A DNA stretch of 63,741 nt, counting the filler, from Folioceros fuciformis (taxonomy: Eukaryota), in the NCBI GenBank assembly GCA_049999805.1. It is 8 parts of 8 records of this genome, joined end to end, with 100 filler letters (N's around TTAATTAATTAA, not from the genome) between each part and the next. Parts side by side here need not be neighbours in the genome. Positions count along the whole stretch, not along the records: positions 44,539 to 49,494 come from JBNGIO010004346.1; 7 more parts are not named here. One strand, written 5' to 3'. The position numbers and the translations under genes were made by a program. The notes beneath the pieces were generated by a model that saw only the letters and a program-made list of their open reading frames with translations, was not told the DNA's origin and did not search any database. Below, in pieces: positions 1-63,741 of this stretch. The stretch's first letter is position 1, and each line of letters opens with the position of its first letter.

Positions 1-1400
1 TGTGCTCCCCGGGCTGCCTCCCAATTCATTGGGCTCCTTCTCCCCAAATCTGGTGCTCCACTCTGTGCTTGCACTACTGGTGTCATCGCCAAATCCCCTA
101 CTTGGTACTCTACTTCAACTATTGGCTGGCTTGGTCCAGGATCCCTCACTGTCTCCATCTTAGTTGGGGTGGAATCTGGGGCTGCGGGGGTGGTGACTGA
201 TGGTAGCCTTCAGTCCCTTTGTCGCTCCCTAGGTCTCTATATCAATGGGGTGTCATTTTCATCAGACTCATCATAGGCTGCCATGGCTGATTCGGAATCA
301 AGTGGGGACTCCTCATCTGTAAGAGGGGTCGACACTCCACCGGAAATAAAAGCCTCCCCCTGCAACGGGACAACTACAAAAGGTTGTTCCGCCTCCTCCA
401 ACTCCTCTTGTGTTAACAACCCTTATGTCTTCCATAACTGCACCAAGTAAGTCGTGAGGTAGTAGGGACGTGCACTCCCCCCCTCCCTACCGTTCGGCTT
501 GAGCAACTTCTCCCTGTGGTACGTATACGCCTCATACATAATTAACCCCCAGTCTGGCTTTGCTCCTTGAGTCACTCTTCAAAGGAAGTGGAGGAAAGCA
601 TTGCTGAAATGTGAGGTGCGTTGAAAGTTCACCAATCCAAGAACCACCTTAGTGAACAACCGCCATTTGAGCTCCTTGATCCTCTTAGTCCTCCACCCGT
701 TCTTGGTTCTTGCTAGCTCCTCTCCCAACAGCAATTCTAGTGCCCCAAATGGTAGGGTGGTGCTGGGTGACCTCCGCCCATCTATGGTTGTATCCAGGAT
801 CCCAATACCATCGCTCTCCTCTTCCGACCCACCGTACACGTGTCGGATGCTTTGGAGAGTCCAACACCGAGGGTCAGTCCTCGGGTTTTGTTCGGGTAGG
901 GCTTCTAACTCCTCCTTCGATTGCTGTAGGTTGGTATAGCACTCCTTCACCAAGCCTTCATGAACATACGACCAGTGTCTGCCATATATCCAATCAAGCT
1001 AGATGTTTGCATCACATGCCCAAGTCCATAGGTCTATCAAATCCCTTGAGTTCAGTTGGCCCCCAAAGCAGGAAAAGGACGGAACATTGGTTCGGGGAGA
1101 GCTGGCTGCCCTCGTGGGTCGTCCCCTACTGCCGAAACCCACCTGAGTGTTGTTGGAGGTCCGCGCCATAGTTGATGGAACAAAACCCCAGGAACGTCAA
1201 TTGCCCTCCTTTACGCAAGTTTATACCCCTATCTCCGTAGGCAATTGTTCCCAACTTCTGTCCAACTGATTTCACGTCCCCTGCACCGTTCCTCCCTATG
1301 GCTCTCACCACAGCAAAACCCTTTCTCTCGCTTTGAGTTCGTTTGGTCACAACAAGTAGGTTCTCGGCGTAGGTGTCTTGTCGCACAGCCACTTCCTTGT
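1..1400 (-). mobile_element. Decayed extra ORF (between pol and 3' LTR) of LTR retrotransposon 'family C', copy 1
   Basis: 1-397 is near-identical to 52284-52680, which leads into a PPT+LTR at 51252. Broken minus-strand ORF includes LDWIYGRHWSYVHEGLVKECYTNL...VYGGSEEE...NGW...SNAFLHFL, reminiscent of Athila-type extra ORFs. Confidence 0.65.
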
Positions 1401-1829
1401 TCCTCGCTATGTAGGTAGATGTAGTTCCCTACGTGGAGGTGAGCACCCTTCGTTGATGGGACACCTTAGGTAGGGACCCCTTTAAATACCCTCTTGTCGT
1501 AGGTATACTTCTATATGTAGTAACTGCCCTTAATAGATACCCTACACAGGTGTCCCCTTTTCTGTAGGTAGCTTGCCCTTCACAACTATATTTCTTATTT
1601 AGGTACTACCTCCCACATAGATATCCTCCCTACGTGGGCATACTTCTCTATAGGTAGCCATCCCAAAGAAGGTAACTTCTTTACAATACTACCCCTTATT
1701 ATTGCCACTCATCTAACCTACCAAACCAAGACCGAACAAAATTGAAAATGTTATTAGCCGCTCCCTACCTACTGCGGGTACTTGCCAAAAACCCGCATTC
1801 CACACTAACCAATAAAAGCAGAATTTGGG

Positions 1830-2690
1830 AACGCGCAGATTGGATATGTTCCGTCTGGTTGGTTACCCCTTGTGCAGTCATATAGTATTCTAGCTGGTAC
1901 GATCTTGTCGGACCATCACCCAATTAGCTTGCACTTGAGGCTTGCCCCTACCTCGGGGCGGCAGAGGAGGCAGATGCAAAATTTTCGGATGGACACGTCG
2001 TTACTCAAGGAAAAAGGTGTGTTTGAGGAGGTCAAAAACATATGGCAGGGAATAGAACAGGGGGGAGATCCTATTGATATGTGCTATACAATGCTGCGAC
2101 TAGGTATTTGAGGAAACGGGGGGTCCAACGTTGCGAAGGAATTGTGCCAGCAAGAATGTTTTTGGAGAGAGGAATTAAGCTGGCTCCAAAGGTGTTGTGA
2201 GGAGCGGGACTTCATGATCGAAGAAGAAGCCCGGAAAATAGAGGTGCAGTGCGCTTTGGCCAAATTGGAAGAAGACAGGGCCAGAGGTTGGTTCAAACGG
2301 GCGAAGGTTAAGTGGGTGAAGGAAGGGGACGGTCCGTCAAAATTCTTCTTCGATAAGGTGGATGCTAACTAGCACAGGTCGCGCATTCCTACTCTCCCGG
2401 ACCCGCACGGGGTGGTGCAGGAGTCGATTGAAGGTTTGAAAAAGCTCATCACCCTCTTCTTTGTGGGAATTTTTTCTAGCGTTGGGAAGGTGGCAAGGTG
2501 GGAGCAGCTTTGGTCATCTTCCTACGGGTCACTCTCGGCTAAAGTGTCTAAAGTCCAACGGAGAGCGCTGGATAAGCCGATTACTGCAGATGAAGTGCTC
2601 CAGGCTCTGAAGGGGATGCCGAGGTATAAATCCCCAGGTCATGATAGTATCCTGCCCGAGTTTCTGTTATGGGGGTGGGAGTTCATGATC
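1830..2690 (+). mobile_element. L1-like LINE ORF2 fragment (end of AP endonuclease, linker, start of RT), pseudogenised
   Basis: Motifs RLD, SDHHPISL, RAKVKWVKEGDGPSKFFF, PITADEVLQALKGMPRYKSPGHDSILPEF; stops and frameshifts. Confidence 0.85.
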
Positions 2691-4905
2691 GAGGAGGGGT
2701 TAAGCAGCCGCCAGGTAGGCGACCTAGCTGCTAGAAGGCCGCATGGCCAGATCCAGGCCGGGACGGGCCGGCGCAAGCAGGCCGAGTAGGAGGCATGCAG
2801 TGGGAGCCTGGGTGGGCCAAGGGTGGCAAAGCGGGGCCGAACCCAGGCTAGGCAGGGATACTAGCTGGGAGGACGGCATGGTAGGCAACCCGGTGGCTAG
2901 CCGCTTGTCCAGATCCGGCTGAATCCAGCCAACGGAAGACCGGCCAAGCAGGTGGAAGCAGGCTGGCCGGCTGAGGCGGATCCGAAGGCCAGATTGGCGG
3001 CGTGCTGGCTGGCCGACCCTGGGGACAATTGGTGCCTGGCAAAGCAAAAACTGGTGAGGCTGCTGGATCTGGTTGGGTTGGGGCCAAGCGGCTGGTGGAA
3101 CAAGGTAGCCCGGCCGAGGCAAAAACTGGGAGGAATGGATCAGGCCAGGTTGGTGCCGGGATGGATCCAGGTGGCTGGCGACTGGCTAAGGAGGCAGACC
3201 AGGCACCGAAGTAGACTTCATGGGGCGTGCCAGACTGGCAATGGACGGCCTGGACGGCAGAGGAGGGAGCTAGGGACGGGGGAACCAGCTTAGGTGACTG
3301 AGGCCAGATCGGGCCGATAGTAGGAAGGTACCCGGCTTGCAGGAGTTGATCGGAGTAGATGAGGCAGCGCTAGGCAGGCCGCTAGGGACGCTGCTAGACC
3401 TGGCCATGGGCTGGCAAACCAGGCGCTGTCGGCAGGGCAAGTGCTGGAGGCTGGCTGAGCAGGTAGCCAATTTGATGGGGGCTGCAAGAGGATGAGACCA
3501 GGAGGGAGTCCGGGCCGGGAGGGAGCCTGGCTGGTGGCGGCTGGTCAAAGAGCCTAGCCATAGAAGATCCAGCAGAGTTGGCCAGAGTTGGATCGGGACT
3601 GGGGTGGTCTCTGGAGGCGCTGGGGCTGCTGGGGGGCTGTGTGCGCTGGCCGCACCCCTCGATCGCCTTAGCTGGATCTCGTTTCTTGTTAGGACGTGTC
3701 TCGGCGGTATCTCAGGCCTATGGCGTCCAAGGAGGGTCGGGATGGAACCATGATGCACTGGGTTCTGTCCACGGCTGTGAAGCTGGACCGGGCACCTTGC
3801 AAGTGCGGGGTCTTTGAGGACGACCCTCGCAGAATCGCTGCGACCCACAACTGTAGTATGAGGGCCGTGGGCCTTATCAGTTTCCATCCTACCTACGAGC
3901 TCAAGTAGGGGACATCACTGTGGGGAGCTTCACAGAGCTGTCGGTCATCAACCTGCGCTGCCTGTTCGCCAACAAAGATACTGAGGGCCGGCTGGTACGG
4001 TGGCTGGAAGCAAAGCGAGGGGAGTCATGGCGTGCTGGCCGAATTCAGGCGGTGGCTGAGGATAAGCTGTCGAATTCGAGAGCACTCAGGCATGGACGGA
4101 CTCGCACTTAGGCATTGCAAACCAAGGAGAGCGGCTTGTTCCGAATCCCGGTCAAACCAAGTGCAATGCACAGATCAGCTCTCCCCCCCATCGACGGTTC
4201 TATATGGACATTCATTCAGGCTGGACAAAAGGGTCTCAACCGGATCTAGCAGCCGAAGACTGGCCAGATGGCTGGTTGGAAAGCCAGTAGGCCTAACAGC
4301 CTAGTAGGTGACTGCCCAGGGGGAAGACAGGGGAGTGTCCCGAGGGACACTCCAAGGATGACAGCCTGACCCTGAGGCACTGGTTGTAGGCTACCATTAG
4401 GCATACGGCTTTCCATCAGCGGGCAGTGGGTTGGAACAGACTCACTATGGCAGGCGGAGAGTCTGATGCTAATTACAGCGATGACGGGTGACGGCTGCCA
4501 CTCTAGGACGCAACGCCATCCGCTCAAGGGCACCAGACCAGCAGCTTGGAGGGTGGCCAGCCAAGGACATAAGTGGCACTATGCTTTCCATCCATTAGTA
4601 GCAAACATGGTTGCTTGTAGGCTGAAGGTCTAGTATAGGTGTGCTACTAGTGGTGGGAAGCCCAGTGGTGGTTATGTTGAAAGGGTGGTTGATGTCGTTG
4701 CCAGTGTCTAACTTGCAAGGCCCTTATTCAGGAGCGCTTGGTGGACAGGTTGCCGGGACAAGAGTCTTGGCCAGCCGTGACCAGTAGGATGGAGGGAAGG
4801 GCCTGAAGATGGAAGACTGCGAAGAATGCAGGATGATCAGAGGGGAGGAGATGATCTGATTCGGGAGAGGAAAGGGAGATGATCTGATCTAGGAGAGGAG
4901 AAGGG
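2691..4905 (+). mobile_element. GC-rich 3' internal spacer and PPT of Athila-like family A element (copy 1, 5'-truncated)
   Basis: Same motif composition as the reverse complement of 10444-14094; ends in PPT AGGAGAGGAGAAGGG (4891-4905) directly before TG. Confidence 0.7.
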
Positions 4906-6158
4906 TGTTGAGAAGCGCCCTTATTTTTGGTAGATGGGAGGGGCTGATAATTTTGGATAGAGGGTAGCTAACCGTGACAAGGGGTAACGGGCAATTAGAA
5001 GCAGGGGTAGGCTAGAGTTAGGGTTCTTGGTTGGGATTAGGTCTAGGTTAGACCTAGGTTAGGTCTAGGTTAGACCTAGGTTAGGTCTAGGTTAGACCTA
5101 GGTTNNNNNNNNNNGTTAGGTCTAGGTTAGACCTAGGTTAGGTCTAGGTTAGACCTAGGTTGGGTTTAGGTTTGGGTTAGACTAAGTTTAGGTCTGGGTC
5201 AGACCTAGATTAGGTCGGTTTGACTTAGGTTAGGTTTAGGTCAGCTCCGGGTTAGGTCAGACCTAGATTGGGTTAGGTTAGGTCATACCTAGGTCAGGTT
5301 TAGGTCAGAATTGGGTGCAGGATGGTTTAGGGCAGAGAGAGGTGGTTAGGTAGTTGATTCAGGTTAACCCTAGTAGACAGAGACGGAGAGAGAGGTGGTT
5401 AGATAGTTGATTCAGGTTAACCCTAGTAGACAGAGACGGAGGGTTAGGCAGTATAAGAGGGGAGACCTGCCATTGAGAGAGGGGGTCTACGGTGCGATTT
5501 CTCTTGACCTTGTGTGCAGAACTCCCGGCCTAGAGTGCTGAGCCGGTTTGAGACTGAACCGAGGTCCTGATTCCCCTTGCCACTAGGGGAATATGGAGGA
5601 TCCCAAGACTGCCAAGATCCGTGTGGCCGGATCCGCAAGGGCTAAATGTTTTGCAGGCTGGCTGAAGTGAAGTGACAGGACCGTGAGCTAGGAGGGCTAT
5701 CCAGTCCTAGTACCCACACCATGCTTGAAGACTACAAGGAGTGAGGCCGTTGTGTCCCAATTTCCCGGGGATAGCTAAAGCAAAGAGAGGGAGAGCTGGA
5801 GTGAAGTGCAGTGAAGTGAAGAGTGAGTTGCTGAGGTGCAGGAGTGTGTGCTGAAGTGAAGGGTGAATGACTAAAGTGAAGAAGGGAGGACTGAAGTGGG
5901 AATCATGAAGAGCTGAAGGACTGAAGAGCTAGAGTGTGAGTTTTGTGGGTTGATCTGAAGATAGGCTAGGATTCTGGCCTTTTTGCTGGTGTGTGTGGTC
6001 AGGCCTAGAGACCGGCTGATAGGTAGAAGTGTGAATAGACAGTCGTAGGTGTTCCTTGACACTAGTTCACTCCCTTGGGAGCGAATCATAAGATTGCAAC
6101 GACAATAAGGGAAAGTGTGGCCCTTTGGTGGTTCTTGGGTTCAAGGAATCACTCCACA
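4906..6158 (+). mobile_element. 3' LTR, family A copy 1
   Basis: Starts TGTTGAG right after the PPT and ends CTCCACA; TATA-like GTATAAGAG at ~5451; terminal ~110 bp match 44895-44997 and revcomp of 9390-9495. Confidence 0.8.
5030..5310. repeat. 22-bp tandem array (TTAGGTCTAGGTTAGACCTAGG) grading into telomere-like GGTTA/TTTAGG variants
   Basis: Direct reading; array is broken by a 10-N gap. Confidence 0.9.
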
Positions 6159-6212
6159 AAAGGTAAAGAATTCCTCACTTGCCTAAGAGATACTTGTAAA
6201 GGGAAAACTTCT

Positions 6213-6400
6213 AACATGAATTAATTGCTTTTGTATAATTTATCCTTTCTAAAACATGACTTGTTTGTGTATTGTCGTTTTTGGAACATGACTTGTTTGT
6301 GTATTGTCCTTTTTGGAACATGACTTACTTTTGTGTTTGTCCTCTGTGAAACATGAGGTGCTTGTGTGCCATACATCGCTTCTAAAATGACTTACTTGTG
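6213..6400. repeat. 32-bp degenerate minisatellite (AACATGACTTGTTTGTGTATTGTC...)
   Basis: AACATG recurs at 6253, 6285, 6317, ~6349. Confidence 0.85.
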
Positions 6401-6950
6401 TGTTGTCTCAAAATGATCCATATTTTCCAACCCTGGACACAACAGTTTTCCAGCCTCTCAACTTTCAAGCCTCTCAAACTAAGGGGTCAAGAGATTCTCA
6501 AAATGGTCGTTATTTTCCAACCTTCCAGCCTCTCAACTTTCGAGCCTCTCAACCTAAGGGGTCAAGAGATTCTCAAAATGGTCATTATTTTCCAACCCTA
6601 AGACATAACAGTTTTCCATCCCTTTGTACCTAAGGGCTCAAGAGAGATTCTCAAAATGACACTTATTTTCCAACCTTGGACATAACGGTATTCCATCCCT
6701 CTCCACCTAACGGGTCAAAAGATTCTCAAAATGACCGTTATTTTCTAACCCTGGACATAACGATATTTTCACACGGTTGCAAGGAGGACAACTGTAGGTT
6801 TTCAACTCTTAGTCTGAATCTCGTGCATATGTAAGCTCCAAATTGTGTGCATGAGTAGTAATTTTCAATCCTCTCCACCTAACAACTTAGGCCAGTTAAG
6901 GGCTTCTCAAAATGACAATAACTTTCCGACCTTGGAGATAAGAGTACAAA
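6400..6950. repeat. ~75-90-bp degenerate tandem repeat (GAGATTCTCAAAATG...TATTTTCCAACC...CCTAAGGGGTCAA)
   Basis: CTCAAAATG recurs at ~6407, 6497, 6572, 6650, 6725, 6906. Confidence 0.85.
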
Positions 6951-7594
6951 GACAATTGTAGATTCCCAACCCTTAATTTGGACTTCGTACACAAACATGC
7001 ATGTAGGCCCAGGGTTGTGTGGATGGCTAGTATATTCCAATCCTCTTCACCTAACCTAACTACTTTTCACATGGTCGGGAAGATGATCTTGTTATTCGAC
7101 CCATTACTTTAGTGTTGCACACACACTTGTGCTCACTGCCTTGTCATAGGATTGTGAAAGTGATTTGTATCTTCCGCCTACTATTGAGGGTTAGGCCCCC
7201 TTTCTTAGCTTTTCCCCATTCTCCCAAGCAGGACGGTGTGGTGTCGTTGATCGATGGCCCCAGCCCCGGCCCTCGGCCAGACAAGGAGCTGTTCTCCTCA
7301 AGCGTGGCGGCTGGTGGCAGGTGTGTCTTTCTCTGGGATGGGGCTGCGTTTTTCCATTCGAATTTTCCCCAATGGCGGTGTCGGAAGGGTAAGCCATGCG
7401 GGTACCTGGCCTGACAGTTATCAGGAAAAGGAATCCCGTGGATACCCTGTCATCCAATCCCAGCCTTGCATGCAGGATGCCATCAACGGACAGCATGAGG
7501 TGCAGACTCCGAAAATTGGCTGGAGAAGACGAAAGGTAACATAACAGTGCGGCCCACCCGCGCGGCCCAGCGTGACGGAGTAGGCAGTAGGGAG

Positions 7595-7694
7595 NNNNNN
7601 NNNNNNNNNNNNNNNNNNNNNNNNNNNNNNNNNNNNNNTTAATTAATTAANNNNNNNNNNNNNNNNNNNNNNNNNNNNNNNNNNNNNNNNNNNN
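7595..7694. other. Artificial contig linker N44-TTAATTAATTAA-N44 (also 20244-20343, 44439-44538, 49495-49594, 51093-51192, 60856-60955, 61996-62095)
   Basis: Identical 100-bp spacer with a six-frame stop 12-mer, seen seven times. Confidence 0.95.
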
Positions 7695-7905
7695 GCCCCC
7701 CCATCCTCGTCTCTACTGTTACACTTTGTTGACAAACATGTTTGTTTGGTAGTAGCTCAAGTCATCCTAACACTTTTGATTACAAGTCTTCATATTTTGA
7801 AAAGTTTCAGACCTACCAAGTAGTAGCTCAAACTAAGGAACTTGAGAACTTTATAATGCAACCTATTTCTTACACTAGTTTATATCCAAACCAGCAAGGA
7901 AACAA

Positions 7906-8426
7906 TGTGGAGTACACCAGCTCAAAGACTTGGCGTCTTGAGCTATTTCACACTAAGTTATGCTCCCGATCTTTTCTCTTCAAACACTCTATCAAACTTT
8001 CTATGCTTGGAAAATGTCTCTTAAGCACCGCAAGTCCTCACAAAAGATTTTTAATTGAGTCTAGCTATAAGGGTTACTTCTCTTGGGCGGATCCCTCTCG
8101 AGGTAATCTTCTACCTTTCTTGGTCCGTCCAAGTGTCAATAGGATCGACTCCAGTCTACGTGCAAGTGTAGGAGAGGAGAGGAGAGAAGAGAGGGTGGTA
8201 TTGGTGATCACAACCATGAAAACAATACACATCACCACTGTCTTACTATGGAGGTCCAAGGTCTCCATTTAAGTAGTACATTTAGGGCTACACAACTTCC
8301 AGGTTCAATATGGGATAATCTACACTATCCTAAGTTCACTAATAACTAGAACTAGTCTAGTATGAACCCAACTGGGATAACTAACACCACATGAGTTTAG
8401 CTCATATAGAGCTCGATAACTCAACA
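7906..8426 (-). mobile_element. LTR of family C
   Basis: 8369-8426 matches 51193-51251, which abuts a PPT; imperfect terminal inverted repeat TGTGGAGT...ACTCAACA. Left boundary inferred only from the inverted repeat. Confidence 0.55.
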
Positions 8427-9088
8427 CCAAGGTCTTCCAAGGTCGTGCCTGCGCATGCTTCCTTTCTTGGTGCTTTTGGCTCCCCCTCGAACTCCTCTGC
8501 CGGGGGTGCACTCACGCTTGCGTCCGCACGCACGCTTCACTTCTAGAAATGCGCTCGTGCCCACGTTCGCTCCCTTTCTTGCTACCTCCTTTGCCCTTTC
8601 TTGATCTTGTCATTTGGTAAGAAGCACGCTTGCCATCTCTCCCTCACACGGCTTGCCCGTGCCTGCTCTCCCACGTACTTGTAGATCCGATCCTCCCAAC
8701 CCCTATCCTCTCAAAGGGTCTTTTCTCCTCTTGACCTTTGTCTTCCCCTTCTCCACCCTTTTGGTCGCCTGGGCATCCAACACCTCCTTAGAACTTTCTT
8801 GGCCTGAATTGCCTCTTGCTCCCAGACCCTACAAGTGACCAAGCCCCAAAGGTGGAGGAAGAACGGGCGTCCCATGAATGTGAGTTACAGCATCCTTCAA
8901 CCACTCCAAGACAAGATCAATGATCTCCTTGAGCCACTCCAACTCAGTAGCTTGCCCCTGGTATTGTTGGAGAAGCTGAGCCTTGGTAATCCTGCGCATT
9001 AACGGAACCTCAAAGCTATCTTCGACGTGCCCACCAGCTTGAGCCCTAGAAGACCCTGTAGAACTTGCCTTGTCTTTCCTCTTGCATG

Positions 9089-9375
9089 CCATAGCCGCAG
9101 CCCTTCACTCCGCTCGTTTTCTCCAAAATTCTCCTGTTTTTCTTGGCTGATTTATTTGTTTTCGCTAGGTCTATTCTTGGCACGTCTTCTTGGTTGGGCC
9201 TTGCAAGATCTCTCACCTTTTGCCTCTTTCCCGCCATAGCTGCAGCCCTTCACTATGCTCGTTTTCTCCAAACTTCTCCCGTTTTTCTTGGTTTTGCTGG
9301 TTAATTTGATTGTTTTCACTAGGTCTATTTTTGGCACGTCTTCTTGGTTGCACCTTACAAGATCCCGCACCTTTT
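9089..9375. repeat. Diverged tandem duplication (~135-145 bp x2) in unclassified TE-like sequence
   Basis: CCATAGC.GCAGCCCTTCACT...CTAGGTCTATT.TTGGCACGTCTTCTTGGTTG occurs twice. Confidence 0.85.
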
Positions 9376-9389
9376 TCCTGCTACCTATT

Positions 9390-10429
9390 TGTGGAGTGGA
9401 ACTTGCACCCAAGAACCACCAAGGGCCACACTTCCCCCTTATTATTGTCGTAGTACTAGGATTCGCTCCCGAGGGAGTGAACTAGTGTCAAGGTCCCCCA
9501 CAATCTTGCCCACACTACCCAGATCTAATTCTATCTATCAGTCGGCTCCTAGACCTAACCACCCTACAGCAAAAAGACCAGAACCTTGTCTTCAACACCA
9601 ACCATAACCCTGGTTGAATGAGGACTCAGCATCATCTTCACCTCCCACTTCCAGCTCCGGGTTTCAGCCGCCTCAACAGCTAGGAGGAGGCCCTAGCCCT
9701 GGCCTCGACCTCCACTCTCAGCCCTAAGTGCCAGCCACCTCAGCAGCTGATTAAGAACTTCAGCACCTAAGCTCCTCACCTCAGCGCAACCACTCCAAAC
9801 TCCAGCACCTCAAGTCTCTACTCCAACACTTCAACTCTTCAGCCCTTCACCCTCACGTCTCACTCCTGGATCTTTGGAACACAACAGCCCCTCACTTGCA
9901 GTCCTTGAGGTAGGGATGTGTAGACCTAGGCTGGATAGCCTCCTTGGCTCACAGCCCTGCAGTCCGTCGCCTTGGAAACCCCTTAGGGATCTCAAGGTAT
10001 CCCAACCACCCGACCAGCATGCAAGAGAGGTCAGCCCTTGCGGATCTGGCCACCCAGATCTCAGCAATTTTAGGAGCTGCCACGTTCCCCTAGTGGCATG
10101 GGGAATCAAGGCCGAGGTGCATCTGCACACTGTATTAACCCTCTAACCCAGCAGCCTGCAACACAGGGTCAAGGGAGCTCTTCACCAAAAAAACCTCCCC
10201 CCTCAATGACAAGCCTGGCCTCTTATACTCCCTTGGCAAGGAACCCCTTGTCACTGCCTAACCAGGTCAGCACGCCTCAGACAGAACCCTCCACTTGTCA
10301 AAACCCTAAACCTAACTCTGACCTAACCTTACTTTGACCTAACCCTAACCCCGACTTGTGCCCCTGGTTGCTCTTATAAAAAATAATCAACCTCTCAAAA
10401 CTACTAAAAATCGTGAGTGCCTCTCGACA
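9390..10429 (-). mobile_element. 3' LTR, family A copy 2
   Basis: Minus strand reads PPT AGAGGGGAAGAGAG (10430-10443), then TGTCGAG...CTCCACA; GTATAAGAG at ~10225; homologous to 4906-6158. Confidence 0.8.
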
Positions 10430-13400
10430 CTCTCTTCCCCTCTATGATCCTCTCCTTTCCCTTAGATCATCTGCAATCCTTCAAAGACCCCAGCGTCTTC
10501 AGATCCTTCCCTCCATTCTGCTGGCCAAGGCCCATGACCCAGCAGAGCTACTCATCTAGTGCCCCTGAGTGGGCACCTTGTAAGCTTGGTACTCGAAGCG
10601 ACAATCCACCATCTCTGCCAACATAACTATCACTAGGCTTCCCACCCGCTAGCAACATGCCTGTACTAGGCTTTCTGTCTGGATGGGGCAGTTTGTAGGT
10701 CCCTCAGCTTTGTCTACACGCATTGACCTAGCGGGCTGCGCCCCCAACCTTTGTCCACACCACCGTAGCCTCCCTGCTCAAAGCATGACTCGAGCCGGAG
10801 CCAGACTCGAGCTGCTTCCCCTCCACCTTGTCCCTGAATCCCCAACTTCTAGCCCCGCCTCCCAGGACCCGGCAGCCTTGCCCGGCTGCCTAACCGTCCT
10901 GCAGCATGGCTGCGCCGCCGCCGCCTTGCCATCTGCTTAGGCTAGCCAACCACTTGGATCCAGTCCGCCTGCTTAGATCCCGATCTAGGCCTCTTGGTGC
11001 CTTCTAGCCAGCCAACCTACCAAACGCGATCCCGGCCAGCCTGCCATGGTTGCTTGGATCCTGCCATCCCGGCCCCATCCAGCCTTAGCGATCCGGCCAG
11101 GCTTGGATTGGCCTGCCAGCCAATGGATCGGCCCAGCTATCTGGCTGAATTTCCCTGCAGCCGGTCTACTCGTCGACCAACCAGGTTGCCCGCAAGCTGG
11201 CCTGCTCTACCCGACCTCGACCAGCCTACCTGCCTCCACCGGATCCTGCCCCCTACAGCCAGCTGCCTGTCTGGTTTCAATTCGCTTGCACCAGCCTGGA
11301 TGCGCGAACCCCTGTTTGCCTGGATCTAGCCACCTTCGACCCAGACTCTGGCCGCCTCCTGGATCTGGCAGCCTTGCCTGGCTGCCTGGCCGGGTTTGGC
11401 TGCCCGCTCCTCAACCAACCGATGCTAGGCCAGCCACTTGCTAGGATTCCCCCCCGGCATGGACCTCCCCCAGCCGGCCACCGGCTAGCCGCCAACCGCC
11501 CAGCGGCTGTTTGGCCCTAGCTCGACCAGCCGCAGCCAGCCTGCCATCTGATCCAGCTAAGGGGCCGCCTGAGCCCGCTAGCCAGCCGCCGTAGCCCATA
11601 TCAGGCTCCCAACCTGCCACCCTTGCGGATCCGGCTAACCCGCTGCCACGCAGCTTGCCTCAGCCCTGCCTCGGCCTACCATGCCCAGAGCGCCTCGCCG
11701 ACAGCCCGCCTCCAGCGTCCCGCCAGGCCGACCACACCCACCTGGCCTGCCTACGCTGTTGGTCCGAATCCGGCCAGCCCGCCAGCCGCCAGCCTTCCTG
11801 GCTTTGGCCTAGCTCCGCCGACCTCCTACTACCCAGGCCAGGTTGGGTTGTTTGGCCATCCGGACAGCATCTGCCTGGATCTGGCAGCCTTGCCTGGCTA
11901 CCTGGCCATGCTCCAGCCAGCGCTCCAGCAGCTTGTCTGCCTTCCAGATCCGGCTAGCCAGCCAGCCTGGCTGCCTAGCGCAGCTAACGCTGCTGGGCTG
12001 CATAGAACGNNNNNNNNNNNNNNNNNNNNNNNNNNNNNNNNNNNNNNNNNNNNNNNNNNNNNNNNNNNNNNNNNNNNNNNNNNNNNNNNNNNNNNNNNNN
12101 NNNNNNNNNGCTAGGCTCCTTAGAAGCCCGCTAGACCACCAGCTGGCCACCGGTCTGCCATAGACTGCCCCGGGGACCTGCCACAGCCCCTCGGAGCGCC
12201 TTGCCCCCATCTGGCCTACCTCTACCGCTGCAGGGCTGCTTGCCTGCTGCCTAGCCGTCCTGCAGCCTGGCTGCAAGATCGGCCAGCCACAGCCCGCTAG
12301 GATTCGGCGCCGCCCCTGGCTTGCCTGGGCTGCCGGCCTGCTTGGTAACCTCCGGATCCAGCCCCAGTCCCGACCAGCCTGGATCTGCCCCGGCTGCCTG
12401 CAGGCCGGGGGACTGCCTGGCTTTGAGATCCGACCAGCTTGCCAGGTTTGCCTACCAACCGGCAAGTCTCCCACCGGCTGCTACCGCCGGCTGCTCACCT
12501 GCAGCCGCGCCGCTACTGGCCCGGCCGTCCTCCAAGCCTTGCCAGGCCGCCTCCAGCTGCAACCAATCAGCCAACTCGGCTAGCCTGCTAGCCTCCTAGT
12601 GGCCACCTCGCCGATTCGCCCAGGCTTTCCCCTGCCAGGACCCCTTCCAACCAGCCGCCATCCGCCAGCCCCGAGCACCCAGCCAGGCCGCCTGCACCCC
12701 GGTTGGCCAACTCCCCTAGGCAGACCGCCCATCCGGTCGACCAACCTGCCTACCGGCCTAGTACTCCCGCGGATCCAGCGCCGCCGCCTGGCTCCTCCAT
12801 CCCCAGAGGCCGCAAACCGGCCTCTTGCCTTCTGGATCTGGTAGGCAGCCAGCCTACCGATCCAACACTCCCTCCGGCCAGGACTTCCCCCAACCCGCTG
12901 GTTGCCTAGTCGGATCTACCCTCTGGCCAAAACCACACACCACCCTGTCCCTACTGCCGCTGCGAGGCTGCCTTCTTGTAGTGGCTGGCGGCCTGCAACC
13001 ATGCCAGGCTGCCTGCTTGCAGCCAGACCAAGCTGCTCGTCTGCAGCCGGTACTGGGCTGCTTGCTTGCAGCCGTCTGGGAGGATCCGCGCCGCCACCTG
13101 CCTGCTAGACCCCGCCGGGTCCTCAGCCAGGCCCCAGCCTGCTACACAGCGCCGCCTCTTGCCCGACTTGCCGCCCGCTCACCATGACCCAAGCCAGCAG
13201 CCCTAATCGCGGCCACTGGCACTGACCTTGCCTTCAGACATCTGATGGGGTCCACACTGCCCCCTCTTCCAACTTCCGCCAGCTGTACAGCATGGCTAGC
13301 CGAACCGCCGGCCCGTCGCTAGTCCGACTACCCTCCTAGCTGCCTGCCAGCATCCTGGCCAGTCCCCATGCTGCCGACAGGCCGCCAGCTGACCATAGTC

Positions 13401-14094
13401 CAGCTAGCCGACCAGACTGCTCAAGCCCTTGCAGCCCGCCTTCGCCTCCAATCTTCAGCCTTGACCAGCCGGCCAGCCGTTGCTGGCTCCAAGCCTCAGC
13501 CAGGCAGCGAGCCTAGCTACCCGCCGTAGGCCTCCCTCCTACTACCCTGCTTGGAGCCATCTTGTGGTCACCCGGCCTATTGAATCCAGCCGAGGCTTGC
13601 AACCACCGATCAGCCAGCCTGTCGGGAGCCCCACAGCAACAGGTTGGCCCGCCTGCCGACCAGGATCCGGCCAAGCCTGGACCTACTCCTGGCCTATCCA
13701 GCTGCCTGCTCTCAGGATCCTCAGCCCCCCCGGCGCACCTCAGCAAGGCCATGGCAAGTCTAAGCACGCCACCCCCATGCCTATGCCCAACCGCCTTCCG
13801 CACACTCCCGAGGCCCCAACTCACCCTCACACGCCCGACTTAAGGTTCCACACACGCCGGCGTCCCTCTCCACGGGCACACCCTACCCCCTACTTCACAT
13901 TTTCCACGGCCACGGGTTAGCTAGACGATTGTTGACTTTCTAAACTGCACCACCACTATCTCCTTATCATCCTATTTAATCTAGCCTTATCTAACAAGTT
14001 TCCTAATTACCTCTCCAAGGACTTCTATCAAAACTCCAAAAAAAACAAATACCACCCATTTTCTAAGAGGCCTATCTACCATGTGGTCTCCACA

Positions 14095-14107
14095 TACTCC
14101 CCTTCTC
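14095..14107 (-). promoter_or_regulatory. Internal polypurine tract just downstream of the integrase stop
   Basis: Minus strand GAGAAGGGGAGTA followed by TGTGGAG; same motif at 54540-54551 (+). Confidence 0.7.
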
Positions 14108-14128
14108 ATTTGTTGGCGTCCTCGCCAA

Positions 14129-17100
14129 CTACTGATAATACTTCTTCACACGCCAGCCATTAACCATGGTTGGCAAGTTAGGGCCGTTGAGGTGCTGCAG
14201 TTGAATGGACCCATTCTCATACACCTCCAGCACCCTGTAAGGTCCCATCCATCTCAAGTGCAGCTTACCTGGAAAGTGCATGTACCTATTGTCATATAAC
14301 AAGGCTAAATCTCCAGGCACAACATTCTCTTGTTTACGCAACTTCTGGTCGTGCCACTTCTTCCTCCTCTCCTGAACATCAAGGAAAACAGCCAAGGCCC
14401 GTTCCCTATCCTCATCATGTTGCACAAAACTGGTTAGCGTCTCCAGTTGGCTCTCCTCCACGGGCAATCGATTGCCCCCCTGCATTCTCAAGGTGGGTAC
14501 CTCAAATTCGATGGGCATGATTGGTGAGTGTCCATAGGTGAGGTAATAGGGGGTCTGCTGGGTAGTAACCTTCTCAGTAGTCCTATACGCCCACAAGGCT
14601 GAATGGAGCTTCCTATCCCAGTCATGAGCATAGGTGATGGTGAGGTTGCTGAGAATCTTGCACAACAGCCCGTTAGCCTTCTCCGTGAGTCCATTGGCCT
14701 TAGGGTTGTAGGGATTGGTCTTCCTATGACTGATATTGAAATATTCAGTCATGTGCTTGACCACTTCATTGATGAAGTGAGTCCCCCTATCACTCACCAG
14801 CTCCAACGGGCATCCATACCTCGTGATGATCTGCTCAAACAAAAATCTGGCCACCACATTTGTTGTGTCCACAGGCAAAGCCTGAGCCTCCACCATGCGT
14901 GTGCAGTAGTCGGTTGCCACCAGGATGTATTGGTTCTGCCTTCCCTTGGACTTGGGCTGAATTGGTCCTACAAAATCAATCCCCCACTTCTCAAATGGTG
15001 TTAGGGCTAGGATGGGGACTAATGGCCATTGTGTTGTCCAGGTAGGCTTCCCCACCCTTTGGCATGCATCACACCTCTTGATGAATTCCCCAGCATCAGC
15101 ATGCATTGTTGGCCACCAATACCCTGCTGCCAGAATTTTTTCTGCAAGTCACATGGGCTGCATAATGACCTCCAGCCTCTCCCTCATGCAAGGAGCTGAT
15201 AACCTGCTCCACTTGGTCATGGTTGACCCACAAACGCTCCACTCCATCAGCTCCTGTGCGATACAACTTGCCCTTATGCTTAACTACCAGCCTCGTGAAA
15301 TAAAGGAACAGCCGTTGCTGCTGCCGTGAGAGATGAGGTGGAAATTCCCCCGTGCCTAAAAAATCAAATACCTATTGGTAAGACGGTTTGCGGACCCCTC
15401 TTCTCCCCTTCTCATTCGGCGCCACACCTCCATCTCTTGACAGCTTAGCATTTGGTTTGGCCCTTTCCTTCCCAACTAGCTCTGCTGAAAACGCCTCATC
15501 CGGAAAGTCATCTTCCTGGTCCTCAACTACTTTCTCTGTCTTCAGCCTTGACAGGAAATCAGCATTCACATGTCTGCGCCCTTCTCTTGTTTCCACAGTG
15601 AATGTGAACTCTTGTAGGAGCAAAATCCAACGGGCTATCCGGCCTGATAGATCTGCCTTGTTGACCAAGTGCTTGAGAGCAAAATGATCAACATGGAAGA
15701 CAAACTCATAGGAGAGGAGGTAATGACGAAATTTACGACATGAGTAGACCATGCCAAGTGCCTCCCTCTCGGTTGTGGTGTACTTGCGCTCAGCCTCCGT
15801 GAGTTGGCGTCCAGCATAATAGATTGGGTAGTCCCTCCCCTTCTCATCCCGCTGGCTTAGGACTGTCCCAATGGCAAATGTTGACACATCCACGTACAAA
15901 TGGAATTTCCTGTCCCAATCAGGCCCCTTGAGGGTTGGTGCTGTCACCAAAGTGGTCCTCAAGTCCTGAAATGCAACCTCCCTCTTCGCTGTCCATTCCC
16001 AAGATTGTTCCTTCCTCAATAGGCCTGTCAAAGGAGCAGCCCGTCTAGCAAAATTGGGCACAAAACGGCGATAGTAACCCACCATTCCAAGGAAACCACG
16101 CAGCTCCTTAAGTGTGGTTGGGGCCCTCAAAGCAGCAATCACCTTCACCTTATCCAGGTCCACTTCAATGCCTCGTGCTGAAATTCTATGACCCAGCAAG
16201 ATCCCTTCAGCCATGCCAAAATAGCAGTTCTCCGGATGCAAACAAAGTCGTGTGTCATGACACCTGGCCAAGCATAGTCTTAGGTGCTCCAGATGTTGCT
16301 CCACTCCTCCAGACACGCAAAAGTCATCTATGAACACCTCCAGGAAGTTGTGGAGGAAATCCTTAAAGATCTTGTACATGCTGCGCATAAAAGACCCCGG
16401 TGCTCCTGTCAGCCCAAATGCACTCCTCTTGTAGGCAAATGTTCCCTAATCAATTGTGAAGGCTGTCAATGGCCAATCACTCTCCCTTAGGGACAGTTGA
16501 TTGTAATTGGAGTAGCCATCCAAAAAGGAGTACGTCATGCAGCCAGCCACCAAATCCAGGATGTTGTCAATGAATGGTAAGGGGAAATGATCCTTCTTGG
16601 TGGCCTTGTTCAGCCTCCTCCAGTCTTGGCACACCCAAATCTTACCAGGCTGTTTCTTGGGCACCACCACGATTGGGGCCACCCACTCTGAATTCACAAT
16701 GGGAAAAATCACATATGCCTTCAAGTACTGCTCCAGCTGTTCCTTTACCTTCATGGAGTACTTTGGATTCAGCTTGTATTGTGGAATTCGGATGGGGACA
16801 GCTCCTGGTTCCAAGTCAATCTTGTGCTCCCCCCATTCTTTGGGAATTCCCTTCATGTCCGTCACCTCAAAGGCAAACACATCAATGAACTCAGCCAAGA
16901 GTTGCTTCATCCCCTCCTCCAATGTGGCATCCAGCTGTTTTGCAAACTTCAGCACTTTGCCTGGCAGTACCTCCACATCCTTGATTTCATCAGCCTGCAC
17001 CCATTCATGCTCCACTGGTGCTGAGCTGACTCCAAACCCCTCCTCCGGCTCCCGGGGATCTTCCTTCTGTTAAGCATGATTAATGTTCAGATTAATTAGT

Positions 17101-18835
17101 GCTAATCCATCTTATTGAGTTTGTACTAATTAGTGGTAAGAGTGATTAAGGTTATGATTAATATATATATATAGCTTATTAGACTTTGCTATGTTAGGCA
17201 AAAGAAGTATTGTAGGGTTTGGTTGGGGTCATTTATCCCATATTGGGCACGAAATGAGAGTGCCACCCATAGGTCCATAAAAGAAGGGATGAACCCACTT
17301 AGTATATGTAGTCTAACTCTCTCTTCACTTGTATTGTGTTGTTTTTGTAATTCTCCTTTTTATTTGAGTTTAAGAGCCTTGTTATAGTGCTCTTAGTTTT
17401 GGGATTCTGCATCTTGCTTCAACTAACTTGTTTTAACCTCCTTTGAGCATGGCGGGGGTGACATCTCAACACCTTCCTCATTCCCCATTCTCTGAATAAG
17501 TCCTCGGAGGTGAACATTGTGACCCCCGAATCATCACCACCAGGTCCATCAGCCCTTGGGTCACAGCCCCCTTCCATCAGCTCCCCTTCTTTCACACCGT
17601 CCTTGGCACGCGAACCCCCCTCCTGGACCTTCCCTTCAGTGACCTCACCAGCTTGCTCATCCACGGTTGCTCCTTTAGCCCCTACCATAGCGCAGTCTAG
17701 GGTGATTCCAAAACACTCCACCCGATTCAGGGAATAAGGAATGTCCCTCCGGTAGTCCTCCTCTTCATCTGACCATGAGATGTGAGAAAAGGGGAACTTG
17801 TCCTCCCCTTCCCCCTCCTCCGATTCAGATGTGTCTCCTACGGACGTATACCCCTCCGTTTCCGTGGGGGTCTCACCAAGATAGACGTCCAGGCTCCAAC
17901 TCAAGCAAATCCTGCCCTCCTTTGTCTTGGGGTCCCATTCCGGTGGTTTGAAGCCCACTTCCTTCCTCCCCCATGATAGCCTGCACCTTGAGTCAGTCAA
18001 CCAAGTCCTGCCCAGCAAGATGTCATAGCCCGGTGCCTTGTGCTGAATAACCACAAAATCGAGGAGGTAGGGAATGGTCCCTATGGTTGTGGTCACCCCC
18101 CTCAGCTCCCCCACCGGCTGCATCCTGAACATATCAGCCAGCCTCAAGACCTTGGTTGTGGGCTCCACCCCCAACCTGAGCTTCTTGGCAGTCTCCTCCG
18201 TCATGATATTCACTCCTGAACCCGTGTCCAACGGAACCCTCTTAATCATGCAGCCCGCAATCTCCACCTGCAACTCGGCCGGCCCTTGGTCCACCATGGA
18301 CACCATGTTGACCATAGGGGTTGACACCCTTGGCCTTGATTTAGGCAGCCTCTTCTTCTTCTTTGGTTGGGCTTCCTGCAAGGCCTTCCGGACTTGCTGC
18401 CGGTATTTGGGGTTGTCCCTCAAGAGCTGGCCAAAGGTGACAACGAATTGCTGATCCATGATGGCTCCAGCCAAGTCGAATGGCTTCTGGACAGCCCCGG
18501 CTGTGCTTTTAGTCACTGCTGCCACCTCCCTAGGTGGCTCACTTGCAGCCACAGGTCCTACCACCTTTGCTGCCTTATCCAGCTCCTCCTGGATCATGTC
18601 CATGACCTCTCCCCGTACATCTGGTGGAAATTCCAGGTTCCCCTCCTTTGCTGGAGCTACTTCCTTTTCAGCCCTTAATTTTTCCCTCTCAGAGATTTGT
18701 CCCCCCTTGTCTCCATCCTCATGGCCTGACCCTTCCACGTGTGGAGTGCTCTTCCCTTCCTCCTCCGATCTTGTAGTGGATTCAGCTTCCTTCCTTCTCT
18801 TCTTAGCACTCCGTTGCTTCCCTCTCTTCCTTCCA
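14129..18835 (-). pseudogene. Gag-linker/Pol polyprotein pseudogene (protease LDTGS, RT, RNase H, integrase)
   Basis: ORFs 17419-18945, 16446-17015, 15372-16388, 14129-15106; disrupted by stops, frameshifts and a solo LTR. Confidence 0.92.
17068..17471. mobile_element. Solo LTR (404 bp) with 5-bp target-site duplication CCTTC
   Basis: CCTTC|TGTTAAG...CTCAACA|CCTTC; removing it restores the pol reading frame. Confidence 0.9.
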
Positions 18836-19052
18836 CTTGGAAAATTACAGACTAGGATCGATAGATTGCACGATTGCAGAAAAGAATTGATTAGATTGTT
18901 CGTGGCCAGGATTGGCCTTAAGCCAAGAAGTTTGCTCCGGTTCACAGTGTTGTGAACGGTGGTGACGATTAGTTAGGTTACGACCCTCTATCAGGTCGTG
19001 ACTCCTATGAAACGCCGAGGCGTTTCATATCTCAGCATTTTGCCCTAATACA

Positions 19053-19087
<35 letters not shown>
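18836..19087 (+). mobile_element. Putative 3' end of a non-LTR retroelement (two stem-loops and a (TAAA)n tail)
   Basis: Abrupt junction with gag-pol at ~18835; hairpins 18979-19000 and 19006-19029; (TAAA)n 19053-19087. Confidence 0.4.
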
Positions 19088-19714
19088 GGCTGGCTACTTA
19101 AATGCTACCTATATATATACATTTTTCCTACTCCCAATTAGCCAGATCTTCGTTTGATTTTTCATTACTTCGACTTGCCGCTAGGTTTAGCTTCCCCCTT
19201 ACGGCTGCCGTCATGGATTCCGCCGCCGATGGCCAGGTTCTGGTTGCTTGCGTGTTGTTGTTGGCTGGCGTGCTGATTTTTCTTGCACTCCATCAGCAGA
19301 TACTTGCTCCTTGTGCATTGAGTTCGCAGAATTGCACAGCGCTGAGGCTGAACTGGAGATAGCCCACGCTCGCTGGAGCGGCTGCAGGGATTTTCCTCGC
19401 CTGGCACCAGATGCGTCATTCAGAATGCTTCCAAATTGCGTGGACTGCTTCTTGTACGCCGGGTCAGACTTTACAAAAGAAGGGTGGCTCATCATTCACT
19501 ATGGTGAGGCCACAGGCTTCTGTGAGATTCTTTCTCACTGCTGGCTGTCCATTCTCTGTGCTGACCCGCTCCTGCCTTGCGCAGAACCCTGGTACAGGTG
19601 CTCCGTTATAATGCCAACTCGCCGCTTCAAGGGCAACTAGTCTTGGAGGTCTGAAGGCCTGCATGAAGATTGTGCATGTGCTGACCTTGTGGGAGTGTTT
19701 TTTTGTTTTTGACA

Positions 19715-20243
19715 CTAATTTCCTTCTACCAGACCCAGATCCCTACAGAATTTGTCATGCTTGTCCTTTGCTAAGGCTTTGGTTAGCAGGTCTAACACAT
19801 TATCGTTGGTTGGCACATATTGCAAGGTTGCATGCCCATTGCTAATCACCTGTCTAATAAAATGGTGCTTCACCTCAATATGCTTAGTTCTTGCATGCAT
19901 AATAGGGTTTTGCGCTAATGCTATTGCTGACTGATTGTCACACAAGAGCAGAGTAGGTGCATTCTGGGTTTCACCTAAAGAGGAGAGCAGCTCCCTTGCG
20001 TAGACTATGTCTTGAGGAGCAGTAGCTGTAGAAGTGTACTCTGCTTCAGTAGATGAGAGGGCCACGACCTGCTGTTTCTTGGAGTACCAAGAAATGACTG
20101 TAGCATCATACTCATGTGCTTCCAGCAGCAGGTAATTGGCCGATATTGATCAGCGAGTGTCGGCATCGGCTGCCCAGTCTGCGTCACAGAAGCTCGTCAG
20201 CAGCAGGTTCTTGGGCCTCTGCTTGTACAACAGGCCAAGTCTT
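19715..20243 (-). mobile_element. Ty1/copia RNase H fragment
   Basis: DADWAAD, VALSSTEAEY, CDNQSAIALAQNP, HARTKHIEVKHHFIR. Confidence 0.92.
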
Positions 20244-21970
20244 NNNNNNNNNNNNNNNNNNNNNNNNNNNNNNNNNNNNNNNNNNNNTTAATTAATTAAN
20301 NNNNNNNNNNNNNNNNNNNNNNNNNNNNNNNNNNNNNNNNNNNGGTGCCTTTAGTGCAGGCCTCTTTCCCACGTAGCCATAGGGTAATTATTTTGTTGTC
20401 CTCTCCTAACAACTCTTACTACATCGAGGTTTTTCAACCTAAGGTGGCTTTATAAGGGTGGTTGCCTTTAGTAGTCTAAATCCTCACTACTAGCCAGTCA
20501 TTCAATTGGGCATGAGGGTCTATCGATGTAAAAGGCAAAATCATAAGGGGTTGTACCTCTTTCCTAAGTGAAACAACTACCTATTTGGTTCTTAGGCACT
20601 CGGNNNNNNNNNNCTTCTTTCCCTTAAGCAATTGGTTGTAATATAGTTAAATGTGGAGTAGCAAAGACGTGAACCTCAAGGGAGGTAGTTGCTCCTTATG
20701 CGACTCTACCTAAATCATATGAGCTATGAATGATGCAAGCCTAGTGTCTCTTGCCCCTCTACATCTAATGCACTTGGAACAGAAAGCTATGGTAAAGTGG
20801 TCTATCTTAGTCACAAGGATGATTGGATTAGCAACTTTATGACTACTTGCACCTCGGGATGATTGTCACTAGCCATCAACTTGCCACCTTATGTGTGTTG
20901 AATTGAAGAAACATTACTATTGCCTTTGCTGCCTTCACCACTGCCTTGTCACAAGAAAAGAACAACACCACACCTCCCTTTCTTATTATTAGACGAGGGT
21001 AGACCTCTCACAACATTTCCATTGTATAGGATTGGAGGGCATGGTCATGAGACAAGTCTTCCTATGAGTGCAGGCTAGCATATTACAACTATACTCACGG
21101 CCAATTGTGATGGAGTCGAAGGCCCACATAGACATGAACACCTCTATGTGCCATTCGTTTATAAGCTTGCTAGCCCTTATACTCTATGTGCATCCACAAG
21201 CTACATGGTTGTAACACTTTAGTAATATTCTTTTGTATCATCTTTGCAAGGGAGAAGGAAAAGGAAAGTATTTCGAGAGAAGAGGTTTCCACATACTTAT
21301 GCTCCCTTGCTCATTGTAGTACATGCTTTGCTCATTGGACCACCAAGGTTCACTTAACACCCTTACCACTCCTCGGACTCCAATACGCTTTTGCGGACTC
21401 TAATGAAGTTTCTCGTATGCTTGCTAAGGGTGTTGCTTCTTTTTTATCACACATACTTATTAATCCTTATCGAAAAAAGAAAAAAAAACTAGGACCATTA
21501 TTAGGCTTACATAATACCTTAGGATTTTCCTATAAGCTATGTATAATTTTGCACATGCTAAATATCATTAGGTGATCACGCCTTTGAAAGACTATGGATA
21601 GAAGCGCTTGGGAACCAAAGCGATTCAAGATAGTCAATCAAAATTTGGAGCTCTTTTAGGTGCAATATTTTTTAGATTGAGTAAGCTCTTAACAAACCAT
21701 GTACATGTACCCAGCTGAATACGCATGACTAGCGAGAAGAAGACGTTGATAGCAGTGGACCGGCGCGTTTGGATTCTTTGTCCCAAAAGTGTTCCATAAC
21801 TTGTGCGTTTTGACCTAGCCCTCCTGGGCCGAGTGAGCAGAAACAAGCAAGCTGCCTGTTACAGCTGAAGGCCATGCAATTTTGGCCTACTGCGCGGGGA
21901 AATGAAACTAGCGGGGACGTAAGTTGCTTGGCGACCTTGATCGTCTGCCGACCTCGGTTTCCCGCGCAGC

Positions 21971-23970
21971 ATGGCCTTCTCTCTCCGGCAGAAGCAATTA
22001 GGTGAGCTGCTGCACCTTGGGTCTGGGGCTGGATCCGGCGTGTCTTGGAAGATCTGTGGAGTCGGGTTTGACGTCGCCGATGTTGCTTGTTTGCAGACGC
22101 GGTGATCCGCATGCTCAACCTGAATCACCCGGTTCAAAGCGGGGGCACTGCCGATGAGGAGATCTATAAAGTGCTAGTCTTAGATCCTTTGACCCGGGCT
22201 ATATTGTCACCGCTGATTCGCGTGAATGATCTTCGGAAACATGGGGTCACGCTTTATATGATGATCGACAATGAGCGGCAAAACATCCCTGACGTGCCGG
22301 CCATCTACTTTGTCCAACCGAGTGTGAAAAATGTGGACAAGATTGCACTTGATGCTGCCCGAGGAGTGTATGAAAGTTTTCACCTCAATTTCACCTCCTA
22401 CCTTCCCAGGCCATTGTTGGAGAGACTGGCTGGAGAAACTCTGAAGACGGAGTGCCTTCATCGGATATCAAAGGTTTTTGATCAGTATCTTGAGTTTGTG
22501 ACTCTTGACCATCGATTGTTTTCACTTGCACAGCCGCAAACGTATCTGCAGCTGAACGATCCAGCTGCTCAGGATAAGGATGTGGAAGCAGTGGTTGAAG
22601 GCATCGTTAGTGGTCTCTTCTCTGTGCTGGCCACCCTGGGTGTGGTTCCTATCATCCGATGTGCTCGAGGAGGGGCAGCGGAAATGGTTGCTTCTCTTTT
22701 GAATTCGCGGCTGAGGGACCACTTGGTCTCCAAGAACAATCTTTTCACAGAGGCAGGGCACTTTGGGAGCTCTTTTCAGCGTCCTCTATTGTGTTTGTTT
22801 GACAGGAACTTTGAGCTCTCCGTGGCTGTGCAACACTCGTTCAGTTACAGACCGTTGGTACATGATGTGTTGGGTCTGAAGCTGAACAAGGTAACAGTGC
22901 AAAGCTCTGAGGCATCTGGGCCTCTTGTAAAGGGCAAAGGTGCCGGTACCTCGTATGAATTGGATGAGTCAGACAGTTTTTGGGTAGCAAATGGGTCTGC
23001 TCCTTTCCCTAAGGTGGCAGAAGAAGTAGAGACCCAGCTGAACAGATATAAGCAGGATGTGGAAGAGGTTAACAGGCGAACAGGTGGGGGGAAAGATCAC
23101 TTTGATGAGCATCAGCTGCTTGGAAACACGGCAAGTCTGATGAACGCTGTCAACTCACTGCCAGAGCTGACGGAACGGAAGAAGATGATAGATAAGCACA
23201 CTAACATTGCCACTGCTCTCCTTGGTGAAATCAAGTCAAGATCACTGGACAGTTTCTTTGCGACAGAGGATGATATGCTGTCTCGGGGCACAGTTGATAG
23301 AAACACGTTGATGCTAACTTTGAAGGGCAGAGGGACAAAAGAGGACAAACTCAGGTTGGCAATCGTGTATCTTCTCTCCATGGAAGTGACACCACCTGTA
23401 GACGTTGAAGCTATAGAGTCTGTTCTCCGGGAGGAGCAGATAGACATCGCAGCATTTGTTTACGTCAAGCGAATCAAGTCCTTGAATTTGAACCTTCCTC
23501 CTGCAAATGCAGCCAATGCTGCAAGTAAAGGAAATCTCCTGGATTGGGCCGACAAACTGTATGGGCAAACCCTCAGCTCAGTGGCGGCAGTAGCTGCTCA
23601 GGGAGTTAAGAATCTACTCGCAGGAGGGAGGCAGCTTGCTGTCCAAAGGGCCGTGGAGTCTCTGATGGATTCCAAGTCTCCAGACACAGAGTCGTATTTG
23701 ACTTTTGATCCTAGAAGTCCCAAGGGGGCAGCGGTAGGTGGTGGTCTATCTAAAGGGCCTTTCAAGGAGGCCATTGTGTTCATGATCGGTGGCGGCAACT
23801 ATGTTGAGTATGGAAGCATCCAAGAATTTGCGCAAAGACAACAGCCAGCTAAGAATATCATATACGGGGCCACAGAGATTTTGACAGGAAAGGATTTTGT
23901 TGATCAGCTGACACAGCTAGGAAGTGGCATGAACCGCAATGCCAGTGCAACCCTTACAACCACAAATTGA
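21971..23970 (+). CDS. SLY1: Sec1/Munc18-family vesicle transport protein SLY1 (~634 aa; exons 21971-22001, 22097-23970)
   Basis: Spliced N-terminus MAFSLRQKQLDAVIRMLNLN across a 95-bp GT-AG intron; YKVLVLD, LRKHGVTLY, IDKHTNIATALL, FMIGGGNYVEY. Confidence 0.95.
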
Positions 23971-24345
23971 AGTCCACCTCATTGGCGATGGACTGGAGGT
24001 CCAGTTGCATGTAGTTCAGATTGTGCTTTTAGCTTCGTACATGTGTAGGTCTTTTAATTTGTATAGGTACGTAGGTGCTCTAGGTTGTCACCATAGCTGT
24101 TTATATTGATCGAAATGCAGAGCAGCTTTTAGCCTTCACAGGTTCTGTTCTCATTAGCTTGGTGGGCTACTGTTTTAAAGAGTTAGGCACTGTTCTTTCA
24201 ATTGCTGCGGCTGTGGACCTGTGTCTATGTGTTACCTACCCTACACGAGCAAAACGTTGAGCAAAGACCTGAACTAGAATCTCCCGTCGTCTGCAGCTTT
24301 GCTCATGACTGGTATCTTCTGTCATTGCTGGGAATGACCAGCAGG

Positions 24346-27300
24346 CTATGCCACCAGAAACTTCTTTAACGCTGAGACATCCAGTGCAGGGAACTGCTCA
24401 ACAACGCTCAACACTGTGGAGCCCAGTTTCCTAGCAGTTTCTTGTGACGGTGCCTGTCATCCAACATCACACTGTTAAGGTCTATAATCTCAATGGAGGT
24501 TGCCACTCACAACATCTAATGTCCGAACACTTACTTCGATGTTCAATGGAAGAACAGGATCATGGAGTGACAGTCTCAGCAAAAACCAGCCGCCGTACCC
24601 AGAAACGCGAACCTACGAAGAAAACAAATGCTTCAAGTTCACCTAATTGTCCCAAGCACGAGTCGTAATTTATGCTCAACCTTGATTAGCAAACTAAGGC
24701 TGGGAGTCAGGCATACCCCTTCAAAATTCACAGGAGCCTTTTGCAGGTCCGGATTCGTTAGGAGATGGGCCTCCAACGCCTTCAGCACTTGCTCTCCGTA
24801 CTCCCTGAAAGAGCTGTGAGGCAATTGAATGTACATAGTTAGGGCGTGCTGTCCAGCCTGATTGATACGTTGCTGAACCCAGGTTCGCGAGAACTGACCC
24901 AGATCCCAGATCAGGATGTTCCTGATTGATTTTGAATCTCAGTTCTTCAGTAACCTCCGCTTCTTCAAGCTCTTCAATCAAATTGGTGAGCACTGCACTT
25001 CCCTTACGTTCACCAGCAACTTTAGCAGCGGCAAGCTTGATCAGAAGTTTTACCTGCCACAATATTCCTGAGCCTGAAAACCGATAACGAAGAAGACAAG
25101 GTGCACGCATATGTGGTGAAGCGATCTGACACAGCTTGAGAACAGGCTACGGACACTAACCATTAGATATGCTCCATCATCAAGCCAATGATTTTCTTGT
25201 AGTGCACCATGCCCACTTGTCTCAATAGCAAGGTGGGTCTCTTCACCGCTACCATTCTGCATCTCAGCGGACGACAATACAGGAGAGCAGAGACAGGTCA
25301 CACACCGGCCATCAATAAGAAGTGACAGCCTTTAAAATCCCTTACCAATCGAATGCCCTCATCAATGACATTCCTGTAACCTCTTTTGAATCGATGATGC
25401 TTTCCACCTGAGAACAGGATAGACACAGTAAGAACCTGCAACCATAAACTAAACCTACACAATGGAATCCAATGCAAAGATCAAGCAGGCCGGTAATTCT
25501 ACCATAGTAGGCATACAGGAAGATGAGCCTACCAAGCTTTTGCTCTATGAAAACTGTCAACCCATCGGATGTGACACTGTCAGTCACAATGGTTGTTCCT
25601 GGATGCTACAGGCAGAAACGACAATTAAAAGCAAATGCAAATCGGTTCTCTATACAACATAGAGGCTGGATAACAGATACGCTCCAGGCATGTGCTCTAC
25701 CTGATCCAGAACTATTGCAGCCATAAGTGCTATCAATCGGTTGCGGTTGATCTCACGGCCATCTGAATCTACTGCGGCAGCCCTGCAAGAGATGCTTTTG
25801 AATTTTCTCACGCATGCACTCTAGAAACGCATCCCCACAGCAAGAATACAACACTTCAATTCGGGGTACCTGTCCACATCAGTATCAAAAATGATACCCA
25901 AATCCGCCCTCTGGTCAAGAACTGCTTTGGTAATTGCTGCCATAGCCTTCTTGTCTTCCGGATTCGGTATGTGATTGGGGAACATTCCTGAAGACAAAAT
26001 CCCATTCCAGTTGTGGAGGCGTGAAGCAATTCCATACTCTGAAGCGCAGAATAAACAAGGCAATGTAGCAGCAGATGACACATCTCAAAAGTTTGCAAGT
26101 AGCTAACCGACCATCTGGCTCAAGAAATTGGCTTCCCACAGTCTTGGCTCCTAACGGTTCCAGAACTTGTCCCTACATGCATCGCATTTCCAACATGCAT
26201 CAACGATGATTGCAGTCTGGGGGTCTTGTACACGAACCTGAAACTAAACTGTTGGCTGAGTTTTGTGGAAAAAACAAAGCTACACTATGCCTTACTGCAA
26301 AGAAGCCACCAGCACCATTTCCAGCATCCACAACTATGTGAAAGCCTTCCAGCGGCTTCTCTGCACACAAGTAGTAAGGCAAATCAAGATTTAGGACTCA
26401 GCTCACGACAAGGAGGATGGGCAGATAAACATTACCATAAGTTTCGAAACAGGGCTTACCAACACCTCTTGCTCCTTGCCGAACTGCCTCAACAAGATCT
26501 CGAGAATACTGATCCATGTAATTTACCCTCCTTGACACCTTGTCAGCAAGCGCAGATGACTCCTTTATATTATCCTCTGATAGTTCAGAATATATCTTCG
26601 TTGCCCTCGACAAAATGTCGCTTATGTCGCCCTTCCCAAGTCCACCAGCGTTGGTGAAAAATTTAAGTCCGTTCCGATTGAAAGGGAGGTGGCTAGCTGT
26701 AGATTCATAATACAGACGTAAGCTACGCTAGGTAGATGTCGCCGACGGACAGTGCTTCCAACTGACCAGGCTTGACATGCTGAAGACCCTGAATGTTTGC
26801 ATCGACTTGCTACATGCTAAATGCACGGAGCTTTAGTCCCACCTGTTATCATGATTGATCCATCGACAGGGCAAAACAGACTTTCACTGTCTGTTATGGT
26901 GCTGTTGAACATAGCTGGGGTAGATGCCAACCTATCAGAAAGGGAACACCCTGAGGATCATGACATCCATGTCTACCCCAAAAATTCGTGAGGACCAGCT
27001 CGGAACTTACCCATAGAGGACAACATCCAGCCCTGCCCTGGCAATACCTCGGGCTGCAGCTGCCTGCAGATGCAAAGCAGATGTAAGGAACGCTTGAGAG
27101 GCCTTCCAAGGTAGGCTTAGAATGTAACGAGGGGACGCAAATGAGATGGGAGTACCGAAAGAGAATCAGCTGATATCCGGGAGTCATGCCCTACAGAAAT
27201 CGTGTAACGTCTCGACCCATCAGCTTTCTTCTTGTCCAAGAGCCACCCTGCAAAACCAGCAGCTATAGCCTCTGCTGCAGGCTCTGTGAGATTAACAGGC

Positions 27301-27839
27301 TCCCCCTCCACACCGTCAACGGCAATCCCCCGAATATCACTGTACAGACACAAGAACAAGGAGATGGCATGCGCTGAGAAAGGCCATCCCACAAGACCAC
27401 TGGGCAAATTCAACCTTCCACTGGAATAAGCCAGACAACAGTCTGCAAAGCCACGGACCTGCCGTTCTGAAGCTTCTTAAAATCAACCTTGTCCAGCATC
27501 TTGGCTTCACTACCAGCCGAGACAGCAGCTGCTCGCAGATGACAAACACGAAGAAAGCACCAAGCATCAATTACGAGCTCTGAATCACAAGCAATTGCAA
27601 GCTGTAAGCAGAATCATCTTCAGGTAACCTGCGATAGTCAGTGCCCTCTTTCCTTCACGTCGAATTGGAGCGGACTTGTTTATTTGTTGACAAGCAGATC
27701 TTTTCGCAGGCCAAAAATCAGGTACATTCAGTCTGACGCGCACTGAGGGTGACATTACCAACTGCGCTCCTCTTCCATCGCATTTCGGAGAGCAGCCTGC
27801 AATGTTGGAGTGCCATGCAAAGGGTGCATGAGAGTTCAT
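24346..27839 (-). CDS. Phosphomannomutase/phosphoglucomutase (alpha-D-phosphohexomutase) family protein with probable plastid transit peptide; multi-exon
   Basis: Exon peptides LQNGSDIRGIA, VGHDSRIS, ITASHLPFNRNGLKFF, VVDAGNGAGGFF, FPNHIPNPED, IFDTDVDR, AIETSGHGA, RLSLHDPVLPLNIE; stop at 24346-24348; start codon less certain. Confidence 0.92.
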
Positions 27840-28084
27840 AGTGGACGACGGAGCTCAGACGTGTCTGCTCTCTCCTGGCAGAGCTAACACGGAGGCCGAT
27901 GTCTACACGTAGACATATGCAAGTAAGGATATACTGCTACAGACATATGTAGAGAACGCGGGCAGGCGAATCATTGGCAGGAACTGTCGGGACGCCCATG
28001 TGCGATGCCCGCGTGGTAACGTTTGCAGCAGAATGCCGATCTCTGCAATGCCATTTTCGGAGTGCAGGTGCCCGTGAGGACTAG

Positions 28085-31000
28085 ATGCGAAGGGCTTCAA
28101 GGGCGGCTGCAGGGGTAATCAGGGAAACAGGATCTCGGAGCTATGGTCTGGTTAGCAGCAGCGGCAGGGGAGGATGTCCCTGCTTTGCAAGAGGAATAAT
28201 TGGATGCCGTGTCGTGAGGTTCTCAGCTGCGTCCGCGGAGCCCAAAAGCGCAAGAATTGTGGGTGAGTGGTTGTTTTGCTCAGCTTTCTGGTGTTCTGGG
28301 CAGTGTGGTGAGGGTCTGGGTGTTGTGCAGATAGCCGGGAAGCAGCGGGGGCCAACAGTTTGCATTGGTCAGGCAGGAAGCTGAGTCAGGTGAGAGAGTT
28401 GCAGCTGGGATCTGAAATGGGCTGTAGTTTCAGTCTGCTGTGCTCTGACACCCTGGATTGGAGACGTGCAGGGGTGTAAGGCTGACGAAGATTCTCCGCA
28501 CAGTTTTGAAGGTGTGAGCAGGCTGGTTGAGCAGGGTCGCGTCGATGACGCCGTTCGTGCAGTGGAGGCTTCATGGGAACAGGGGACGCCTTTGTCCACC
28601 AAGGCGCTGTATTGTCTGCTCCAGGCATGCTGCAAAGACAGAAACCTACAGGTCGGGAGGAGAGTGCACTCCCTCGTTGTCAGAGGCAAATTGGAGGGAA
28701 ATGTATTTCTTGGGAACCACCTCATCCGCATGTATGCGTGTTTGGGGCGGCTGGTGGAGGCCAATGAGGTGTTCAACAGGCTGCCTGCGCCCAACGAGTT
28801 TGTTTGGGCTAGCGTGATCGCAGCTAATGCCAATCATGGGGAAGCTGATCGGGCTATTGAACTGTACTTCCAGCTGGTGGACTCCAGGGTGAAGCGCGAC
28901 GAGCACATATTTGTGGCTGTACTGAAGGCTTGTGCCAGGGCATCTGCATTGGCAGTGGGAACTATTGTCCATTCCCATGTTGCAGAATGTGGTCTAGAAT
29001 GTAACCTCTTCGTTGGAAGTGCTTTGATTGACATGTATGCCAAGTGCGGAAATGTGGAGAAGGCTCACGAAGTATTTGGGGCACTGTCAGCGAAGGATAT
29101 TGTGACATGGAATGCTTTGGTTTGTGGGTATGCTGAGCAGGGAGATGGGCAGGGGGCACTGCAAGTGTTCCAAGAAATGCAACAGGCTGGCATGCGACCA
29201 AACAAGGTTACTGTCCTTGGTATCCTGAAAGCATGCTCCACTATGGCAGCTCTTGACGAGGGCCAGCGTGTGCATGCGTACATCCAGGATAACGGATTTG
29301 AGTCAGAGGTGTGTATTGGCAATACCCTGGTTGACATGTACTCCAAGTGCGGGAGCCTCAAAGATGCCCGCAGCATGTTTGACAAGTTGCCGTCCAGGGA
29401 TCTGGTATCGTGGACAGCGATGATCACAGGGTATGCTAGGGAAGGCGATGGCCAGGAGGCGATGAACCTGTTCCAGCAAATGCATCAAGAGTGTGTGCGG
29501 CCAAACAGTGTGACACTCATGAGCGTTCTCAAGGCATGTTCTAGCGAGGCGGCCTTGGACCAGGGCAAGCTGGTCCACGCCTATATCAACAAATATGGTC
29601 TCCAGTCGGACCCGTTCATATGCAGCACCCTGATTGACATGTACGTGAAATGTGGCAGCCTGCAGGATGCACGCAGTGTGTTTGATGGACTATCGCGCAA
29701 GGACCCTGTATCGTGGACTGCGATGATTGCAGGATATGCCGGGCATGAGGACGGCGAGTCGGCCCTGGAACTCTTCCAACAGATCATGAAAGAGGGGATA
29801 CAACCCAACAAGGTGATGCTGCTCAGCGTGCTCAAAGCTTGCTCCATCACAGGATCCCTGGACGAGGGGAAGGTGGTGCATTCCTGCATTTCACGAAGTG
29901 GGTTGGAGTCAGATGTGGTGGTTGGCAGCACCCTCATCGACATGTACGTCAAATGTGGCAGCCTGAGCGATGCCCGATCGGTGTTCGACAGGTTGGGCAC
30001 TAGGAATCGGGTATCATACAACGCCATAATCGTGGGATGCGCCGAGGCCAAGCGCAGCGAGGAAGCAATGCAGCTGTTTGAGCAGATGGAAGAGGAGGGC
30101 ATCCAACCAGATAAGGTTACCCTTGTGAGCATGCTGAAAGCATGCGGCAGTGTGGAGGTTGGGCAGTTCCTCCACGCCCGAGTTAGAGAATGCGGGCTGG
30201 AGTCTGACCTCAACCTCTGTAACAGCATTATGGACATGTACGGCAGGCTGGGAAGGGTGGAAGATGCACGAAATGTGTTTGACAAGATGCGAAAGAGGGA
30301 CCTGGTTTCTTGGAGCACTTTGATTGCAGGCTACGCTGAGCAGGGCTGCGGCCAGGAGGCTCTGCTGCTCTTCCAGGAGATGGTTGGGGAGGGGATGCAG
30401 CCGGACAAGGTTACAGTGCTGGCCATCCTGAAGGCGTGCTCCAGCGTGGCATCTTTGGAACAGGGCAGACAGGTGCACGCTCACGTTGTGGGCTGTGGGC
30501 TCTCCGAGGACGTGTTTGTGAGCAACACTCTGATCGATATGTACTCGAGATGCGGGAGCCTGGACGATGCCCGCCGGGTCTTCCTGCGGGCTCCCTCCAA
30601 GAACCTTATTTCATGGACAGCCATGATCGCGGGATGCGCGCAGCATGGGCAGGCACTGGAAGCCCTCCAGCTCTTCTCCAGCATGCAGCAGGAAGGTTTG
30701 CAGCCCGACTCCAAGGTCCTGGTGTGCGTGCTGTCCGCTTGCCGGCACGCCGGCCTGCTGGAAGCCGGGCACCAGGTTTTCCGCAGCATTACCCTAAGGT
30801 TCAACATGGCCCCAGACGTGGAGCACTACGCATGCATGGTCGACCTCCTGGCCCGCGCCGGCCACCTCCACGACGCCGAGGAACTGGTGACCTGCATGCC
30901 CGTCCCTCCCAACATCTTCCTGTGGACATCCCTGTTGGGAGCATGCCGCACGCACGGCGACGTCCCCGTGGCCAGACGCTGCTTCGATGCCGTGATGCTC

Positions 31001-31303
31001 CTGGATCCGTGCAACTCTGCGGCTCACGTGCTCATGGCTAGCATCTATGCGGCGGCCGGGCTGGCGGACGAGTGCGCCCACATCCGCAGCAGGATGTTGA
31101 TTTCCGGCAGCAGGAAGGAAGCCGGGCGTACCTGGATAGAAGTGAAGAGCCAAGTGCATTCCTTCGTGGTGGCCGACACGGAGCACTCGGACCGGAAGCA
31201 GATCCTTGTCATGCTCAAGCATGTGCGGCAGAGCATCGAGCAGGATACCGATGCGCATCTCCTGGTCCTGGCTCGCTTGACGCAGGGCGACGCCCAACCA
31301 TAG
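28085..31303 (+). CDS. PLS-class pentatricopeptide repeat protein, E1-E2-E+ (no complete DYW domain), ~1022 aa; exons 28085-28262, 28331-28389, 28472-31303
   Basis: Repeating P-L-S triplets (LIDMY.KCG.L.DA..VFD / D.VSWTAMI.GY); YACMVDLLARAG; PG-box variant EAGRTWIEV; two GT-AG introns join an Arg/Ala/Ser-rich presequence in frame. Confidence 0.93.
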
Positions 31304-32057
31304 CCTCCGCGCACTTCCGTGTCCCCACGGAATGCCCCTGTTCCTCTCATTCTTTCTTCCAGGACTGGTTAAAATACACTTCAGTCTGCAGGCAAACTCG
31401 GAAGACTTCTGTCAGCGGGGACAGCTATGGTCCCAGGACGAGGGGACAAAAGCGGAGTCGTTGTGCACGCCTGCTGTCAGGCCGGCCAATGTGTGAAGGG
31501 AAGCTGTCATGTTGTGGGTCACACAATCGCTTTGCTTTTGCTTCATCTGTGTTGAAGGCGGGAGGGAAGAGAAGATACGAGACGGGAAGAGAAGAAACGA
31601 TGGAGCCAAGGAACAGGGAATAGAAGCAGGCAGTGTGAGTACATCAGGTCCTACATATTGCACTGTACTGTACTTGTCATCCAGATTCCCATTCCCTTTC
31701 CTACGTCTTGCTCCCTGCTTCCTGCACACACTCACAAGATGTACTTGTGTGCTCTCTCCACACACGAACAGGCATGGACGAGTGGAGCCAAGGTTCTGGT
31801 TCGATTAAAAATTCGTTTATCTATCCTTTAGTAACATATCCAACATCCCTGCTGCCCGATGCGGGATCGGCCATCGAGTGCGGGGAATGAATCTAGAGGA
31901 TCTGCACATCCTGGTGGGCCTCGCGACCGCCCGGAGGTGGGCCCCGCTTCGAAACTTGTTGCAAGGAGAAGGAGAACGTGGCGGCGAGTGATAGCCTCAG
32001 GGGGAGGAAAACAGGGAGAGGGAGTCGATGCTCGGCGCGTGGTGACTGATGTGAGCT

Positions 32058-32150
32058 CTGGGACTGGGAGACTCCCATTACAGACTGGGACTGGGACTGG
32101 GACTGGGCCTGGGACTGGGACTGCGCCTGGGCCTGGGACTGGGACTGCGG
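32058..32150 (+). repeat. (GGGACT)n hexamer repeat
   Basis: Direct reading; about ten GGG runs at 6-bp spacing. Confidence 0.9.
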
Positions 32151-32989
32151 CTACACGTGTGCAGCGGGTTCGAACCCGTCCCCCGGTTACGGGGCAACAA
32201 ATACACATATATTTAGCTGGATACTGGGCGCCTGCTTTGCGCACGCTATTGTAAGGGGGTGTGCTGGGTGTGGGGACTACGTTGATGCAGGCTGCCACTC
32301 CCAACACTATGTCTGCATTGATAGTCAAAAAAGCGGGCACCATGGAAAGCCGCAAACAATTCGACACTTGCATCTGCGACCGCAAGGTCCGGAAGCAGCT
32401 GGGAAGGCGGGCGACGCAGGGCCTCTCCACTCAGCAGCACAGCACGGCACAGATGAGCAGGCGGAGCTGCAGCTGGAGTCGTAGCTGCAGCTGGCCCGCC
32501 TCCGCGGATGTGCTTTGCTTGCATGGGGAATGATGCACGCAGTCTAGTGCTACGCGGCCCCAGGAAGTGTTGCTGCAATTTCGGCCTGGCGAGCGGGGGG
32601 ACGGGAAAGTGCCGGGGCTTCATGCTCCGGCTGGGATGTCGCTCAGAGTGAGGCTGCGATCTGGCCGGGACTCGGACTTGGACTTGGATTCGGAATTGTG
32701 TGGATTGGAGCGCCTTTTGAAGTAGCGAGGAGGGGGAGCACGGCCCGTCGCGATTCCGACAGGGGGTTCCTTCTCTTCTCCGTGTGTCGTCGTGAAATCC
32801 GGACAGGGGTTTGGGTGCTTGCCTCGCAGATCAGCCATATGCAGGGGCGCAGCCCGGAGGGATCCTTGCGGATCGGAGGGCCGGTTTGGCAGCAGCTGTT
32901 GGGTCTGTCGAGGGGGAGTGTAAATGGAGCAGGATTGGTAGCAGGCGCGCACACGCACACACGGCTGCTTTCCTGTGGGAGAGCGCGGA

Positions 32990-35900
32990 ATGCTGTCGAA
33001 TGCTGCGGCCATCATGGCGCAGCGGCTGCACCACCGACAGCCGTCTGTTGACGTGAATTCTTTCTCCTCCGTCTCTTCCCATGCACGATGCGTCCCGTGC
33101 CGGGACGTTCGGGAGTGGATTCGGTCCAGACGCAGGACTCGGGACTGGGCCCCGGACCACGACCAGGACCACGATGAGGAGGCGCCGCCTGACCAACTCC
33201 ACTGCCTAGCGCGCCCCAAGAAGTTCGCACGATCGTATTACTACTCCATCTTCGCGGCGCGGCTTGCTATCATGGTACGTGCGGAGCGTCCGCCTTTGCA
33301 CTGGAAAGATGGAAGCCAAGCTGAGCTCATGCTGCTTGGTCTGCTGCACTCTGCAGGTCATGTTGACAATCTTGATCGGCCTGCTCACCATTTTGACATG
33401 GCATTTCACCACCGTCTACACCACTCGCTCCATCAAGAGCTTGGCGCTCGGCCTGCGCACTGAGATACTACAGCGTCCTATATCTCGAATGTGGAATCTC
33501 CTCAATGTCACCTTGGACACGACCATGACTCAGGTCAATTTGTCGGGGTATGTAATTGGACACTATCCGTCGATCGATAGCGGGAAGGGTCAAGATCAGG
33601 TATGCCCAGCCTTGTGCCTTGGTCTCCCCCACCCCCTGCAACCCATCGCGTGGATGTTTGTTGTTACCTCAGTCTTGTGTCTTTGGTCGTCTCCCTGGAA
33701 CAATTGCCTGCCCGAGCTTTGTCCTCAGCCGCTCGCCCGTTTTGTGCGCAGTTGCTTGATGTTATGCGGAATATCACGTGGGCCATTTTCACCAGTCGGA
33801 AAGCAGTGAATGCCATCTCCATCGTTTATCGCAATGGCAGCATGCAGGGTTTCGAAAGGGATCTCAGTTCCCAGCAGACTTTCTACACTTACTCGGTGCC
33901 AGGAAATGAAACGGTGTTGCCACCTCCATCAGCTACTGGCGATTTGGATCCTACACTCACCAGTGACACCTGGGTCTGGTACAGGGAACCGGTTGATCGC
34001 CGCACAGGCAAACCGGTGTCAGCTCCCATCCCTATGAGGCCATACAATTTAACACGGGACTTGGGTGGGGCTTCTCTCTTACGAGATGGGAATGCAGTTT
34101 GGCATGTGACTGTCCACGGCTTTGAGGGTAGTCCTTTTCTTGCTTCCGGCTCTCCTGTGAGGCACCCTGATACGGGAGAGGTGTTAGCTGTTGCCGGGGT
34201 CTCGCAAGCGCTGACTTCTATTAGCTCACTCATGAAGGAACTAGCTGCCGTGCACAGTGGGACCTTGTACCTTACCAATGACCAAGGCTTGCTGCTGGCA
34301 TCTTCCACCGCTAGTCCCTTGCTGAAGAATACCTCAGATGGGCCTGCACTGATTCTAGCAGAGGAGTCCACTGATCCCATCATCCAAGCCGGTGCAGATT
34401 GGCTGCGACAGAAAGTTGGGAGGTCTATAGATTCTCTGAAGGGTGTTCACGCTGAGGATATCGTTCTACAAGGTCGGAGATATTATGTCGACACGTTCGT
34501 CTTGAACTTGACACAACTGCCGCTGGTGAGTGGACCACGCAACTGTCAGCGCCGTCTCCGCGTAGGCAAATTGCCATGCTGTTACACATATTGTGCGTGT
34601 GGAGTCTTGCTTTGCAGGAGTAGCCTGAAGCTAAGAGTTCATTCATTGGTTCGCCTTCTTGCTAGGTGGGCGTCATTATTACTCCACGGTCCTACGTGTT
34701 GGGTGCTGTGGATCGGAGAGGCCATGCCACTCTTGCTATCCTCATATCGATTTCAGCTTGCATTCTTCTTGTTGGTTGTGTGTTCACCCTCATTTTTACA
34801 AGCGGTGTCTCAACGGAGATGCGACTTCGGGCAGAACTCATCGAAAATCTTGATGCCAGACGACGGGCTGAGGCATCTAGCAACTACAAAAGTCAGTTCC
34901 TGGCTAACATGAGGTATGACTGGCTCATGAGTACGTGGGATGCATGACTTTTTCAATCAGATCACTTTATATCCACAAAGTAGTGCTCACATATCGCATT
35001 ATTTGCTGTTGGGCAGTCACGAATTGCGAACACCAATGGCTGCAGTGATAGGGCTGTTAGATATTTTACTCTGTGATGAATATCTTTCATCAGAACAAGT
35101 AGCCATGGTCTCCCAAATACGGCATTGCTCTACTGCCTTGCTTCGTCTCCTCAATAACATTCTCGATCTGAGTAAGGTATGCATTACCTGGGATTTTACC
35201 CTGTGAAAACTTTTCACACCGGTGTTCTGGACAAGACCTAGATGGCATGGTCAGGAGTCTACGTATGGGTTCAGTGAATGTTTGGCAGTGATGAAAAGCT
35301 CCTTGCGTTCCAAATATGCAGGTTGAATCTGGCAAGCTGGTTTTGGAGGAGGCAGACTTTGATCTTCGAAGGGAGCTTGAAGGGCTTGTGGATATGTTTT
35401 CCGTCCAGTGTGTTGACCACAGTATCGATTTTGTCCTGGATCTGGCCGGTGAGAGTTATTACAGTGCCATCGCTTTTTTCATACTTGAAATGTTGTCTGT
35501 TTGACTACAAGGGAAGATATGGCCTGATGCCTTGTGCGGGCGCTCTCCATTTTCCTCCCATGTTTATAGCAGGGTTGACTGAACTGTTTATCGTACGAAT
35601 CTGGTTGTAGATGACATCCCTCACTTCCTTAAAGGAGACTCTGCCCGAACAGTCCAAATATTTGCGAACCTTATTGCAAATTCTATAAAATTCACGTCCT
35701 GTACGCAACGGAAAACCTTAACTCTCTTTGGTGAAACTCATCATTGCGCTGCGAAGTCGTTGAAAGCATCATTCAGAGGCAAAACTGACTTGCTTATGGG
35801 TTTGCACAGCTGGGCATGTCTTTCTGAGAGGCTGGTGCGAGTGGGGCACTGGCGAGAAAAGTGGCCTTATGTTTGCCAAGGACGTGAATAATCCTTGGCT

Positions 35901-38479
35901 ACCAAAAACGGGCCGGGGGGTACGTGACAATAGTACGCAAGACGAAGAGAAGGTTTATTTATGGTTTGAGGTTGACGACTCGGGTTGTGGTATGTTTCTG
36001 TCTACCTGAGGACAGTGTGGAGCTGCCTCATCTGCTTTAAGTTACCATCTTCGATCCCTGGTGCCTAAGCTGACAAGCACCTAATGCTACAGGTATTGAT
36101 CCGAGCAAGTGGGAGACAGTTTTTGACAGCTTTGTTCAAGCTGACCCATCAACTACTCGAACGTAAGTTTATACTTGGTTATGTACATATATAATTACGC
36201 TTTGGTCGAATGCCTATTCACGTTGAATCAGACATGCAGTCTAAACTTGTCATGTGTGACCTCTCATGCAGCTATGGGGGAACAGGCCTTGGATTGTGTA
36301 TCGTGAGATCCTTGGTACGTCTCAGGCTTTTATCTGAACGGGCTAGCGAGTTTTGGCGCCTTCCTTTGGGTGACTTAAGTCAATGCATTTGTGGCTGATG
36401 TCCAGTTGGCGGACAATGTGTTCCTGCAGGTGAATAAAATGGGAGGCGAAATCAAAGTGGTTAGGAAAGATGGACCTGGGACCTTGATGCGGCTGTTTTT
36501 GGTGTTCAAACAAACATTCAATCACACTCCCAAGAATTTCAGCGACTACTGTGATCCCACACTCACTTCAGATGTATTGCAGGATTCACGAGTAAGTTTC
36601 TCTCAAGACTTCTGTCTTGGCTTAAGCTATTCTTCACAGGGTTCTTGCTGACTCTATTTCATGAATCAGCTCCTCCTATCGATGCAAGGAGATAAAGGGA
36701 GATCAACAATGGTCAGGTGGATGAGAAAGAAGGGTCTTAATGTATGCGAAGCGTTGACGTGGGAGAAAACTATGTTGGAGCTTGTTGGCATGTTGCAAGA
36801 CGATAAGGAAACTACAGCGTCATTGAGTTCAACTCCCGACCATGGTTCTATGGCTGGCTGTGAGACGGAAACGCAAGCTGGCAGGAATTTGTTAGTTGTG
36901 ACAGAACCCAAGGAAGCAAGCAGCTTGCGCAGACTCAAGGTGATTCCAAAAACCAAACCGATTGCCCTTTTGGATATAGGCCTTTTAAGAAACATGAGGG
37001 ACTTGAAAGAGCTAGATCATTTCACCAAGCAGGGTGTGATGATTGCTTGGCTTTTGAATCATGACACATCTAGCCTACTCAAAGGAGAATTGAGAAAATT
37101 GGGGTTCTCGTACATGGTCAACAAGCCTATATACAATTCAAAACTCGTGCAACTTCTCAAGGTGATGGTAGGTCATTTCAAGGATATAGAGTCGATTGTA
37201 GTGGATGTAGGAAGGACAGATGCCTCTAAGTTTGATATGGAAGTGAGGGATGGGCTCAGTCCAGGATCTGGGCGGATGGAGAAGGTGACCCGAAGAGGAT
37301 CTAGCCTACCTGAGCTGCAGGGCACAGCCAATGTGGAGAGGTCGCAGTCAAGTCAAAAGCTGGATCAGATTGTTGAAAGTCCACGACATGGTGAACACTG
37401 TGGATGTCTGCAGAGCCATTGTGGTCGTCCTGGGCAGTTTACTGTGTACAAGGCTACCAACTACTTGCAAGACCTGTTGGGGGACGCTGGTAAGTCAGTT
37501 TCTCTGGTCGCAAGAAATGAGGAAGTTGAAGGGAATTTACTACCCTCTTTTCCCAAGGGTCTTGTGAATTCCGATCCTCAGGTAGATGTGGCAGCAAGAG
37601 TCTGTCCCTTGGGGACATCAGACTTGGCTCCGAGTGACAGCGATCACTTAACACTAGGAACTGCAGCCGCTCCACTGACCTCGGTAGAGCAGCAAAAAAT
37701 ACCCGACAGGACAAATGGTGGAGAAAGAGGGGAGTTAGCAGTATCACATCCTGTCTTTGCAGGCAACGGGGATGATTTTGGAACTTCCATGGCTGATTCC
37801 AAGCATATAGGTGGTGTTGACAAGGTTTCTGATCCCAAGCCTGTCACTTTGCCTCAAAGTGTGCCGGCCAGGCGAGTAGAAAAGCTATCGTCTAACCGGA
37901 TTGGACCCCATGATGCTTTGAAGGGTATTAGAATCCTTCTTGCTGAAGACACCCCAGTGCTTCAAAGGGTGGCAACCATAATCCTGGAGAAAATGGGTGC
38001 AAATGTTGTCGCCGTGGGAGATGGGCTACAAGCAGTAAATGCTCTTACGAAAATTGCAGAGCGCCAAGTTGGACGTCTTGACAATGGGACGGAAATTCCT
38101 GACAGCGCAACTGATGACCGAGAACTGAAGTTGCTAGATGGAGGGTTGGCTTTTGATCTGGTACTTATGGACTGCCAGGTGAGAACCTCGCTGTTGTACA
38201 TCGTTCAAATAGCTTCGATGAATAGTACAAGTGATGCGTGCTAATCTGTTTTTGTTGTGTCAGATGCCAAAAATGGATGGATATCACGCAACCAGAGCGA
38301 TTAGGGAAGCTGAAGTAGGTACTGGCTTCCATGTTCCGATCGTAGCACTAACTGCACATGCTATGTCGTCAGATGAGGCAAAATGCCTGGAAGTTGGAAT
38401 GGATGCTTATCTCACCAAACCTATTGACACAAAACTTTTGGTATCAACAATTCTGTCGTTCACGAGTAAAAAAGAATGA
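32990..38479 (+). CDS. AHK1: AHK1-type hybrid histidine kinase (2 TM, extracellular sensor, HisKA, HATPase, pseudo-receiver, receiver); multi-exon
   Basis: [104 protein letters not shown]; start could be 33014. Confidence 0.92.
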
Positions 38480-38755
38480 GGAGGTGAAGGATAGTTCGTA
38501 AAACTGAAAGTGATTTTCCGAATTTTGGAAATCTTGTCGTCATCCCATGTGGATTTGTACTTTATGAAGCACCTGAGAAATTAGATCAGTCAGGACAAGA
38601 CTGTCCACCTTCAGCACATTTTTCTAGTGGAAAATTCATGCTCCATTTCCGACAACGTGCAATTCCATTTCATGCGCACGACTGTCTGGAAAGAGAGCAG
38701 ACATATTCGCTCATTATTATATTACATTCAAACGCGACAGCTCAGGGACATATTT

Positions 38756-41266
38756 TCATTTTGCAGCAGTATTTTTGGCGCCTTTTGTCCGCTCCGAGGT
38801 TGCCTTTCGTGAGCTGGACTTGCGGTTTGTTAAAGCCTCTCCATCTGAGTCGTCTTTCACGTCCTGCTTGATCACTTTCCCCATCATGGTGAAGAACCTT
38901 TCCAGGGCTACTACCTTCTGTTCAGACAGTGGTTGTTTCTGACTGCCAGTAGGGGCCTTCTCCTCATCGCTCTTCTCTTCCTCATCGAGATCGGATTCCT
39001 CAGCACCCTTTGCGGCATCCTCCGTTTTGGTGCGTTTCCTGCTAGCAACCTTTCGGGGCTTGCTTTTCCGACTATCTTCCTCTACCAAACGATCCCGAAG
39101 CTTCGCAACTTCGTCCTCTAAGCATCGTACCGTCTCTCTTGCCTCGAGCAGCTGTGCCTGTTCAACACCTCTCTCGTTCTCCAGTACTTTGAACCTGGCA
39201 GTCACACTTGCAAGTTCTTCCTGCAGAACGGCCTTCTCCCTATCCCATCTTTCGCGCATCTCCTCCACCAGTCTCTCTTTTTCCTCCAACTCTCGAGTAA
39301 GAGACCACGCCCTCCTCTTAGCTTTGACAAGCTCCGCTTGAACTTCCTCCACAGCAGCGATGATGGCCGCTTCCATTTCTTCCTGCTTGACTCTCGAAGC
39401 AAGCTCACCAGTGAGCTCGGCAACCTACAACACAGTCAAAGGTTTGTGACGCCAACTTTAAATGGCAGAGAAGGACGACTGAGTGGACTATACATCCATT
39501 CCCTAAAACACCTCGGACCTTTGCTACAAGTCTTTCCTGTTCACCCAGCAGCTGCTTCTTCACCGCGTCCAGCATCAGCTCTTTCTCCTTTGCTTCAGTT
39601 GTCATTTGTGTGACCTTCAGGCGGGCTTCTGCCAAAGATTCCCTGAACTTCCGAATCTGACCACACAAAATCCGTCAGCCACAACTGCCAGAACTTACGT
39701 ACAGAATCCCTGCAATGCCCTACATACAGGATCTGAGATGATCGGGCGTACCGTCTCCTCATGGACGTCTGCTGAGATCTTCTGCGATAATTCCGCAGTC
39801 AAACTACGTACTTGAGCTTCTGCTACTTCGGCTCTTACGCTCGCAGCCTTCACCTCTGTCTGAAACCGGACCACGTCCACTCTCAACCGGTCAACTTCGG
39901 CACTCCTAGCTGTGCCCTCAGCTTCCGCTAGCTTTACTCTCCTTTCGACCTCCTCCACACTGCAACCGGCAAGTTCACCTGGCAATCTTCAAACTGCATT
40001 GGAAACGAGACCAGCCACCACTACAATCCCAAGGCAAATAAGATCACAAACCCGAGAGCTGCTGCATCCAGAGGTGCTTGGGCAGTTCCTCCGAACGTGG
40101 ATCTGCCCTGGAGAGAGAACTGACAGAAGTAAATAAACATGTCATCATCAGTTGTCACCAAATTCCACCAACTCTTTCTCCCGATCCTTACCTCCAATGG
40201 TACCGATGCAGCTCCTGGAACGACAATCCCGCCATTTGCAGGAGCTTTCGATGCAGATCCTCCAGACGACCCATTCTTTTTGTTCAGCAGCTGAGAATTG
40301 CCACGACACACATGAGCCACCGGTAACTGATTGACTTCCCAGAAGACTGGATGCAGGTACGGCTTCCCAAGAATACCTGTTGAAGCACCCGCTTCTCGAT
40401 CTCAGAACGAAATGATGCCAGCGGAGAAGACCCCTGAAACACAGTCCTGCGCGTTAGATTTCTCAGAATGCGGAAACCCTATAATCGGCCCCTCAGGATA
40501 AGCAGGGGGTGGAGAGAGCGAGAGTTGCTCACAAAAGCAACCGGTGAAGTCATGACGTAGGAGACCTCCTTCTCCGGGGGTGTTGGCGGCTTCAACTCCT
40601 CCACATCACTCTGCCTTACGAGAGTCTGAAAAGCCGACACTTTGGGCGATTCGTCGTCCAGAGGCATAGGTTCAGGGGAAGTATCCTCTTGAGCATCCAG
40701 CAGCGGCCCTGCATCCAACGCCTTATTCACAATGTTTTCCAGGGAGACGTACTCTCTCTGCATAGCCTGAAAGTGAACAAGCCGCACTGTGAGAATCAAG
40801 GCCACCTTCCACAAAACTGCGACCTTCACACAGGATGGGCAGGTCGATGGATTACTCTCAGAGTAGCAATGAGCTGCGCTGGAATGCGAGCCCCCGGTGC
40901 CTGCTCTGCGGAATTCCGCAACAGCTGAACCCTGTCATACAGACGGTCCACTCTATCCCGCATGTCCGGCCCCACTTCCCTATACCCCTTCCTCACAACC
41001 AGCTTGAGCGACAGCAGCTGATCGGCCAGATCAGAGAAATCGTTGAGGGTGCAGGGATTGCAGTCCTCCCGGGGGCCCCCAGCAGCAGCTGCTGCGGCTC
41101 GAACAGAAAAGAAGGGCCTACCCTCTGCACCCTGCCATTGTCTGCCGTCCCGGCCGCAGTGCCCTCTTCCCCGGGCTCCCACTCGGAGGAGCGCCCTCTC
41201 CCCTGGCGCCGCAATCCGGACGTGGTGCAATGCAGGGCCCGGCAGGCCAAATTTGACAATCGGCAT
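38756..41266 (-). CDS. Unrecognised multi-exon protein: transit-peptide-like N-terminus, long coiled coil, Lys/Arg-rich tail
   Basis: gccATG at 41266 preceded by an in-frame stop; successive exon-like ORFs (40826-41266, 40479-40829, 40021-40320, 39695-39985, 39405-39668, 38756-39376) with heptad-like E/K/R/L composition; exact splicing unresolved. Confidence 0.75.
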
Positions 41267-42019
41267 GGCAGGTGACGCTGCTTTGGCATCTCACGGCCTG
41301 CAGCGGACGCCAGCCTCGGAAGCCAGTTCCGTCGCATGCAAACCCATTGCCGCCCACAGCCCAAAAAATCCAAGCCAAAGGCGCGCAAGGTGGAGGCTCG
41401 CAAGGTTTTGGACACCAAGCTTTCTTTCTGGCCCACGCTGATAATCCCCAAGATTATTCCCGACCGCAAATATCTACTCGCCCGCCCCGGGGCCCAATCT
41501 GAAGACCGTCCTTCTCAGTGCCTGGTGATGGGAGGGGCGGGATTTACATCAGTGACGATCCAGTGCAAGCCAGACTATCCAAAACTGCGGCTAAAGTAAC
41601 ACAGTGCCCGATTACTTGCTACATAAATAAAGTCCTCAAACCCATGGGTCATCACTGCTAAGGGAGAGTCCAAGTCCAGGACTACCCATTCTGCCATCGC
41701 TACTCCTACAGCTACTGTACATTCATAGTTCATGTAGCGGGTGTAAATGTGACCAGAAAAGCACAAAGAACAAGAACAGCGGCTTTCGGGGACGACCTTG
41801 GTCGGTTAGCAACAGTACTTTCTTGTGCGTGCCCCACTTCCATCTCATTACAGTACTTCTGTACATACCACAACATCATGTGGCAGTCTAGAGGGCTCTC
41901 ACGTTTCATTTGGCATCTTTTCCGACTTCAGCACAACCCTTCAAATTTTTCAAAAGACCGATACAACCAGGCCCTGTCATCGCCCACAGTTTCGCAGAAC
42001 GTTCGGAGCTGGCAGATGT

Positions 42020-43752
42020 TCAACTCTTTGAATGAGATTTTTCATACTCCGCCACCACTTCGTCTGCAATATTGCCCTCGGGCTCCCAGGTGTTCTCTTC
42101 AGAATCGGCCCACTTCACCAGGTATTCCACCTTCCCATTCACCTCCCTCTTGTCCAGAGCCATTTCAGCTATGCCGTATTCAAGCCCCTTCTCATAGTCA
42201 CTCACAAGGTCTTCTCCTACGTCGCTGGCGGGAATCCAAGAATCCTCCGAGCCATCACTCCATTTCACAAGGTACTCAGTAACGGCACGCTCCCCTATCC
42301 GCTTATCCAGAATCTGCTCCACTTCAACAGTTTCAAAAATTGCTTCGTCGAGAAGCTTGACAACCTGCGATGGCACTTTGGATCAGCGGCAAGAAGCAGA
42401 GAATCAAGTGGAAAGCGCCATACACGTTCTGCTACAGTGATGACACCAAATTTGCTCAAGTAAGGCATGAGTAGTCTGCGGCACCTGATCAAGTGCTAAT
42501 CTCTTCGCAAATAACATGGGATTCGTCTTAGGCATTCCGTTGAGAAGGTCCTGAGCAAGCTTCAGTGATGATCGGCCCTTAGCGTCTTCTAGCTCTGGGT
42601 CAGCTCCGAGCTCCAGTAAAGCTCGCACTACGCTGGTATGTACGTAGCCCGAGGCGATGTGAAGAGCTGAGTAGCCATCCTTGTCTTGCCAGTGGATATC
42701 AGCCCCCGCTTCCACCAGCTGCCTCACACACCTGCATTCACGTGGACGGTGAGTGAAAACAACGCTGCAAAAGCCTTCTCTTTGTTACGCAGACAGACTC
42801 ACAACTCCACTGAGCCTTCTACTCCATGACCAAACTACCTCTCAGATCCCATGCCAGCAGCAAATAGTAAGGCCGTGCGCTCATTCTCATCAATAGCATC
42901 TACATCTCTCCTGTCATCCTGTAATAATTCAACCAGCTTTTGATCCTCTGCTTTGCGTGCAGCTTGCCACCACACAGATTCGTACTCACTAAGCACATCC
43001 CTAGCTATGTTCTCGGCAGGTTCCCACGAGTCAGGATGATCATCCTTCCACTCTATCAGGTACTGCGTTTTCCTGTCAACCACACGGCTCCCCAGTATCT
43101 TGTTCACCTCCCCGTACGTCTCCTCTCCCTCATTCTCCGAGGAAGCGCCGTCCTCCTGCAAACCTTCCCGGTCCCCTGCCCGACCAGCCACACCATTCTG
43201 AGAAGCCACGGAATCTTTCTCCGCCGAAAGTGTGCTTTCAGCCTGCAAGCACCGAGCCAGAGTCTCCAGATTCCCGATTTGCTGCCCTTTCTGCGAGAAT
43301 CCCTTCCAAAAATATCTCTGTCCTACGGTACAACCACATTCAGCAGCACAAGAAGTGATCAGAAAACATTTAGCCCCATTCTCCGGTTTGCACAAAGACA
43401 CGGAGATTCCTGTTCCCTAAGAAAATCCATTTCCTGGCACAACTGCCATGCCTTTGAGTAGAGCTGGCCAAAGATCTCTCAACCGCACCGCAGCAAAACA
43501 AGATATCGGCGGAGCACACTCACCCGCACTGGACATGGACCATCTTCCCTCGCACCTTGCGGCAGGACAGCTGCAGCGGGCTCGCACAGCAGCCGTGCCA
43601 TGCGTGCGACTGGCAATGGAGTCAACTCGTCCAGCCCTTGCCAGGCAGAACGACCTGATTCCATCGGCCGAAAGCCCCTCCTGGAGTTTACAAGCCGCCG
43701 GACAGGAGGCAGCCGCAGGGGCGTGAATTGCTGCCATGGTGCAATGCCCCAT
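42020..43752 (-). CDS. cpSRP43: Chloroplast signal recognition particle 43 kDa protein (chromodomain 1, ankyrin repeats, chromodomains 2 and 3)
   Basis: [11 protein letters not shown]...[51 protein letters not shown]; four exons; start at 43752 or 43737. Confidence 0.95.
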
Positions 43753-44538
43753 TCCGGCCGCTGCTCTCGATCCTGCACCTGCTCAACCCGCGCCTCTGCT
43801 CGCTGTCCTCCGCTCCTGAGCGTCCCGACTTCAACGGCCTGTCAATGTGTCCCCGTTCCGCCAATTCAACGGGTTCCGTTGCGATCGCCATCTTATCCAA
43901 CCGAGCCCAGATTCACGGGCTCACCTTTCCGGCTTTCTTAAACTGCAGGGCAGCGTAAAGGAACATCCCCATCATGTAGCGAATCGTAGCTACCATAATA
44001 AACCAATGGCATCCACTAATCCAGATAATCATTATACACATATTTTTATTATATCTCCATAAAATTTAATATAAATAAATAAATAAATATTTTCTTAGAA
44101 ATTTACTTTACAGGATATATCACTAATATTATTCTTTCTTTATATTTTAACCTTGGAACTTTATTCCACACAGTTCTCTAGAACATATATTACAAGATAG
44201 TTATTGAATTATATTAATATTAAACCATAGAATTCATTAAAAAATATTATTAAATATATTTATATCACTTACTTCACATATCTTGGGCATGAACATTAGT
44301 TTGAGATTTAAAAAACTATTTATGATGAAGGATGAATTAATTTTTTTATTATAATATAAAAATAATAAATTTTCAAAATCTTAATTTTGGGAGGAGTAGA
44401 TACTGTATTTTGAGAATAATGTTTGAAGGGGCTAGTACNNNNNNNNNNNNNNNNNNNNNNNNNNNNNNNNNNNNNNNNNNNNTTAATTAATTAANNNNNN
44501 NNNNNNNNNNNNNNNNNNNNNNNNNNNNNNNNNNNNNN

Positions 44539-44997
44539 GTGAAGGACTGAAGTGCTGAAGTGAAGGACTGAAGTGCTGAAGTGGTAGAATGAAGTGTTGG
44601 AGCTGGAGTGAGGAGCTAGCTGAAGTTGAGGTTCTCGTTCAGCTGCGGAGGTAGCTAGCACTAGGTGCTGAGAGTTGGAGGCCAGACTTGGGGCTGGAGC
44701 CTCCTCTTAGCACTGAAGTGATTGATACTTGGAGCTGGGAATGAGGGCTGAAGACAATGCTGGAGTTCTCATTTTGTTGAGGCTGGGGTTGGTGTTGTGG
44801 TAGGAGCCGAAGACAGGACCGAGACTTCTGACCTATTGCTGTAGCACTTGGTATATGCTGATAGATAGGGTGAGATTAGGGAGATGTAGGTAACCTTGAC
44901 ATTAGTTCACTCCCTTGGGAGCGAATCATAAGACTGCAACGATAATAAGGGGAAGTGTGGCCCCTTGGTGGTTCTTGGGTGCAAGTTTCACTCCACA
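44539..44997 (+). mobile_element. 3' part of family A LTR (copy 3)
   Basis: CTGAAGTG repeats and the same terminal block as 6050-6158, ending CTCCACA. Confidence 0.85.
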
Positions 44998-45527
44998 GAA
45001 GGTCTAGGGCAGAAACCCATGGGTGGAAACCCGCGGCGGCGCCTGCGCCGGAAATAATTAGTTAGGGTTTGGGGTGGGACCCACCACGGAGGTAGCCGAA
45101 GCGGTAGTTGAAAGACGACAGAGGTAGCCGAAGCAGCTACCGGTAGTTGAAAGACGACGGAGGTAGCCGAAGCNNNNNNNNNNGCCGAAGCAGCTACCGG
45201 TAGTTGAAAGACGACGGAGGTAGCCGAAGCGGCTACCGGTAGTTGAGCCCCTACCTCGGTAGTTGAAGGGTTGGCAGTTGTAGAGATCCCCACCCCAGTA
45301 GCCGAGTAGGTCTGTCAGGTAGTCCAGGAACAGAGGTAGGGGTAGTTGAACTTGTAGGTAGTGGAGCTGGGGTAGTTGAAGTTCAACCTAGGTAGTAACT
45401 GACTTTTAGAAGAAACCTGTGTTATTTGATATAAATCATTCCCTTGGGATCGAATCCCAGTGCTATAACGACAAAGACGGTTTGTGTGAACCTCGCAGCA
45501 CCCCTGGGTGCAATATTTTCCCCCACA
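44998..45527 (+). mobile_element. Terminal part of family B LTR (copy 1) with 39-bp hairpin repeats
   Basis: Reverse complement of 52681-53199; ends CCCCACA. Confidence 0.85.
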
Positions 45528-48374
45528 GGATGCTTCCTCTTTGTCGTGCACACCAAGGCTATTGGTCATCCTGCCACTCTTTGGTGGTTTACTACACATG
45601 AGATCAACAAAAGGAATGGCTATCTTCTACTCCTTCTCCCTCGCTGCGATACCTTCACTCCCCCCCTTAATCTGCTGACCATCTCTCGTTGGAAAGCCAG
45701 ATTAACAAACTTTTCATTAGCATACATACACGACAAACATACTGCCCTTCCTAATGTATCAACTGCTACACACATTGGACAAAACCACTGCCCATCTGGC
45801 ACTGCTTCTAGCGGAGGCTCTAAACAAAAAGTATGCCACCCATCATTGCACCTATCACACAACAACATGCAATGATCACCTCCAGAATCTCCACAACCTA
45901 TACAAGCGAACCCCTTCCTTCGCACAAAAGCTTGCACATCAATTATCGGATTCAAGTGAGGTAAATGACATGGTGCACAATTCTTCATGTGTTCCAAACA
46001 AGTTGTGCCATCCTTTCCCTCCAGCTCCAGAATTCCATTCAACTTCACACTTCTCACCCTTAATATTATCCTACTCGCACTTGTATCAATTGTTGTCATC
46101 GTCTTCCTCTGCAAATATACATTATCTCCAACTTCAAACTTTTTCACCTTGGGCTTGAAATGTCCACTCCTCGTTTTCCTATATCTTAGCTCATCCCTAT
46201 GTTGAGCTATTAACAAATTATCCATTGCCATAGGCATTATTTTTCTAAACAACCCCGCTCTATAGGTGACTATCTTTAACCACTTATTAGGATCGTCCAA
46301 ATCCACTATAGCATTAACCTTGTCTTCTAACATCCTAGATAACTGTGGTCTACGCCCAAACAATAGCATGTACGGTGAAAACTCTCCAAGCGATGCTTGC
46401 CTACTCATCCTATAACCCATCGCAAGAAATGGTAACATCGTATCCCACTCACTCTTGTCCATTACTAGACAATATTTCCTCAAACCACTCTTACATGTCT
46501 GTACCATTCTTTCTGCTAAACCATCAGCCTCCGGATGATTTCTTGAAGTTACCCTATGATCAATAAGGTACTCATTTAAAAATTCATCAAATTCTCCATA
46601 AATTCAGTGCCTTGATTTGTCAAAACTTATGCACAAGCCCCAAAAACACTTAACACATGATTGAGAAATGCTTCCTTAATGTCATGTGACTTCTTCTCTC
46701 TCAAAGGCACCAAAACTATCCATTTAGAAAAATTTTCTATCGTCACCAACACATATTTAAAACCTCTACGTGTGACTGGTAACTCTCCAGCCAAATCCAA
46801 ACTCCACCTATAAAACATCCCCCTAATAGGCAGCGGATGAAGTTGAGAAGTTTTGCCTGAGAAACTTGCCTTCACCCTATCACAAACCTCACAAGTAGAC
46901 ACCACCCTCTCAACTACATCCATCATTCCCTTCCAATAATAACTATTCATGAGCAAACTTAATGTTCTTTTTGTACCAAAATGTCCTAACTTTACATGAA
47001 TCATTCTTGCCAAACCCATTCTTTCTTCAAGTCTTGGTACCACCCTCACGTTATCTTTAAACAACAACTTATTATCAACCCATACATATCTCCTACTTCG
47101 CTTTGTCACCCTATCATTTTCCTTCACCGTTAGCGTTTCCTAATTACCACCTGTCAACACCCTCTCTAATGTATTCTTATCCTCCCACACATCTGTTGGC
47201 ACCGAAGAAACTCCCAACTCCACCAAATTCACCAAGTATGCACTAGGTGTCCATCTGGACACCACCAGATTACAGTCAACCCCAATATTCTTATCAAAAT
47301 CCTGCCTGGCAACTGTTGAGTCCTCTGAAGTTCCTAATGGATTCCTTGACAACACATCTGCATTTGCATGTTTCACCCCCGCCCTATGCTCAATAGAAAA
47401 ATTATACTCTTGCAAAATAAGTGCCCAGCTTGCTAACTTTCCTATCAACTTTTCACTCTTCATCAACCACTTCAAAGGCTGATGATCTGTCACCAACTCA
47501 AATTGAGCCCCATACAAATAAGGCCTAAAGTGTGATACTGACCATACAGCCGCCAAACATTCCCCATGATATGAGGAATAATTACTCTCTGCAGAATTGT
47601 TACTCCTGCTTGCATATGCTACCACATGTTCTACCCCACTCTCATCATCCTACGCTAGTACTGCTCCCAAACCAAGTTTACTCCAATCTATATATAACTG
47701 GAACTTTCTGTCAAAATTAGGTCTTGTCAACAAGGGCTTGCTCATCAAAACGTCCTTTATCTCCTTAAATGCTCTCTATTGATCTTCCCCCCAAACCCAC
47801 ACTGCATCTTTCTTCAACAACATTGTCATTGGTTTTACCACCACACTGTGGTTTGCCACAAAATTGCGATAATAATTCACCAATCCTAAAAAAGAACGCA
47901 AAGTTCCTACATCTGAAGGTGGAATCATTTTTGCTATCGCTTCAACTTTAACATCATATGGTGCCGTACCCCTAGGCTCTATAAAATGTCCCAAATATGC
48001 TATCTTAGAGGACCCAAACCTGCACTTTTGTGGGTGACACGTCAAACCAACCTCTTTCAATCTATCCAACACTCACCTAACATGCTCCTTATGTTCTTCC
48101 ACACTGCTACTAAAAATTATTACATCATCTATGTAACATCTGGTGAATGACAAACCTCTCAATGCTTGATCCATCGCTCTCTGAAAAGCACTAGGAGCAT
48201 TCTTCAATCCAAATGGAATAACCACCCATTCCCACAAACATCTATTACCCCAAAAAGCAGTCTCCTTCTTATCCTCCTCCTCAATTTCAATTTGGTTAAA
48301 GCCACCCTCAAATCAAATGTTGAGAATATATTACATTCACCAATCGCATCAAAAATCTCCTCTAGAGTTGGCAT
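45528..48374 (-). mobile_element. Ty3/gypsy retrotransposon fragment: RT, RNase H, integrase with C-terminal PHD finger, PPT, start of 3' LTR
   Basis: MPTLEEIFD, PFGLKNAP, YIDD, LVTDHQPLKWL, H..LGHFG...C..C, WSLDLAG; PHD at 45770-45904; PPT AAGGGGGGGAG then TG at 45657. Confidence 0.92.
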
Positions 48375-49494
48375 TGGATCGACACAGTTTCTTTCACTGG
48401 CTGAAGTGAAGAGTGCTTTCTCTTATTAAGTTTGTAGACAGCGGGGAGCGAGAGCCGGAGGGCGAGAGGCATTAGCATACAAACTATCCAAATGATTAAG
48501 TGTTGATAAAGAACAAAAAAGGGTCTTTAAATATAGTTTCGAAGTACTATCCACAGAACCCTAACCTAGCCGGTTAGTTGACCAGTGTAGGGTTATCCCT
48601 TTCAACACTCCCTCTTAGCCTAACGGCGTCAACGGATTACGGCATAGAGGGGAACGTCGATACGTTCCGTTCTGTGGAGAAGCGGAAGCGCCATCGCCCA
48701 GCACTGTCGAGCTCCAGGCGCCCAAGATGGGCAGATCCACGACGGAAACCCTCACTGTGGCGGCTCTCCTCGTTGCTCTAGCAGATGGAAGACAGGAGCA
48801 TCAGAGCTGGACGCCATTGAGGGTGGAACAGCTGATCAAATTTGCTGGTTGGGAGGGCAAGTGGTCGATGGAGATCGCCATAGCCAGAGTTAGGCGTGCC
48901 GAAGAAGTCCTCAAGCGATATGCTTCGTGCGAGCATGATACCGGGGATTGGCAACAAGGTCAAGAGCACCAGTATTGTCGCAGAGGATAGGAGTGGGAGA
49001 AAGTTGAGGATGACCAAGATCAGCCAGAAACTGTCGAGCCCACTCTGCCTCCTTGGAGGCTTCTGTAAGAGATTTGTATTCAGCCTCCGTCGAGGACAGG
49101 GCTATTGTCGTTTGTTTCTTGCAGCTCCAACTCACAGATGCATTGGCCAGCAAGAAACAGTAGGTTGACAAACTGCGACGTCCATCACTGTCCGAACCCC
49201 AGTCTGCATCCGTGAAACCAGAGAGATGGAATGTGCCTGTACCACTCCGTTTGTAGAATAACCCATAGGTGTGAGTGCCCTGCAGGTAACGGAAAATTCG
49301 CTTTACGGCGACCCAATGAGGGCGTCCAGGGTTTTCCATAAATTGGGAAGCGGTGCTCACTGCATACTGTATGTCGGGGCGAGTCCAATTTGCCACAAAC
49401 AAGAGACTGCCAACAGCATGCCTGTAAGGGACATCTGCCATATCCTATTTTGCTTCAGTGGTGGTAGGATATTGAGAAAGCGTCAATTTGATGC
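48375..49494 (-). mobile_element. Ty1/copia 3' fragment (RT end, RNase H, PPT, ~233-bp 3' LTR 48375-48607) inserted into the gypsy RT
   Basis: PYRHAVGSLL, TRPDI, GFTDADWGSD, ALSSTEAEY, RTKHI; PPT TAAGAGGGAG followed by TGTTGAA. Confidence 0.85.
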
Positions 49495-49594
49495 NNNNNN
49501 NNNNNNNNNNNNNNNNNNNNNNNNNNNNNNNNNNNNNNTTAATTAATTAANNNNNNNNNNNNNNNNNNNNNNNNNNNNNNNNNNNNNNNNNNNN

Positions 49595-51092
49595 ATTCTG
49601 GTGTTGTTGGTTGGACCAGCTGAACATCAAGGACTGTGGTTAGTGATGCGCCAGAAGGGCCACCCAAGGATCCTACACTGCTAAGATTGTATCTCTCAGC
49701 TCCTGCCAAGACATAGGCACCGCCCGAACATCAACTGGACTATCGCCACAAATGTCCTCACGGCGTTCAAAAAAGTTGAAGTCACCAACCAACAGCCACG
49801 GAATCTGCTCATCAAGCTGCTCACCAAGCCTGCACCAGAGAGTATTCTTGTCGACAGCAGCATTAGGCGCGTAAATATTGCAAATTCCAACCGGACCTTG
49901 AGAAGTTTGTACTACCAGCCACACAAACCTCCCATCCTCATCTTGCCCCGATTCCAGGATGTTATGAGTTTGCTCAGGGTGAATTGTAATGGACACTCCG
50001 CCGCAGGTCGCTGAAACTCGTTGAGAGGGGATTTGACCCCCGCTTGTCTCTCCTGCTCTAGCAGTTGCCCAAACCGTTCTCCCATGAAGAAATATTTTCT
50101 TCACTTTCTGAATATGCTCCAGTGATAATTTATGCTCTTGCAAGCAAACCACATCCCACGTGACTTCCTCTTCGAGCAAATTCTTTAGTGTTCTACACTT
50201 CGACGCCGTCTTTGACNNNNNNNNNNNNNNNNNNNNNNNNNNNNNNNNNNNNNNNNNNNNNNNNNNNNNNNNNNNNNNNNNNNNNNNNNNNNNNNNNNNN
50301 NNNNNNNNNNNNNNNNCCGGACAGCAGACGGCTTGGGCATCCTAGCCCCGGAGACGGGCTTAGGTCGAATTGAATGGCTCTTGGTTTGGAGCTCAAGGGA
50401 CAATCTTTGAAGCCTTTCCGATTTGCGTACAGCAGGAGCAGTCCTCCATTCTTGGCCATCTAAGGGCCCCTCACTCCCACCCAGTGCCGTGAATGGCTCC
50501 CAAGACCTGTCCTTCACCCAAGATGGCTCCAGGGCCCATCTCCACTCTGGAGTAAGTGGAATATTTGGACTACAAACTTGTTTTAACTGGATATCAGCAA
50601 AGAATTGACCTTCCTTTTGATAAATCCCACTGAAAGATGCCACAGCCTTACTCTCCATGCCTAAAGAAACCCCTCCGGCAGACAAGAAGTCAAAAATCTT
50701 CTCCTGCCCTACGTGCAGATGGTGCAGTGTGATTCTAAGGGGTAGTTGTTCCCCCCTATCTTCTATCACCACTAGAAAGGAATAAAGGTCTTGGACCTGT
50801 CTCATAACCATTAGGTTGACCGTAAAGGTTCTGTCTTTCCTCCTTGTTGTTCCGCCCACATTCCTGAGCGCCTGACCACTTGGCAAACCTGATACCTCTT
50901 GTCCTAAGGGAGAGTACCCATCCTGCGCCATCTCAGCCCGTACCAGGTCCTTTTCCAGGGATTTTAATGGGGAGGTGCATCCTTCATCCCCGGAGAAGAC
51001 GGCCTGCACCTCATGCTAGATAGTGTCAACGTCCTCGTCGTCTTTAGCATAAGGGGTGGAGAATAAGTCATCCTCGGATGAGTATACCGCAT
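49595..51092 (-). mobile_element. L1-like LINE fragment (putative ORF1 tail and ORF2 AP endonuclease)
   Basis: VVCLQEHKL, ICNIYAPN, WLLVGDFN, FSWSN; upstream ORF across a gap is unassigned. Confidence 0.8.
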
Positions 51093-51192
51093 NNNNNNNN
51101 NNNNNNNNNNNNNNNNNNNNNNNNNNNNNNNNNNNNTTAATTAATTAANNNNNNNNNNNNNNNNNNNNNNNNNNNNNNNNNNNNNNNNNNNN

Positions 51193-52680
51193 CCAACTGG
51201 GATAACTAACACCACATGAGTTTAGCTCATATAGAGCTCAATAACTCAACATCCTTCCCCTCCTCTCGTAGGTAGATTCCCTACGAGAGTAAGTACCCCT
51301 TATTGCATGCTCTTCCTAGCCCATAGCCGCTTCTCAAGTTCCGATTGCGAGCTTTCCAGGTCCATACTACTATCCTCTTGAAAGTCTGTTGGTAGGGGCA
51401 CTGTCTCCAGGGCCTCACGGTTGTCATCATGTAGCCCAAGATACCTTCGCCTTGCCAATGTTGCCAGCTCCTTGTGATGAGTGAGTAGACGTTGGTGTAG
51501 GTGGAGGTTGCGATTATGTTGAGCTAGATCTATGGTATCCATGTCAACAACCCAATCCCCACCCTCGCATCTACTCTTGTAGATATCCCGTTCAGCCTCC
51601 ATCACCCCTACCTTCAACTGTAGGTCAAGGTTTTCTTGATGAGTTGCATGAAGCTTGGTCCTGTACCTCGTCAAGTAGGCATAGTCAGCACGAAACCTAC
51701 GAGCTCGAACCACCAGCATCCTGTGAATCTTGGTATGGTGCTCAGCTTCTTGTTGTGCTTTCTCTTGCCGAAGGTGTTCTAATTGGATGGTCAATTGTTC
51801 CCTCTCCACTCGCTCTCGTTGCCCTGCTTCAAGGCATTACTGGAGTTCTTGGTTCGCTTTAGCATTTTGTGCCTCCAACTCATCTAGCTTGCCTTGTAAA
51901 TCCTTTGTAAAGTAGACTTGTTCCCGTAGCTTTTCCTCTACCACCTTCCTAGTTTCCTCAGACTGGGTGAGGTCCCTTCGACAGCAATGATCTCATGGGA
52001 TAAGCCTTGTTGGGAAGTCTGCAACGTGGTCACCTACTTGGTCAACTTCTCCAATCCTTGCCTTTGCTCACCATCCTTGAGGAGATACTGTTCTCGCTCC
52101 TTTTCCAATTCCTGCACTTTGGATTCTAGTCGTGCCTGGTTTGCATCCCGACTTATGTTCTCCTGAAGTAGGGTTGCAATCATTGCACGGACCTCTCCCC
52201 AATTGATGTTTTGTAGCTGTTGGCCACACTGAATGATGTTGCTCCACACTCCCAACGAAGTGTCATTACCTTGGTTTGTGGCGTGTGCTCCCCAGGCTGC
52301 CTCCCAATTCATTGGGCTCCTTCTCCCCAAATCTGGTGCTCCACACTGTGCTTGCACTATTGGTGTCATCGCCAAATCCCCTACCTAGTACCCTACTTCA
52401 ACTATTGGCTAGCTTGGTCTAGGATCCCTCATTGTCTCCATCTTAGTTGGGGTGGAATCTAGGGCTATGGGGGTGGTGGCTAATGGTAGCCTTTGGTCCC
52501 TTTGCTGCTCCTTGGGTCTCCATATCAACGGGGTGTCATCTTCATCAGACTCATCATAGGCTGCCATGGTTGATTCGAAATCAAGTGGGGACTCCTTATC
52601 CGTAAGAGGGGTCGACACTCCATCGGAAATAAAAGCCTTCCCCTGCAATAAGACAACTACAAAAGGTTGTTCAGCCTCCT
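51193..52680 (-). mobile_element. Family C element copy 2: C-terminal coiled-coil part of extra ORF, PPT (51252-51267), start of 3' LTR
   Basis: ORF remnants 52409-52680, 52034-52375, 51300-51809; PPT GAGAGGAGGGGAAGGA then TGTTGAG. Confidence 0.8.
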
Positions 52681-54462
52681 TGTGCGGGAAAATATTGCAC
52701 CCGGGGGTGCTGCGAGGTCCACACAAAGCCTCTTTGTCGTTATAGCACTGGGATTCGATCCCAAGGGAATGATTTGTGTCAAATAACACAAGTTTCTTCT
52801 AAAAGTCAGTTACTACCTAGGTTGGACTTCAACTACCCTAGCTCCACTACTTACAGGTTCAACTACCCCTACCTCCGTCCTTGGGCTACCTGACAGACCT
52901 ACTCGGCTACTGGGGTGGGGGTCTCTACAACTACCGACCCTTCAACTACCGAGGTAGGGTCTCAACTACCGGTAGCCGCTTTGGCTACCTCCGTCGTGTT
53001 TCAACTGCCGGTAGCCGCTTCGGCTACCTCCGTCGTCTTTCAACTACCGGTAGCCGCTTCGGCTACCTCCGTCATCTTTCAACTACCAGTAGCCGCTTCG
53101 GCTACCTCCGTGGTGGGTCCCACCCCAAACTCTAACTAATTATTTCCGGCGCAGGCGCCGCCACGGGTTTCCAGCCACGGGTTTCTGCCCTAGACCTTCC
53201 AGACTCACAGAGCTGGGTTATTCCATGCTCCCCACACATGCAAGGGCTGATTCTTGGGGAACAAAGCCTTGCGGATCAGCCACACCTCCCCACTCACTCA
53301 TGCAACACTCCACATACATACAAAACACACATAAGAGCTCTGGATCACAATTATTCTCACAAGCCTGCCCCTAAGGGCTTCAATCTTCAGCAATGTCCAC
53401 CAATCTCCAACAAATCCTTCACAACTCCTCACAATCCCTCACAATCTCTCATGGGTTTCCATAGGCTTCCATAGCCGCTCACAAACACCTCGAAATCTCG
53501 CAGCAACTCTCCCGATTTCGCATCCAATCTTCAGGGTTCTTCCTCCATTCTCTTGCAATCTTCTCAGCTGTTTTCTCCAGCTCTTCAACAATGTCTCCAG
53601 CAATCTTACAGCAACATCAGTAGCCTTCCACAGTCCTCCACAAACATCCAGGGATTCCTAAGAAAATCCCCAGCAATCTCGTCCAAACCTCAGCAAACAA
53701 TCACCCAACAATTTCTCAACGATTTCTCAACAAATCTCCTCCAGCAATCTTCCATGGTTCTCTTCAGTCTTCCAACTCTCTCTCCTCACCAGATTTAGCA
53801 CGCAGCTGATGGTTCAGGGAATAAGGGAAGGAGGAAATCTCCCTCCACTCCAGCAGCAGTGGATTCGTCCCCCTCTTCTCAGCTACAGACAAAAATCAGT
53901 CCTCACTCTCTTCTTCTCAACTCACTCCAGCTCCTCAGCCTCCTTCTCCTCCTCTTCTTACTCACTCTTCTCATGCATTCTCCAACACTTCTTCTTCTCT
54001 CACACACTCTCTTCTCTCACACACTCCTTCTCCTTCTCAACTCACACTCTCTTCAACTCCAGATTAAAAATGCAGTCAACCAACTTAGCGAATAAGAGAA
54101 GGAGAAGCTCTCCCTCCACTCCAGCAGTGGTGGATTCGTCCCCCTCACTTTCCACTGTAAACACAACTGACTGTTCAGGGAATAAGGGAAGAAGGTGCTC
54201 CTTCCACTCCAGCAACTGTGGATTCGTCCCCCTCACTTTCAGCTGTGGAGCAAAAATCCTCAACTACCCCTAGGAGCGTCTCGCACTCACAGCCTCACCC
54301 AAACCTCTCTAGTCTCGCCATGGACAGCGCAGGGGATCTCAACCGGGAGTCTCAAACATTGGCTAATCAGCGAGGCACCGATAGGCCCCTTTTGTACAGA
54401 GTTTCCAAGAGCAGGAGCCACATCCCGTCTTAAATTCTAGCTCTAAAATAGTCAACTTTTAA
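52681..54462 (-). mobile_element. Family B LTR (copy 2), inserted into family C
   Basis: TG at 52681 exactly where homology to 1-397 stops; 39-bp repeats 52962-53110; three ~65-bp repeats 53810-54245; right boundary approximate. Confidence 0.75.
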
Positions 54463-55690
54463 CAACCGTTGCCAACAAGGGTCAACGGTTGGCGAGGGAA
54501 GAAGTATTACGCCTAGGTTGGTGAGGGCGCCAACAAGTCAGAAGGGGAGTATGTAGAGGAAAAAATGTTTGCAAACCCCCTTCCCAAGTGACAGATCTAG
54601 TGGACTTTGGTCTTTTTTGTGAAGTGAAGGAGAAAGCGGCTTAGGTTGAGAATAAACAGGGGTATTTATACACAAGACGTCCTTGGACCATGGGTTTTCG
54701 AGGTGAACTAGTAGTCGGACCAGGTGTCCAGGGGGGCTGGTTGGTCCTTGGGTTTAGGGTTGATATTAGAAATAAGAAGCAACCCCTAGGAGAGGCAAGT
54801 CGTGGACTTAGGCTAGAAAATAAGGATGTTGTGACTCAGCAACTGTAGGGGAAGGTGAATCACCATCATGGAAGGAGGGCTGGTGGTGGAGCTCCAGTGG
54901 GTAGTAGAACTAGAACAACCAGCTAAGTGGAAAACCCTAAGTAAGGATCAGAAGGGTCCAGACGTGATTTCGAAAAGGGAGTGCAATTGAGGAGTCGAGG
55001 AGGGAAAGTGGTGGACGGGACGTGAGTAGAAGACGCGCAACCTGAGCGAAGGGCGGGCAGGCGCAGCGGCTTCTGAGCGAGACAGGGACAGCGCAGGTGT
55101 CGACCAACCAAGGGGAGGCGCGAAGTTGAGAGAAGACTGAGGAAGATGAAGAGCGAGAGAGTCGCTGCAGAGCTGGTGCCGGCGGGCGTGGCCAGGGACA
55201 AAGAATAGGTCCTTGTGCCTCAGGTCGAGGTCGCGCTCTGGCCTAACATGGACCACTGGAGGGCCAGAGCCGGAGGGCTGGTGGAAGAGCTAGGTCTCGG
55301 GTTCATGGCCCAGCGATGGAACCACGCAGCACCTGCCCTGGTGCAGGAGTGTGCTCAGCGCCTGAGAACCCCGGCGAAAGAAGAAGGAATCAGAGGAACT
55401 CCGTAGGATTGGAGCGTCGACCTGGTGGGAACGGTGTATGGGCGCAGCCAGGAGGAGGCAAGAGGACTGGTAATCGAGTCTTTGAAGAAGCACAGCACCA
55501 CGGCAGCAGCGGCGGCGCTGTTCAAGGCAAGAAAAGGGAGAGAAGCCAACGGTTGGTTGGCACGGGAGATGGCGACTGCCCAACTCATGGGGCTGGCTAG
55601 GTGGCTCCTTTGCTTCCTACAGAGCAGGAAGCAAGACTACTTGTCTAACCACATGCATTTGTTCCTGCATGAGGTTCAAGGGCTCGAGGC
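54463..55690 (+). mobile_element. Athila-like 'family D' fragment: integrase C-terminus, internal PPT, extra ORF
   Basis: QPLPTRVNGWRGKKYYA* then AGAAGGGGAGTA-TGT; ORF 55215-55690 with one in-frame TAG, homologous to the family C ORF. Confidence 0.8.
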
Positions 55691-57094
55691 TGGCGGGCGA
55701 GAGGAGGAGTACGACAACTTAACGGGAGGCGAGCACGGCGATAAGATAGGCCATAGTAATTGCATCTTAGAATAGAATACTGTAGGATCTAGATGAGATG
55801 CTTTTCTTGGACCTGATGCCGCTCATAATTAAGAGTGCCCCCTGTCTGCGGACCAGAATTAATGACGGCTGCAGACCCGCCATCGTGTGCAAGAGGCTTA
55901 TTGGCGCCTCACTGAAGCAATGAGAAATCAACGTTCCCAACTCGAGGAAGCTTGGCGACGGCCGCTGCCGAATAGGGAGATCCGGGCAGGTGAGTGCGTG
56001 CGGCGTTCCTAGGTGGTGGTGTGCGAGGTTTCTCTGCTCTACGATGGGTGGTCTCGGGGACGAATCGGGAGGAGGATCCTCACCGAGTGGAAGGCAAACT
56101 TCCCTACTATTCTTGGCAGTTCACGTTGTGTGTTGCAGAAGGAGCAAAGGGGGATGAATCCGCTGACTGCGGAGTGGAAGCAGGGGCACCCACTTCCCTG
56201 ATCCCCTGACATTTCGACTGCTCTCCAAATATCGTGATGAGGAGTGAATCAAGGTGAAGGCGGGCTAGATGTTGTAGCCGCAAAAGGGAGACGAATCCGC
56301 CGATCGCCGAGTGGAGGGAGATTTCATCCCTCCCTTATTTCTCGACTGTCAGCTACCACCTAGTTCTAGCATTGGTGTGAGCGAGTGTTTGAGTTGTGAT
56401 CGTGTGAGAAGGAGAGAAGTTGCGTAAAACGAGCGTAGGCGAGAGCATACAGAACTTTGATAATTGGAATGAATGATAATCTCAATGAAAAAAACGTTTA
56501 AATACTATCCATGTGTCTATTGACCAAACAACCCTAAGTCCACGTAACTTGAATATAATCAATTGTACGTTAGGTTTAAATTCCAAGCTAATACCCCCTC
56601 TTAAACTAACCACAGTGAATTTAAAACTCGAACCCTAAAATGAAGGACTTCCTACGGGGATGTGACAGATGGGCATCACGAGGAACAGACTCTCGCTCGT
56701 GCACGCTTGAAAGTAATCCAGTGGTTGGAGCTGACGATCCAGATTCTACTCTGCAATCAAGGCTGCGACTATAAGAATGGAGCCCCCCCTCGTTGTGCGC
56801 ACCATCAAATCTCAACTTGTGCTCTTCATTTTCACACATCTGTATCTTTTTATTCTCTGATTGATCATGAGGAGAAGGGGCGGTAGGGAAGTTTGAATTC
56901 CTTCTGCAAGGAGGTAGAAGAGGAGTGGAATTGCTGACAACCATCCTGTTGACTTGCAGTCTTCATCAGCAACGAGAACGAAGGCGTTCGCCTCATCAGA
57001 AGTCATGCCTCTGAGTAAAGAGGAAGCAATCAAAGGCTGGGAATGGGAAAACAAACACGTGGTCGGCCAGCATGTGCGCCTGGGGAACTACTAT

Positions 57095-57470
57095 GTGCTT
57101 AGACTAATGTGTTTAGTCTAAGATTAGTGTCCCAATGGGCTTANNNNNNNNNNCAATGGGCTTAGACTAATGTGTTTAGTCTAAGATTAGTGTCCCAATG
57201 TGCTTAGACTAATGTGTTTAGTCTAAGATTAGTGTTTAGTTAAGTATCATTAGTTTAGATTAGCTTAAGCTAATCTATAAGAAGCTTCTTGCACAGCTTC
57301 CTCTGCGCTTCTTGTGAAGCTTCCTAGGGAGTTCTTCTAGAGGGTATAAATAACCCCTTGAGCTCCCTTGCACATTGAGACCTTTTATGACCTCTCTTTC
57401 TCCTCTCCTCCTTGCCTCCTCCTCTCCTCTCCTTCACCATGTAGCTCCTTGTAGCGATCCTACAACAGGG
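57095..57470 (+). mobile_element. LTR-like promoter fragment: 42-bp hairpin tandem repeat, TATAAATA (~57345), CT-rich leader
   Basis: GCTTAGACTAATGTGTTTAGTCTAAGATTAGTGTCCCAATG repeated at least 3 times; termini not identified. Confidence 0.55.
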
Positions 57471-57633
57471 TCTTGTTAGTCAGCTTGAGGGCACTATCAG
57501 AATGATGAACAAGGTCAAGGAGGTGGACTTTGACGACTAAAATAGGTATACAAATGATTAGGTATGTTCCTCACGCTTCATCCATCTAACCCTGTTGTTT
57601 TCTTTTTTTTTTAGCAGAGGAGCACATGTTTCC

Positions 57634-58875
57634 ACCACCCCCCATCGAGATGAGTGACTGTTACTCAAAATAGGCAGAGTAGTCCCTTAGTCCCATGCCC
57701 TCCATATGATAATAATGTTTGTATTTGGGCAACCCTTTTGTTAGGATGTCGGCAGTGTTTTCATCTGTCTGTATGTATTCCAATTTAAGAACACCTCTAT
57801 GACCCACATCTCGTATGTAGTGGTGTTGCACTTCAATATGTTTTGTACGAGCATGAAATTTTGAGCTCTCTACTAACTCAAGGGTTGCGATGTTATCACA
57901 GAGCACGAGAGTGGGCTTCTCCGGCGGCTGTCCCAAATCCTGGAGGAAGTTGTATTCCCGCTTAGCCTCTTTTGCTGCTTCAGTCAAAGATTTATACTCA
58001 GCTTTAGAGGAACTGAGAGCGACAGATGCTTGCTTTTTACAGCTCCATGTAACTGCTGCTGAGCCCTGTAGATAGCAATATGTGGAAAGACTCCTTCGTG
58101 CATCGGAATCCGAGGCCCAGTCAACATTTGTGAAGCCTCTCAAAATAAGTTGCCTTTGCCCTGTGCTCTTGTATATAAGTCCGTATTTATGCATGCCTTT
58201 GAGATAACGAAATATTCTTTTGACAGCTACCAAATGTACTCTAGTAGGATTTTCCTGAATCTGCGAAACTGTACTAACAACATATTGTATGTCAGGTCGA
58301 GTCCAGTTCACAACAAAAATCAGAGACCCAACGGCATGTCAGTAAGGTATGTTCTGCATGTCCAACTTTTCAGCTTGTGACTGTGGGCACTGGTACTTAG
58401 TCAATTTCGTGCTAGCAGCATAGGGAGTGGCAGCTGGCTTGGCCTCATCAAGGTGGAACTTTCTGAGTATCTCATTTATGTACTTGTACTGGTGGATCAA
58501 CAGTAGCCCTTCTTCCCTTACACAAAGCAATTGGATTCCCAAACAAAATCTCAGCTCCTCTATGTCTTTCATGTCGAATCTGTTGTCCTTCACACTTGCT
58601 AATAGCTTTTGGTCATTTGTAGCAAATATAACATCATCCACATAAAGTGCCAGGATGACGATTGATGGTCCTTGAGTGAGCTTGTACACATTGTTATTGG
58701 CTGCATTTTGGACGAAGTCAATACTGAGCAGGTACAAGTGCATTGTAATGTACCAAACACGCCCACTTTGTTTGAGGCCGTATATGCACTTCAAAAGCTT
58801 TAACACTTTGTTAGGATGCTGCTTGTCTTCGTAGGCTTTAGGCTGCAACATGTACAGCTCTTCTTCAAGGAACAA
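57634..58875 (-). mobile_element. Ty1/copia RT-RNase H pseudogene
   Basis: IYGLKQSGRVW, LALYVDD, TRPDI, VALSSSKAEY, RTKHIEVQHHYIR, ADILTKGL. Confidence 0.93.
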
Positions 58876-59204
58876 GTTGTGCGCCTAACTGTCGTATTCT
58901 GCCAAATCGGGCTTCGGGTCATTTTCTGCGTTATTTTTCGTGGCACATATCCAGGATTCATGCTATTTAGTGTTGATTACCCCCAAAATATATGGAACAA
59001 CGGTCACGACGAACTTTGTATTCATCATGTTTACCCAGAAACTAGGCGAAATTGCGGGTTGCTAACAGTAAAATTCTTTGATACTATCCAGTTCCACGGT
59101 TGGTCTGACACTACCGACTGCATGTAGACGGAACGATAATTTTCGAAACTGGAATTATTAGAAATTGAAAAATGTTAAGAGTTCTTCAATATCGCCCATT
59201 TACG

Positions 59205-60470
59205 CATAGACGGAACGAGTGTGCTGGTCTACCGGCACACAGACGGAACGAGTGCGCCGGTCTATCGGCACACAGACGGAAGGAGTGCGCCGGTCTACCG
59301 GCGCACTTCTTGCTTCAGTGCGTCAGTTCAGTGCGTCAGTAGACCGGCGCACTCCTTCAAATTGTGCGCTAAGTAGTGGTGAACACCCAGATTGGGTTTG
59401 GGGAATGTGCAACACAACAATTCAAAATGGTTTAGGGTTAGGCCGGCGCACACATAGGCCGAGTTTGCCGCTCTATATGAGCACCCCCACAAGGGTACTT
59501 ATGAATAGCCAACCACAACTCTCTGCAAACGGTGTTCATATATATGAAGTAAGGTATACATGAAAGTACTTAACCAGTATAGTCTAAGTTTCTGCACGTT
59601 GGTTGTCGATTTTTATCTGGACAAACTTTCTGAAGTCCGGCACCTCTTTCACCTCATGAACGTCCGGCATGGGGGTATACGCGTTCTGCATAACTGTAAT
59701 AATTTTTGGTAAAGTCAAAGCTTCCTTCTGATCGAGTGCCGTTGAAACCTGGAAAACATCTGATCAACCTGGTCGTGTGTATGGCCCACTAACAAGAACC
59801 CTACTTTTATCTTCACGAAAACCCGCATTTCCACTAACATATTCAAATAAGAAAAAAGCAATGCGTTTTTGTTCTCCCGTGTAGTGTTGTCTAGCTGCAA
59901 GTATAGAAATCCAAGTAGTAGGCCGTCGTACTCGTGTATCACGTGCTGAATAATTGATATTGTTAGGTTTGCATCATTTTGAATGTTCCCAAACTCGATG
60001 AAGAGCTTGGGTGTCATAGTCTTGATGTATATCATACACCCTACCACATGCACATTGAGGAGGCCAACTTCCGCCAAATCTTTTGGTACTCAAACGAAAT
60101 GGGGCACCTGAGTCTTTTGTTGATCCATTCCATCTACTCATATCCCAATGTACTTCCCGGGGTCGCCATAACATTTGACCCGATGTTTGATACTTTTCTC
60201 GTGCTCTGCTTTCAATCTATGTCTATGTACCTTCAAGTTAGATTCAAAGCCCTCCACAAAAAACGCATGGAACCTCAAATCAGAATAAGAAGAAATACGC
60301 ACTAATGGTGGGTGTGCACCGGTCGACCGTCACACTTTGTAATGCTCAGTAGAGGGAGTGCACCAGTCTACCGGCGCACCCCTATCATACCAAGATGATA
60401 GAGTGCGCCAGTCAACCGACACACTTATAACACAAGGAGGAAAGGAACTGCACCGGTCGACCGACGCACT
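59205..60470 (-). mobile_element. DNA-transposon relic: Sola-like DDE transposase fragment (~59600-60200) flanked by 22-bp palindromic repeats
   Basis: LYLQLDNTTRENKN...FLLVGHTHDQVDQMFS; GTGCGCCGGTCTACCGGCGCAC-like motif four times on each side. Confidence 0.65.
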
Positions 60471-60955
60471 TGAAATGCCCATAACAAACACACTTTTAAA
60501 ACACTCTTACGTACCTTGCTTCTTCTTATCAGACTCGGATCGTATGTTCCTTTCATGTAGTCGTAGGTAATACATAACGAAAACCTATTGGTCTTTGGAA
60601 TTTGCACTTTGTGAAAATGTGAAGCCCACTACTGATAAAAATAAGAGTAAGACACACTGTACTGTTCCGCTTGTTGCATTTGCCTATTGTACTTTAAAAA
60701 AATTTCCTCTTTCGTGTACGAGTCTGGAAGGTGGTACACTTCGATGTTCAGCATGCCAACTGCTATTAGCAAAAATAATTGATCCATCCAAACACATGCA
60801 GCCATAGCTGATGAAGTATAAAAGCGATGTTATGTTATCGACATGTTAAGTAACCNNNNNNNNNNNNNNNNNNNNNNNNNNNNNNNNNNNNNNNNNNNNT
60901 TAATTAATTAANNNNNNNNNNNNNNNNNNNNNNNNNNNNNNNNNNNNNNNNNNNN

Positions 60956-61995
60956 AAAACTACTAAACTATAGTAATACTATCTAGCTCTAAACTAGATA
61001 AAAACTCTATAACTAATATTATATTAAAACTAAATAGAAATTCTATAATAAATATAATATAGAGATTTAATAAAATAATATAAACTCTATATAAAGAAAT
61101 AGCTAAAAGTATAATTTTAGAAACTAATAACTAGTATACTAAGAAAAATAAAGAAAATATTCTACTAAAGCTAGATAAATAGAATACTCTATAAAATACT
61201 ACTAGCTACTAGAACTTAGTATAATAGTATAACTAAGTAAAAATATTTAAGTATTAAATATAAGTAATACTATTAGAAAAAGAGCTAGTATACTCTAATA
61301 ATAAGAAAGACTAGTAGGAACTTATTACGAGCTATACCTAAGAGTATATAAAGTACTCGAGATATATAATAAATATAGGTATTAAGTATAGTAGTACTTA
61401 GATTAAGTTTCGTAAATAGAGTAAGTTTAATAGACTAAGTTAAGATAACTAAGTAGTCTTAAGTATAGTANNNNNNNNNNAAAACTACTAAACTATAGTA
61501 ATACTATCTAGCTCTAAACTAGATAAAAACTCTATAACTAATATTATATTAAAACTAAATAGAAATTCTATAATAAATATAATATAGAGATTTAATAAAA
61601 TAATATAAACTCTATATAAAGAAATAGCTAAAAGTATAATTTTAGAAACTAATAACTAGTATACTAAGAAAAATAAAGAAAATATTCTACTAAAGCTAGA
61701 TAAATAGAATACTCTATAAAATACTACTAGCTACTAGAACTTAGTATAATAGTATAACTAAGTAAAAATATTTAAGTATTAAATATAAGTAATACTATTA
61801 GAAAAAGAGCTAGTATACTCTAATAATAAGAAAGACTAGTAGGAACTTATTACGAGCTATACCTAAGAGTATATAAAGTACTCGAGATATATAATAAATA
61901 TAGGTATTAAGTATAGTAGTACTTAGATTAAGTTTCGTAAATAGAGTAAGTTTAATAGACTAAGTTAAGATAACTAAGTAGTCTTAAGTATAGTA
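60956..61995. other. Extremely AT-rich 515-bp contig lacking CpA/TpG, present twice (60956-61470, 61481-61995)
   Basis: Dinucleotide scan by eye; copies identical and separated by 10 N. Confidence 0.9.
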
Positions 61996-62095
61996 NNNNN
62001 NNNNNNNNNNNNNNNNNNNNNNNNNNNNNNNNNNNNNNNTTAATTAATTAANNNNNNNNNNNNNNNNNNNNNNNNNNNNNNNNNNNNNNNNNNNN

Positions 62096-63741
62096 AAACT
62101 CTGGATTGCCTAACAGATTTTGGGCAGAAGCAGTGGTTACTGCGGTGCATCTTATTAACAAATCTCCCAATACGGCTGTGGATGAGCAGGTTCCAGAAGA
62201 GATGTGGTGTGGAAAGAAGCCATCATACAAGCATCTACGAGTGTTTGGCTCCGAGGCAAACTACCATGTTCCGAAGGAGTTTCGGGACAAGTTGGCTCCC
62301 AAGTTAAGAAAATGTATTTTTTTTGGCTATTGTGAATATGGACAGATAGGATACCGTCTATGGGATCCAGAGGCCAAGAGGGTGGTTCGCAGCAATGATG
62401 TGTTCTTCAATGAGACCAAGATGCACAAGAAGCCTACTCCAACTGTGGAGGTGCGATGGGTGGTCTTCCAAGAAGATGGACTTGACCGTCCCGCGCTGGT
62501 TAAACGTCGTGATGTGCAGGAACTAGCTCCTCCACTTATAGAAGAGGAGAGAGTGCAACCAGCTCCGGTCGAGGCGCCTGTGCTTCGTAGGTCAGGAAGG
62601 ATCTCACGGCCTCCTGACAGGTATGTTGCATCTCTTGATTATGTCATGCTGACGAATTGTGGGGAGCCCTCTTGTTATCAAGAGGCCATGTTAGTGACAA
62701 ACAAGGACAAGTGGAAGAAGGTAATGCAGTCACAGATGGATTTGCTCCATAAGAGACAAACTTGGGAGTTGGCTCGGTTGCCTAGGGGCAAGAAGGCGTT
62801 GCCATGCAAATGGGTGTATAAGATGAAGAGCATACCCCATTATGGAAAACCCAAGTACAAGGTAGGTGTCGCGCAGCAGCCGCATAGCTGCATGCCTACC
62901 TAGCCTGTCTACCNNNNNNNNNNAAACTCTGGATTGCCTAACAGATTTTGGGCAGAAGCAGTGGTTACTGCGGTGCATCTTATTAACAAATCTCCCAATA
63001 CGGCTGTGGATGAGCAGGTTCCAGAAGAGATGTGGTGTGGAAAGAAGCCATCATACAAGCATCTACGAGTGTTTGGCTCCGAGGCAAACTACCATGTTCC
63101 GAAGGAGTTTCGGGACAAGTTGGCTCCCAAGTTAAGAAAATGTATTTTTTTTGGCTATTGTGAATATGGACAGATAGGATACCGTCTATGGGATCCAGAG
63201 GCCAAGAGGGTGGTTCGCAGCAATGATGTGTTCTTCAATGAGACCAAGATGCACAAGAAGCCTACTCCAACTGTGGAGGTGCGATGGGTGGTCTTCCAAG
63301 AAGATGGACTTGACCGTCCCGCGCTGGTTAAACGTCGTGATGTGCAGGAACTAGCTCCTCCACTTATAGAAGAGGAGAGAGTGCAACCAGCTCCGGTCGA
63401 GGCGCCTGTGCTTCGTAGGTCAGGAAGGATCTCACGGCCTCCTGACAGGTATGTTGCATCTCTTGATTATGTCATGCTGACGAATTGTGGGGAGCCCTCT
63501 TGTTATCAAGAGGCCATGTTAGTGACAAACAAGGACAAGTGGAAGAAGGTAATGCAGTCACAGATGGATTTGCTCCATAAGAGACAAACTTGGGAGTTGG
63601 CTCGGTTGCCTAGGGGCAAGAAGGCGTTGCCATGCAAATGGGTGTATAAGATGAAGAGCATACCCCATTATGGAAAACCCAAGTACAAGGTAGGTGTCGC
63701 GCAGCAGCCGCATAGCTGCATGCCTACCTAGCCTGTCTACC
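62096..63741 (+). mobile_element. Ty1/copia integrase C-terminus to RT start (818 bp), present twice (62096-62913, 62924-63741)
   Basis: FWAEAVVTAVHLIN, HLRVFG, GYRLWDP, DVFFNE, TWEL..LP.GKKAL.CKWVYK. Confidence 0.93.

Follow-up and report, generated by a model that had tools for sequence, protein, structure and literature searches.

Integrase-PHD finger fusion in a decayed Ty3/gypsy retrotransposon copy of Folioceros fuciformis and the predicted affinity of the finger for unmethylated H3K4

Described retrotransposons with chromatin-reading domains

The tether between a chromodomain and H3K9 methylation is the textbook case among LTR retrotransposons. Chromodomains have been described as directing integration (Gao 2008, through work citing it). 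The element analyzed here likewise carries a chromatin reader on its integrase C-terminus and would follow the same logic of tethering to a histone mark; chromoviruses pair a chromodomain with H3K9me, whereas this element pairs a plant homeodomain (PHD) finger with, as predicted, H3K4me0.

PHD fingers have also been described in transposons. Gypsy-7a_cRei of Chlamydomonas is an LTR Gypsy element with an accessory PHD finger in its Gag-Pol, for which targeted insertion was suggested by its authors; REM1 is cited beside it as another PHD-bearing Gypsy, and no discussion of the finger type was found in the available portion of that account (PMC9940879). Fusions of transposable elements with PHD fingers were reported across eukaryotes (bioRxiv 10.1101/2021.11.30.470311, available in part). 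Given these two reports, the novelty attached to this locus by an earlier sequence-only reading was overstated. It also named green algae and Selaginella as sources of similar elements; a literature search turned up no support for Selaginella. Gypsy-7a_cRei is 15.4 kb long and active, in contrast to the dead fragment in a land plant described here, and it may belong to the present clade and may have its finger at the integrase C-terminus.

A third described system is KnitGypsy-Dnmt3 of Klebsormidium nitens (PMC5890265), which carries a DNA methyltransferase (DNMT). Klebsormidium proteins were among the best named matches to the protein from our locus (53% identity), and in many relatives of the latter the Pol also includes a C5 DNA methylase. 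The terms "zinc finger", "chromodomain" and "PHD" were not found in the available part of the KnitGypsy-Dnmt3 account.

The element and its state of preservation

The window analyzed was a 63,741-nucleotide stretch (filler included) from F. fuciformis (GCA_049999805.1). Positions 44998-48404 (minus strand) almost certainly hold, in identity as well as architecture, a Ty3/gypsy LTR retrotransposon copy that has decayed and lost its 5' part. The parent clade is large and belongs to the green lineage (chlorophytes, Klebsormidium, bryophytes), with a Pol that ends in reverse transcriptase (RT), RNase H, integrase and a PHD finger. The following features were assigned:

47653..48404, minus strand: RT remnant with YIDD box, 5'-truncated and with in-frame stops (tblastn, read-through translation)
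47140..47649, minus strand: RNase H open reading frame (ORF) of 169 aa, ending at stop 47142-47140 (Pfam RT_RNaseH, E 5.5e-28; RT_RNaseH_2, E 1.4e-13)
46867..47025, minus strand: integrase N-terminal H2C2 zinc-binding domain (Pfam Integrase_H2C2, E 1e-14, residues 39-91 of ORF 47139..46627)
46400..46812 (46400 approximate), minus strand: integrase catalytic core (rve), broken by stop 46629-46627 and a frame change near 46597-46600
45905..46399, minus strand: integrase C-terminal region, a small beta-strand domain (AF2 model, motif conservation)
45770..45904, minus strand: PHD finger, C4HC3, of KDM5-PHD1/BAZ2 type (Pfam PF00628, PDB matches, AF2 model, Foldseek)
45620..45769, minus strand: basic tail of 47 residues, then stop codon 45622-45620 (translation; pLDDT 47-64)
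45533..45547, minus strand: polypurine tract (PPT) just upstream of the LTR (sequence read directly)
44998..45527, minus strand: 3' LTR of approximately 530 bp beginning TGTGG (89.5% identical copy at 52673-53199; contig breaks at 45527)
52673..53199, plus strand: another copy of this LTR, oppositely oriented and with no adjoining pol (89.5% identity by blastn across 545 columns)

RNase H, H2C2, rve and PHD were all detected by Pfam on one strand and in Ty3/gypsy order, and the Pol order of RT, RNase H and integrase was recovered in the window by Pfam, tblastn and read-through translation, as it was by Pfam in six full-length relatives. The assignment of the integrase to Ty3/gypsy by the sequence-only reading was borne out: both the H2C2 finger and a Ty3-related rve core were present (Pfam, profile), and the family profile matched the integrase of Ty3 Gag-Pol (7q5b) with an E of 5.7e-22 and also matched PFV integrase. 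The rve match itself (E 2.1e-5, residues 110-167 of ORF 47139..46627) scored under the curated Pfam cut-off because the domain is cut. Two plus-strand ORFs across the region had no Pfam match at E 0.01, and no second integrase-PHD unit was found elsewhere in the window.

The copy is a dead relic, a state on which the sequence-only reading was silent. It lacks gag, protease and the beginning of RT, and the full-length relatives P0128, P0136 and P0126 align from 48404, 48374 and 48303 downward, with similarity ending at 48404 (tblastn). The call rests on this 5' truncation, on five in-frame stops in the RT to integrase stretch (all between RT and the integrase frame change) and on the frame break in the integrase core, where tblastn gave a pair of abutting segments (46600/46597) that are read in different frames. 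The copy itself is no longer capable of histone reading or directed insertion. It also sits on a long branch (0.74 versus a median of 0.14) and has private substitutions, so its finger may no longer be typical of the family.

Of the LTR structure, only the 3' LTR and PPT remain in the window, the 5' part having been lost. The LTR holds 39-bp tandem repeats (45102-45268; repeat families D2/D3) and a 10-N gap (45174-45183), and its far end is either not canonical or not resolved. Contigs from the sequencing runs diverged at the LTR start at 45527 (19 in X1 and 15 in X2). The copy at 52673..53199 either stands alone as a solo LTR or terminates a different insertion. Around the element the assembly is fragmentary and contains N gaps (44439-44538 and 45174-45183). 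Contigs from three DNA runs of one sample of the same organism were found on the whole stretch (30/30 bins, approximately 900-1000 pieces each at at least 80%). One presumed RNA run contributed three short contigs at the PPT/LTR edge only, which were uninformative on expression either way. The SLY1 protein matched liverworts and a lycophyte at 70-72% identity, Physcomitrium at 65% and one further protein at 83%, which places the host among land plants other than those named.

The PHD finger and its distribution in the family

The integrase-PHD frame runs from 46603 to 45620 (minus strand; 327 aa, stop to stop), with the first Cys of the finger (Cys1) at residue 234 (45904-45902) and the last at residue 278 (45772-45770). 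The translated zinc ligands follow C-x2-C-x11-C-x2-C-x4-H-x2-C-x14-C-x2-C, the canonical C4HC3 spacing, and the match to Pfam PF00628 scored 36.6 bits (cut-off 24; E 4.5e-9). Minus-strand translation of 45620-46507 and the Pfam match uphold the sequence-only reading of a complete finger in frame with the integrase. The distance of approximately 100 bp to the PPT/LTR that it gave fits the ORF stop at 45622-45620 (approximately 73 bp before the PPT and 93 bp before the LTR start) but not the finger, which ends approximately 220 bp before the PPT. Ahead of the finger, the integrase C-terminal region was modeled with strands at residues 20-24, 29-33 and 39-43 (AF2, pLDDT 90-95) and holds a conserved H-x3-C-x2-C-H motif approximately 20 residues upstream. 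The tail behind it has 47 residues, versus 1-15 in streptophyte relatives.

A cross-brace fold with two zincs was predicted by AF2 with a pLDDT of 91-95 over the finger, and was superposed by Foldseek on ATXR5, BAZ2A and DPF3 at an rmsd of 0.7-1.2 Å. The individual matches included ATXR5 with H3 (0.7 Å, 45 columns, 51% identity), BAZ2A with an unmodified H3K4 peptide (1.2 Å, 48 columns, 46% identity), BHC80 (1.2 Å, 53 columns) and KDM5B PHD1 (an NMR model; 2.2 Å, 51% identity). The best PDB sequence matches were KDM5A PHD1 (E 6e-15), Lid, KDM5B, CHD4, MLL3, WSTF, ATXR5 and BAZ2A/B. Among the 60 PDB sequence matches listed were also KMT2D, PHF12, DPF2/3, UHRF1/2, PHF21A and AIRE, and none was an ING, BPTF or TAF3 finger. 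A cross-brace finger might instead bind DNA, at the element ends or at the target, as does the cysteine-rich domain of piggyBac transposase, a PHD-like cross-brace finger for which sequence-specific DNA binding is described (PMC5861402, in the portion available). This was considered very improbable given the 40-56% identity to canonical histone-tail readers and superposition on them at 0.7-1.5 Å; none of the matches listed is conspicuous by name as a DNA-binding finger.

The window finger and those of KDM5A/KDM5B/Lid PHD1, BAZ2A/B, ATXR5 and BHC80 have in common the C4HC3 spacing and the pattern (M/L)LLCD..C..(W/Y)H..CL.PPL..(V/I)P.G.W.CP.C, although the latter are domains of host chromatin enzymes and the former is the end of a transposon integrase. 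Identity to these fingers was 42-56%, and their crystal structures superposed at an rmsd of 0.7-1.5 Å. They also share the lack of Trp two residues before the zinc-binding His, the aromatic-cage residue that marks H3K4me3-reading PHD fingers. This residue is Gly in the window copy, and across 184 distinct fingers of the family it was Gly in 171, Ala in 9, Pro in 3, Ser in 1 and Trp in 0. Translation, PDB matches and Foldseek thus agree with the Gly at this position and the KDM5-PHD1/BAZ2 likeness proposed earlier. Judged by sequence and modeled fold, the finger is closest to the unmodified-H3-tail readers KDM5A/B PHD1, BAZ2A/B, ATXR5 and BHC80.

The finger is, by sequence comparison, a property of the element family. 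It was found at the same place in 209 of the 240 relatives listed, the other 31 all terminating before its end, and each zinc ligand was kept in 179-183 of the 184 distinct fingers; the sequence-only reading had likewise assigned the finger to the element. Two outcomes that it had set as refuting, other copies without the PHD and unconserved zinc ligands, were not seen among these relatives. It follows the integrase in 6/6 full-length Pols scanned, which agrees with the earlier placement of the finger at the chromodomain position of chromoviruses. It lies at the extreme C-terminus in P0136, P0128, P0126 and P0125, and tails follow it in P0170 and P0156. An environmental locus (L002) has an uninterrupted ORF of 1047 aa that also ends with the finger. 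The chromodomain (PF00385) was absent by Pfam from the window ORF and from seven relatives scanned, with the PHD finger in its place. Named relatives came from Klebsormidium, liverworts, Sphagnum and chlorophyte algae, with volvocine algae among those having the finger after the integrase. The integrase C-terminal region together with PHD was found in 119 of the best 150 representatives (50%-identity clusters, 1.84 billion proteins). No one host gene could be singled out as donor of the finger, the 31 proteins among the best 150 that were not from transposable elements being assorted multi-PHD proteins with scores summed over repeats.

Contig depth in the DNA runs could not rank the parts of the element. 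Constraint on the finger was estimated from 80 metagenome loci rather than from within-genome copies. The pN/pS of the finger across these metagenome loci was 0.39 (bootstrap 0.25-0.58; 14 independent pairs), the same as that of the adjoining integrase part (0.41). No LTR pairs were found in relatives, either by repeat search in 7 loci or by self-blastn in 16 loci of 9-12 kb; the elements probably extend past the 6-kb flanks, or else their ends are unusual, and the available stretch may be too short.

The fragmentary assembly and its N gaps would suit a chimeric misassembly or the capture of a host exon, in either case confined to the window copy. This reading is scarcely credible: integrase and finger are joined without an assembly gap, the finger-coding bins were covered by contigs of all three DNA runs, and the same fusion recurs in the 209 relatives, which come from many organisms, and in 77/80 metagenome loci.

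Predicted histone binding and insertion

Binding of the finger to H3K4me0 is a well-grounded prediction from its sequence and model, made with slightly more confidence than doubt. Of the acidic residues that would meet H3 Arg2 and unmodified Lys4, the Asp after Cys3 was present in 179/184 fingers and preceded by a D/E-rich loop, and across the 184 fingers the enrichment in D/E fell at columns 16-19, ahead of the MLLCD motif. Fingers of the BHC80/AIRE type are described as contacting unmodified K4 through an acidic side chain located a few residues N-terminal to Cys1. Three residues ahead of Cys1, the window copy has Gly, and only 88/184 relatives have Asp, which was counted against H3K4me0 reading. 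The same position would fit a general nucleosome tether, in which the finger would grip the free H3 N-terminus (Ala1/Arg2) and make integration more efficient while distinguishing K4 methylation states poorly or not at all, or would read another state such as R2 or K4me1. Close matches to UHRF1 (entries with unmodified H3 and with H3K4me3 peptides) and to EHD3 with H3K4me1 point the same way. Given that the closest matches, KDM5A/B PHD1 and BAZ2A/B, are known from structures with unmodified H3K4 or from descriptions as its binders, and that the loop is D/E-enriched, such a tether was judged unlikely.

As a whole, mechanism included, we lean slightly towards H3K4me0 targeting as the best explanation. 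In active members, the finger would bind the H3 N-terminus when Lys4 is unmethylated, and the bound finger would hold the integrase-cDNA complex on nucleosomes lacking H3K4me2/3. Insertion would thereby be biased away from active promoters, in parallel with the tethering of integrase to H3K9-methylated chromatin by the chromovirus chromodomain. A measurable effect of the finger on insertion sites is predicted more hesitantly and is somewhat doubtful. No report of H3 binding or of insertion sites was found in the literature for the integrase-PHD clade, which was counted against targeting. For Gypsy-7a_cRei, the available part of the account gives 86 insertions, 25 of them in UTRs and many between genes (PMC9940879); UTR and intergenic sites in a compact genome are near promoters, so this distribution need not mean H3K4me3 avoidance. 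Furthermore, H3K4me0 covers most of a genome, and the finger may therefore tether with little selectivity.

DNMT3 enzymes read H3K4me0 through an ADD domain, and the pairing of PHD and methylase in many relatives resembles them. A DNA methylase (PF00145) occurs with PHD in the same Pol of several relatives (e.g., P0156, P0162, P0164, P0204, P0208 and P0210) and in ORF1 of the intact relative L002. These Pols, and KnitGypsy-Dnmt3 as published (in the text available), favor a finger whose role lies in the chromatin of the element itself, either once it has inserted or while it is expressed (for instance alongside the C5 DNA methyltransferase that the element encodes), or in competition with host silencing readers, with no aiming of integration. 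We consider this improbable: the finger forms a C-terminal fusion with the integrase, which is where known targeting modules sit, and most PHD relatives listed have no DNMT. The RNase H and integrase of the window copy also adjoin. No DNMT remnant was found between them or elsewhere in the window, although the region before RT, where L002 has its DNMT, is missing here.

Beyond the preferred reading of H3K4me0 targeting, it is conceivable, but on present evidence rather unlikely, that the elements with an integrase-PHD fusion constitute an ancient Ty3/gypsy lineage, spread throughout Viridiplantae and parallel to chromoviruses, with an H3K4me0-type reader and often a DNMT3-like methylase, that would choose or mark unmethylated-K4 chromatin and that is unrecognized by its PHD in current classification. 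The paper on REXdb, a classification of plant LTR retrotransposons, has no mention of "PHD"; Phygy and Selgy, which it places outside the chromoviruses, might belong to such a lineage. The window element is a good example of a known design rather than a new one, and taken alone it is ordinary, a single decayed member of a high-copy family. The choice of integration site sets the harm done by transposons and where genomes grow. If the predictions hold, a second widespread reader with a different predicted mark would provide a natural contrast for testing how integrases are steered, and the relatives that pair a PHD finger with their own DNA methylase hint at transposons able to write chromatin as well as read it.

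The window copy and its surroundings

The copy in the window is a dead, 5'-truncated relic of a Ty3/gypsy LTR retrotransposon. Its features are listed below.

Features of the window copy
within 48405..46600, minus strand, upstream of the RNase H ORF: reverse transcriptase (RT) piece with YIDD box (one-frame read-through)
47649..47140, minus strand: RNase H ORF (Pfam)
47139..46627, minus strand: integrase H2C2 zinc finger and first part of the rve core in one ORF (Pfam)
46603..45620, minus strand: 327-codon stop-to-stop frame, integrase C-terminal half followed by the PHD finger
45904..45770, minus strand: PHD finger, residues 234-278 of the frame (Pfam, 36.6 bits, E 4.5e-9; cut-off 24 bits)
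45622-45620, minus strand: stop codon of the ORF
45547-45533, minus strand: purine-rich tract downstream of the stop
from 45527, minus strand: LTR of ~530 bp, starting TGTGG at 45527, with 39-bp tandem repeats inside

Single-frame read-through of 48405..46600 crossed five in-frame stops from RT to integrase core, and the core resumes in a different frame from ~46597. Likeness to full-length relatives reaches no further upstream than 48404; gag, protease and the beginning of RT are therefore absent, and beyond this point lie a Copia-like fragment and assembly gaps. A sequence-only reading had described an integrase ORF running in frame into a PHD finger about 100 bp from the polypurine tract and LTR. 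The Pfam scan confirmed the in-frame fusion, with the first rve part upstream, while the distance proved right for the end of the ORF and not for the finger. Two plus-strand ORFs across the finger were without family match.

Support for the LTR comes from a second copy at 52673-53199 (89.5% identical, opposite orientation, no adjoining pol) and from contigs of two DNA runs that break away exactly at 45527 (19 and 15). Directly after the end of LTR homology, a new LTR-like beginning (TGTGGAGTGAAACTTGCACCC) at 44857-45003 (minus strand) matches 6015-6164 and 9383-9494 at 85-88% and could represent a related LTR directly adjoining the element.

Contigs from three DNA runs of one sample gave ~900-1000 pieces per run on 45300-48100, covering 30 of 30 bins, finger included, at identities from <90% to >99%; this number and range indicate an old element family with many copies in this genome. 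A few individual contigs leave out some of the finger region. Differences between the copy and the contigs over 45300-48100 were mainly transitions (in run X1, C>T 136, T>C 98, G>A 77, A>G 65, and 4-24 for each transversion type), as expected of old repeats that are probably methylated.

Neighbouring genes point to a land-plant host: SLY1 (83% identical to one further protein, 70-72% to proteins of liverworts and a lycophyte, and 65% to Physcomitrium), a PLS-type PPR gene and a cpSRP43-like gene. Exons of the latter at 42020-43416 (minus strand), ~1 kb past the element's LTR, hold three chromodomain matches and an ankyrin repeat; these chromodomains are the host gene's, not the element's. Another Ty3/gypsy copy, unrelated to this one and with long open frames, lies at 14129-18972 (minus strand); its integrase ORF (14129-15148, minus strand; rve and H2C2, neither PHD nor chromodomain) shares only 26-34% identity with the PHD clade. 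Two adjoining Copia-type integrase frames at 62052-63731 (plus strand), identical either side of a 10-N gap (62914-62923), are probably an assembly duplication. The pattern 44 N, TTAATTAATTAA, 44 N, present in the gap at 44439-44538 and at six other places, is a linker from scaffolding with no biological meaning.

The finger across the element family

The 327-aa frame was the query in two database searches; the 240 relatives they listed were scanned with a profile built from these relatives' fingers. A PHD was found in 209; the other 31 all terminate ahead of the finger's expected end (one within the first CxxC), hold no other domain at its position, and are cut models or decayed copies. This retention, the fusion in metagenome loci and the DNA-run contigs covering the finger contradict the alternative that the integrase-PHD frame is a chimera. 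In all six full-length Pols scanned the order was RT, RNase H, integrase, PHD, the finger being the very C-terminus in four (e.g., residues 1307-1351 of 1353) and followed by an extra tail in two, the relatives P0170 (Pleodorina) and P0156. The finger thus belongs to the element, as the sequence-only reading had held.

The last 165 residues were also searched against 1.84 billion representative proteins, giving 857 matches at E 1e-10 or better. Among the best 150 of these, 119 carried the integrase C-terminal region and finger, and the other 31 were assorted multi-PHD proteins. A metagenome scan recovered at least 436 relatives among 600 candidate stretches. One environmental locus, L002 (1-6384), is apparently an intact relative: its ORF1 encodes an aspartyl protease and a C5 DNA methylase and is followed, after one stop and in the same frame, by an uninterrupted 1047-aa RT-RNase H-integrase-PHD ORF. 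C5 DNA methylase is present in some of the protein relatives as well, and a rival explanation is that the finger acts in the element's own chromatin, jointly with this element-borne methylase.

Named hosts were streptophytes (Klebsormidium nitens, the liverworts Calypogeia and Marchantia, and Sphagnum) and chlorophytes (Haematococcus, Chromochloris, Tetrabaena, Gonium, Volvox and Pleodorina). The two groups were split (SH-aLRT 80) in a quick maximum-likelihood tree (52 rows, midpoint root), where the window copy grouped with the streptophytes; its branch is long (0.74), which makes this placement uncertain. A protein-atlas cluster named integrase/PHD-finger/integrase core (score 0.82; PHD in 99% and rve in 94% of members) is commonest in Mollusca, which is no more than a lead towards integrase-PHD fusions in animals as well.

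Constraint on the finger and its type

Each of the eight zinc ligands was retained in 179-183 of 184 distinct fingers; neither loss of the PHD nor ligand decay, which the sequence-only reading had named as signs against its interpretation, marks the family. All eight were intact in 55 of 77 metagenome loci covering the region (31/41 with an open frame, 24/36 with stops), and most losses replaced Cys by Tyr or Phe, the pattern expected when copies decay. About 20 residues ahead of the finger (45905-46060, minus strand), a conserved H-x3-C-x2-C-H motif ('NCAPCH'; in the family alignment C50 48/49, H51 44/49, C47 36/49, H43 35/49) could form an additional zinc site or a pre-PHD element.

Nei-Gojobori counts were made on 14 non-overlapping pairs from the 41 open metagenome copies, excluding the 36 copies with stops and pairs with pS <0.03 or >0.6. 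The finger gave dN/dS 0.35 (pN/pS 0.39, bootstrap 0.25-0.58, synonymous excess p = 8e-9) and the adjoining integrase part 0.39 (pN/pS 0.41, bootstrap 0.28-0.62), so the finger is as constrained as the enzyme to which it is fused. In several single pairs non-synonymous changes outnumbered synonymous ones, consistent with decay after insertion.

Trp two residues ahead of the zinc-binding His is a hallmark of H3K4me3-binding fingers. The window finger has Gly at this position and Trp immediately before the His; among relatives the position is Gly in 171/184 and Trp in none. The best solved match by sequence was KDM5A PHD1 (E 6e-15), with Drosophila Lid PHD1, KDM5B PHD1, CHD4, MLL3, KMT2D, WSTF, ATXR5 and BAZ2A/B also at the top and no ING, BPTF or TAF3 finger among the 60 solved matches listed; a family profile search gave the same relatives picture as the single-sequence search. 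The last 165 residues were modelled with AlphaFold from a 50-row alignment; the model, with pLDDT 91-95 in the finger, was superposed by Foldseek on BAZ2A with unmodified H3K4 peptide (rmsd 1.2 A, 48 columns, 46% identity), on ATXR5 with H3 (0.7 A, 45 columns, 51% identity), and on DPF3, UHRF1, BHC80 and KDM5B PHD1. Sequence and model together support the KDM5-PHD1/BAZ2 type proposed in the sequence-only reading, whose interpretation appears sound, with H3K4me0 as the predicted mark. In some readers an Asp a few positions ahead of the first Cys makes contact with unmodified K4; the assignment is weaker in this respect, since the position is Gly in the window copy and Asp in only 88/184 relatives. 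Rival readings are a nucleosome tether without K4 selectivity and a finger that binds DNA.

Published PHD-bearing elements and a proposed tether

PHD-bearing Gypsy elements are a known kind. PHD fingers have been described in Chlamydomonas Gypsy Gag-Pol, and the authors regard PHD as a common accessory domain among the TEs of this alga (PMC9940879, PMC8557442). A survey of 172 eukaryote genomes (bioRxiv 10.1101/2021.11.30.470311) reports TE-chromatin fusions mostly with PHD and Chromo domains, and PMC5890265 reports Klebsormidium Gypsy elements with DNMT3. A term search of the plant LTR-retrotransposon reference classification (PMC6317226) returned no 'PHD'. In the full-text literature searched we found no test of the mark read by any retrotransposon PHD and no description of this clade in bryophytes; supplements and Repbase may contain descriptions of this kind.

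The most likely role of the finger, by analogy with the chromodomain-H3K9me tethering of chromoviruses, would be to tether integrase to K4-unmethylated H3. In active members it would hold the integrase on H3 tails unmethylated at K4, and the resulting nucleosome tether would be excluded from H3K4me2/3-marked promoters.
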